Assembly (NCBI GenBank): GCA_951406725.2
Contig: OX597815.1
Span: 109,678,001 to 109,742,000 of the forward strand
Direction of reading: 5' to 3'
DNA length: 64,000 nt
From: Octopus vulgaris
Taxonomy: Eukaryota
The first letter of the stretch is position 1; the number at the start of each line of letters is the position of its first letter. Shown piece by piece: positions 1 through 64,000 of the stretch. The notes under the pieces are model-generated. The model was not told where the DNA came from and did no database searches. It saw nothing but the letters and a program-made list of their open reading frames with translations. A program made the position numbers and the translations under genes.

Positions 1-698
1 ATATACGCATATATTTCCGCTTTGTTTTTGGCACCCTGTCCAGAGCATAAACAAGTAGCAACCGCAATTAGACCTATAGAAGTTGCTGTAGTATTGATGA
101 TGACTTACTTTGATATTTATTTCAAAGCATTTGCTTAATAGAAAGAAAATTTGAAGATAAATTATGCAACGAAGCTAAATAAATAAATCATTTCTTAGTT
201 ACGTTATTCCACTACAACAAACTTCATATGCTTGTGTTTGTTGTCCTTATTATCTTCATTTTAGATTCTGTCTCATTTTGTCTGTCTGTTTGTCACTCTG
301 TCTGTATCATGGGCCCGCCTTATTCTGTTTCACGACTATCTGGTCTGTCTGTCTATGTTTCTATCTTTCTCTTTGTCTGTCACACTACCTGTCTGTCATT
401 TTCCCTCATTAATTTTGTGCTTGTGTGTGTATTTCTTAGTGTTTGCGACTACAAAATTGTCACCATTAATTACTTGAAATTACAGAAAGATAACTTTATT
501 AAAACACTGTTCCATTACTCTATACGTTCTTCATTTACACGCTATATGGAAACCATGCGTTTTGCTTATATTTTACAATCGTTACTGCTATAGAACAGCA
601 GTAATCTACGACATTTAATAAAATATATATTTATAATAAAGTATATATTTACTCGATCATTGAGCATTTGACACGTACTGCTTTGTCTATACGAGCAT

Positions 699-790
699 AT
701 GTATGTATGTATGTATGAATGTATGTATGTATGTATGTATGTATGTATGTATGTATGTATGTATGTATGTATGCATGCATGCATGTGTGC
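699..790. repeat. (TATG)n microsatellite
   Basis: Direct tetranucleotide run; representative of many similar runs across the window. Confidence 0.95.
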
Positions 791-829
791 ATGAGTGAGT
801 ATCTTTGTTGCTGAAGTGCAGGCTTATTG

Positions 830-1222
830 TTGAAGATTAGCCTTGTCAAGAAAGCCCGTTTTCTTCAGGATGTGCTGAGACAAATTTTTGCTATAGAGCT
901 GAGACCCAAACTTTGAACAAGAAGCTTAAAAAATGACTGTAGTATACATACAAAATGTTTCTTATCAGGGATCAAGACATCTCATATGGCGGGAGCACAA
1001 GAGCAAAGAGATTTATGGACATTATTGTTGGTCGACGGAAGTGTAGATTTTGTTGGTCTCTGCTCTCGTGCTGAACATGAGGCATATCATACGTTGTATT
1101 TTCAGAATCCCTCACACAAATATCGGACAAATACTACTCAACTACATCAATGTTTTGGGTAGAGACATACGAAATTCAGAACCTGCTAAAGCTAATGAGG
1201 AACAGTAGAACAGTGGGGCGGT
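830..1222 (+). mobile_element. Degenerate RTE/RTE-X-like LINE, 3' part of the RT ORF, followed by (AAT)n
   Basis: Frameshifted translation gives LLYRAETQTLNKKL, QDIS-WREHKSKEIYG, FVGLCSRAEHE, NYINVLGRDI and LMRN. The order matches the RTE C-terminal pattern LLYGxETWTL..NISW..H..YG..F.GHC.R..TYI. Confidence 0.6.
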
Positions 1223-1223
1223 T

Positions 1224-1288
<65 letters not shown>

Positions 1289-1310
1289 CATAATAATGAT
1301 AATAATAATG
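1224..1310. repeat. (AAT)n microsatellite
   Basis: Direct trinucleotide run. Confidence 0.95.
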
Positions 1311-1489
1311 ATATGACTGTCGTTGTGATTGTAGTGCTGAGTAAACAATTACCATGCAGAGTGAAGAATTATTTTTGTAAGCATGGCATAATAAAAGTAA
1401 TACTTACTACATATGCCTCAATTTACATCGATGACTTTGTGAAAATTATGGATATAACACTTCAGACAAGAGGTACAATCGTGTATCAG

Positions 1490-1868
1490 GAAAAAAGCCC
1501 GAAAGAAAGCTGATAAATCAAAACTTCTATGCGATTTTATTATCCATATAAACAATTGAATATTCTAGACGAGGCATCATTATATGTGATATTTAAAAAA
1601 TGCTTCATATTAATGTTATAATTCCTTCGCACAAAAGCGCTACGGACTACGAAAAGGAAAAAAATCTCGAAATATGATAGTTTAAAAGTCGAGATATCAA
1701 GAATTTGGGGGTTGCCCAGTAACAAAATAGAAAGTTGTACCAGTTACCATTGAGGAATTAGGTTCAATCCTCCCAAGAATTATCATGCGCTCTGAAGCAA
1801 TGAAACATCAACAATAGACATGTGAACCCTCCAAAAATCTATCCTCTTTCCAACACTTGATATTCCTG
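1490..1868 (+). mobile_element. Degenerate R4/Dong-type LINE 3' end (restriction-like endonuclease)
   Basis: Translation across frameshifts: KKISKYDSLKVEISRIWG, VVPVTIEELGSI, LQKSILFPT. Compare the RLE C-terminal pattern K..KY..L..EI.R.W..VVPV.IGALG..LQK..LLGT. Confidence 0.7.
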
Positions 1869-1872
1869 GATT

Positions 1873-2121
1873 TGTAAACATCTGTGAATTCTGTGTGAAT
1901 TAAGTGACTGCGATGTAAATAAAACTATAAATCTTCACTTTCTATTGACTTTTGAAAAAATGGTCTAATATTAAGCCGTTCATTCCTTCTGTTACAGGTT
2001 TTACATGCTCTAATATTAGACTATTTTCCATAGTCAATATACGATGAATGATTTTAATTCTATTTGCATAATTTTGCTCGCCAACGTTTCCTAATTCACA
2101 CAAAATCCGCACATGTTGACA
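1873..2121. repeat. Old imperfect inverted repeat / foldback, about 250 bp
   Basis: tgtaaacatctgtgaattctgtgtgaatta (1873) is the near reverse complement of taattcacacaaaatccgcacatgttgaca (ends 2121). Inner arms 1943-1973 and 2011-2039 also pair. Confidence 0.75.
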
Positions 2122-2369
2122 TATTTAACGTGTTCTTGAAATCAGTCGGCACACTTATCACGAAAATGAGTTGACTGGGTTCCTTTCTCACACATACAAA
2201 TACCTATTTTTCCGATATGGGGTTTATATGCCCAATTATTAGAATATTTTATATAGATAATATACAGTGAAGGATTATAATTCTGTCTCTAAAGTACGTG
2301 GATACATTTTGCAGAATGCCAAGTGCCAATAGCTGAGATGACGTATATAAAAACGAAACACTACAACTA

Positions 2370-2665
2370 TCAGAGGATGCACGAATGTGTGTCAGAGAGC
2401 TTGAAAAGACTGAAAAGTACAAGCTACTAAAAGATGAGGTTGCACGAATGTGAGTGTAAAGAGAGTAACATTAAGGGCCAAATTTGAAAACTTCAGACTT
2501 ACATAAAGATAGAACATGCTCAGAAGACTGGTTTATTGGGGTCAGAGAGGATTTTAAAATTAGTACTCGGATGTATCTTGGAAAAAGACCCTATGAGGAC
2601 ATAGACAACCGCTCTTACAGAATTAACCGGAGTAAGTGAAATCAGGAGTTCTGAGAAGTGAAATA
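2370..2665 (+). mobile_element. Degenerate R4/Dong-type LINE 3' end
   Basis: EDARMCVRELEKTEKYKLLKDEVARM* and [23 protein letters not shown] match the RLE C-terminus. Confidence 0.75.
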
Positions 2666-2686
2666 CTGGATACACAAATGCATATA

Positions 2687-2722
<36 letters not shown>

Positions 2723-2726
2723 CATG

Positions 2727-2781
<55 letters not shown>

Positions 2782-2801
2782 CATATATATATATATATAG
2801 A

Positions 2802-2852
<51 letters not shown>

Positions 2853-2994
2853 ACAGGCCAAGATTAATATCAAAATTTCTTATATATATATAGATAGATA
2901 TGTGTGTGTGTGTATATTTGTAAACGAAGAGGAGAGTGGAGAGTTATTCACATCCAAAACGTTTTATTAAAACGTTTTCTACAGCATATATAAC

Positions 2995-3082
2995 AATAAC
3001 CAAACATGTTTCAATTGCACCAACTACACATTACTCTGTATGCAATTATGCATCTTAGTCACTGCAATTTCATCAAGGGTCC
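2995..3082 (-). ncRNA. Degenerate hammerhead-ribozyme-like motif with long stem II, in a ~210-bp insert (about 2925-3142) between TA/TG microsatellites
   Basis: Minus strand reads gaccc-UUGAUGA-AAUUGCA-(~43 nt)-UGCAAUU-GAAAC-AU-GUU-uggu: core with C3>U, 7-bp stem II, palindromic ACAUGU stem III. Confidence 0.55.
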
Positions 3083-3143
3083 ATCACTTACGACGTTTTT
3101 AAAGTAAACTAATCCAGAGAAGCTTCCTGCGTTGGTATTCACG

Positions 3144-3174
<31 letters not shown>

Positions 3175-3189
3175 TATATATATACGATG

Positions 3190-3233
<44 letters not shown>

Positions 3234-3268
3234 GTATATATATATACGATGTTATATATATATACACG

Positions 3269-3304
<36 letters not shown>

Positions 3305-3307
3305 ATA

Positions 3308-3544
3308 CAGTAATCCCTCGTCTATTGTAGGTGTTACGTTCCAAAACCCCACGCGATGGGTGAAAATCCGCTAAGTAGAAAAAGTACAGTACTGAATATT
3401 TTTTTTCATTACTTTTATAATTTGCATATAGTTATTTTATTATAAATGTAAAACAACACCACGGAGAAATCGGCATGAGCTTAAATAATATACCGTGATA
3501 TGTGTACCGCGATAAGTGAACCGCAATATGGCAAAGGAAAACTA
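3308..3544. mobile_element. Tc1/mariner (pogo/Tigger-like) MITE, degenerate
   Basis: Left end TA|CAGTAATCCCTCG; decayed right end ...gcaaaggaaaacta|TA; AT-rich interior. Confidence 0.6.
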
Positions 3545-4201
3545 TACAAACACACACACACGCATATTTAATATATATATATATATAAATGAGTTTTCGC
3601 TATAATGCTCAGAGTTTCTGGTTACACCAATTACACCAAAATATTCACCCTTTTCTTTTCTATTGCTTGAGCGATCGCACATGAAAGACGGAGGAGATTG
3701 GAATGAGTATACACGCATATATACATATATACATATTATATATATATACACACACACATGTATTTTCATACACATACACACATACACATTCCTATTAGCT
3801 GCTATCCAAAACAACTGCAAAGGTAGCATGCCTGTATGCATGACTCAAAACAAAGTAATCATATAACTCCCCCTTCCTCGAATTCCTTTCCTTCTCAAAT
3901 AAATCGTCTACGATATCAGGCTTACGATTCTGGAATTCTATTGGGCTAAGATAAGAGTTTTAACGACGACACTGACCTATTGAAATGCTTTAAATACAAA
4001 AACATCAGTCACACTTAGACTGCAGAGCTGATCCAACCATGTCAATAGTAGTTGCAACGATGAGTCAAACACCGCCTCATCATTTATGCAATGTTTGTTG
4101 TTAGGAAGGAAACAGTGGCCAGCCAGCATGACACAAATAAGTAGGGGTGGGAGTAGGGAATAGACAAACGATATATAAATAAGTGAGGGGAAAAAAAAAG
4201 A

Positions 4202-4263
<62 letters not shown>

Positions 4264-4431
4264 CACCACCACCACCACCACCACCACCACCACCACCACC
4301 ACCACCACCACCACCACCACCACAACCGCCACCACCACCACCACCATATACTACTACTACTACTAATAATAATAATAATAATAACAATAATAATAATAAT
4401 AATAATGATGATGATAATAATGATAATAATG

Positions 4432-4486
<55 letters not shown>

Positions 4487-4508
4487 CAACAACAACAACA
4501 ACAACAAC

Positions 4509-4555
<47 letters not shown>

Positions 4556-4582
4556 TAATAATAATAGTAATAATAATAATAA
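4202..4582. repeat. Compound trinucleotide microsatellite (CTA/CCA/ATA/ATG/ACA)
   Basis: In-phase consecutive trinucleotide runs; source of the poly-L/G/S/H/Y ORFs. Confidence 0.95.
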
Positions 4583-4683
4583 ATTACCTAATATTGTTAT
4601 ATTGATTCACCCTAGCTGTGCTGTTTATTCATTAATTTCCTAAACGCTTACGTGCATTTATGTGTGTGTGTATGCATTTTTGC

Positions 4684-4759
<76 letters not shown>

Positions 4760-5012
4760 ATAAACACATACACATACACATATGTGTGTATGTGTGCATG
4801 AATGCATGTATGTATGTATGTATATAAACACAAACATTTACACACATACGTTAACGAATGAGAAATCAGGTAATAGTCAATATGTGATTCATTCGTTTAT
4901 TTAAATTGCGATTTGTGTTGTGCGTGTCACTGTTGAAGTTAAAGTGATATAGAGCGTGAAACACAAGATGTTCAGAGGTTCATGGGTGAAACATAAACAC
5001 ACACACACACAT

Positions 5013-5047
<35 letters not shown>

Positions 5048-5054
5048 CATATAT

Positions 5055-5218
5055 ACGACGGGATTCTTTCAGTTTCCGTCTACCAAATCCACTCACAAGG
5101 CTTTGGTCGGCCCAAGTCTATAGTAGAAGACACTTGCCCATGGTGACACGCAGTGGGAATGAACCCGAAACCATGTGGTTGGTAAGCAAGCTATTTACCA
5201 CACAGCCACTCTTGTGTC
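5055..5218 (-). mobile_element. tRNA-derived SINE family A, head part (octopus OR/OK-like, CORE-SINE-like)
   Basis: Minus strand has A-box TGGCTGTGTGG, B-box GGTTCATTCCC, a CCATGGGCAAGT core, and ends GAAACTGAAAGAATCCCGTCGT; multiple copies in the window. Confidence 0.85.
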
Positions 5219-5235
5219 TATGTATATATGTATAT

Positions 5236-5545
5236 TCTTTTATTCATTTACTTGTTTCAGTTGTTTTGACTGTGGCCATGCTGGACCAACGCCTTTTATT
5301 CAAGGAAATCGACCTCTGGACTTACTCTTTGCAAGCCATGTACTTAATCTATCGGTCTCTTTTGCTGAACACAGACACAAATATATATATATTATATATA
5401 TATATAATATATATACGACAAGCTTCATTCAGTTTCCGTCTACCAAATCCACTCACAAGGCTTTGGTCAGCCCGAGGCTATAGTAGAAGACACAAGCCCA
5501 AGGTGACCGGCAGCGGGACTGAACACGAACATGTTGGAGAGCAAT
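5236..5545 (-). mobile_element. SINE family A: tail part (5236-5375), internal TA run, and truncated head (5414-5545)
   Basis: Similar to 5055-5218 and to the tail parts at 17205, 38420 and 48905 (tgtttcagt..tggccatgctgg..ctatcggtctcttttgc.gaac). Confidence 0.8.
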
Positions 5546-5547
5546 AC

Positions 5548-5610
<63 letters not shown>

Positions 5611-5638
5611 TATATGTATATATATGTATATATATACA

Positions 5639-5671
<33 letters not shown>

Positions 5672-5883
5672 ATACATATATATGTATGTGTATTTATGTG
5701 TGTGTGTGTGTGTGTGTGTATAAATGTGTGAATCTAAGTAAGTCTTGTGCATATGTGTGCATGAGTGATAATGTGAGTGCATACGATTTTGTTTACGTAC
5801 TTTGTATCTCTCTGTGTATATATGTATGATATTTAAAGTGTTCATCTTATTGATTTATTTCTTGAATTCATGATTATGCATAC

Positions 5884-5944
<61 letters not shown>

Positions 5945-8039
5945 TATTCATGTGTGAGTGGGGGGGGGGGCTATTCGGTATAGTTTTAATCTAGCAGTTT
6001 TATAGTTATTGTATATTTCATAATAACTGACGTTCCGATGTAGTTATCGGAAGTAGTAATAGCTATATACTTATATATATATACATACATATATATATAT
6101 ATATGTGGGGGGGTGTAAACTTACATTTCTATTACTATATATTCAATAATTCTTAGGATGCCTTGTATTATGAATTCATCGCTATCGTCCCTTTCTCTCT
6201 CTCTCCCTCTCTCTCTCTCTCCCTCCCTCTCTCCATTCGTTCTCTCATTCACTTTCTCTCATTTTTGAAGAATTAGCCTTATACATATACATATGTATCC
6301 GGTTGTATATAATGTATATTATACAGATGCTTGTGTATATAGATAGGTGTGTATGTGTATAAATACACCTATATATGTGTATCCATAGGCACCCCACCCC
6401 CACATGCGCACACGCATACGAAAAGTCCAATGGGTAACAAATATATTTATCTTGTTATGTTATACGCATACATTTTTATGTTCTTAGCTACGAATTTCTG
6501 CGTTTAGATTTCGAATCACTATGGAGTCATATTCACGTTTCAGACTTTCTTGTAAAATATATACACTCAGTATATACAAATCCTTATTTGTTCATTCATT
6601 TTGAGCGTGCATATGTCTGCTTCCGCTTGTCAACCTAGTCTATGCACCCCTTTTCTAGTCAGGTAAAAAGTAGAACAATTTAGATGCGAATTTAAGTGAT
6701 GTACTAATATCGAATTTCTTCCATTTTATCTTTTACCAAATTTTGGGTGTTTTGCCAATGCTAGAATTCAATATTTATTTTATTGAGAAGAATACTTTCT
6801 TTCTTCAATTTTTTTTCGGAATTATCTTTTTTCTCATCTTATATTTTTGAATCATTTTTTATGATATTTTTTATTGAATTAATATCTTCTATTTTTTTTA
6901 AAATATTTTATGTAGTAAATATTCCCATATATATACTATACTGGGGGCACAAATAAATACATTTTACTGGTTTTGAGATACTATAATATACGATATCTTT
7001 ATACGAAGCTAATAAACTATTTATTTACAAGTTATTTTCTTTAGCTTATTTACTATAACAAATAAAAAGAGAGTAAAAATATAGTACAAGTGAGAAAAAA
7101 GATAGAATGTGTCAATTATAGTTATCCTTAGTTAAAAATAATTCTGCAATAATTGTTATTTTAGATATTTTCGTTAAAATCTACAGCTGTTATTAACTTT
7201 GTATTATTTTAAGAGATTATAAAGCAATTCGTATTTTATTTATTTATTTATGGCGTGGGATGATGTGTGCATATGTCTGTGTGAGCGTATGTAACTGAAG
7301 TGATGGGAAATCGTCAATTGAGGTTGATTCACAGCATCATATTGCTATTTGTGTGAGAGCCAGAGGGAAGAAAATCGACCTATATGCAACGTGTAACATC
7401 TCATTCACTCGCCCACTCCCTCTCTCAAGACTTTCTTTTTCTCCTTCTCTTCTCCCCCCTCTCTGGTTTTCTATCGCTCTTTTTCCATTTGTTGGCGGTG
7501 ATTTTATATTTGTATTCTTCTAACATCTATTGCGTGAATATTTGTATTTCATTTTATGCTAAATATAAAATATTTTCTATTGAAAGTTCTTTTAGACAGT
7601 TTGAAGTAGCTGGGGTGTCGATAAATGTTCTCTCGCTACCCCACACTCTCTCTCTCTTTTTCTCTAATTCTCACCCTCCTTTCTCTACACCTCTGTCTCT
7701 CACCTCCATTTATAAGTGTGTTTTATGAGTGTGCGCACAGACAAACAAATACACATATATACATATATAATTGTATATTGAGTACACGACTACATACACA
7801 CAAGTGTACGGATTATTACGCACTCTCACTCTCACAAACACACTCATACATTATAATGGTGTACTGAATGCATAAATGGTATCTCATTTTATATTCTTTT
7901 CAATGATATTTTAATTTTTTCATAGGAATTCCTTAATGTGTTAGAAAAATAGAGTCTGTAAACAACCCTCACCGACAAGGGTAATTCAGAGCGTTTCCCT
8001 ATATATTATGTATGTACATATGTGTATATAGTTATATAT

Positions 8040-8430
8040 GCGCAGCCATGGCTGTGTGGTTAGAAGTTTGCTTCAGAGCCACAAGTGGTTTCTACAATAG
8101 CCTTGGATCAACCAATACCTTGTGAGCAAATTTAGTTGCCGGAAACTGAAACAAGCCCGTCGCACACACACGCATGCATACACACACGCACTCACTCACA
8201 CACACACATATATTATATATGAGTGTGTGAGTAGTTTTGTTTGTGTTTGACAAGCGGTGGTGGTGTGTTTAAGTCCCCTTAACTTAGCAGTTCGACAAAA
8301 GATTTCGATAGAACAAGTATCAAGCTTTACAAAATAATAAGAACGGGAGTTGATTCGTTCTTCAAGGTGGTGCCCCAGTATGGCCGGAATTTAGTGACTT
8401 AAATGACTTAAATAAGTATATGATAAAAGA
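8040..8430 (+). mobile_element. SINE family A, bipartite copy (head, CA/TG microsatellite, tail)
   Basis: gcgcagccatggctgtgtggttagaag...ggaaactgaaacaagcccgtcg, then microsatellite, then gacaagcggtggtggtgtgttt...ggtggtgccccagtatggccg. Confidence 0.8.
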
Positions 8431-8460
8431 TGTGTGTGTGTATGTGTGTATGTGTATATC

Positions 8461-8503
<43 letters not shown>

Positions 8504-8587
8504 ATTATATATATATATATAGTACTCGAATACCAGAGGTATAATAATATGCTTCATTGAAAAGCAGTAGAAATATCCCAAAAATTT

Positions 8588-8624
<37 letters not shown>

Positions 8625-9084
8625 TGTATGTATGTATATACGTATATATAACTGCCAGCTTTGAATTTCTGTTTACCCCATCAGATGGCAGACTGGTAGA
8701 TTTCTCTCTTAATCAGTATAGTGGATAGGTTTGGGTAACTGGTGCAACAGAGTAAACAAGGTATGCCGCTAAACATTTTTAGACTTGAAGTCGCAAATCA
8801 GAAACGTGTAAGTGCATTAACAGTTTACATACTCTCTTCATATATCAACGTGCCAAACTGTTCTCTACGATTTAGAGAAGCAACTAGCCTCTTGCGTTTT
8901 CGTAATCGGGCGGTCTTATATCAGCCTGCAGTTGTTTGTATGTTTTTATATTGCTCAGCATGTTGAATTGCTATGTAGTGCTGTGCTGGGTGATCTTTAT
9001 TATTTTCCTGCATAAATGTTGTTTCGGCTATCTGATCAATAGAGTTTCCTATTGAAAGGCTAATGTCTTAACGATGTTGTTTCC

Positions 9085-9265
9085 GATTTAGGTACAAGAC
9101 CAGTATTAGAAAGTTAAAGGAATTAGTCGAATACATTGATTCCAATTCTTGAGTAATACTTTAATTTCATTGAACACAAACACGACGGAAAGCAAAGCGG
9201 TCCTCAGCATAATTTAAACTCAGAACATAATGTTTCAGAACAAATGCCACACGGTATTTTGTGTG
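9085..9265 (-). mobile_element. SINE family B, degenerate
   Basis: Reverse-complement similarity to copies at 29281 and 48521 (aaagcaaagcggtcctcagcataatttaaactcagaac). Confidence 0.55.
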
Positions 9266-9561
9266 ATTGTAAAAAATTAGACCTAAACGTATCTTTTGGT
9301 CATTGTGGTAGGTGGTTCTCTGATCGTACTGGACCTAAGCTAAGTTGAATATAAACTCTCATGTATGACAAGAGTTTGAAGTGAAGACCAGTAAGATAAA
9401 AGTATAAACAGTTAAACATTCAAATTCAAACAAGAAGAAGGCTACCAGTCGAGAGATATACGTTATACTATTTTAAAGAAATGTTTTCTCATTTTGTTGT
9501 TTTGTTGTTATTATGAAACTTTGCGTAAACATATAAGTGCACCGATCCACAACCTATTCAA

Positions 9562-9646
<85 letters not shown>

Positions 9647-9687
9647 GCACATACACACACAAACATGTTTATGTATGTATATGTATA

Positions 9688-10010
9688 TCGAAATCACATG
9701 ATCTGGTAGTCTCAGCTGTGATGGTAGCTGATCGGCTCCCGCTGGCGATATAAACAAGAGTGCCTATATGCACCACAAACCCATATGGGAGTGTATATAT
9801 ACATACACACACAAACATACACACACATACATGCGTATGTATGTATATGTATATATATGTCGAAATCACGTGACTGGTAGTCTCAGTAGCTGCGATGGTA
9901 GCTGATCGTCTCCCGCTGGCGATATAAACAAGCCCATATGGGAGGTTCTCTCGTGGCAACTATTGCAGTGTTCTGTGTTCAAGCATAGCATCAACTTCAA
10001 GTGGGGATAA
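9688..10010 (+). repeat. Two tandem copies of a ~100-140 bp LTR-like unit separated by microsatellite
   Basis: cgaaatcac.tga.tggtagtctcag...gatggtagctgatcg.ctcccgctggcgatataaacaag...cccatatgggag at 9688-9791 and 9858-9945. Copy 2 starts TGT and has ...CA followed by AGTGG. Confidence 0.6.
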
Positions 10011-10111
10011 ATATTATATTATATTCTGTATATATTTATTCTTTGTTTCTTCCTCTCCCTCTACCTCTTTTTCTCCACATATACATATACTTACATACAT
10101 ATAAATATACT

Positions 10112-10156
<45 letters not shown>

Positions 10157-10169
10157 GTGTGTGTGTGCG

Positions 10170-10685
10170 TGAATATTCCCATCAAAGCTTCTGTCAAATG
10201 TAAGCATAATATTTTCCCATCAAAGCTACTATCAAATGTAAGCATAACATAAATGTAAGCCTGTTTGGGACAGAGGAGCAAAGGTATATACCATCATAGA
10301 GGTCAGCTGCCCTACAGATATAAATATCTCTTTGAAAATCAAAGAAAAAGAGGATATCTATGGACAACTGCTTCGAAACCTCCAGCTTCTATATTCAGAC
10401 AATGAACTCATATTCACACGAATAATAATTGGAACAATAGGTTTTGTTAGTAAATGCTTAAAGGAGAATCTGGAGAAACTAGGATTTTCAGAAAGGGAAA
10501 ATTACCGGCTGATTCGTACATTACAGGTCCAGTCTGTGAGTGGAAAAGTAAAAATATGCAAAACTTTTCTCAAGTTCCGAATGTGAATTTGTCTCTGTTA
10601 ACTACATCCCAAAGATAGAGCTTTGTATCTTTGTTGGAAACCGGCTCCATCCTCAGTGGAAGATCTATAATAATTAAAAAATAGA
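10170..10685 (+). mobile_element. 5'-truncated RLE-type non-LTR retrotransposon (R2/R4 group) 3' end with 3' UTR, in TG/CA microsatellite
   Basis: NIPIKASVKCKHN, then VWDRGAKVYTIIEVSCPTDINISL continuing into ORF 10332-10586 (KIKEKEDIYGQL...IIIGTIG...LQVQSVSGKVKICKTF). 3' UTR hairpin CAAAGATA/TATCTTTG. Confidence 0.8.
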
Positions 10686-11694
10686 ACACACACACACATA
10701 CGTGTGTGTGTATATATATATATATATAATTCGAAGAAGCGAAGCACGGTACCAGAATTTTCGACTCGAGTCAAATATAACAAACTACACCACAGGATCC
10801 GCATGGCGAGTTTGCACTGGCATGGAGTCGTATAAGTTACAATAATGAAATCAAACCAAATAGTGTTATATGTATACGTATGTATGTATCTATATATGTA
10901 TATATTTCTTTACGTCTTTCTATAAACTATACATGTTTACAAGCAAAAATTAATATATTACTCAATGGAAGTGTAGTTTAAAACATATATGATATAACAT
11001 ATTAATAATAGGTCATCTTTGGTGCTATAAAACCATAAGAATTTTCTAATTATCTGAGATTTCGATTAAATATCGACATTTTGAGGAGTACCTTCTGAAA
11101 TATTTCATACACACACCACCATCTGATTAGAGAGACCAACGCATAATTATTATATATGTTTTCCGTCATAAACGTCTTCCTGCTTACCTATATATTTTAC
11201 TCTTGTTTTACAAACTTAATGGCGTTTCTAATCAAACTTTATTCTTTATAACTGTACACGCTTCGTAATTTCCCCATATTTCTTTTCCTATTTTCGTGTT
11301 TTCGAGTTCTACTGCAGTTTCTAATTTTTGCTGTTATATGTTTTTTCTATACTCTTACATCATATAATTCGTTATCTCCCTAAGGGAAATTGGTCATACG
11401 TACACACACCTACAAACACGCAGCCATACTAATATTTATATGTGAGAAATTATTATCTTTATGATATTATCCAGTATAATTAACCGGAATATTACTTTTC
11501 AAATGAACTTTATTTTTGGGATTTCCATTTAATTTATCGTATAGTTTATTGAACTTTTAACTAGCTACAAAATTCTAAGCAACAATATATTATCTTAATT
11601 AACTGATTCATAATTTTATATATATTTACTTACGTATGTATGGTTGTGTGCGTATTTATACCTACATACATACACACACACACATACATACACG

Positions 11695-11737
<43 letters not shown>

Positions 11738-11819
11738 GTATGTATGCATGCATCTATGTATATTTCTATGTATATATGTATGCATATATATATGTTTGTA
11801 TGCATGTATACACACACAC

Positions 11820-11874
<55 letters not shown>

Positions 11875-11875
11875 A

Positions 11876-11930
<55 letters not shown>

Positions 11931-12180
11931 CTGCATTGTATACGTGTATGTATGCATTAATGTACACTGATGCATACATAAATCATATGGCTAGAAATTT
12001 GTTATTCAGGCTGGCGTTGTGTCGGATGGCACCGCCGACTCTTTCTATTCCTTTGCATTTTGTATCTCGGACTATACGTGTAGTCTGGACCCTTAACGAG
12101 AGCTGTCAAGTGATATTGATGTGCAATGTTAAATTTGATTTGAGCACAGACTTTGCTTTATATTCACTACGCCAGTCTAC

Positions 12181-12222
12181 AAAATATACTATCCAAAATA
12201 TACTATCCAAAATATACTATCC
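12181..12222. repeat. 14-bp tandem repeat x3 (AAAATATACTATCC)
   Basis: Three exact consecutive units. Confidence 0.9.
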
Positions 12223-12254
12223 ATTTCTATCAAAACAAAAGTAAGCCTGTAAGC

Positions 12255-12640
12255 AGTTATTTGATTTGCTAGAAATATTAACCATATCTGCGCCATATGT
12301 AAACCTCTTGTCTTAAAAATGGGCACATTGGATTATGTGATGTAAGACAAAAGGCGCGATGCGAGAAGTAGAAATTTAACCAAAATATAATGTTATCTAT
12401 ATTTCTAGAAATATGTAGTAAACATATGAAAGTTCTGTCACTGCCCTGACAATGCTGTATTGTAAGGTGCCCCTTAAGGTGTTGAAGTATTTTATTATTT
12501 CACTGGGTACGGTTTTACGATGTTTCACAACAAGTTACTAACAGCACAGGGATGTTGAACATCATAAAACAGCCAAACTGATTTGCAAGGAATATGACCA
12601 GACAGAACGTAGCCCTCGATGTATGTAACGTTAGACTAAG
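12255..12640 (+). mobile_element. Old dispersed repeat family D (SINE-like). Other degraded copies near 43000, 45225, 46570(-), 47055(-), 51590, 56780 and 63530(-)
   Basis: Recurring motifs gctagaaata..a.cca.atct, ..gtcttaaaaa..ggcacattggat.atgt and tttgatcataggtc.gct. Confidence 0.45.
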
Positions 12641-13336
12641 CAATATAAACTCATTTTGCATCATATGGCTATACTCACACATATATGTATGTACTTACAG
12701 ACATAGCCACGCACACAGACGCACACACGCACACACACACATATGTTTATACCTGTCAATATAATACCATAAGTCTATGAATAAGCACTTGTGTGACCCA
12801 TCTATATATCGTTCACCACTCCTACATTTTATCGCTCTCTTAACTCCTACTCCTAGATTTCACCTATGACACGCACAAACATGTACGCACGCGCACACAC
12901 AAACAAACGGACACACAACATGCACATATAAGAACAAAGGAACTCCGTCAATTGTCGACGATGATTAGTCCATAGTAAGCCCCGTATGTAGTATCAAAAC
13001 TAAATTGATTCTACGCTCATCTATTATAGTCCAGCAGTTAACGACGAAAAACTTATTCCTATCACCTTTAACCATATCCTTGCATCTTTACCAAGATCAA
13101 TTCCAATTTCTCGTAATATAAGGTAACTGCCTGTAGCCTAGTTTCTGCTTACTTTCGACATGCACAAACCAGTTGAGATTTTGTTGCACCGATACTTTTC
13201 TGATGAGAGGGATCTTGATTCTCTATGCAGTCCTTCAGTTTATTTTTCGTACAATATTTGCGGTCTGTTTAAAATGTCCCGTTAGCAATTTTTGCATGTT
13301 TCTTTTTGTATTTCTCCTATTTAAGGCATATAGTCC

Positions 13337-13420
<84 letters not shown>

Positions 13421-13489
13421 GCCTGTTTGTCTGTCTCTCTCCCTCTGTCTTTCTAACTATTTATTATGGGTGTGCGTACGTATGTATTG

Positions 13490-13562
<73 letters not shown>

Positions 13563-13934
13563 AGTATATATGTGTATATATATATATATATATAGATGTG
13601 TGTATGTATGTATGTATGTACATATATATACATATATGTGTGTGTGTGTATATGCATGTATGTATATGTATATATGTACATATGTATATATATACATATA
13701 TATACATACATATGTGTGTGTGTGTGTGTGTGTGTGTGATGGGAGTGAACAAGGCTGTTGCTCAGTATACTTGCAATTTTAACGGAGAAAACCGAGAGAT
13801 GCATATAAACGGAATCACCACAATATTATGTGAATGTATGTGTTCGTGAGTGTGTTTAAAAAAGAGCAATAATAACTGTTCTGTATATTTTAATGATTGT
13901 TTTTTTTAAACATTGTCGTATGTACGTTGGTAAT

Positions 13935-14297
13935 TGTCCTGGTTCTTCACGATCTGAGTTCAAATTTTGCCGAGATCAACTTTGCCTTTTAACTTTTCGG
14001 TGTTGATAAATTAAAGTAACATACAAGTATTGGGTTCGCTGTAATCGAATCTCTTTAATTTCTGACCTTGCACCTATATTGGAACCAATTCGAGAGGACA
14101 GAATCGTAACCGCGCCGAGCAAATTGCTTAGTAGCATTTCGTCCATTTACGTTCTGAGTTCAAATTCTTCTGATGTCAGCTCAGCGTTTTATTCTTTCAG
14201 GTTCAATAAATTATATACCAGTTGAGCATTGAGATCGATGTAATCGTGTTACCGCCTCTCCCGAAATCGCTGGCTGTGTGCCAAAATTTTAAATCAT
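13935..14297 (+). mobile_element. Two tandem SINE family B copies with (ATT)n tail
   Basis: ctgagttcaaatt.....gag.tcaactttgcctttt...ttcgg...gataaatta..gta.ca appears twice; B-box GAGTTCAAATT. Confidence 0.75.
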
Positions 14298-14319
14298 TAT
14301 TATTATTATTATTATTATT

Positions 14320-14595
14320 TGAAAGGTTGCTGAAAGTTACTAAAATGGCAAGAGTGGTACCTCTCTAAGTGTAGAACCATGAGTCGGAGAGAAGGTATTG
14401 GAGAAGAAAATTGCTCTTAGGGTTTCAAGGACACCTTGGACAGTGGGGATCCTCGATTATCCTTAGAGGCGTTCCTGTATCAGGAGGACCACATCCCTAT
14501 GATCCCCGCTTTTTTTCTTTTACCGTTGTATGCTATGCACATCTCCCTTCGTTTCCAGTGTATATCGTGTATACTTTATATTTAATCATTTCATA
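14320..14595 (+). mobile_element. Probable L1/Tx1-type LINE extreme 3' end and UTR
   Basis: ERLLKVTKMAR..GTSLSV* followed by a GC-richer UTR-like tract; weak motif resemblance only. Confidence 0.35.
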
Positions 14596-14921
14596 ATTAT
14601 ATGTAAACACACACACTATATTTCTGTCTGAGTTTATTTTCGCATTGGACTCTACCATTCATTCCTTCGGATTCGATAACGTTTATAAGGGGTGAAATGG
14701 GCTATGTTGTGTTTATGAGTGCAAATCGAGATCAAAACTTTCACTTGTGAAATTATTCTTATTTCAAATAATTTATTCATTTCATTCAGATTTGCTGACT
14801 ATCATCACTAAATTTTTATTCATCCTTTGTCTACAATGGAAATTGTAAGAAATTAAGAAATTATCGCATTAAGAATTCAATGAATCCATCGTCTAATTAA
14901 TCCGAATTTAGGCCTCTGACT

Positions 14922-14992
<71 letters not shown>

Positions 14993-15178
14993 AATCTGTA
15001 TATATATGCACACACATACTTATAGAAAAATATACATATATACATATATATATACATACATATATACATACATATATACATATGTACATATATAAATACA
15101 TACACATATACATATATTATATATATATACATCGATATATACACACATATTTATAAATAAATATATATACATACATAT

Positions 15179-15233
<55 letters not shown>

Positions 15234-15730
15234 TGTACACATCTATATAAGTATATATGTGTATATCTGTCTCTGTATTGTCCCTCTCATCCTTCGCCCT
15301 TGTGGAAAATAAATGAAATGTATTGTGTTTAGGCTCTCTTTCGTGTGTATGTGCATATATAAACGTTTCTCTGTTTGACTCTGTGTGTTTCTGTGTTTCT
15401 GTGTGTATGTGTGCGTGTACACACACAAATATATTATGGTTGTCGCTCATTCCCATTGTCTAACTGTTGATATATTTTTTCCAGAACTCGATGGCCTACT
15501 ATGCGGGTGATTATAGCCACGGTTTCCAAGAAGTTTCGGTGAGTAGGATTATATTTAAGTCTCTGTTACCGAATTCATAGAATGATAGCATCGATTAATG
15601 CTTGATCCTATCTTTGGATGGCAGATTGGTGATACGTCATTGCAACTTCCATAACAAAAAAGAGTAGGGAAACAGTTGAAATGGGCTAAAGGGACGTTTG
15701 GCAGAACGATAGATCAAAACTTCATTATTA

Positions 15731-15870
15731 AGCTCTACAGCTGTTTCAACGACATAAGTACAAACATCAACATATCGTATGATGATTATAAAGTTAGTAC
15801 TAATATCTGTATATAACTTACATATGCATATATAATCTGAGATGCATAAAAACATTTCATCGCGGACTAA
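15731..15870 (-). ncRNA. Degenerate hammerhead-like motif with ~100-nt stem II insertion (Penelope pLTR-like)
   Basis: Minus strand reads aguc-cGCGAUGA-AAUG...CGUU-GAAAC-AGCU-GUA-gagcu, with palindromic stem III ACAGCUGU and a GUA triplet. Confidence 0.4.
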
Positions 15871-15976
15871 AATTGCAATACGAAAATCGTAACAACGCTG
15901 CTATTATAAAACATGTAGATAAAAGCTATACATACATACATACATACATACATACATACATACATACATACATACA

Positions 15977-16012
<36 letters not shown>

Positions 16013-16151
16013 CACACACACACATACATCGTTATGTGAGTATCTGTTTGTATTTACACATATTAATCGATATGTATAGATACACACATATAGTCGGTCA
16101 TAAACATATACATAGATACATTATATATAAAATAATAAGTATACAGATGCA

Positions 16152-16193
<42 letters not shown>

Positions 16194-16540
16194 CGTGTGT
16201 ATGTATGTATATTTATCCACAAATATAAACATATGTATACAGAGAGAGAGGGGGGCGAAAGAGAATGAGAGAGTGAGAGAAAATAATAGCTGTAATAAAG
16301 TAAAAGAGGACACTTAAAAAAAGAAGGAAATAGAGACATGCAGCAACAATTTTTATGACCAGTTAAAGAAAATTCAATAAACAAAATGACATAGTCGAGC
16401 TTAACGTTTTTAAATAAGTTGGAGTGTTTGAAGTCTGTTACATGTATCCATATAGTGAAAAGGTTATAGATTAACAGACAGACACAGACATGCACACACA
16501 CAAAAACTCATACACAAATGTGTGTGTGTGTATATATAAG

Positions 16541-16829
<289 letters not shown>

Positions 16830-17204
16830 AGAAATGTCTATACAGGAATTTGCGCATGTTTAAAATTCAGAAGAAATTTATTCTGATATAGATAAATACA
16901 GCCTCAATAAATTTAAGAATAAATTCTTAAATAAGTGAAAATGAAATAATTGCTTTAAAATTAAAAAAAAGGTAAGACTGAAATAATGAATTAAAATGAA
17001 TATTTTAAATTATACAAGATAAGCTCAAGGATTAATTATACAGAGAGTATATAAAATAATGACTTAAGCAAATTATCGTATACCAAAAGATATTCTATAT
17101 ACGAATTTTTTTTGTTATTAGAACTGCTCATATCTAAGTTTTATCCAAGTATTTTTCATATGTTGATCAGTATGACTTTTCGTTTTCTATAATCTTTTAT
17201 CTGT

Positions 17205-17368
17205 CAATTGTTAGTTGTTTCAGTCATTGGTCTGCGGCCATGCTGGGGCAACACCTTAAATATCCCTCAGTACTTATTTTTTAAAGTCTGGTTCTAATTC
17301 TAGCGTTCTATTTTGCCGAACCACCAAGTAACAGGAACGTAAACAAATACCAATTGTCAAACGTTGGA
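17205..17368 (-). mobile_element. SINE family A tail part
   Basis: tgtttcagtcattggtctgcggccatgctggggca...ttttgccgaacc. Confidence 0.75.
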
Positions 17369-17588
17369 TGTACATATATTGGCATATACATATATATGTA
17401 TGTGTGTATGTATGTGTATATATATATACATGTATGTATGTATGTATGTTTGTATGTATGTATGTATATATGTATGTATGTATGTATGTAAGTTAAAATT
17501 CAAATTACGATAAAAGTAAACAAACAAACGAAGTTTGCTTTACGAGCGCTGAGATGTCTTAGAAATTAAAGAAATGATATTTTTCTAA

Positions 17589-17745
17589 ATTCTCAAACGA
17601 AGGATAATACTTATAATAATTTCTGAATAGGATAAACTACTCCTATTTTGCAGAGAAAAGTTTTGGCGGCCAACACTTTTTTCTGCAGAATAGGGGTAGT
17701 TTAACCTGTTCGGTCTATATTATAAACATTGTTCTACGTTTGAGA

Positions 17746-17747
<2 letters not shown>
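17589..17747. repeat. ~160-bp essentially loop-less imperfect palindrome
   Basis: attctcaaacg...ataggataaactactcctattttgcagagaaaagttttggc|g|gccaacactttttctgcagaataggggtagtttaacctgttc...cgtttgagaat. Confidence 0.85.
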
Positions 17748-17776
<29 letters not shown>

Positions 17777-17832
17777 TGTATGTATGTATGTATGTATGTA
17801 TGTTTGTATGTTTTTATGTATATATACATACA

Positions 17833-17925
17833 TCTTTTCTTTCGTTTCCTGAGCGTCCAATAACACAGTACTTATTCTACGTCCACGCGTTGTTTTTTCT
17901 TGCTTGTTCATGTTTGGATTGACTA
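17833..17925 (+). mobile_element. Truncated copy (3' part, downstream of the ribozyme motif) of the element at 38790-38999
   Basis: tttcctgagcgtccaataacac..tactt.ttc.acgtcc.cgcgttgtt...ttcatgtttggatt.acta matches the reverse complement of 38790-38890. Confidence 0.8.
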
Positions 17926-17949
17926 CATACACACACATATACACACACA

Positions 17950-18080
<131 letters not shown>

Positions 18081-18105
18081 GTATGTATTTTTGTATGCAT
18101 GTATA

Positions 18106-18256
18106 TGATGGGCTTTCGATCTATCAAATCCATTCACAAGGTTTTGTACAGCCCGGAGCCTTGGTAGAGGACACTTGCCCAAGGTGTCACGCAGTTGGGC
18201 TGAACAGGTCACATGATTAGGAAGTAAGCTTCCTAATCGCACACTCACGCCTCCGC
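18106..18256 (-). mobile_element. SINE family A head part
   Basis: gatgggcttt...caaatccattcacaagg...gacacttgcccaaggtgtcacgcagt. Confidence 0.8.
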
Positions 18257-18919
18257 TTAATTAGAAGACGCCACATATTTCTAATTCTTGCACTTCATAT
18301 CATTTACATGTTCCTTGATGATTAAAGAACTTAGAACAAACTTTATTCTTTCCACTACTTCACGAGTACTTCAAAACAATATCAGCGGTCTCCCATATAC
18401 TGCTCAGCATATTTTAAAATAAACCACTCCAAGCTAATCTGCCTCTTCTTCTATTTTAACAAATATATTCAACAAGAGAAGCTGAATTTTTTTTTTCTTA
18501 GAGTATGATTGACAGTGCGAATAAACTGCTTTTTCAAACAAATTTCTTGTAGGTCCAATATAAAATTTAGAAGTATGAGTTGTAACAATACCTTTACAGT
18601 ATATTTTTATGCTGCCAAAACCTTTTAAAGGGCAAGTTTCTGTTATTCTACGATTGCGTACAAATACGTTATCTGAGGTCAGCTAAATTTCTACATAAAT
18701 TAACACTAATTGAAATATTATTTCTCATTTTCTTCATCGTCATCGATTTTCTTTTATTATTTTTATTAATATAATTGAAATGAAAATAAAGATTCGTTCG
18801 ACAAAATCCTTCAAGTCGGTGCACCAGTATGGCCGCTGTTCAAAGACTTAAATGCAAGAAAGATAATAGAATAATAAGTATCAGCTAAATACCTGCTAGA
18901 AGTAGCAGTAGTTGTCAAG

Positions 18920-19036
<117 letters not shown>

Positions 19037-20054
19037 CTGAGGCTGCGAGCTGGCAAAATCGTCAGCGCGTCAGACGAAAATGCTTAGCAGTATTTCGTCT
19101 GTCTTCACGAAATAGTCCAAACAATGTACATGATAACACTTCCAGTTAGTTAATATCAGAAGCCATGAGTCATTGTTTGATACTACACCTGGGAACTTAT
19201 CATCATCATCATCCTCATCATCATCATCATCATCCTCATCCTCATCATCATCATCATCATCCTCATCATCATAATCATCATCATCATCTTTTAGCATATG
19301 GTGTTGTGATACCGGTATAATAGGCGTTAAGTGTAGTGCAGATAACACAATTTGGCAGTTTACTTACTAAAAATACCAAAATATATGGAAAATACATTAG
19401 CAACAGGTGTGCTTAATTGTAGTGTAATACCCATACTTCGTAATAGTTTTACCTGTATTCAACATACCAAACATTCGCATATTATTAACAGTTGAAGAAC
19501 TACATGCATCGTATTTATTTTAACTAATAAATTAATATTACTTTGTAATCTATAAACCTTAGATAATAAATTATATTACTTCGTAATCTATAAGATTCCA
19601 TCATTGGATTTTATCCTTAATAACTCTATATTAGTGTTTTTAGCATATCGATAAATTCTTTTAAATATTATCATAATTATTATTATTATTATTGCTATTG
19701 TTATTAGCAGCACTACTCGACGAAAATTGTTTCATTTTTATACTTAGAAGCATTATATGTCATATTAATCTCTATTTATCGTACTAATCGAAAAAGAATT
19801 TTTTTTTATATTAATAGAGAGTTTACTATTCGCAGCATTTGCTTTTCAAGTATAATTTTATTGAGATAATTAAGACATGCATCATTAGATATAGTAATTG
19901 GAGATTCTTCAGAATTCTTGATACTATAATTAGAAGTTACATTAGTATTCTTAGAAAAGTTAATGTGGTTAATTATTATTTTGAATTTGGTATTAGATGT
20001 ATACATCGTTTTTGGGATGTACACAGTGTCATTTTGAGTACATTTTTGCTCGAG

Positions 20055-20460
20055 AAGAAAAAGCTTGGACTCGCTACTATAGAGATATAAAGAAACTTGA
20101 GGCATTAAACATGTTTTGTCTGCGGCATATCTGCAACATAAAATGGCAAGATAAGATATCAAATGTCAAAATTTTAGAAAATTGTGATATCACCATTATC
20201 GAAAGCCTGTTGATGAGAATTCAGTGCAGAGGGGCTGGACAAGTTCGAATGCAAGATGATAGCATTCCGAAAATTCTTTTGTATGGTCAACAAGTAGAAA
20301 GACTCTGCAGTAAGGGAAGACCCATCCTTAGATATATGGATGAGTTGAAGCAATCACTAAAATCTCAATAGATTAATTTAACATCCTGGGAATGTTATTG
20401 CCCAAATCGATCTGGGCAATATGTGATATGTTTCACCAATCTGAGTTGAAGAAACAACAA
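20055..20460 (+). mobile_element. RTE (BovB-like) LINE RT C-terminal fragment
   Basis: ORF 19997-20371: EKAWTRYYRDIKKLEALNMFCLRHICNIKWQDKISNVKILE...RMQDDSIPKILLYGQ...GRPILRYMDELKQSLK, a classic RTE C-terminus. Confidence 0.9.
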
Positions 20461-20871
20461 TAAAAGAGTTACATGCTGCGGCTGTTTTGAGGGTTGTTAC
20501 TCATATTTGCTTGATCAATGCTGAGTCATTTAACTTTATCACTCTGACACTTAACTCACACTCGCCCCATCGATCCCTTCCCTGTCTGTTCATATACCTA
20601 TGCATAAGGCATGCCATTGTCACTTTATGTGCTACTATTACACTCTCTTTTAATGTGGTATACACACACACGCACACACAAACACATATATAATACATAA
20701 TAAATGCATGCATACATATACATACATATTTATATATATATGTATATATATATATATATTTATATAAAGAAAGATAAGATCGTTAATTTAAAAATAGAAT
20801 AACGATTTTACCAAGTAGTCAGCATGGTAAAAATTACCTTCAAAGATAATTTATAATTTTATATATGTATG

Positions 20872-20966
<95 letters not shown>

Positions 20967-20969
20967 TTG

Positions 20970-21019
<50 letters not shown>

Positions 21020-21023
21020 TATA

Positions 21024-22320
21024 CCAGCTGTTGGACCGGTTTTGCTCGTGTGTTTTTTGTGTTGAAGTTAAGCCCACCTCTGACCTTGTATTGAAATCTT
21101 CTACGTTACCCGTGCCAACTATTACCCATTCAGATGTTAAATCTGGTTCGGCAGGGATTTTATCCGGATAACGCTTCCGACATACTCCTACATACTGAAC
21201 CATCTGAAATGCAGTCAAACTTTTGAGCGTACCCCGACCCGTTGAGAGTGATGTTTGTTTATTTCTTTCCCCTTAATGCCACCCTCTGTACAAAATTTAT
21301 CGGCGTGTCCAATCTCAGCAAAATCCGAAAAGTCTTAAGGTTATGTCATAAAATAGAATACATGAAAGTATCCCATTGACTTTTAAATCCCAATACATGA
21401 TATGAATAATCGATGTTCCATATGTCGAAGTGTTTAATTTTACTCATGGGTCAAAAATCAGTTCATTATTTTATTATGAGTGAATTTTAAAGATTTCTGC
21501 CTTTCACCGGTTTAATTTTAATTCTACTACATGACTCCCATCATAAACTCTACCTAAATGTCAAATTTCTTCAAAATCAGATGAATTCTGTAAGAGTTAC
21601 ACCATAAAATATTAATCCTATGGGTAATTGCATGCAATATCTTAAAATACCCCCTCACGCACAATTTCCGATTTTTTGTCAACTCTTTATTCTGGCATCA
21701 ACTAATGGACATGAACTGTAATCATGTGTATAATTTCTACAAAATCGATAAGAATGTCTCTAAGGAAATGTTCATTTGCATTTGTGCCCTTTTCGGGCCC
21801 TTCTGAATTAAATAAACACCTTTACAGTCTCCCCCACTGCAACATTTACCTACATCTCAAATTTCATTAAAATCATATAAAAAAAATATAAAAGTTACGG
21901 CCAAAAGTAAAATCTCTATGGGTATTTGCATGCAAAAAGCCTACTGATTTCATAAAACCACTGCTCAAGCGCAATTATCGACATTTTGTCAACGCCATAT
22001 ACTGACATCAACTCAATGCTATGAGCCTCGCTCACACATCGATTTTCATCTAAATCGGACAAAAAATGCAAATGCTGCAGGAAAAATAACATCGTTATGG
22101 CAATTTCCATTCAAACGCCCGATTGAGCAAACTAAAAAAAAAAACGATGCCAGCTGAGCATTATCGAGTTTACCAAAACTTTCGGCGTTATTTGAACTTC
22201 AGGGCATGTGATCTACCTATGTGCCAAAAATCATTAAAATAGGTTGGACGGTGTGGGAGGAGTTAGAGTTACCCAAAAGACACAGACAGACAGACACCAT
22301 TACACATTTATGTATATAGA
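21024..22320 (-). mobile_element. Non-autonomous Helitron (Lep1-like architecture), about 1.3 kb
   Basis: Minus strand starts A|TCTATATAC, has (CTGT)n near the 5' end, and ends ...ccggtccaacagCTGG|T (CTRR). It sits between A and T with no TSD; an internal AAATTTC.T.AAAATC motif recurs. Confidence 0.75.
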
Positions 22321-22513
22321 TTTATACACACACACACACACACATATATATATGTATATAAATATATATACATATATATATATATGTATATATATGTACA
22401 TATATATGTATATATATGTACACATACATATATATATATATACATATAATATACATATATACATATATGTATATATATATACACACACACATACATATAC
22501 ATATATATATACC

Positions 22514-22569
<56 letters not shown>

Positions 22570-22571
<2 letters not shown>

Positions 22572-22830
22572 CTATTATAAGAAGGTCTATTACTATAAGG
22601 AAAGCCACACGTTGTAAGCTTTCTAAAGTCAAACTACTTCAATAAATATGCACAAGCATCATTAACGGAGAGCATATTATACATGCTGACCATGAAATCA
22701 TTAATGATACACGACTAAACCTTTTTTAAAGGAATTCGGTGTCAGTGCATATTTATTGAAGCAGTTTGACTTTAGAGTCCCCTTACAGCGTGTGGCTTTG
22801 CTGATAGTAATTGCCCTTGATATAACAGTG
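22570..22830. mobile_element. MITE with ~85-bp TIRs and TA flanks (Tc1/mariner-type)
   Basis: tactattataagaagg...aaagccacacgttgtaag...tctaaagtcaaactacttcaataaatatgcac pairs with gtgcatatttattgaagcagtttgactttaga...cttacagcgtgtggcttt...tataacagtg|TA. Confidence 0.85.
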
Positions 22831-22891
22831 TATTTTATATATAAGGAAAAACATTATATACTTTGCAGTATATCTTATATAGATTTCCTCC

Positions 22892-22972
<81 letters not shown>

Positions 22973-23290
22973 GCTGTAACTATTTATTATATATAAACAC
23001 TTTATCCGATTTATATTTACTTGCATTAATATCTTTGTTTAGCTCTTTGAATTTTTTAAACATTGATTTACCATCAAATTACAGATACATTTTTGCTACA
23101 AAAGTCATTAAGTATGAGCATAAAACTTCTTTCGTAGCTAATGTTATGTAACAATGACGGGAGCGTACCACACTTTGAAGAAAATCTATTTCTTTATGTG
23201 TGACGAATGTTGTTACATCGGAAAACAAGAGCGCTGCCAATACCTCCAAGAAAAAAGCAACGGAACTTACTTTATGGGCATCTAAATATA

Positions 23291-23820
23291 CATGGAGAAC
23301 CACGCTAATAGCTTAGGAGTGAAATTTAGGATTTCTCGGTTTTTTTTTGCGAATCAATTTTGATAAAACTTTTCCCAGCTGGTTTGCCCACTATGGCAAC
23401 ACCACTATTACGTTTTCATTATTCAGTGTAATGTCCTTCCTTTTTTATTTCAGATTCTTTAGTTTTGGGGTGAACCACGCTAACAGCTTTTGAATTAAAA
23501 TAGCCTATCTAAACTTTTTATATTTTTAGAAAGTGAAGGCTAATGATACATTGGGTATATATTTAACAGTAAAAAAATGATACATTGGTATATATTTAAA
23601 ATAAAACTGTAATGTTATATTTATTGACATAATGAATTATGAGCGCCATTTCGACGGATAACTTCAATACCCCTAAAAGTCAGGTAATCTGTCAATTTCT
23701 AAATAGTAGCAGATTGGACTGCCTCGGCTGCAGCTTTGATGGTTGCCCATAGGACATCTTTTAACGTAAATTGGTGACCATCGACATAAATATCTTGTGT
23801 AAAGATTTTCGATAAGGTTG
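23291..23820 (-). mobile_element. Tc1-family DNA transposon remnant: transposase C-terminus plus IR/DR-type terminal repeat
   Basis: Minus strand 23820-23635 gives NLIENL..QDIYVDGHQFTLKDVLWATIKAAAEAVQSATI*KLTD...IEVIRRNGAH (DLNPIENLW motif). Direct repeat aaccacgctaa.agctt at 23298 and 23473; TA at the end. Confidence 0.8.
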
Positions 23821-24199
23821 AGAACCGGAGATGCTATCAGCCACACCATCAACCTTTTACCTTGTGTGCCGTAAGACTCTAGTAATATTTGGGTGGTCTA
23901 GCAGAGTGAGAGGGAGCTTGTCATGCATGAATACGCGATTCCTTAGAGGTGACAGTGGTATGTTATTTAACCAGGGATCCAAGACCTGCGTTCACTTTAA
24001 CCCCTTCAGGCACCCTGGTCTAGTAGCTCCTTGTAAGTAGACATTGATCTTAGGTTGCTATGATAAACCCTTCTGTCTCTGATTTTAAGCCAGAAGACAG
24101 TAGCCATAGATGGGTAAGAGCTTTGTCAACATCAGCGTTATTGGGTATTTGCCATTGAAATGTTATTATTATTAGTATCATCATCATTATCATCATTAT

Positions 24200-24400
24200 T
24201 AGTAAGTAGAATCGTTAGCACGTCAGGCAAAATGCTTAGTGGCATTTCATCCGTGTTTATAATTTAAATGCCACCGAAGTCGACTTTGCCTTTCAGCCTT
24301 TCGGGGTCGATAAAATGAGTACCAGTTGAACACTGGGGCTCGATTTAATTGACTTAGAGCCTCCACTGAAATTGCTTGCCTTTTGCCGAAATCTGAAACC
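24200..24400 (+). mobile_element. SINE family B (tRNA-derived, MetaSINE-like central domain)
   Basis: agaatcgttagcacgtcaggcaaaatgcttag...gtcgactttgcctttcagcctttcggggtcgataaaatgagtaccagttg; ATT-rich flanks. Confidence 0.85.
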
Positions 24401-25270
24401 ATTATTGTTGTTATTGTTGTTATTGCTGTTAAGGTGTTATTCACACCTTATTGATATGTTTCATAGAGATATGGCTTTGGATTGCTTAGAGAAAACGAAA
24501 TATGAAAACATTGTATGATGTCATTCTCATCGGCAATAGCCATTCAGTTGAGGCTAACCAAACGAGGTTCAAAACCATCGTTCAATCACGAAGTACTGAC
24601 GCTTGGCAATAGCATCTTTATCGAGCCAGTCACCCGCCTTCGATGGAATACCAGCAGCAAGACATTTCCTTCCAAATTTAGCAAGCATACAATGCTCCAA
24701 CTTCGATCATCACAACTACAATAACACAGATAAAAATTCACTATCATTACCAAACTTTTATCTCGTTATTTTTATTCGAACCTATTTCTTTTTTCCCCAT
24801 TTCTTCATTTTATACCAAGCCACCGCTTTCTGTTTTCCTCCACACTTCCTTCTCTTTTTATCTCTCTCTATCTTTCCCTTTTTGTCTTCCTCTCACAATC
24901 TCTTCACGTAACATCCTCGCCTTTTCCGCGCCTCCTTTCCACATATCTTACTCTCCCAATTCTCTCAATTATACACGACATCTAAACACTGAAGCTGTCC
25001 AATGTAGCTTCACAATGTAACAAACCCAGCCTAAATGGTTTACTGCCAACCTATGTTCTACCTTCCTTTGTCTAAAACGAAATCTTGCACATAATCTATG
25101 ACTGGAATTCCTGCCTCAATATTTACTTGTTTTGTTATGTATTTAGTTTACTTTCGCCAAATTATAGAATTCAGCAAATTTTAAATTGGTCTAACAACAA
25201 CTCTAATTTTGGGCTAGGTATGAATGTATGTACGTATATTAATACACACACATACATATATGCATACGTA

Positions 25271-25339
<69 letters not shown>

Positions 25340-25402
25340 ATACAGACATACATATATCTACGTACATGTGACTGTGCGTGTATGAATGCATATGTGTGTG
25401 AT

Positions 25403-25496
<94 letters not shown>

Positions 25497-25636
25497 TGTA
25501 TATATTATGTACGATCATTCACTCTATTTCTATCTCTGATTCTTCCGAAATTTTCCCACTTTTCTCTTATTCATCGCAATTATTTTCTCCCACATTCACA
25601 CATTTCTGCTCACACACGAAATCAGACGCACATAAA

Positions 25637-25733
<97 letters not shown>

Positions 25734-26093
25734 CATATACACATACATATACATATGTGTGGATGCTCGTGTATATGTACGTATACATTTATACGATCAT
25801 TCAAACACTGAAAACCGACAGGCACACATGTATATAATTCCGCCTCGTTAGCCTTCCTGTATGTCTAACTGTCTATCGAACATTCTTTCAACCCAGTCCA
25901 TCAATCATCAATAATCAATGACACGATTCTTACCTCATCCAACCCGCGCCGAACTTCCATTCTGTAGTCATACACACCTTAACTAAGTGTATACGTAGGT
26001 CTCTCTCTCTATATATATACATACACATAGGCGTATGTATAAATATGTATATGTATATATATATATACAAACATATACATATATATTTATTCA

Positions 26094-26142
<49 letters not shown>

Positions 26143-26177
26143 GCATATATATATATATATATATATATCCACATATG

Positions 26178-26225
<48 letters not shown>

Positions 26226-26397
26226 CTCACAAGCATATATACGTATCCTATATATTATGTATGCATACATGCAAATATACACACGAATACGTTCGCATAG
26301 AGGCACATAGTCACATATAGTTTTTAGTATTGTCTGTCCTGTTCAATCTTATGTTCTGTCAATTCGTTATTCTCCAGTTGCTTTCCTCTAAACCTCT

Positions 26398-26433
26398 TTC
26401 TGATATTTTCAGACTTCAGTCTTTATCAAGCCA
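26398..26433 (-). ncRNA. Degenerate minimal hammerhead-like motif
   Basis: Minus strand reads ggc-UUGAUAA-AGAC-ugaa-GUCU-GAAA-AUAUC: perfect 4-bp stem II, two core substitutions. Confidence 0.35.
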
Positions 26434-26501
26434 TTTTTAGTTAGATCAACAAAATTTCCATTCTGATTTCTATTTATCGCTCCTCCACCCCGCCTCACTC
26501 T

Positions 26502-26659
<158 letters not shown>

Positions 26660-26906
26660 TATGTATGTATATATATATCAATCTAGCTTTATATCTATGT
26701 AGATATTCTTCCTTTCTTCCTCTATACACGAGTAATTTCCTTAGTTTCCACAAATTTCTGACATACGCACTCATGCACACACACACACACACACACACAC
26801 ACAACTATGTATTATAGACATTCATACATACAATCATATTTCCATATAAATAAATTATAGTTATACATTTTGTATTGTGTGTATGTATATATTCATATAT
26901 GTATAC

Positions 26907-26966
<60 letters not shown>

Positions 26967-27440
26967 GTGTGGATGTGTGGATGTGCGTGTGCTACATATA
27001 CATATGTTACATATAAGCATACATACATATCTATCTGAACACATACACATGTGCATCCCTTGCTCCTGTCTCACATCCTTAACCACTCGTTTTCTGTCAA
27101 TGTACCGCATATTTTATAATTTATGGCATATAATATTTATTCACTTCTCGTTTTCCCAACTCTTTTCCAACACAACCACAAACGCCACCACCGGCGCAAT
27201 CGTCACCGTATCCAACACCAACAGCCGCCGTCACCACCACCACATACATTACCATTAAAAGAAGCTCCACCACCGCTACCACCGCCATCATAATCATCAG
27301 GCTTATCATTCTTCTAGAACTTCATCCACTCCAGCAAATCTTTCACTCTAACAATGAAACTCATTTTTTCCACTTATGCTTCACTTACGTTGAGGTTAAT
27401 TTTGTGTATTCTCTTATTTTTCTTACTTTACATGCATATA

Positions 27441-27502
<62 letters not shown>

Positions 27503-27539
27503 GAAACATACATACATGCATGCATGCATACATACATAT

Positions 27540-27576
<37 letters not shown>

Positions 27577-27651
27577 AATTTTTGTACATGAATATGAGTA
27601 TGGATATATGTGTACGTGTATGTATGTGTATACATATGCATACATATATCC

Positions 27652-27694
<43 letters not shown>

Positions 27695-27940
27695 TATGCA
27701 TATACATATGCATGTGTGTATATATGCATAATGCATATAAAATTGTGTTCATATATACATACGTATATATATATATATAAATATATGATTGCATATGTAT
27801 ATATATATATATTCATACATACACACATACATACATATATGCATTCTTGCACCACGTATATATATAATATATATGCATATACACATATAGATAAACACAC
27901 ATCTACATAAGTACATACATAACTACAAGCGCACACGTAC

Positions 27941-27991
<51 letters not shown>

Positions 27992-28759
27992 CATTAATCT
28001 TTCTCTCTCGCAATTATTCTTTCCTTTGTGTCATTTATCCCTCTTCTCTTTCACTTTTCTATCTTTCTATCTATCTACCGCACTCTCTCTTTTTCTCTCT
28101 CCCTCTCTATCTCTATCTATCTATCTCTATCTCACTTTCTTTCTACGTCTTCTTGCATCGTTAGTGATGGCTGATTTCTTTACACATAACCAATTTTGTA
28201 ACAAACTGTTATCTTGCAAAACGGCCATAAAAATACGCTCGATGTCAAGCAAGATGTGTTCATCAAATGGCTATACATTCACTTTTTTAACACACATTGA
28301 AATACTTAGAAGAAAGTAATTTCTGTTCCATTTGCGTGTAGTCATGAGGATAAGATAGATTATGCTCCACCTTCCATTCTCTCCCACATTTCTCCCGCTT
28401 CCTCTCACACTCACTCTTCCTTGTATGGTAAATTCTTCAGAACAACGAATTTCCTTCTTCCTTGTTCCTTTGCTTTCTTGCTCGAGAAAATATTTTGTTC
28501 TCTTCCATAATTCTATGGAGTTTTAAAAAAAAATTATAGATGGAGATAACAAGTCTCAATTTAAGGACTTTGAAGTAATATTATCAAGGGATAGCTTTAC
28601 TATGTGTGTTTATTTTCTATGGATGTTCTCAATACAATACTGGGGAATCAGTGTCTTAGGAGAGAATTATAAAAGTATTTATCAGTATATGAATATATAC
28701 ATACATACGTGCATAAATACATATATACATATATAAGAATATATATATGTATATATGTA

Positions 28760-28823
<64 letters not shown>

Positions 28824-28888
28824 TACATATATATATTCATATATATGTATATATGTATTTATGCACGTATGTATATATTCATATACTG

Positions 28889-29009
<121 letters not shown>

Positions 29010-29029
29010 CACACACATAATTATATACA

Positions 29030-29061
<32 letters not shown>

Positions 29062-29211
29062 CGCGCATCTGTGCATGAGTGTGGACGCATTTATATATTC
29101 ATGTATCTCTCTATATGAATATGCAATGAGTCTGTTTTTTGCCCAAATATTTATTGAAGCAAAATTTTGAGATATTGTATATTGAATTTCTCTAGATTAT
29201 TATTATTACTA

Positions 29212-29280
<69 letters not shown>

Positions 29281-29281
<1 letters not shown>

Positions 29282-29470
29282 GCCGAACAAAATGCTTAGC
29301 AACATTTCGTCCGTCTTTACGTTCTGAGTTCAAATTCTGCCGCGATCGACTTTGCTTTTCATCCTTTCGGAGTTGATAAATTAAGTACCTGTTGAGTACT
29401 GGGTCGATGTAATGAACTAGTTCCCTCACCCCCAAAATTTCACGCCTTGTGCCTATAGTAGAAAGGATTA
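29281..29470 (+). mobile_element. SINE family B flanked by (ATT)n on both sides
   Basis: cgccgaacaaaatgcttagc...ctgagttcaaattctgccgcgatcgactttgcttttcatcctttcggagttgataaattaagtacc...gccttgtgcctatagtagaaaggattatt. Confidence 0.9.
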
Positions 29471-29532
29471 TTATGAGTGGAAAGGATTATCATCATCATC
29501 ATCATCATCATCATCATTATTATTATTATTAA

Positions 29533-29587
<55 letters not shown>

Positions 29588-30110
29588 GTTATTATTATTA
29601 TTATGTCATCAGAATAATTTTTTGTTTCATCCAGTTTAATATGATCGATTCCATTAACAAACTTCTTGTTACGTAGATAAGTATTAAGTTTAATGAAAGG
29701 TTGCCTCCAATGTTGACTGTCAGTAAGTAACAAACTAACGGAAAATATTACCGACATTTTATCCGTCGACCACACGACCTTATTGAATCAAATCTAAGAA
29801 CCCTTTCTTAAAAATTCTCGGCATTTTACGTTGATTGTAGAGCCAAACTGTTGTTCTGTCTAACACCATGATGTTGCTCATAAGTATATTCACTGATGCC
29901 CACTCTGTTGCAATCATTCTAATCAGGACTCCCGTTCACAGATAAATAATTCTATTGAGGGACTTTTCTAGCCACACTGACGCGCAATGATGGGTTTTCA
30001 TTCTCTTTCTTTTGCAAAAAGAATGTGCTCTGGTCTAATAAATCTTTCTAAAACATCATGCGAATAACAACATCAACAGCTACAAAAATAACATCAGCAA
30101 CAACAACAAC

Positions 30111-30154
<44 letters not shown>

Positions 30155-31243
30155 GAGTCAAAATTAAACGAAGAGTGCCATTGCTATCAGGTGAACGATA
30201 CTTCGACATCTTGTGTGTGTTCAACAGGTTCAAAAAATAATTTTGTCAATCTATTTCATGACAATGACACTCTTTTCATTTTGACTATATATCTTCTGAA
30301 GGAGTTACCTCAATCCTTTATATATTAATTGATTAATTAATTAATTAATCAATTAATAATAATAATAATAAGAAGAAGAAGAAGAAGAATAAGCAGTTGA
30401 ATTTTAGAATCTTGCATGAGGTCACCATAATGATTAATGTATATGTATATTAGTTACATTGTTAAAAACGCACATTGGCATATAGACCGTTGATAATTAA
30501 ATCCTGCGACGCATACACACGCACATACATACATACATACACGGTTCATAAGGAACATTAACAGAATGAGTCTCACCGGTCTACGAAGACAAGAATACAC
30601 CATGGACCCTTGTCCCCCATCTAGATACAGCAGGTTATACATAACTGATAAAAACGAGAAAGTTGAAACTTAGGGGTAGCTATCAAACTCTTCCTTGTAA
30701 AAGTTAATAAACATATACTCTACTAAAATATAATCCATTTGTTTTATAGATACGTTTTATATATGTGCACGAGTGTGTGTGTTTGTGTGTATGTGTGTGT
30801 GTCTTTGTGTGTGTGTGTAGATGTATTGTTATGATACGCAATATAGACAACACTGATTTTGTACCACTGCCTGCGTTAACACAGACTCACCCCCCACACA
30901 CACATACGCACACTCACAATCATACACACAATCACAACACATATTCGTACATAAATACACAAATGTAACATCTACGACAGACTTCCCTGCTGTTTCCATC
31001 TACATTTTATTTAAAAGGCGTTGTTCAATTAGAAACTATGAGAAAAAATATTTGCCCAAGCTCTGCGTAATGCAGTTGAACCAGGAAGTATATGATTGCG
31101 ACGCGAAATTGAGAAACTGCCAGCGCCAGTATAAATCTATAGGCATGACACATATCTACTTGTGTATACGTAAGGGGATGAGGAATGTAATTCCTCGACT
31201 CGCTGCCGTTCTGATAATTCATATTTTAATTTACAATATATCT

Positions 31244-31445
31244 GGCGGCGAGCTGGCAGAATCGTTAGCACACTGGACAAAACGCTTAACTGCATTTCCT
31301 CCGGCTTCAAGTTCCAAGGTAAAATTCTGCCGAAGTGGGCTTTGCCTTTCTTCCTTTCGGAGTCTATAAAATAAATATCAGTTGAGTCTCGAGTTTAATG
31401 TAATCGACTAGAGCTCTTAATTAAAATTTCACGCCTTGTGCCCAT
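31244..31445 (+). mobile_element. SINE family B, near full length
   Basis: ggcggcgagctggcagaatcgttagcac...ctttgcctttcttcctttcggagtctataaaataaatatcagttgag. Confidence 0.85.
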
Positions 31446-32639
31446 ATCTATCTATTTGTCTATCCATCGATTTATCTATTGCCAACTAAGTTCTCTCTCA
31501 CAATCTTTTCCACATGTTCTCGTTCCTCTTTTTCCCTGTCTGTCTGTCTATCTGTCTATTTTCTTCCCATCTCTCTCTCTCTCCCTTTCTCCCCCCTCTC
31601 TCTCAATGCGTATGTATGTTTATACACTCACACACACTCACACACACACAAACATATATTTATGCATATTTATGCTCTCCGAATGCGTGAGTGTGTTCTG
31701 AATATTTCTGGCATCTGTATATGTGAAAATCAATACAACATACCATGAACATAACACATTAAATGGACAAAGTTAAAATGTATATTTTCAATGCGAATAG
31801 AGGGTGTTTTACTATGTTAAATTGGAAAACAAATGTATTAATAGTTACTCGCAAATTACAACCTTGAAAGAGACTCGTTTTGTTGTTAAACGTATTTTAC
31901 TGATAGTTTTACATAATCTCCTTGTAATGTGCTGTTTTTGAGGAATCATTTAACAATCATTGAAATTAGGAAGCTTCAGCTGAAAGAGTTCTCTTTCATA
32001 GCAGAATAAACGATTGGATTAGCTTTAACCATTATTATCATTATGTATGCCAGTGAAACTATCCTCTTTATTTAATCCGTTAAACTCTTATATCCAAAAT
32101 GCTTGGACTCGTGCATATGATCAAAAAAGTCATCATTAAAATTATTATTATGATTGTTGTTGTTGTTGTTGTTATCGCCATCGTTGCTGCTGCTGCTTCT
32201 GTCGTTGTTTAGCGCCGAAGCGGGACTTGTTTAGGAAGTTCCGAGAGTTTGTACTTTGTTTTCCTTACTAGAAGTTGTTTTACCGTTGATTATAAATGCT
32301 TTATCTTATTTCTTAGTTGTCCAGAACTATAAGGGGCTGATTAATTGCTATTGCTACACATACAACCGGGCAAAATTTAAAGGAGGGATTTTTTCCAGAG
32401 AAAGATATATAAAAAAAAGACAATTTCAAAAAGGTCTCATCCTCGTGGCCGATCCAAGAAGAGGAACGTGGGACAAGCTTTCGAAGACGGAACCTTCTTT
32501 CGCTTTCAACCCCTCCTACACAATTCATAAGGCATAATTAAGATAACCAGTAGCTATATCAGTAACAACAATAACAACTGTTGCAGCAACAGCAGCAGCA
32601 GCAATAAAACCGTAGCAATAGCAAGAACGCACGGATTTC

Positions 32640-34300
32640 GTGAATGTGCCAATGTGGACATGGAAAGACCTAATCGGGACATCTAGATCGTACCAAGATA
32701 GACTATTTTGTAGGCCAGTAAGTAAGGTTAGCATAGGTTGCCTATGATTTCTAACCGTTCGCTACACAGACCACAAATCTAGAATTTCTTCGGTCAACCT
32801 AGATAGGCCGAGACCCGGCTACAGAAAGCTGAACGCGTCGTTTTCAGTGTGCCAAACTTACAGAGACTGGATTAGATAAGCAGGCATTCAGAGAAGCAAT
32901 GATGAACAGCAAATAGTAATTTGTCCTGAAAAGGATGCTTAGAGTAAAATGGGTTAGGATTAGTAAGAATGTAGTTTTGGAGAAAACTGAAATAGAATGA
33001 GATTTTGTTAGAAACTTAGAATTGACGTTTAGGAAAGACATCGCTACCGAGGTGCCCGTGGTGAGATTCAGCGGAGGCACTGCTAATAAAGGGCTTAAAC
33101 AAGGGAAATAACATTAAAAACTCTATGTCCAAAACTGTGTTAAACGCAGATTTCAAAATGTTGGCCAAGGCCGTTCATGATCTGATTAGTGATGTACAAA
33201 TATGCGCCATTTCGAGCAGGTTTATCTACAAAATCCTCATAGACGGTGTAGGTAAAGAACCTGGTATGGGTGCGGTCCTGAGCAATTTAGATAGGCTTTC
33301 AATGGTATCGACTGCTAATACTTAGCGGCTAGATTCGGTCCCCTATTCCACATTTGTATTGTTGCAATGCACACCGACATCTGCTCGGTGGTTCGGTTGA
33401 ATGGCCACCTATGAGAACCATTCAGTAGTCTGCGCTCGGTTTGTCAATTTTTCTCCTTGTCTCTTCTGTATGTGCAGATTCTTGAGTTATTACTGCGGAA
33501 ACTTTAAATGTTAAGGGTCAACGCTCATAAACTTGTACGTGGGAGAATCGTGTCAGTATACGCGGACTATGTCACAGTCATAGTGTTGGACACAGATCTT
33601 CTCAGCACTACTAATACTAATCGGCGACAGGAACAGAATTCAATTAAGAAAAGTCAGTAGGCCTGCAACACTGGACGGACGTACTGACGGACCGGTTAAA
33701 GTGCTTGGAGTATGCTTTGGTCCAAATTTCGAAGAGGAGGAGATATGAGATGCGGTGACGAGCAGAGTAGCTAATCTCACCCATAAATGGGCCGAAAGAC
33801 AATTATCCCTGAAAGGTCGAGCAGAGGTTGCGAACGCATATATCATCTCTTTCCTATAGCTCCGCCTTCCTCAATTCACGTCTGACCAGATTCGAGTGCT
33901 CACTCTTCTACTTTCTGTGGAATGGGCGCGCTCCACTGATTAGGCATTCCATTTGTGGTTAGAACCGCTGAATGGAGGACTGAGCAAGTATATTGTGGTT
34001 GATGACACGCACACGTGCGCTGAGGTTGCGATATTTCCAGTGTTTCCTTGATGGTGATCAGGTTTGGACACACCATTTTACAGGGTCACGTTTCTAGCCA
34101 CAGTCCTGGATAAAGCGTATCAAGGCGCCAGGCACAGAGTGTTATCAAGCGCTCTCACTCTTCTGCCAGACGAGCAATGCAGATATTGGAACCTCACTTT
34201 GACGTTCTATAGAAGTTTAGTGGTGAGCAGAGCGACGACGTTCTCGGGGAGTCCGTGTACGTCGACAAGAACCAACGGGCTAGTCCAAACCTCCGAGCTT
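32640..34300 (+). mobile_element. Degenerate L1/Tx1-clade LINE ORF2 (APE endonuclease end and RT), internally deleted
   Basis: Ordered motifs: MWTW..SRSYQDRLF, YTDHK, PGYRKLNAS, TVLNADFKMLAK, QICAISSR, SVYADYVTV (YADD), VLGVCFG, KWAERQLSLKGRAEVANAYI, FYFLWNG, PLNGGL. Confidence 0.9.
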
Positions 34301-34523
34301 GTAATGAGTATCAATAATTGAGTATCAATAATTGAATCACACTGGATTGTAAAATCCCCAATAGGTGCTTATTATCATTGGTGACACATTCTACCTTATG
34401 CTCGTACCACTTCAATGTTCTTTCAAGACACTGCTTCTCTATTATTCTCTACTTCAAGACCCTAATCTCTATTATTATTATTATCATTGTTATTATTATA
34501 ATTATTATTATTATTATTATTAT

Positions 34524-34593
<70 letters not shown>

Positions 34594-34596
34594 TAT

Positions 34597-34885
34597 GTGG
34601 CGAGCAGGCAGAATCATTACCACGCCGGACGAAATGCTTAGATATATTTCGTCCGTCCTTACGTTCTGTGTTCAAATTCATTCGAGGTCTACCTTGCCTT
34701 TCATTCTGTCATTGCTATTATTGGTAGAATCGTTATGAGCATCCGATTGATAATATGCTTTGTGGTATTTCTTCGAGCAGAATTTCTTTCAGCGTCGATA
34801 AAATAATGTACCAAAACTGAGCTGGGAATAGGTGTATGGACAAAACCCTGACCCTCAAATTTATTGGCCTTATATACAAATCAGA
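34597..34885 (+). mobile_element. Two partial SINE family B copies after an (ATT)n(AGT)n run
   Basis: tggcgagcaggcagaatcatt..gaaatgcttag..gttcaaattcattcgaggtctaccttgcctttcat; second copy tagaatcgtta..gtcgataaaataatgtacc. Confidence 0.7.
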
Positions 34886-35418
34886 ATACATTGCTTGTTA
34901 TTATTAAATTTAAATGTGATAGAAGTGCTTTTAATAGCTCGAAAGTGTCTCGAAATGTATCATATTTCCATTTCTATTGATTATTTATTTCTGTGTTGCA
35001 TGGAGTCATTACACTGGAGAGTGAGGTGTCACGTGTTTCCCTGGAGGTCAAAATGACAATGCAGTTCTGTTTATACTGTTTCGCAGTTTAAAATAATACT
35101 TGTAAACATAGCATCCACTGAAATGAGAGACGCAAATGGCGCACACAAAGTTCGTAACAACATATATACATTCACTGAAAATACACTCATATAATAAAAT
35201 ATATATTAAAAAAATATTAAATAACACTTTCACTTGCATATTATGTGCAAAAATAAATATTTGCACATTTAAAAACTCCAGTAACGTTGGAAAATTTTTC
35301 ATAGATTATTTGCAAGCGTAGTTATCTGAGAGAAACAGGTCAACTCTTGGACAAAAATGTATGGAAAAAGTGTACGCCTTCTAACTCGATGAATCGAGTA
35401 ATGAGTAAAGTAACGCAT

Positions 35419-35741
35419 AAAGACCCCCTTTGGTCATGAATGACTATGGGATTTCGCCTAGAAGGTTGCCCTCCGAGGCACAAGTCAGAGCAAGGTTGTT
35501 TATGGAAGACCAGCAGTCGCCCATGCATACTAGTTTCCCTTCTCCATGCCACAGATGTTATCCAAGGGAAAGGCAAAGGCCGAAACAGCTTGGTACCAGT
35601 GACGTCGTAACTCATTACTACAGCTGAGTGAACTGCAGCAAAGTGAATAAAGTGTGTTCAAGAACGCAACACGCAGCCCGGTCTGGGAATCGATCTCACT
35701 ACCTCATGATTGTGAGCCCGTCGCTCTAATCTCTGAGCCAT
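35419..35741 (-). mobile_element. tRNA-derived SINE family C, near full length
   Basis: Minus strand has A-box TGGCTCAGAGATTAG and B-box GAGATCGATTCCC, then gttcactcagctgtag..atgagtt; high similarity to 42620-42915. Confidence 0.85.
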
Positions 35742-35879
35742 CATAGTACTATCTTGCTAAAAATTAGATGAGGCTTCTATACGCACATAAAAGAACAGTT
35801 AGCTTAAAACTTTGCCGGTGTGTGGAGTGAATGAAGCTCTGCCCATTAGTTGAAGCATATAAGAGCACATGACTCGTCT

Positions 35880-36400
35880 TTAAAACCGATTAAAAGGAGA
35901 GGATATAAGCAAATTTGTTGCGGCATACACCCATAAGATGGTTTCGTGGTATTTAATATTAACTGGAAAATATTGTCACATGTACAACCATACAAAGGAA
36001 GTAACACATCCTACAAACTTTGTACCATTAATTTCTACCACCTTCTCAAATTTAGGAATCAAATACCGAAACGAAACCTTGAATTAGTCTCTCTCAGCAA
36101 ACACAATACGTTCAAAACACTAAGACATTTTAAAAACTAATAATTCTTTATCTAATGGCTAAATATGTCAATACTTCACCAACATTTTCCACCCCATCGA
36201 CACAAAGTACTTCCTTGACATACATAAACACTAACATTAGAGCGTTCCACTAATCAAGTACTTTATATATAGTCTAACAGTTCACAGGCTTTGAACAAAA
36301 ATATTCACAAAAATTCACTAATGTATCTATGTGTGTGTTGGGATGGCACATCAACCCTCAGTCGCAAGCTATTATGATTTGAAATCACGAACCATAATTT
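35880..36400 (+). mobile_element. Penelope-like element remnant: GIY-YIG C-terminus plus downstream pLTR-like sequence
   Basis: ORF 35946-36140 FNINWKILSHVQPYKGSNTSYKLCTINFYHLL...RNLELVSLSKH fits the PLE pattern I.W.IL...PY....C.LC..E...I....LN.R.E...C.H. Confidence 0.65.
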
Positions 36401-36779
36401 CCCTAATTAATTTAGGTGCTTATATAGTATTGAGAGCAAACACTGGTACCCATTCAGCTCAGTGTGTATATGTGTGCGTGCGTGTGTATGTGTGAGTGTG
36501 TAAGTGCACGTGCGCGAAGTGTGCATTTGTGTGTGTGCGCGTGCGCGTAATTGTCTTTGAAGATAAATATTGAATAAGACTGCAACAGTTTGCAAATATT
36601 GTTTTATTGCTGTTTGGTCTCATGTTTTCGTTTTTATATATAGGTTGCGTTCAAGTAGTGGCTGTTAAAAAGTAAGAATTTTACATATGCACACATACAT
36701 ACATATACACTCACTCACACATATACGAACTCAAACGCGCATAGTACATATACAACAATCGTAAAAGTAGTAGTAGTAA

Positions 36780-36854
<75 letters not shown>

Positions 36855-36918
36855 TAGTAGCAGCAGCAGCAGCGTTGCTATTGTCCTAATAAGAGAGATC
36901 TGTGCGCGCACTCGGGTG

Positions 36919-36973
<55 letters not shown>

Positions 36974-37424
36974 TGTGTGTCTGATGCGCGTACACATCCA
37001 CAAACATATACGCATATAAACACAGACGAACGCAAATGATTGGAGGAAAAATAGTGGAAGAAAAAATATTAGAGGAACAATAAATAATTAAATGAACAAA
37101 ATAAATCTCTAACAAAAAACTACTACTACTACTACTACTACTACTTAGCTAGTAACCATGTCTTGGCAAGAACGTTACTACCTCACAGTACTGCTGTCTG
37201 CTGGCGTGGTTCCAGTAAAATAAAGTTCTTCCGCCAAAATGAGATTGTGAGTTTTGGCCGTCGTTGTACAAAATTGGCTCCTTACACTAATGGAAAATGG
37301 TTAATTCGTATCAGAGGAAATGTCGCCATTGCTATATAATCAACTCAGTGTTCACAGAGGAAATTTCATGTCACACACATCGCATCCGTTCTTACACACA
37401 CACTCGCAAACACACACCAACACA

Positions 37425-37472
<48 letters not shown>

Positions 37473-37838
37473 CAAACACACAGCGGGAGAGGCATACACA
37501 CTCACACGTACATATAATATATTCACACGCAAATATATATGCATTACAGCATTCTCACACACAGGTGTGTATACGTGCAAATTGAGGATTCATCTACATA
37601 CGTTCTCAACGCATTTATGTGCCATTCGTTATTTTACACACCTTGAAATTCATTCATTCATTAATTCCTTCATTCATGTATTGCATACTTCACTGTATAG
37701 TGACATTTCAGTTTTTCCTGGAATTCGAAGTACGCCGAGGTTGACTTTACCCTTCATTTTCCGGTGATTGATAACGTGAGAAGTAGTAGTGTGTAGGAAT
37801 CGATATGGTAGGCAATGCCACTGGCTCCTTTAGAATTA

Positions 37839-38348
37839 CCGTAAATCCTCGAGTATAATCCGCATTTTTAACCAAAATTTAAAGGTCAAAATCCCTAGTG
37901 CGTTCTATATACGAGGTTAAAAATGAAAAATATTTTCTAGCAATGTCCGAGTCTCTATTTGCTGTCCGGCAATATTTATTCAGACGCATTTTGTGATGTC
38001 GGGCGCGAAAATACCTTAAGCTAAACTTGAAAGCAATGAAGTCATAAAAGCGTCATCCATAACTTGCGGTAAGCAACATTTATTAAACGTTATTACTGTT
38101 ATTTCTTTATTTCCTGCAAACAAAATGCACAATAAAGCTACATGTTTGCATTATGTTATATATACAATAATAATAAAGGACGATATCATATACATTTTTA
38201 CAAACCAAGAACGTTATATAGACCTCCTTGACTCAAGTTAGAGAAGGGGTGCGTATTATACACAAGGTTTAGGTTTTTCAGAGGTACAGCCCCCTAAAAA
38301 TCCCCTGCGTATTATACTCAAGGCTGGACTATACTTGAGGATTTACGG
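37839..38348. mobile_element. pogo/Tigger-like MITE, 510 bp, TA TSD
   Basis: TA|CCGTAAATCCTCGAGTATA ... TATACTTGAGGATTTACGG|TA; subterminal repeats tgcgtattatac. Confidence 0.92.
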
Positions 38349-38694
38349 TAGTGTATAAATACACACAATGTGAACGCAAGTACACTCCCGGTTATGCGCG
38401 CGTGTGTGTGTGTGTGTGTTCTTCTACATGCTACAGTCTTTAGATTGCGACCGGGTTGGGGCACCGCCTTGGAGAATTTAAATCGAATAGATCGACTCCA
38501 TTACATTCATAAGCCTGGTACTTATTCTATCTGTCTCTTCGCCAAACAGATAATGCTACGGGACTTATAAACGCCAACAACAGTTGTCAAGCGGTGGTGA
38601 CTCACATATGCACGCACACACACACACATACACACACACACACACACATACACACATACACACATATCTATTTATCTCTCTATCTATCAATTTA

Positions 38695-38775
<81 letters not shown>

Positions 38776-38789
38776 GTGTGTGTGTGCGT

Positions 38790-38999
38790 ATAGTTAATCC
38801 AAACATGAAAACACAAAGAGAAAACACAACAACGCGAGGACGTGGAACAAGTATAGTGTTATTGGATGTTCAGGAAAGGAAAGAAATAAGGAGGATTTAA
38901 CGTTTCGAGCGGAGCTCTTCGTCAGAAACATAGAAAAAGGAAAGATCCAAAGAAGGGAAGACGGAGGAAAAAATCGCCAACGATGCACACGCGGTAACG
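38790..38999 (-). mobile_element. ~210-bp non-coding hammerhead-containing element (Penelope-derived / retrozyme-like)
   Basis: Contains the motif at 38896-38928; partial paralog at 17833; same layout as the 16541/50881 family. Confidence 0.7.
38896..38928 (-). ncRNA. Minimal type-I hammerhead ribozyme motif
   Basis: UUU-CUGACGA-A-GAGC-ucc-GCUC-GAAAC-GUU-AAA: intact CUGANGA and GAAA cores, 4-bp stem II, palindromic ACGU stem III, UUU/AAA stem I. Confidence 0.7.
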
Positions 39000-39589
39000 C
39001 GACGGGCTTCTTTCAGTCTCCGTCAAACAAATCCACTCATTGGGCTTTAGAAGACCCGAGGCTAGAGTAGAAGTTATCTACCCAAGGCACCACGCAGTGG
39101 GATTAAACCTGGAACCATGTGGTTGGGAAGCAAGCTTCTTACCATACACCTATTCCGGCACCTAGGCAAAACGCTTTTGATAATTGTTCCGGGTTTAAGT
39201 TTTCAGCTCAAATCCCTTTGTCCTGTAGTCCTCCCTTTCATCTTCGCGGGATAAATAAAATATCAGTCGAGTGCTGGAGTCGATCTGCACCAGTATGCAG
39301 TATGTTAATCATGATACATTAGGTTCCAAATTTCACCCTTCATCGGGCTTATACGACAGGACAGGTAACCCACCGCTAGGAGTACACTGTTATCACGTAA
39401 ATATTATTGATATTATTAATCTGCATCGCCAAAGCACAACACATACCCACATCCTGTCATATACACACACACTAACTAAAAGCGGACACCTGTAGAGAAA
39501 GATGTTAACGCAAAAGACAGAGTTCTTTTACTAGAAAAGGATGGATTATATTAAAAATCATATATGTATATAATTTATTTACACACTCT

Positions 39590-39645
<56 letters not shown>

Positions 39646-40526
39646 AGCAAAAAGCATACACACACATATCCTTGTTTACATTTCTCTACGAATAATATAG
39701 ATGTATATACGTATGTATATTTATATACCGTAAACCTAATTCAGATATAGAATGTTTTCGTATTAAAATATGCATTTACGCACATGAAATTGAATATGTA
39801 CATAGATGCATAGATACATACAGACATGGATATATACATACATGTAATTTTGTATAAATATATCCACTGTACATTATCTTATAGAGTAAATTCCATGCAC
39901 ACATAAACGCACATAGATAAATGTATACCTAATACACAAAAATATTGATAAACATAATGAGATTTGATAAGGATACAAAATGTAGCAGATTGTTGTAATT
40001 TAAATTTATCTATGAGCATCATCGTTCGCGCGTGTTCATATACAGTTCTGGAGATACACAAATCCATATTTCACTCAGATATATGAATATATGCACTTCA
40101 AGCACAACACACATACACGTATGTACGTACGTATGTATGTATGAATGTATGTATGTAGTACAATATGTTATCACGTGCATTGTGGTGCACATTGCAGTTG
40201 ATAATGATCGGGTTTTTCGGCAATTGAACTAGTAATCCATCAAGCTTGTTTGGCTGAGAGTGTGGTGGTTGGACGCCCCCTTTATTATGTAAGACAAAAA
40301 CTGTGAAAAGAGATAAAGAAACATGGAAGAGTCAAAGGCCATTCAGAACCGACAGTTACTCTGTGGAATCACCTCAATTGTGGACCACACAATGACTGTA
40401 GAATAAGCATGTCTTAGACTGTCCTTGCGCTCTTTGCGAACGCGAGCTCACTCAGCGAGTACTCTTAATATTCGCAAAAACTCTTAGGATGTAAATATTT
40501 TTTACGTAATCTTGTCCTGATGTGGT

Positions 40527-40557
<31 letters not shown>

Positions 40558-40657
40558 AAACATACACAAACACATCGCATATATACATACATATGTTATG
40601 TATGTATGTATATGTATATTTATACTTATATGTACATATATATAATATAAATATATG

Positions 40658-40689
<32 letters not shown>

Positions 40690-41009
40690 TACACACATAT
40701 ATATATACATCATATATATTTTTTATATAAACTTGTATATATGATATGCATATATGTGAGATGAAGCAGGCGACTAATGGTAGCCTGTATCAGGCATACT
40801 TGTAATATGGAGCAAAATTCAACACCAAAGGAACAGTGAAATTATTATTGCGTGAAAAACTCCAACGTTTGTGCAAAGTAAAGTTGACAGGAGATGATTG
40901 CCAGTGTGACAGCCGAGTTTTACATCTATATTTGAGAAACTGGCTGCAACTGATGGGGAACGCAAGAAAGCATCTTCTGTTTTATTCCTAACCTAAGGAA
41001 TCTGTATAC

Positions 41010-41180
41010 CTTTTACTTACTTCACTCATTGGACTACAGGCATACTGGAGCACTACCTTGAAGGAAATTTTAGTCGTACTTATTTTTTAAGCTTGATACT
41101 TACTCCATCGTTCTCTTTCTCGAACCACTATATTATGAGGAAGTAAATAAACCAACATAAGTTAACAAGCGGTGGTAGCC
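41010..41180 (-). mobile_element. SINE family A tail part, degenerate
   Basis: ttcactcattggactacagggcatactggagcactaccttgaag...ctcgaaccacta...aacaagcggtggt. Confidence 0.65.
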
Positions 41181-41236
41181 AACAAGCACAAACATAAAGG
41201 CACACACACACACACACGCACAAAGATACATACATA

Positions 41237-42099
41237 CATGTATTACATGTGAAAATGTGAGCAAGAGAAATAATAGTCTTCAGATTATAAACCCGGAAAA
41301 ATACAGGACAAGTTATTACTCTTGGAAAAGTTAAGGACACCTTATTATATCTTGTAAAGTACAGAACAAGAAATTTTTTACTTAGAATATTGCAGCTGAG
41401 GAAAAAATTTCAAATAAAATATTTAGATTTAGAAAATATTAACTTTTTTTTAAATTAAAAATTTGATTACAATTCTATTCGTTATTACTTGTTACTTCTA
41501 TTAAAAATAAAAAATAAATCAATCAAATTATTTTTTGCACTTTCAAAAATTCATCTTTTAAATTATTAATTAATAATCAAAATTTCGAAAATAGGTTAAA
41601 AAATAATAATAGCACATAATTAGTATAATAAATAGAATAATACAAAAATTAGTTATATATTACAGTAAAATATACCTATAACAATAAATTCACAGTTATT
41701 GACTAAGTTATTCTCAAATCTTCACAATTTTAGTCTTGAGCCTATTTTGTATATGATGAATTTGCCTATCATATATACTATTCTACTTTGCATAAAACTG
41801 TAGTTATATTAGTACTTCTTGCTCTCATTTTTAAAGTATTCTAGGGTGTCAATATTTTAAAAAAATGATGGTACCTTTTTTATTTATAATGTTAGTTTGT
41901 AAATTTAAATCAAATAATTTTAATATTCAAATTTTATCTTTAGCTGCAATATTTTAAGTAAAAATTGTCTTGCTTTGTATTTTACCAGACGTAATAAGTT
42001 GTCCTGAACTTTTCCAAGAGTAATAACTTGTCCTATAATTTTTCAGGTTTATAATCTTAAGAATATTTCTCTTGCTCGCAGTTTTCCAAGTAATCCGTG
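41237..42099. mobile_element. Foldback/MITE, about 860 bp, with ~200-bp TIRs and a very AT-rich core
   Basis: gagcaagagaaataatagtcttcagattataaacc..ggacaagttattactcttggaaaagtt.aggac..atattgcagct pairs with agctgcaatat..gtcctgaacttttccaagagtaataacttgtcct..ggtttataatctt..atttctcttgctc. Confidence 0.88.
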
Positions 42100-42619
42100 T
42101 TTTTTCAGGCTATGCTATTATGCTAATTAATAATGTGTCAAATGTATCAATTAGCAGTATCATTGATAATTTTTTCTTTATGTCAATGACAACGGTGACA
42201 TATATCAAAAATCCACTTATTAAAACAAAGTATAGAACTATATCATCACGCTCAAATTTGCGAAACAAACACTCATAACTTTCTTTTAAATCTTCATTGC
42301 ATGAGATTGATACCCTGAAATTCTTTGAATTGAGCTCTATGATTAAAGCTTAATTAAAATATAGTTTGTCTTTAAAATAAAAATGTTAATTATACTTAAA
42401 TCCAATTTTTGCCTTACATATTTTTTCATGATATTTTATCTCACAACTGTTTTGATACAAATTTTTGTTGCATGGGACCAAAACTATAAAATTCTACATG
42501 CTTTCTTCTATCATTGGATCTAAGATAAATATATTTTGCTTTTAAACTAAAAAAAGTTTTTTAAATCTAAACTTGATTGGTGGTGTTACTCACCTATAAC
42601 GTTGCTACAAATTTTGATC

Positions 42620-42915
42620 TGCATCTAGAAAGTTCCCCTCCAAGGCACAAGTCCGGGTAAGGTTGTTTATGGAAAATTAGCAATCGCTCTTATGCCGCCC
42701 CTCTCCACCCGTGTGATGTTATCCAAGGGAAAGGCAGAGGCCGATATAGCTTGGCAGGAGTGACATCGCAACTCATTTCTACAGCTGAGTGAACTGGAGC
42801 AACGTGAAATAAAGTGTCTTGCTCAAGAATACAACACTCAACCCGCTCCGAGAATCGAACCCACTGCCTCATGCTTGTGAGCTCGATACTCTAGCAACTG
42901 AGTCATGTACCTTCA
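42620..42915 (-). mobile_element. SINE family C
   Basis: ctagaaagttcccctccaaggcacaagtccggg...gatgttatccaagggaaaggc...ctacagctgagtgaactggagcaacgtgaaataaagtgt..gagaatcgaaccc. Confidence 0.85.
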
Positions 42916-44388
42916 CATATTGTATGTATGCATAAATATATAAATATAAACATACACACACACGCGCACACATTTCCTCTGAACAAGTCAAGGATGCTTG
43001 TTGATGTTGTTTCTTGACTTGAAAGACAAATATCCCTTAAATCAGACCTTGCCATCTTTAAGTGAAAAATCAGTAACAAAAATAAGAAAACCTTATCTGA
43101 TAATGTTGTCCTAGATACACAAATGGCTGCTTGTTTAGCACCCTATCGACTTGACCATTCAAGCAATTTACTGCTACAACAAAAGTTTTGATTATTTTTA
43201 TCTCAGAAACACTCTCTAAAATGACTGAATATAAATTCACGATCTATCAGTTGTGTGATTGACGATACCTGATCGATACCCTTTTATTTATCTGTCTCTT
43301 TATTGATTCTTCAATTTGATACATTTTTTCTCTGTAGAGATTTTGATGATGGTACTTTAATGTCACCAAACAATTCGTCGATCTACAATTGTTGGGTAAA
43401 CGAAAGCAAGGTTACTGTGTCAGAATGCTCGAGTATATATAAATATGAACAGATTTCTCTCCCTCTCATATGTTGTAACGTTTTATCTGGTAAACTTTGT
43501 ACGGATACATTATATCATTACCGTTTGATCTAAACAATTGGTATTACACACACATGATAGTTTCTTCATATTCCCCAAGTAAGGAAAAGTAAATAAAACT
43601 TAAATTTGTTAAAATCGTTGAGCTTTCGAAAACCTAAGTGTAGCTTATAATGGATAAAGCACAGACATACTAAAAGATATGGTTGACAACACCCTCAGAC
43701 GTAACTGACTATTTTGTTAGAAATAATCCAGCATTTGAGTAGTTAACTTGGAAAATCAAAGAAATGTTAGTGTTTATTATAATCGTATTGGCCTCGTATA
43801 TTTGCATATAATCATAAATTGTGTTTGTAAAGAGGGTGTATGCATTTTAAATTATCTTTAGTAAGGACATTTTTATCATTTTCTAAGTATTATCTGGAAG
43901 AGCTGTTCTAATTTTTGTTACGTTGTCAGAGTTACTATAAAGTCAGATACCATAACTTGTGGTATTTGTTCCGTACCACCATGTTTTTGATTTGAAGTAA
44001 ATTTCGCTGAGGTCGGACGATGATAATGTATAAATGTATACATGCATGTTCAATGGGATTTAAATGCGGATCGTATCTGCCACTAAATACTGCAAGGATA
44101 ATTTCTCTTGAACTAATAAGCATCGATTCAGCTCGCAACTCCCGTTAGTGACGAATAGGCGCCATATCTTGTGTATTAAAACCTTGCGAAAAAATATTCT
44201 CTCCACAGACTGGCATGAAAGAGGTGTGAGAGAAGCCATCTAATTACTTCTAGACTGTTTCATTCAGCGACCCTACAAGGATGAAAAGCTCATTCTGGCA
44301 GGATTTGAATGCTCAGAGTATCACTAAATAGTCAATCCGACAGTTTAATCTCCCTCTGGAAACTAAACAGTTCAGAGTACATATACAT

Positions 44389-44556
44389 AAAGAAATGGAG
44401 TTAAACGTAGGTGTTATTCAAATCTTTATACTTCCGACATATGTTTCGAATAAACCATGGGTATTATTCCATTTGGAATAATACCAATGTTTTCTTCGAA
44501 ATACATGTCGGAAGTATAAAGATTTGAATAACACCTGCATTTAACTCCATTTCTTT
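44389..44556. repeat. 168-bp palindrome (83-bp arms, 2-nt spacer, 7 mismatches by manual count)
   Basis: aaagaaatggagttaaacgtaggtgttattcaaatctttatacttccgacatatgtttcgaa...ggtattattcca|tt|tggaataatacc...ttcgaaatacatgtcggaagtataaagatttgaataacacctgcatttaactccatttcttt. Confidence 0.95.
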
Positions 44557-44717
44557 TTTTATCAGCTATACAAAAACATTTCACTAAACCCTGGAATTTC
44601 TACCTTTATAAAGTAGGCTGTAACATCCTTGGTACTTATGTGAACTTTTTGCTACCCTGGTAACAATTTTTTTTTTCGTGTTATTTGTACACATTGGAAA
44701 AATACACATACACTTGT

Positions 44718-44786
<69 letters not shown>

Positions 44787-45455
44787 TGTATGTATGTATG
44801 TATGTATGTATGTATGTATGTATGTATGTGTGCGTGTCTGTGTGTGTGAATATGGTTTCTAATTTAGCCTGCGCATTTTTGTGATAGTACTGGTGTAGAG
44901 TTATGTGATTTCAGTATTTGACCTATCTCTGTAGGATGAAAGTCAAAGTGAACCTCAGAGCTGCTTGACCATAGTATGTTAAGCCATTTAACTTGATACA
45001 ACAACGAAAAATACTCTTAATGATAACGATTTTTAATATAGGTGCTATGCCTGATATTTTTGGCAATCAAAGTACCAGTACTCTCGACTGGTACTTATTT
45101 TATCAATATCAGATGGACGAAAGCCAAACTTGACCTTTTGAAAGAAACTAAACAACAACAACAACATCAAAATCAACAACGAAGACAGCAGTAGCAGGAA
45201 CAACAACAACACAATTAACATCGAGGATGCTACGTGGTCGCCCAGTTTAGTACAAAAGGCTGCCAAATGACCCTAGAATAAAACCCCTGCAGCTATAAAA
45301 GACAGAAAACACATTGGACAATATAACTGTTATTAGCATACACAAACGGGGATGGAGTTGTCCTGAATACCTTTGATCATAGGTCAAGCTCAATCACGGT
45401 TGACCTAGACCTATGGTTTCATATATATATAAGAGAACAAAGTGTACGTACGCCG

Positions 45456-45528
<73 letters not shown>

Positions 45529-45530
45529 TT

Positions 45531-45588
<58 letters not shown>

Positions 45589-45694
45589 CATAGGTATATA
45601 CAGACATCTTTCATAGAGGTGGTGATATTTGTGATCAGGTGATGGTACACACAAAAAGTGTTGATACTGCTTCAGTGGTCTCAATATTTACACA

Positions 45695-45695
<1 letters not shown>

Positions 45696-45739
<44 letters not shown>

Positions 45740-45749
45740 CAACAGCAGC

Positions 45750-45822
<73 letters not shown>

Positions 45823-45890
45823 ATAATAATAATAATAATAATAATAATTATTATTATTATTGGTGGTGGTGGTGGTGGTGGTGGTGGTAG
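45696..45890. repeat. Compound trinucleotide microsatellite (TAG/CAG/TAA/TTA/TGG)
   Basis: Direct runs. Confidence 0.95.
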
Positions 45891-46496
45891 AGACAATGGT
45901 TCCGAGTTGGCGATTAACCAAACATAGGTGACATAGGCAAGACTAAGGTTAGTGGGTAGCGGTTGGTTAGTTCGATGGCGATGGAGAGAGTAATAAACGG
46001 TGGATAGGACACCGAAGATGGAGATGATGGTACAGTTGGAAGTGATGGTTGTGGTGGTGGAGACTGTGACGACGACGATGATCATGATTAATGTTAGTGG
46101 TAGTGATGGTGGCGACGAAGAGGACATTCACGATGATAATGATGGCGATTTTGATTGTCACACTCCCGTGGCAGACAGAAATTGTGGGGTATAAAACTTG
46201 GATTTATTGAAAAACGGCTCTTTCTCTCTCTCTCCCCTCTCATTTGTCTGTTTGTCTCTCTCTCTCACTCTTTCTCTCTCCCCTCCCTCTTTGTCTGTTT
46301 CTCTCTCTTTCTCTCTCCCTTCCCTCTTTGTCTGTTTCTCTCTCTGTCTCTCCGCCTGTTTCTTTGTCTGTCTCTGTTTTTCCCTTCCTTCTCTGTATTT
46401 GTCTCTCCTTCTCTCTCCTCTTCATCTGTGCCTGCCTGTTTCTCTCTCCCTGTCTCTCTCTGTCTCTGGCACTATGTCTGTTTGTCTTTCTCTCTA

Positions 46497-46550
<54 letters not shown>

Positions 46551-47591
46551 TCACTGCATGCCACTGTGGCTGTTGTTTAGCCTTGGATCAGACATGATTG
46601 AGTGGAACCTTTGCCAAAGGCGTGCCAATCGTGACCATCCCGTCATTTCAGCATATGTATGTAACCCAGTTCTACATTATCCAATGCTTTCTTTCATAAT
46701 ATTACAGGATATGACGTGAGGAATGTATCTGGTTGCTATCTTCAGCATGTCAAGCGTCCTCATCGTTTTGTTGATATTGAAGCAAATAATAATATTGATA
46801 GTGTTAGTAGTGGTGATGTTAGGGTGGTGGTGGTAGTAGTAGTGATAGTGTTGGTGGTAGTGGTGGTGGTGGTGGTGGTGGTGGTGCTGCTGCTGCTGCT
46901 GCTGCTGCAATTGCTGGTGACGATGATGATGACGATGCTGATGAGGATGTCGCCAAATTGGACATTATTTGGCATAAAACTGTGTGTATTTCTATTTGCG
47001 TCTATATATGTGTGTATGCGCGCGCGTGTGTGTGTATTGTGAATAAAAATTATTGATGTTTAGCCCTAGGCTAATTCTGATCAAGCAGACCTGTGTGCGT
47101 TCAATGACGTCTTCGTCGTAACCTTCCTGTTAAATTCAAGTCACTGTATTTAAAACTGCAATGTATCATGGATTATGAAGATTTCGCTAATATATCTAGC
47201 GGTGGTGGTGGTGGAGGTGGTGATGAGGATGATTAGGAGGAGGAGGAGGAGGAGAAGTAGGAGGTGGTTGTGGAAACGTCCTGCTGAGATTGACGGCTGT
47301 GTTGGTGATGATGATGATGATGATGAAAACGACGACGACAATGATGATGATGATGATGTCCTGCTAAGTATGATGGTCATGGTGGTAGTGGCGGCAGTGA
47401 TAATGACGATTACGACAACGACGACGACGACGATGATGATGATGATGATGATGATGATGAGACGTTACTAAGTATAATAGTTAAAGTTGATAAAGGAGAA
47501 AGAAAAGTTGAAATTAGAATCATGTCAAAGCATCATTATGTGTGTATCTGGCAGTATGCTACGTATGTATGTGTTTAAGCATGTATTGTGC

Positions 47592-47675
<84 letters not shown>

Positions 47676-48104
47676 TTTGGTCGATTTGCAATTATCAGAT
47701 CGGCATTTTGGTGGGAGAGGAAATCAGTGAGAGGAAGAAGGGGAGAGAGAGAGAGAGAGAGAAACAGAATGGGAAAGAATAAAATAAGAAACACGGAGAA
47801 AATGTGAGAGAACTATACATGTGTATGTATGTGTGTGTGCGTGCGTGTGTGTGTTTATACGTGAGTATGAATGTATGCGTATAAAGAGAACTACAGAGTG
47901 AGAGAAAAGAGAAAAAAAGAAAGAGGAAAAATAATGATTGAGAATCAGAGGGAGAAAAAGTGGGAGAGAGAATCCCTGCTGGCCATATTGGCGTCATTGT
48001 TGCCAAGAATCTATTGGTTTGGAGGCGAGAATTGGAAAGAAGATGGAAATTCTCTAATCCCCACTTCCCTCCACCACCTTCCTCCCTTCTTTATTCTCCT
48101 CCTT

Positions 48105-48135
<31 letters not shown>

Positions 48136-48520
48136 TTCTCTGTGTTTCTTGCTCCCAACTTTTGTGGAGGGATAAAGGAGTGGGTTGGTAATTCAGGAAG
48201 AAAAGAATCGCTTTCCGAGTGAGATGAACATTAATTGTCGTTAATAATGCACAGATTTCCGCTCATTATCAGTGCCCCGGCTACTTTCACAAACACCCCC
48301 CACATCCTCCACTCTCACACACACACGCACACACGGGCGCGCTCATGCACATGTGCAACTCATACGCAATTACACACTCACCATATACATAGCAAAAGTA
48401 TGACAGCAGATTCACTGGCATACATCCCCGCATAAACGTCTATACACATGCGCACTCCTTCTCATAAGTACACAAAGATGCACACGTATCGCGGCAAACA
48501 TATGTACAAACACAGTCATA

Positions 48521-48727
48521 TCCTTTTCTACTCTAGGCACAAGGCCCGAAATTTTTGGGGAGGATGCCAGTCGATTAGATCGACCCCAGTATGCAACTGG
48601 TACTTAATTTATCGACCCCGAAAGGCAAAGTCGACCTCGGCGGAATTTGTACTCAGAACGTAAAAACAGGCGAAATACTGCTAAGCATTACGCCTGGCAT
48701 GCTAATGTTTCTGCCAGCTCGCCGCCT
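48521..48727 (-). mobile_element. SINE family B, near full length
   Basis: ctaggcacaaggcccgaaattt...ctggtacttaatttatcgaccccgaaaggcaaagtcgacctcggcggaattt...ctgccagctcgccgcc. Confidence 0.9.
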
Positions 48728-48904
48728 TACAAACACAGTCACATCGTCAAACACAGATAGTTATGCAAATACACTTACACACAATTGAGAAGCAGCACTT
48801 ATACACTTATGCCCTAATATACCACACACACACACACACATACACACACACACACACACACGCACGCACTCACACACATATGTAAGTATGCATATATTCT
48901 TTTG

Positions 48905-49720
48905 TTCTTATACTTGTTTCAGTCAGCCGATTGAGGTCATGCTGGAGCACCGCCATAAAAGGTTTTAGTCGAAGAAATCGACCCCAGGTGTATTTCTTTG
49001 TAATCCTGGTACTTCTATCGGTCTCTTTTGCCGAACCGCTAAATTACGGGGACGTAAACACACCAACATCGGTTGTCAAGGACACGCACACACACACACA
49101 CATATATATCCAATGGATGTTTTATAAAACTATTCCACACATACCATAACAGCCATACCAACAATCCAACTTACCTCCATCATCAGCTGCTCTATGGATA
49201 TCACTATGGTTTCGACACCTGGGCAATACCATTCAATCTGGCAGTGTCAACAGCACTAAAACATGGGCTGTTTGGGAACAAACATACCTTAGATACCACC
49301 ACCTTCAGGCAATCTTAATTCTATGAAGGATTAAACACTAACATAAATAATTAAACTACAACAAAGAAACACATTTACCCTATGTGCAAAAACAGTATCG
49401 ATAAATAAATTCAATAAGTAAACCTATAACACCTAAAGTATCTAACTAAATAGCACCCTAGCCCTTGAAGTCCATGCAGATAATATTCCACCAGTTCTTC
49501 ATAGTTATTAATATAAAAGTGAACACTTTTATATTCTATTCTTTCCAAAACAAAACAAACTCGATTGAACTTAACTAATAATATAATAGATTCTGAGTGA
49601 ATTACACTATTTCATAACCCAAAAGTTAATAATTGAAACACTCCGAGTTTCTTTCTGTTTCCATCTACCAAATCTACCCATAAGGCTTTTGTCGGCCCGA
49701 GGTTATAGTAGATGACATCT
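48905..49720 (-). mobile_element. SINE family A copy (tail 48905-49080, head fragment 49645-49720) with a ~530-bp unrelated insert
   Basis: Tail cttgtttcagtc..catgctggagcaccgcc..ccgaaccgctaaattacggggacgtaaacac; head ctttctgtttccatctaccaaatc..ggcccgaggttatagtaga. Confidence 0.7.
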
Positions 49721-49737
49721 ATCTATCTATCAATCTA

Positions 49738-49768
<31 letters not shown>

Positions 49769-49773
49769 ATCTA

Positions 49774-49848
<75 letters not shown>

Positions 49849-49901
49849 ATCAGTCTGTTTGTATATACGTGTGCATGCATAACCCCACCATTTACATATA
49901 T

Positions 49902-49963
<62 letters not shown>

Positions 49964-50352
49964 ATTTTTCTTTGTCTCTCACCCTCTCTTGATGGGTGTC
50001 TGTGTGTGTGATAGAGAGTGGGAGAGTGAGAGTAATTTTGGTGTTGGGCACACCGTACTCAACGTAAACACTCGACGAGCATTGCTGACATTTAAACACT
50101 ATGAGAGATGGTCACACTCGTCTAACGAGTACACAGCCATCATGCATGTATGCATATTTGTATAATGGGCTTATTATTGGAATATTTAATCTAAGAGAAA
50201 TACTAGGTAAATGTGACTTCGAAGTTTGGCTCCTCGTGCTGGTAGCCACGGTGTCGTTGCCTGCAAAAATTCGATGTCATAATCGAACTGTAAGTTTATA
50301 AAATACAACATAAATATATTCATGTGTGAGTATACGTGAGAATGTGAGAGGG

Positions 50353-50383
<31 letters not shown>

Positions 50384-50848
50384 GACAGAGACAGAGACAG
50401 AGACAGATAGACAAACAGACAAAGACAGAGTGAGGGGAGATATGTAAGGATGAAGAAAAGGCGAGAAAGAGACCAGAATATAAACTTAAGGACAACGAAA
50501 ATCTTTCTACGTAGTCACTTGCCCTGCCAGAAAACGTAGGCAAATGTACCGAACTTTCTTTAACATGAATGATTAATTTACATAATGTATATCTTACATA
50601 ATGTATATCAGAGTGGCTTCAGCTCGTATAACTCGATCGCAGGTTTGTTCTGCCAGTGTAGAACTGGGTTCAAAACAGTTTCAATTTTTCCATACTCATA
50701 CAATATATACATAAATACGTACAGAGATATATGTTCATACGTCGATCTGTATATGGCTTGATTGATTTTTATATAATCCAGGTAAATACCGACTAAACTT
50801 TTATTGTAATGATGAATACGCAGAGATATGTGTGTGCGTGTGTGTATG

Positions 50849-50880
<32 letters not shown>

Positions 50881-51076
50881 CGTGTGATTCGCCATGATAG
50901 ATCGGTAGCCACTACACACATTTTTTCTCTCCTTGTTCCCGTCTGTGTTCCTTTCTGTAGAAGAGCGTAGGCTCGAAACATTAAAGACTTTTTCAATTCC
51001 CGAGCTTTATACTAATACATCTGTTTGTTTTCTACACCACTTGTCTTCGACTTTTGTTTTTTCGTGAATTTTCCTT
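50881..51076 (+). mobile_element. ~195-bp non-coding element with hammerhead-like motif (50951-50986)
   Basis: CUUU-CUGUAGA-A-GAGC-guag-GCUC-GAAAC-AUU-AAAG; paralog of 16541-16722; TG microsatellite on both sides. Confidence 0.75.
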
Positions 51077-51080
51077 ATAT

Positions 51081-51111
<31 letters not shown>

Positions 51112-52693
51112 CGCGCGACAGATACTTTCTCATTTCTCATTCTATCTAATTCAAACTACAGAAAATTCGATTTGTAATTCTTCTAAGAACGATAACATTA
51201 TGAAAACTGGAATCTCAACATTTTCAATCTATAACACTCTCTCAAATTTTTATTTCATTTACCTATAAAATACCTTCTCAATTTTCAGAAATATCTATCT
51301 AGTGCTAGTAAAACACTAGGTATCTATCTAGTGTTAGTAAAACAAAATGTATTAAATAATGGCTAGAGAAAAAATTTCATTCCAAATTACATATTTCCAA
51401 ATATGAAGACCTTTCTGTCGTTTTATAAAATTCTATATTTCTATTTTATGTTTTAGATTTGTCTGAAATATATAAATTTACATAAATTAATAGAAAATCC
51501 GCGCTGTAATTATTGCAAAAAATTCTTCGTAAAAACAACCACTTTCACCTAAGATAAATTTGGGTTTGGTTAATACACACAACAAACCAGTTTGTCATTC
51601 AATCAGCAGAAAATATCAGCCAAAACTCTCACAAATCGAATCATTGGTTGAAGCCTCTCTTGAATAAATATATGCAAATGTGGAGGTTGTCACAGCTGGA
51701 AAGCCTTCCCTCATAGGTTTTCCAATATAATTGAATCTGGGACGAGAAAATAATACAATTTACTGAGACAAGAATGGAAATTCTCTGCATGATGTAGATA
51801 TAGTTGTAAAGTTTTCTTCAAATTGCTCCATACTTTCTTAAATTAGGAAAGGAAACATTAAAAAAAATGCTCTAAATATTCAAATACATACGTCTGTTTG
51901 AAAATTTAGAACATTTTCCGATGTTTCTCAGAACAAAAATAACAGGTGGTTTGTTGTCCATTCTTAGCTATTTATAATTCGCCAAAATATTTTTTATTCT
52001 GCTTATAGATAAACAGGGTAGCATAGAGATGGAAAGCGTATAAGATCGGAACCAATGACAATCAGCGCCAGCGATCTGATTACAAATATCAATGGTGTTA
52101 TTTCGCCACTTCTCATTTTATCTTGAATGTAACGCCTGGAAAAATAAAATACAAAGCGAACATAACATTAGTAAAAATGTGGAGTTACGCTCGTATATGC
52201 TGTTTAAACATGCAACATTTAAACAAACAAACCAATACGTAGTTAAAAGAATAAAGCTGTTGCTGTTCGCTGTAATCAAGGCAATCCTTGTATTAGAGAA
52301 ATGGAAGAAGAGCCATAAAATATTGTAAAGACTTACATATATACTAAGTTATTACTAAATACACTGAGAACCTATGATACATTCCAATTACTTAATTAAT
52401 GAAGAGCCGCCTAAAGCACATATATACAAATTAGGTTAGCCACTAATTTTTGATTCCTCTATAATGCAGCCAAACATATGATATTGATAAGAGGATGAAG
52501 CTGGTTACGTCTTCTGCAGGGGACTATCATCAAACAATGAAGCATTCCGTCAAGATGCCCCTTTTCGCTTTTATTTCCCCTTGTATCGAAAGCATGCAAA
52601 GAATGTGTTTACATAATTTTTAGGCACACAGTAAGGCTTTATATATGTAAAACATATATTTCGTTTTTCTTCTATTATCATTACGTTGTGCAT

Positions 52694-52724
<31 letters not shown>

Positions 52725-52772
52725 TCACATATATATATGCTGTGTGTATATGATATATACTTACACAAAGAC

Positions 52773-52824
<52 letters not shown>

Positions 52825-52858
52825 GACTTATATATATATACATTTATATATATATATA

Positions 52859-52971
<113 letters not shown>

Positions 52972-53428
52972 TTATATACCAGTTAAGGAGGCTTTAGCTA
53001 TTTTTGTTTTTCTTTCGTGGTTGGCTTCACTGGCGCCGCCATTGTTCTATACAACAATTCTAAACATCCATTTATTGCTGTAGACCAACTACATTTGTTG
53101 GTCATGTCTTACTGAACCATTTTTTGTCATTTTTTGTAGTTGTTCTCTTGTTATTTTGAAATGATGTTTTCTTTTTTTTTATAGTTGGGAGTTAAGTTTT
53201 CTTGTTCGTGAATTCCATCTCTGGTCTTTTTTTTTATTATTATTTTTATATGATTGTTAAAAGCAAGCATATCAACTGCCTCCATAGCTCCGAACAATCT
53301 TTCCATGATCCAATGATGCATGTAGTCTTTGAATTTCTTTACAATTCCTAATATTCTGTGGTCTTTAATTAAGCATTTGTCGATTTAGATAAGTGTATAT
53401 GTGTGTACGTGCGTGTGCTTATATGTAC

Positions 53429-53468
<40 letters not shown>

Positions 53469-54009
53469 AGATTGTGTGTGTGCGTGCGTGTGTGTCTGAA
53501 TGGGTAGTGCATGGGCGTTCAGATAGCTGTTCGGTACGGGGATAGAAATCAACATATGCAAAAGAGGGCGGATAGGAGATGAATTGCTAAAACATTTTGT
53601 TCCAGCACATCAATTCTGCAGCGGCAATTTATTTCCGAAAGAACTGACAGGTATTCGCTATGAATCCTTGTATTAGAGAAATGGAAGAAGAGATAGAAAT
53701 ATTGTAAAGACTGTTGAACAGAATCTAGTTTTAGACATACAAGAACAAAAACGAAAAATGATAAATAAATAAGTAATAAATAAATAAATAAAAGCTGAAG
53801 GGATTTCGAAGAATATCGTAATTATTATAATTCATCGGATGTTTAAAAATAACTGAGCTTACCCACGTGCGTCTCATGGAAACATTCTATTTTCTCAGTT
53901 GTGTGGATGCCTATACACATATATAAACATGTATTTATATCTATATATGTATATATATATATGTATGCATATATATATATATATATGTATATATATATGT
54001 GAATATGTA

Positions 54010-54062
<53 letters not shown>

Positions 54063-54345
54063 GCATATGTATGTATATATATATGTATATATATATATAC
54101 GTATATATATATATTTATTTATTTATGTATATATATAAATATATATATATATATGCATATGTATGTATATATATATCTATATCTATGTATATATGTACGT
54201 ATATATATATATATATATATATATATGCATATATGTATATATATATATATACATATATATGTGTATGTATATATACATATATGTAAATATAAATATGATG
54301 TATGTATGTGTGTATATATATATATATGTATGTATATATATATGC

Positions 54346-54380
<35 letters not shown>

Positions 54381-54768
54381 CGCACACACATACATATGTC
54401 ATTTTTTATGTAGTATACTTAACTGATTCATACATGAATTTATAAGCAGCCTGACGAATACAGAAAGACTCACACACGCATATATTTATATATACATATA
54501 CAAGCACTCCCATAAATGTGTATGTGTGTGTGTGAGTGTGCTCGTGCGCGTGAAATCTGTAGCCATCAGCTTAAATATATAAACATATCCACCGTATAAT
54601 GCATATTGCACAACTTTCTTTCTACGTTGTCCTTACCGCACCAAAATTTGTAGAGCTTACACATTCATGTATTTATTACAATTACGTACACATACATACA
54701 ACATATACGTCAGTGCATGTGCACACTGACCCCCCCTCTCTCTCTCTCCGTATACATACATTCATGCA

Positions 54769-54885
<117 letters not shown>

Positions 54886-55211
54886 ATATATGTATGTGTA
54901 TATATATATATATATATATAAGTAGATAGATTGATAGGTATGTCGATAGATATAGCTTTGTGTTGTCATTAGACGTCTATGGTCGTGCTTATAGGTGTGT
55001 ATTCGTGTGTCTGCAAAGTTATTCATAAACGAAGGTATCTATTATGTATGAAAATATCCAACCTATAGACCAAGAGATATATAATTATCGCCTCACTTCG
55101 CTCCTTTCACAACGTTTTCTGTCTAAATATTAACTTTTTGTTTCTCTTTATGCCTCTTTATACACACGCATACATACTCATGCACACACACATGCAAACA
55201 CACTCATACTA

Positions 55212-55278
<67 letters not shown>

Positions 55279-55569
55279 GTATGTGTTTGTGTGTGTATGT
55301 GTGTGTGTACATGTGTGAGTCTGTCTATATAAATGTATGTATGTGTTTATATATATGTATGTGTGCATATCCCTATGCACTCAATCTTCTACATATATAT
55401 GTATATATATATATGTATGTATATGTGTATGTGTGCTTATCCATTTGCACTATATATATATATATATATACATACATATAAGCGCATGCGTACATATATG
55501 TATGTATGAATATCTTGAAATATATATACACACATATTCATATATAATTGCAAATATACATATATATAC

Positions 55570-55658
<89 letters not shown>

Positions 55659-56323
55659 TGTATGTATGTATGTATGTATAAATGTGTAAGTGTATATGTA
55701 TATTTTTTATGTTAGCTTTACATATACTTGCATGTATATTTAGTAGCGGGTCTACTTGCTTGCCCATGTCGGTATGCGATAGAATGTTTGCGCCTCTATT
55801 TATGATGTGTACGTATGTCCATGTGTGTGTTTCATACAGCCGCATTCTTTACTCGAGAAACATCCATCATATGTGGAAAGCTCACTTCTAAGTTTAACAA
55901 ATGTTTCTCACAGTAATCCCTAGTCAATCCATCTATTTGAAACGCAGCTGTCCGTCACTCATTTTGGCAATATTATACGATATATTTATAAACATATATA
56001 TATGCATTTATTATTTTTTTTTTTACCTTATGAAAATTGCACCCCTACGACAGGTCAGTGTGATATTCCCTTTCTGTGTTCGCTTCTACCCGTATCTATT
56101 TTCTTAATTTTTCACCTCTACTTTTTTCTCTCTCCTTGTTTCATTGTCTCGTAGTATTAAAACAGGGAATATAATACAAGTACGACTTTACTATAAAAGA
56201 CGCTTCTTCTCCCAATACACCCCCAACCGCACCCCACATACACACACACGCGAGCACACATACACACATGTATAGATAGATATATACATACACAAATGTA
56301 TATACATATATGTGTGTATGGAA

Positions 56324-56373
<50 letters not shown>

Positions 56374-56415
56374 TCACATAGATAGCTATAAATCATAAAT
56401 AGCTATATACTTTTA

Positions 56416-56485
<70 letters not shown>

Positions 56486-56536
56486 TAATTTATACAGACA
56501 CATATATGTATAAGTGCAACTTTCTCGCTAGTTATT

Positions 56537-56549
56537 TGACCTTTGACCT
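56537..56549. promoter_or_regulatory. Perfect DR1 nuclear-receptor-type motif (TGACCT-T-TGACCT)
   Basis: Exact match within a unique-looking island; function unverified. Confidence 0.3.
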
Positions 56550-57594
56550 GTAGTTTTAATTTTAATCTACTAGATTAGGTACTCACAGTTCACAGTATCG
56601 GCCATAAATCCACAGATCCAAAGTTAGGCCATTTCATTTCTGTGTTTTTCTCGCACCAGGAATCTCTTTCTAATCATAGTTTTACTAACTTTTACATACC
56701 TCCACCAGCGCTAACACCACCACCAAAAGTACCGCTATCACTAACATCATCATCATCGTCATCGTCATCATCTCTCGACTTGCTCAATTATAAGGCTAAA
56801 ATGTTTTCACATCACACCCCGCCTTGTTAAACAAGAAAATACACATTTGATAAAGGAGGGAAGGGCAGAAACAGATTGCATAAAAACACTACAATGACGA
56901 AATAATTATGGCTGTAGTGTATTTGATCATGGGTCAGCTCGATCGGAAAAACTTATTGTTGGCCTAAATAACGTTATCAACATCCCTAATGGTTAAAATT
57001 TCGCTAGTAGATGAATCACGTGACTAAATAGTATTTATTGGCATCTCCATATTTTCAGCCTAATGTGTCTTGGGCATAGCCATAGCTGTGTGTTTAAGAA
57101 TTTCTTTCCGTAACTACGAAGTTTCATGATTGATCCCAATGAGTTTCACTTTAGTCTTGTGTCTTCTATAGCAATCTCGGATCAATTAAAGTCATACGTG
57201 TAGCGTGTATTGATGGAATCTAAGCTGAAGCATCTCGATGTGATTTTTTGCGGTGTTGAGCAGTAGAATCAATCAGTCGCACAATTTAACGTCCCCATTC
57301 GATCCTTGGGTGTCTTTAGGAAGGTTTGATCTACTACAAACGTTTGGACCATGTTTTTAGTCTTGAAATAAATTCTTCACCTCCCCTTCATCAGTTTTAC
57401 GAGCTTTGAAAGGAATTATGATCACTGATCTTAACAAGATGGCAAGTGAAAACAAGATGGCAAGTGAAACCATTGCAAATCCATCTGATATGAGGTGTAA
57501 TATTTGAAACCACTATCCTGGGGTGGTTTGATCGTTTGATTGTTATTGTGTTAGAACAGATATCTTCGCACAGTGCATGCACATATCCATGTGT

Positions 57595-57649
<55 letters not shown>

Positions 57650-57705
57650 CACACATGTACCTATATGCTGGTATGTGTGTGTGTGTGTGTGTGTGTAAAG
57701 ACTGG

Positions 57706-57746
<41 letters not shown>

Positions 57747-57849
57747 GTTCAGTTGGCATGTATGTATATGATAATACATATAATAAATATATAAGATATA
57801 TAATAAATAGATATAACCAAAGAACAGACACACAGATATGCAATTTATA

Positions 57850-58525
57850 TGTCGACCTGTAAAATTTAGCGTACTACAAACGTTTGGACCATGTTTTTTG
57901 TTTTTTTCACCACCTTCATCAGTTTACGAGTTTTACTAAACTTTTACATACACACAGCGCTAAAACACCAAAAGTACCATTAGCAAAATCTTATAATGAG
58001 CTAAAATGTTTCACATGGATATTGTTTTAGAACCACAGAAGTGCATTTGGGAGAAAAAACACAAAAACACTACAATAAATAATATATATATATATATATA
58101 CACACATGTACATATTGAAATAATAGATACAATAATAGATCATAGATAATAAAATAATAGATAGATAGATAATAGACAAAGATAGACCAGAAGAATTTCA
58201 TGAAAGAACACGAAGTTAAGACAATGAGACCAATGGTAATTGTAAAAGCGAAGAAAAGGAAAAACTTTTGTGAATTATTGTTTTTGGAAGCATCTCGATG
58301 TTTTTTCAGTAGAATCAGGTAAACAATTGTCCATTATCCTTGGGTGTCAAACAGATACTACAAAGAACCAAAAAAATTTTAGTCCATATTCTTCACCTCC
58401 CTTTTTTTACAAAAAATATGATCACTGATCTTAACAAGATGGCAAGTGAAAACAAGATGGCAAGTGAAACCATTGCAATATACATAATATTTGAATAATA
58501 ATAATAATGATAATGATATGATTTG

Positions 58526-58567
<42 letters not shown>

Positions 58568-58810
58568 ATAATAATAATAACAACAATAATAATACACACA
58601 ATATATAAGTACACACAAAATACAACATGTACATATGCTTATGTGTGTGTGTGTGTGTGTGTTTAAAGACTAGAGAAAAAATAGATAGTTGATAGATAGA
58701 TAGATAGATAAAGACAGACAGACAGATAGAATGTTGTTGGCTGTATGTATATACATATAGAGTGAGGGACGTGTCGAAAGAGAGACTGATGAACCAAAGA
58801 ACAGACATAA
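57850..58810 (+). repeat. Degraded mosaic duplicate of 56530-57845
   Basis: Shared blocks: tactacaaacgtttggaccatgttttt, cagcgctaa..caccaaaagtacc, gaagcatctcgatg, atgatcactgatcttaacaagatggcaagtgaaaacaagatggcaagtgaaaccattgcaa, aaccaaagaacagaca. Confidence 0.85.
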
Positions 58811-59079
58811 AGCACAGATCATGTTTATTTGTCTATGTATCTACATAATTTGTAACCATTTTATAGGTTATTGTTTTTGACGTACGAAAACACACATATT
58901 TAAATAATCGTATTCATCACATCTTATATATAAAATCATAAAAAATGAGAAGGAAACTTAGTGAAAGCAATAGGATATTGTTATAGAACAGAAAGTAATT
59001 TTTTAGAACGAAACATACACCGAATAAAATAAATACAATGATAATTAATAATTAAAACAATATATAAATGATACATGTA

Positions 59080-59116
<37 letters not shown>

Positions 59117-59186
59117 GACAGATATACGAGTAGAAATAGCAGTCAAAGAGATATAGCTATTCCTTCTACTATATATATATATATAC

Positions 59187-59239
<53 letters not shown>

Positions 59240-59417
59240 TATATATATGTACACACACAAACATACATACATATACCACTGGGTGTTTTCAAATATATAT
59301 TTGTTTGTGTAATTCTGTGTTTACAAACTCAGAGAAAAAATACTGTTTACGCTTGAAGTACACAAACACAAACACACACACACGATCTAGATTCTGTTCA
59401 ACGGTGTATTGTTGAGA

Positions 59418-59725
59418 CATTATTTCAAGATTTCTTGCCAATAGAAGAGGACCTCAAGAGACAACATTGGAAGTTCCAATAGAGAAGGGCCGAGAAGGCC
59501 GAGAAGGTTTCTAACCTAGATCCAAGGCTCCTTCACTGGAATTTCAACAACATCAACTGGGTATATTTGTACGTATGTATGTATATGTGCAGATTTCTGT
59601 GTCTTTTTTTAATGTATGTCTTCTCCTGCATAAACTTGTATATTTAGACATACTCTTATATACTTAAATGATAAACTTCTGGAAAGTTTTACAGATCTTT
59701 AGAGTTCCAGTGATGGCTTGGATCT
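59418..59725. mobile_element. Chimeric retroelement 3'-UTR-like fragment (59418-59550, minus) with a short inverted repeat
   Basis: agatccaaggctccttcactggaatttc (59518) pairs with gagttccagtgatggcttggatct (ends 59725). The minus strand resembles the 3' UTR at 10600-10670. Confidence 0.45.
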
Positions 59726-60003
59726 GTAGTCTATGCTTGTATTTCCAAGTTTGTCTGTCAGAAGATTCACATTTAACTAGTATTTATAATGCGGAGTATC
59801 AAATCCATACAAAACGCATTTGTATCATGCATATCAGAAAATATCTCCCGGGGAGGACAGTCTTTAGTAAATACCTTGAATCTGATCGCGGCGAAGGAAC
59901 CATCCTCTCATGTTAGTCAATGAATCGTGAAGGCAATAGAAATAAACTCTTTAATCATATCACCGAGCAGTATTATTCGTGTGTAAATGACGCGTGTGTG
60001 TGC

Positions 60004-60065
<62 letters not shown>

Positions 60066-60079
60066 ACACACACACACAC

Positions 60080-60435
60080 CTAAAGACCTAGAACTAATAA
60101 ATGTGACTTATGTTTAGAAGAATTTTATCAAATTTCTACATCTAAGGGTAATATGATCAGTTCTAGGCAGGAACAAGATTTAAGATGCGTGCACATGAGA
60201 AAATTCTCCTTTGCTTAGTATAATGAGTAAAAACATTTAAAACATGAACTGCTATAATACATCGATACTTGAGTATCGAACAACTTGAGTCGATAAACGA
60301 AAAACTTAAAACAGTTAAATCAAAGGAAATTAAAGTCATGATACTGAATAAACTACGCCGGTATTTTAGTAGGGTTGCAAGTGCAACGGTTGCTAATCGA
60401 TGCAGTTGAAACATGTGTAGGTCTATGTAAAGCTT
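60080..60435 (+). mobile_element. Penelope-like element 3' remnant: GIY-YIG C-terminus followed by a degenerate hammerhead-like motif (60341-60420)
   Basis: RTNKCDLCLEEFYQISTSKGNMISSRQEQDLRCVHMRKF (C.LC..E...LN.R.E...C.H pattern), then CUGAAUA-AACUAC...GCAGUU-GAAAC-AUGU; microsatellite flanks. Confidence 0.75.
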
Positions 60436-60506
<71 letters not shown>

Positions 60507-60564
60507 GAATTAAATGTAATTGTATGCCACTTCGTTATCATCATCATTTTTATTATTATAATTA

Positions 60565-60641
<77 letters not shown>

Positions 60642-60644
60642 GTT

Positions 60645-61320
60645 TGACCTTTGCTTTACATTTGTACAAGTTCGCTCCGAGTCTCACCCAGAGACCTCAA
60701 GAGACAACAAGTTGGAAGTTCATGTTGGTGTTATGCCTGGGGTGCCATATATTTGGTTTTGTACTTAGTGTTGTACTAGTGAATGCCTAAAAAAACATAC
60801 AAAAATTATGTTTGTTTTAAAATTTGAGATTAAATAGAAAGTATTTTGCATAGGATATGAGCAGTTCCCATGAGCATTATCTTTTGAATTTCTGCCATTT
60901 TGGGGTTTCCTGGTATCTGAGTTAGGTAGCAATCAGCCCCTTTTGCTATCATTCCAAGTGCACCTATGACAACAGGTGTTGTTTTAGTCTTCAGGTTCCA
61001 CATTTTTTTGATTTCTATTTCAAGATATTTATCTTTGCTAAGTTTTTGGTAGGTCTTGACAGATACGTTTATATCGATTGGGAAACTCATATCAATGAGG
61101 ATGCATGTTTTTTGTCTGATGTCTTTCAATATGATTTCTGGCCTATTCGCGTCTATCTTTCTGTCAGTTTGAATGGCGAAGTTCCAGAGGAGTGAGTTGT
61201 TGTCATTTTCAAGCACTGGGGGTGGTTTGTGTTCCCACCAGTTTTTATCATGGAGCAAGTCCAGGCTTTTGCAAATTACTCAGTGAATATATTGTGCAGC
61301 TCTATCATGCCTGTTGAGAT
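60645..61320 (-). mobile_element. R4/Dong-type LINE 3' portion (RHD motif and restriction-like endonuclease) between (TAA)n runs
   Basis: RHDRAAQYIH*VICK, then ORF 60830-61258 WWEHKPPPVLEN..LLWNFAIQTDRKIDANRPEIILKD..CILIDMSFP..PVVIGALGMI..QKIMLMGTAHIL. Confidence 0.93.
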
Positions 61321-61364
61321 ATTATTATTATTGTTATTATTATTATTATTGTTGTTGTTGTTGT

Positions 61365-61920
61365 CTTTACACAGCTTCTAACGCTGGAGATGTACTACGG
61401 TATTAGCTGTACACTACTAGTGAGCTAAGTTAAAACCTCATATTTTTCGAGCACCATCCGGTGTATTCGAGCCGTTCCTAGCAGTACTGTTTTCTGCAAG
61501 TGCTCCACACTAATTGCAGCCCGTATTTGTTCAATGTACTTCTCAAGATTTTTACTCACTGTTTCAAGGCTACTATTAACACCCTTTTCATCGACCAAGC
61601 CAACCTGTCACAACAAACAACACACACACACACACACACACACATCCACCACCTCCTCACAACTCACTCTCATCCTCAAAAATCAAAAATCCCCAAATCC
61701 AAACCACCACCCCCACCTCCCCACACAACACAAAACACCCTTCCCTATTTTCACACACACTTTCACACACACACACACACATACACACCACCTCACCATT
61801 TTGTCCACAAATTCTGCATTTATCACTTTCTGATGTGTTGTCAATTCCGTATTTCTTGTAATTGGTTCTTAATGCTTGCTCTTGGTCTTTCGGTTTTAAA
61901 TCCCTTTTAGTCATCCATAG
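61365..61920 (-). mobile_element. Second R4/Dong-type LINE fragment (zinc-knuckle region and C-terminus; middle garbled)
   Basis: QEQALRTNYKKYGIDNTSESDKCRICGQNGE, and TVSKNLEKYIEQIRAAISVEHLQKTVLLGTARIHRMVLEK*. Confidence 0.85.
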
Positions 61921-61925
61921 CCATC

Positions 61926-61977
<52 letters not shown>

Positions 61978-62200
61978 GTCAGTCGTCTTATTTTTACCAT
62001 GTGCTTTCACTGCACTACCGAGCGGCGCAACTCTGTGTGCATTGAATATGTGCTGTGGTTTGTTGTGATGCTCTTATTTTTACTGTATTGAAAGTGTTTT
62101 ACGTAGGGTGTGTGTGGTGCCTAGTAGTGCTATTATCCGTATGTTATATATATATATATGACAGTCCTGGTGTTTTTGTTATATATTTATCTGAACATTT
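61978..62200 (-). mobile_element. Third R4/Dong-type LINE extreme 3' end
   Basis: [35 protein letters not shown], then a UTR abutting (TAA)n. Confidence 0.8.
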
Positions 62201-62205
62201 TTATC

Positions 62206-62356
<151 letters not shown>

Positions 62357-62912
62357 TATATGCATATACAAACATAACATAAGTATATGCACACATACAC
62401 ACATGTAGGTGTATACGTTTGTGAATGACAGTGAAAAAGAGGTTAAAGAGCTATAGAACTTACTAACATACCAATACAATTATGAAAACAAACAATCAGG
62501 GTAACATGATCAGGTAAAGCAAATTTAAAGAAATACGACCAATACGAACAAATACACCTTCTCATATTCAACTTCATCTTACAAAGAACACCTTGAGATT
62601 TATCAGAAGTGTCAAAAAGAAGCGATAAAGACCTTTCTATTTTTATATATTTGTCGATTTCTCTGCTTCACCTCTCCTAATCTTTATGCACTCACTTGAG
62701 TGTCTCATTCGTTTTCCTATAAGTTTAAAAGATGTCATTGTTGAGCAAACAGTATGCAAAATTAGTTGAGAATATCACAATATATTCGTTACCAACATAA
62801 TATCTCTACTCACAGACGTCATGTACAATGTAGATGACAAAAAAAAAGCTATAAACATTCGAATATAATGACATTTGTTTGACATAATAAAATGTGCATT
62901 TTAGATATCTTG

Positions 62913-62934
62913 ATAGATAGATAGACAGATAGAA

Positions 62935-62971
<37 letters not shown>

Positions 62972-62984
62972 AATAGATAGATAA

Positions 62985-63077
<93 letters not shown>
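62913..63077. repeat. (GATA)n/(GACA)n microsatellite
   Basis: Direct run. Confidence 0.95.
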
Positions 63078-63236
63078 CTTATTTCTGAAGTACCCATATG
63101 TTTGTACATTTTGTTCATCCTTTCTATTGTTTTCCTAACATCATTCTTTTACAATTATATAAAAAATATCTAGATCCCATCATTTTGTTTTTCTATTTCT
63201 TATTTCAAAATTCCTCTTATTTTGCGTTTCCGCAAG

Positions 63237-63281
63237 GTTTTTGGCAACAATTGAGTTGGAGCCGAAGTTGGATGGTACAGA
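63237..63281 (+). CDS. Candidate 45-nt internal coding exon of an unidentified host gene, (R)FLATIELEPKLDGT(D/E)
   Basis: Long pyrimidine tract ending tttgcgtttccgcaAG, then 45 nt with elevated GC and non-repetitive codons, then a GTATGG donor; phase 2-2 and frame-preserving. Confidence 0.5.
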
Positions 63282-64000
63282 GTATGGACAAAGTGAATGA
63301 TGCCACTGAAAGAGAAATGTTTTCCTTAGATAAAGTATTGTAGCTTAGAATTTGTGTCTCAGAAAATAAATTGATGTTGCACTGTACACAATTGTTATTC
63401 ATTTCCGACATGTGAGATGTCAGAAGAGTTTAGTCACAGTACAATGTATATCTTTGTTCTGACTGAAGTCAATAGAGCTTTAGATAAAAACAACGCCTTA
63501 GTTATATTTGGTAACATCCATTATTTTCTCATCGCTGTTATTTCCCCCAACCAGTCCTAATCAAGCAAATATTTTGAGAAAGGATGCTGCAACCATGTAA
63601 GACAGACTGCATTGTTCAACTTGTTATTTACATTTTCAAGACAGTAGAGTATAATTGGAAAAAAATTTAGTTGCTGTTTCTGTCCGTTCGAATAATTGCA
63701 TTGCATTTCAGTTCTTCTTGCTTAAAAACAGTTCTGCCGTTTCAGAAAATACATAAATGCAGAGGTATTCCAATCTTGCAGACGCTTTTCTACTTGTAGC
63801 CTCTCTTGCACTACATTACAAAAGGTGCCATTATTGAAAACAGTTTGTTGGGATCTGTAAATTCTAGCTGATCAAACAGCTACGTGCATGCTTCTTCCTT
63901 GGTACTAAATATAAATGCTATGTTATAGTATGCGTTGGTCGCTAGACCTCTTTTTGCTTTAACAGATCAGTGACCGCTTAGAAACTAATCGTTTTTCATC

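Follow-up and report, generated by a model that had tools for sequence, protein, structure and literature searches.

The palindrome at 44389-44556 of the window (the whole 64-kb stretch of DNA that was analysed) can be read as two head-to-head, 5'-truncated ends of a high-copy hammerhead repeat joined at the apex of stem II, and we hold with roughly even confidence that it arose when a Penelope-type reverse transcriptase/endonuclease primed at either side of a cut made in AT-rich DNA. What was directly seen is a pair of arms, relatives that lack the palindrome, a junction placed at the apex and a tail on one side only. By analogy with published insertions, this most likely represents the known Penelope-type layout and not a new system.

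The arms (44389-44471 and 44474-44556) are paired at 76 of 83 positions and reach 89 nt at 90% identity in a repeat search. Folded as RNA, the + strand attains -107 kcal/mol, whereas 200 shuffles average -28.4 (z -20.3) and none of them is equally stable, and the palindrome is the top complex inverted repeat with a spacer below 40 nt in the window (score 62; runner-up 30). The near-perfect 83-bp arms of the original prediction are therefore a real inverted repeat, but the 2-nt spacer that it proposed was not upheld: since relatives have C at 44473 (88-100% of their depth), the true arms measure 82 bp and the native loop 4 nt. Each strand reads GAAA-(CAUAU or UACAU)-GUC-GGAAG, and a scan for CUGANGA...GAAA on both strands gave no match at the palindrome locus and six elsewhere in the window; the sequence and the core scan thus bear out both the motif and the lack of its CUGANGA half, as had been noticed earlier. 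The type I hammerhead core is consequently incomplete in this copy, which is an inverted pair smaller than one monomer, and a tandem array is absent at the locus. BLAST of 44201-44720 against the 64-kb window revealed no second copy of the arms. At the gathering score Rfam yielded no match; relaxing the limit to an E value of 10 brought up 44, every one of them sub-threshold and no hammerhead among them, the best scoring 58.6 bits (threshold 94). The parts of the locus are the following.

44330..44378, no strand: left flank on the target side, single-copy and AT-rich, with flat depth of 50 (run X2) and 37.9 (run X8)
44389..44470, - strand: short arm, delimited by arm pairing, an inverted, 5'-truncated repeat end (3' strand of stem II, GAAA, helix III, cut site, downstream flank); its outer edge is uncertain, from 44379 to 44389, as family pieces begin at 44379-44398
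44436..44447, - strand: GAAA-helix III-GUC of the short arm, palindromic ACAUAUGU as in the family majority, assigned from the sequence and the relatives
44464..44481, + strand: native apical hairpin of stem II, which is the junction palindrome, with a 7-bp stem and a 4-nt loop in + orientation, assigned from the fold, the divergence of relatives right before 44464 and loop variants at 44471 and 44473
44482..44497, + strand: lower stem II, 3' strand, which in relatives pairs with a 5' strand that is missing here (5 bp, 2x2 loop, 6 bp), assigned from the duplex energy and shuffles given below
44498..44509, + strand: predicted hammerhead GAAA, helix III and GUC triplet; private changes at 44502 and 44504 break the palindromic helix III of the family on this arm
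44510..44562, + strand: segment 3' of the predicted cut, up to the common family 3' end near 44556-44562, where depth drops and contigs exit
44563..44676 (maybe to about 44686), + strand: one-sided tail of about 115 nt with a T-run at its end and no open frame, common to a subset of relatives

The surrounding genome is AT-rich and rich in microsatellites. Elsewhere in the window, a motif unrelated to this one but also hammerhead-like lies at 38885-38945 on the minus strand; its core is complete (CUGACGA, an extra A, a 4-bp stem II, GAAA, palindromic ACGU, UA) and agrees with the minimal PLE consensus. The flank downstream of it is similar to 17835-17890 (+), where the core is lacking. A second long hairpin lies at 17601-17740 on the + strand (-71.2 kcal/mol, z -14.1); most of its arm differences leave G-U pairs on this strand, it has no Rfam match at the gathering score and it may be a structured RNA or resemble a MITE. 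A common repeat, presumably SINE-like, is present in decayed form at 44255-44325 (+), some 65 nt away from the short arm, and at 29300-29400 (minus), the two copies being 76% identical across 46 nt. The open frames 10248-10586 (+), 60830-61279 (-) and 19997-20371 (+), which we take to resemble fragments of non-LTR retrotransposon proteins, gave no meaningful match in a Pfam scan.

Relatives were sampled from public sequencing runs, 20 of 24 of which contain part of 43700-44700 (four organism codes). In four of them, 1267, 1566, 1201 and 1333 contigs aligned to 44460-44690 at 80% likeness, and in four runs 1271, 1105, 10 and 109 contigs aligned to 44330-44510. The peak summed depth is about 6,000 times that of the unique left flank (327,050 vs 50 in X2; 239,835 vs 37.9 in X8), which is read only as a family of thousands of copies, summed depth itself being no copy number. 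At least two subfamilies are distinguished by linked changes at 44517, 44520 and 44521, present in about one third to two thirds of the depth and useful as markers for comparing the arms. Scans of metagenomes with patterns of the family returned no loci.

The relatives match the window from 44464 onward and differ before it. Their loose ends upstream of this point include one 30-nt consensus starting with GAUGA (agreement 0.76-0.82), found in 70 of 1267, 44 of 1566, 46 of 1201 and 49 of 1333 contigs; these counts come from 24 of 464 loose-end rows of the 44460-44690 alignment, in which most contigs end short of 44464. The same consensus was recovered with 44330-44510 (34 of 1271, 28 of 1105, 2 of 10 and 5 of 109 contigs; 23 of 189 rows), and run X16 has GACGA in its place, a change at the free N position of CUGANGA. 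GA-N-GA and the 5' strand of stem II were thus present upstream of the hairpin in all six runs. The non-palindromic relatives that had been anticipated do exist and carry, of the expected CUGANGA, the GA-N-GA part, any CU lying beyond the 30 nt read.

This upstream strand pairs with 44482-44501 through 5 bp closed by G-C next to GAAA, a 2x2 loop and 6 bp, giving a duplex of -13.1 kcal/mol that 15 of 5000 mononucleotide shuffles equal in strength, and 11 of 200,000 shuffles had GA-N-GA immediately 5' of a 5-bp helix that closes with the C preceding GAAA. In the usual position numbering of the hammerhead (G10.1-C11.1, A9), stem II of the relatives is closed by G10.1-C11.1, with GAAA next. The family majority at 44502 and 44504 reproduces the palindromic helix III of the short arm, with 2 bp and a palindromic tetraloop, and helix III and the NUH triplet are present as palindromic ACAUAUGU followed by C in both the family majority and the short arm. 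The predicted order in the relatives is the canonical one (GA-N-GA, stem II, GAAA, palindromic helix III, GUC). The family is thus predicted from sequence to carry a type I hammerhead with a long stem II, its 5' core being read as GA-N-GA only, in the 30 nt upstream of 44464. No depth step was detected at the predicted cut site, nor a pile of starts or ends, among the family contigs of the aligned runs. As the relatives have C at 44473 and A or C at 44471, the native apex is a 7-bp stem with a 4-nt loop; the centre of the palindrome, which had been taken for stem II, is indeed its native apical hairpin but only the apex of a longer, interrupted stem.

In the window, the switch to the inverted copy falls precisely at the base of this apical hairpin, and the apex loop is retained in + orientation. 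Among 32 listed pieces of the family, a longer-biased sample with 2499 further pieces outside it, two cross the apex as palindromes, namely record 21 of X2 (44383-44501, 17 differences) and record 30 of X8 (44390-44510, 19 differences); this amounts to one of eight listed pieces in each of these DNA runs and none of eight in each of the guessed-RNA runs X16 and X17. Record 30 satisfies the 31-letter bridging rule at its centre and record 21 is two letters short of it. Because their outer flanks are unlike those of the window, both records probably derive from other loci, and the turn at the apex seems to recur, as a minority form, among the listed pieces. Opposite-strand joints from either alignment were left out of the evidence; those in contigs aligned to 44330-44510 are mostly native contigs that overrun the end of the query and continue on the mirror arm. 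Flaps can be trimmed, so the junction shows a place at which the ends were able to pair and need not be the point at which copying ended.

The outer ends of the two arms differ. Across 44556-44563 depth goes down about 5-10-fold; in each run 18-33 contigs depart here into poorly agreeing, AT-repeat-like letters, and 19-35 go on past 44563 into a common tail; in X2 and X3 the contigs leaving at this point look partly mixed with tail contigs. Tail depth is kept to about 44676, with a T-run at the end. The end of the short arm (44379-44389) mirrors the common end of the family, and this arm carries neither tail nor host flank. A one-sided tail of the published type, between two fixed 3' ends, is therefore present, here of about 115 nt. 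Downstream of the hairpin each of the three frames is closed, and neither the tail nor the locus has an open frame. A direct repeat matching at 7 of 8 letters at 44377 and 44687 was equalled in 474 of 2000 random stretches, so that as a target-site duplication it is not significant against such stretches.

In PMC3846280, EN+ Penelope-like elements display head-to-head inverted ends, a junction palindrome and a one-sided tail, interpreted as the result of self-priming, and PMC8557442 gives a scheme of the same insertion layout. According to PMC11167929, a purified element from the anole cuts and extends both target strands in vitro, AT-rich DNA being preferred, and initiates reverse transcription from two positions that delimit the tail; cleavage by the hammerhead was dispensable for insertion in vitro. 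At the present locus, a Penelope-type reverse transcriptase/endonuclease would likewise prime from each side of a cut, again in AT-rich DNA. One cDNA would start at the common end of the family near 44560 and give the short arm, and a second, started at the tail end near 44676-44686, would give the long arm; the self-complementary apex would let the 3' ends of both cDNAs anneal and repair would seal the junction, with loss of CUGANGA, stem I and all upstream sequence.

Two-ended priming is preferred since it gives a reason for the short arm to stop at the family end, which is where many relatives exit into (TA)n-like letters and depth falls 5-10-fold. Against the Penelope reading, no RT/GIY-YIG open frame could be tied to the family and the locus and tail lack any open frame, the tail is about 115 nt compared with a published 30-40, the candidate target-site duplication is at chance level and the core read in the relatives stops at GA-N-GA, short of CU and stem I. 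Both arms carry the same alleles at the polymorphic sites 44517, 44520 and 44521, which fits a single template and hence also a fold-back.

Such a fold-back, in which the 3' end of a single cDNA snaps back at the apex and copies itself and an endonuclease cut at the arm/tail border resolves the product, is a possible but tentative alternative. It accounts for a junction exactly at the base of the native hairpin and for subfamily alleles common to both arms, the antisense end folds as DNA (-3.7 kcal/mol), and self-priming is how such palindromes are read in PMC3846280. On the other hand, an extra step is required for the copied arm to halt at the family end and not run through the tail, and the in vitro work has both strands primed, with two start sites in use (PMC11167929). 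The fold-back or template switch at stem II that had been proposed from the sequence agrees with the position of the junction at the base of the apical hairpin, but the end of the short arm near the family end fits two-sided priming at least equally. Neither is this route a novelty, as the self-priming reading of head-to-head ends was in print in 2013 (PMC3846280).

A solo copy could also have been made palindromic later, by a replication template switch or a hairpin-capped break at the 7-bp hairpin, independently of retrotransposition. The short hairpin is available as a seed and a convincing target-site duplication is missing, but the short arm stops at the family end without tail or host flank and two paralogous contigs turn at the same apex, which makes this origin improbable. 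It is quite improbable, too, that the ribozyme of the family is a rearranged split-core form instead of a type I hammerhead, or that the motif is no ribozyme at all: although the sequence read in the relatives stops short of CU and stem I, GA-N-GA, stem II, GAAA, palindromic helix III and GUC follow in canonical order and there is no CTGA within 44510-44690. Members of a MITE family are symmetric and have common terminal inverted repeats. A palindromic MITE or a microRNA hairpin, suggested by a long hairpin within a high-copy family, is highly improbable and on sequence grounds appears largely refuted, the MITE reading failing on relatives that are non-palindromic and asymmetric, the tail being one-sided and no Rfam family reaching the gathering score.

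All seven differences between the arms are private to one arm with respect to the family majority, four on the left (44408, 44451, 44455, 44459) and three on the right (44502, 44504, 44539), which fits arms that were identical at insertion. The arms differ by 8.5% (Jukes-Cantor distance 0.09, about 0.045 per arm), and on the scale given in PMC13282606, where 0.09 equals 25 million years, the palindrome would be roughly 12 million years old, with a wide error and provided that the host is an octopus. A-to-G on the + strand accounts for none of the seven differences and T-to-C for one; fossil editing thus appears to be absent at the palindrome, which lends no support to the suggested role as an ADAR/Dicer substrate. 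In X16 and X17, family contigs are present with no cover of the left flank and none of the 16 listed pieces is palindromic across the apex, so that these runs are silent on expression, and their letter differences fall at sites that vary in the DNA runs too and are uninformative on editing. The hairpin would be dsRNA only if transcribed. Altogether, the palindrome appears to be an old insertion that has decayed since, a stub that alone would not self-cleave, and this single locus is probably inert.

Among the known systems, the Adineta elements Pen2, Pen2a and Pen3a, whose insertions have an inverted pLTR (PMC3846280; scheme in PMC8557442), share with this locus an inverted, 5'-truncated copy placed head-to-head, an overlap of the inverted and direct copies and a one-sided tail, and in Pen2 a short junction palindrome as well (18 bp, compared with 18 nt here). 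Unlike them, our locus has no open frame, a tail of about 115 nt instead of 30-40 and no convincing target-site duplication, and its junction palindrome is assigned to the apex of a hammerhead stem II. The green anole's Poseidon PAc (PMC11167929) resembles it in the AT-rich target, the two fixed 3' ends around the tail and the hammerhead in the end repeat; however, the PAc open frame starts at stem II, with start sites 111-118 nt into it, whereas here the three frames are closed.

In canonical metazoan type I motifs, helix III is described as 2 bp long and capped by a tetraloop that is palindromic (PMC4209133, PMC7229834). The parent of the present copy may be the end repeat of an autonomous element or a retrozyme that codes for nothing. 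Animal non-LTR retrozymes with type I hammerheads (PMC7229834; bioRxiv 10.64898/2026.07.22.740005) are likewise non-coding, have this helix III and have been proposed to originate from Penelope elements; the present copy departs from them in being a sub-monomer inverted pair without a tandem array and in its long, interrupted stem II, compared with about 4 bp. The minimal metazoan pLTR hammerheads (PMC4209133) show the G10.1-C11.1 pair, an enlarged helix II and a palindromic helix III region, as here, but the majority consensus of our family is without the unpaired base between A9 and G10.1 (GAUGA abuts the stem) and its helix III is larger. Motifs of the family gave no hits in the searched supplement files of PMC8557442, PMC13282606 and PMC4209133, and the repeat library of PMC13282606, which lies outside the searched file, may already hold this family. 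In titles, abstract openings and passages, with few subscription journals covered, no literature was found that places a junction palindrome in a hammerhead stem II or describes this repeat family.

How Penelope-like elements form their inverted ends is unsettled in print (PMC3846280, PMC11167929), and this copy shows that a palindrome at such a junction can belong natively to the fold of the hammerhead. As a wider and still doubtful proposal, the apex of stem II might serve as a preferred splint for joining two cDNA ends, so that the fold of the ribozyme would set the turn site and repeatedly seed perfect long hairpins, future ADAR/Dicer substrates, throughout an octopus-like genome. In a family of thousands of copies, simply counting the positions of the junctions and the alleles of the arms could tell two-ended priming and fold-back apart.
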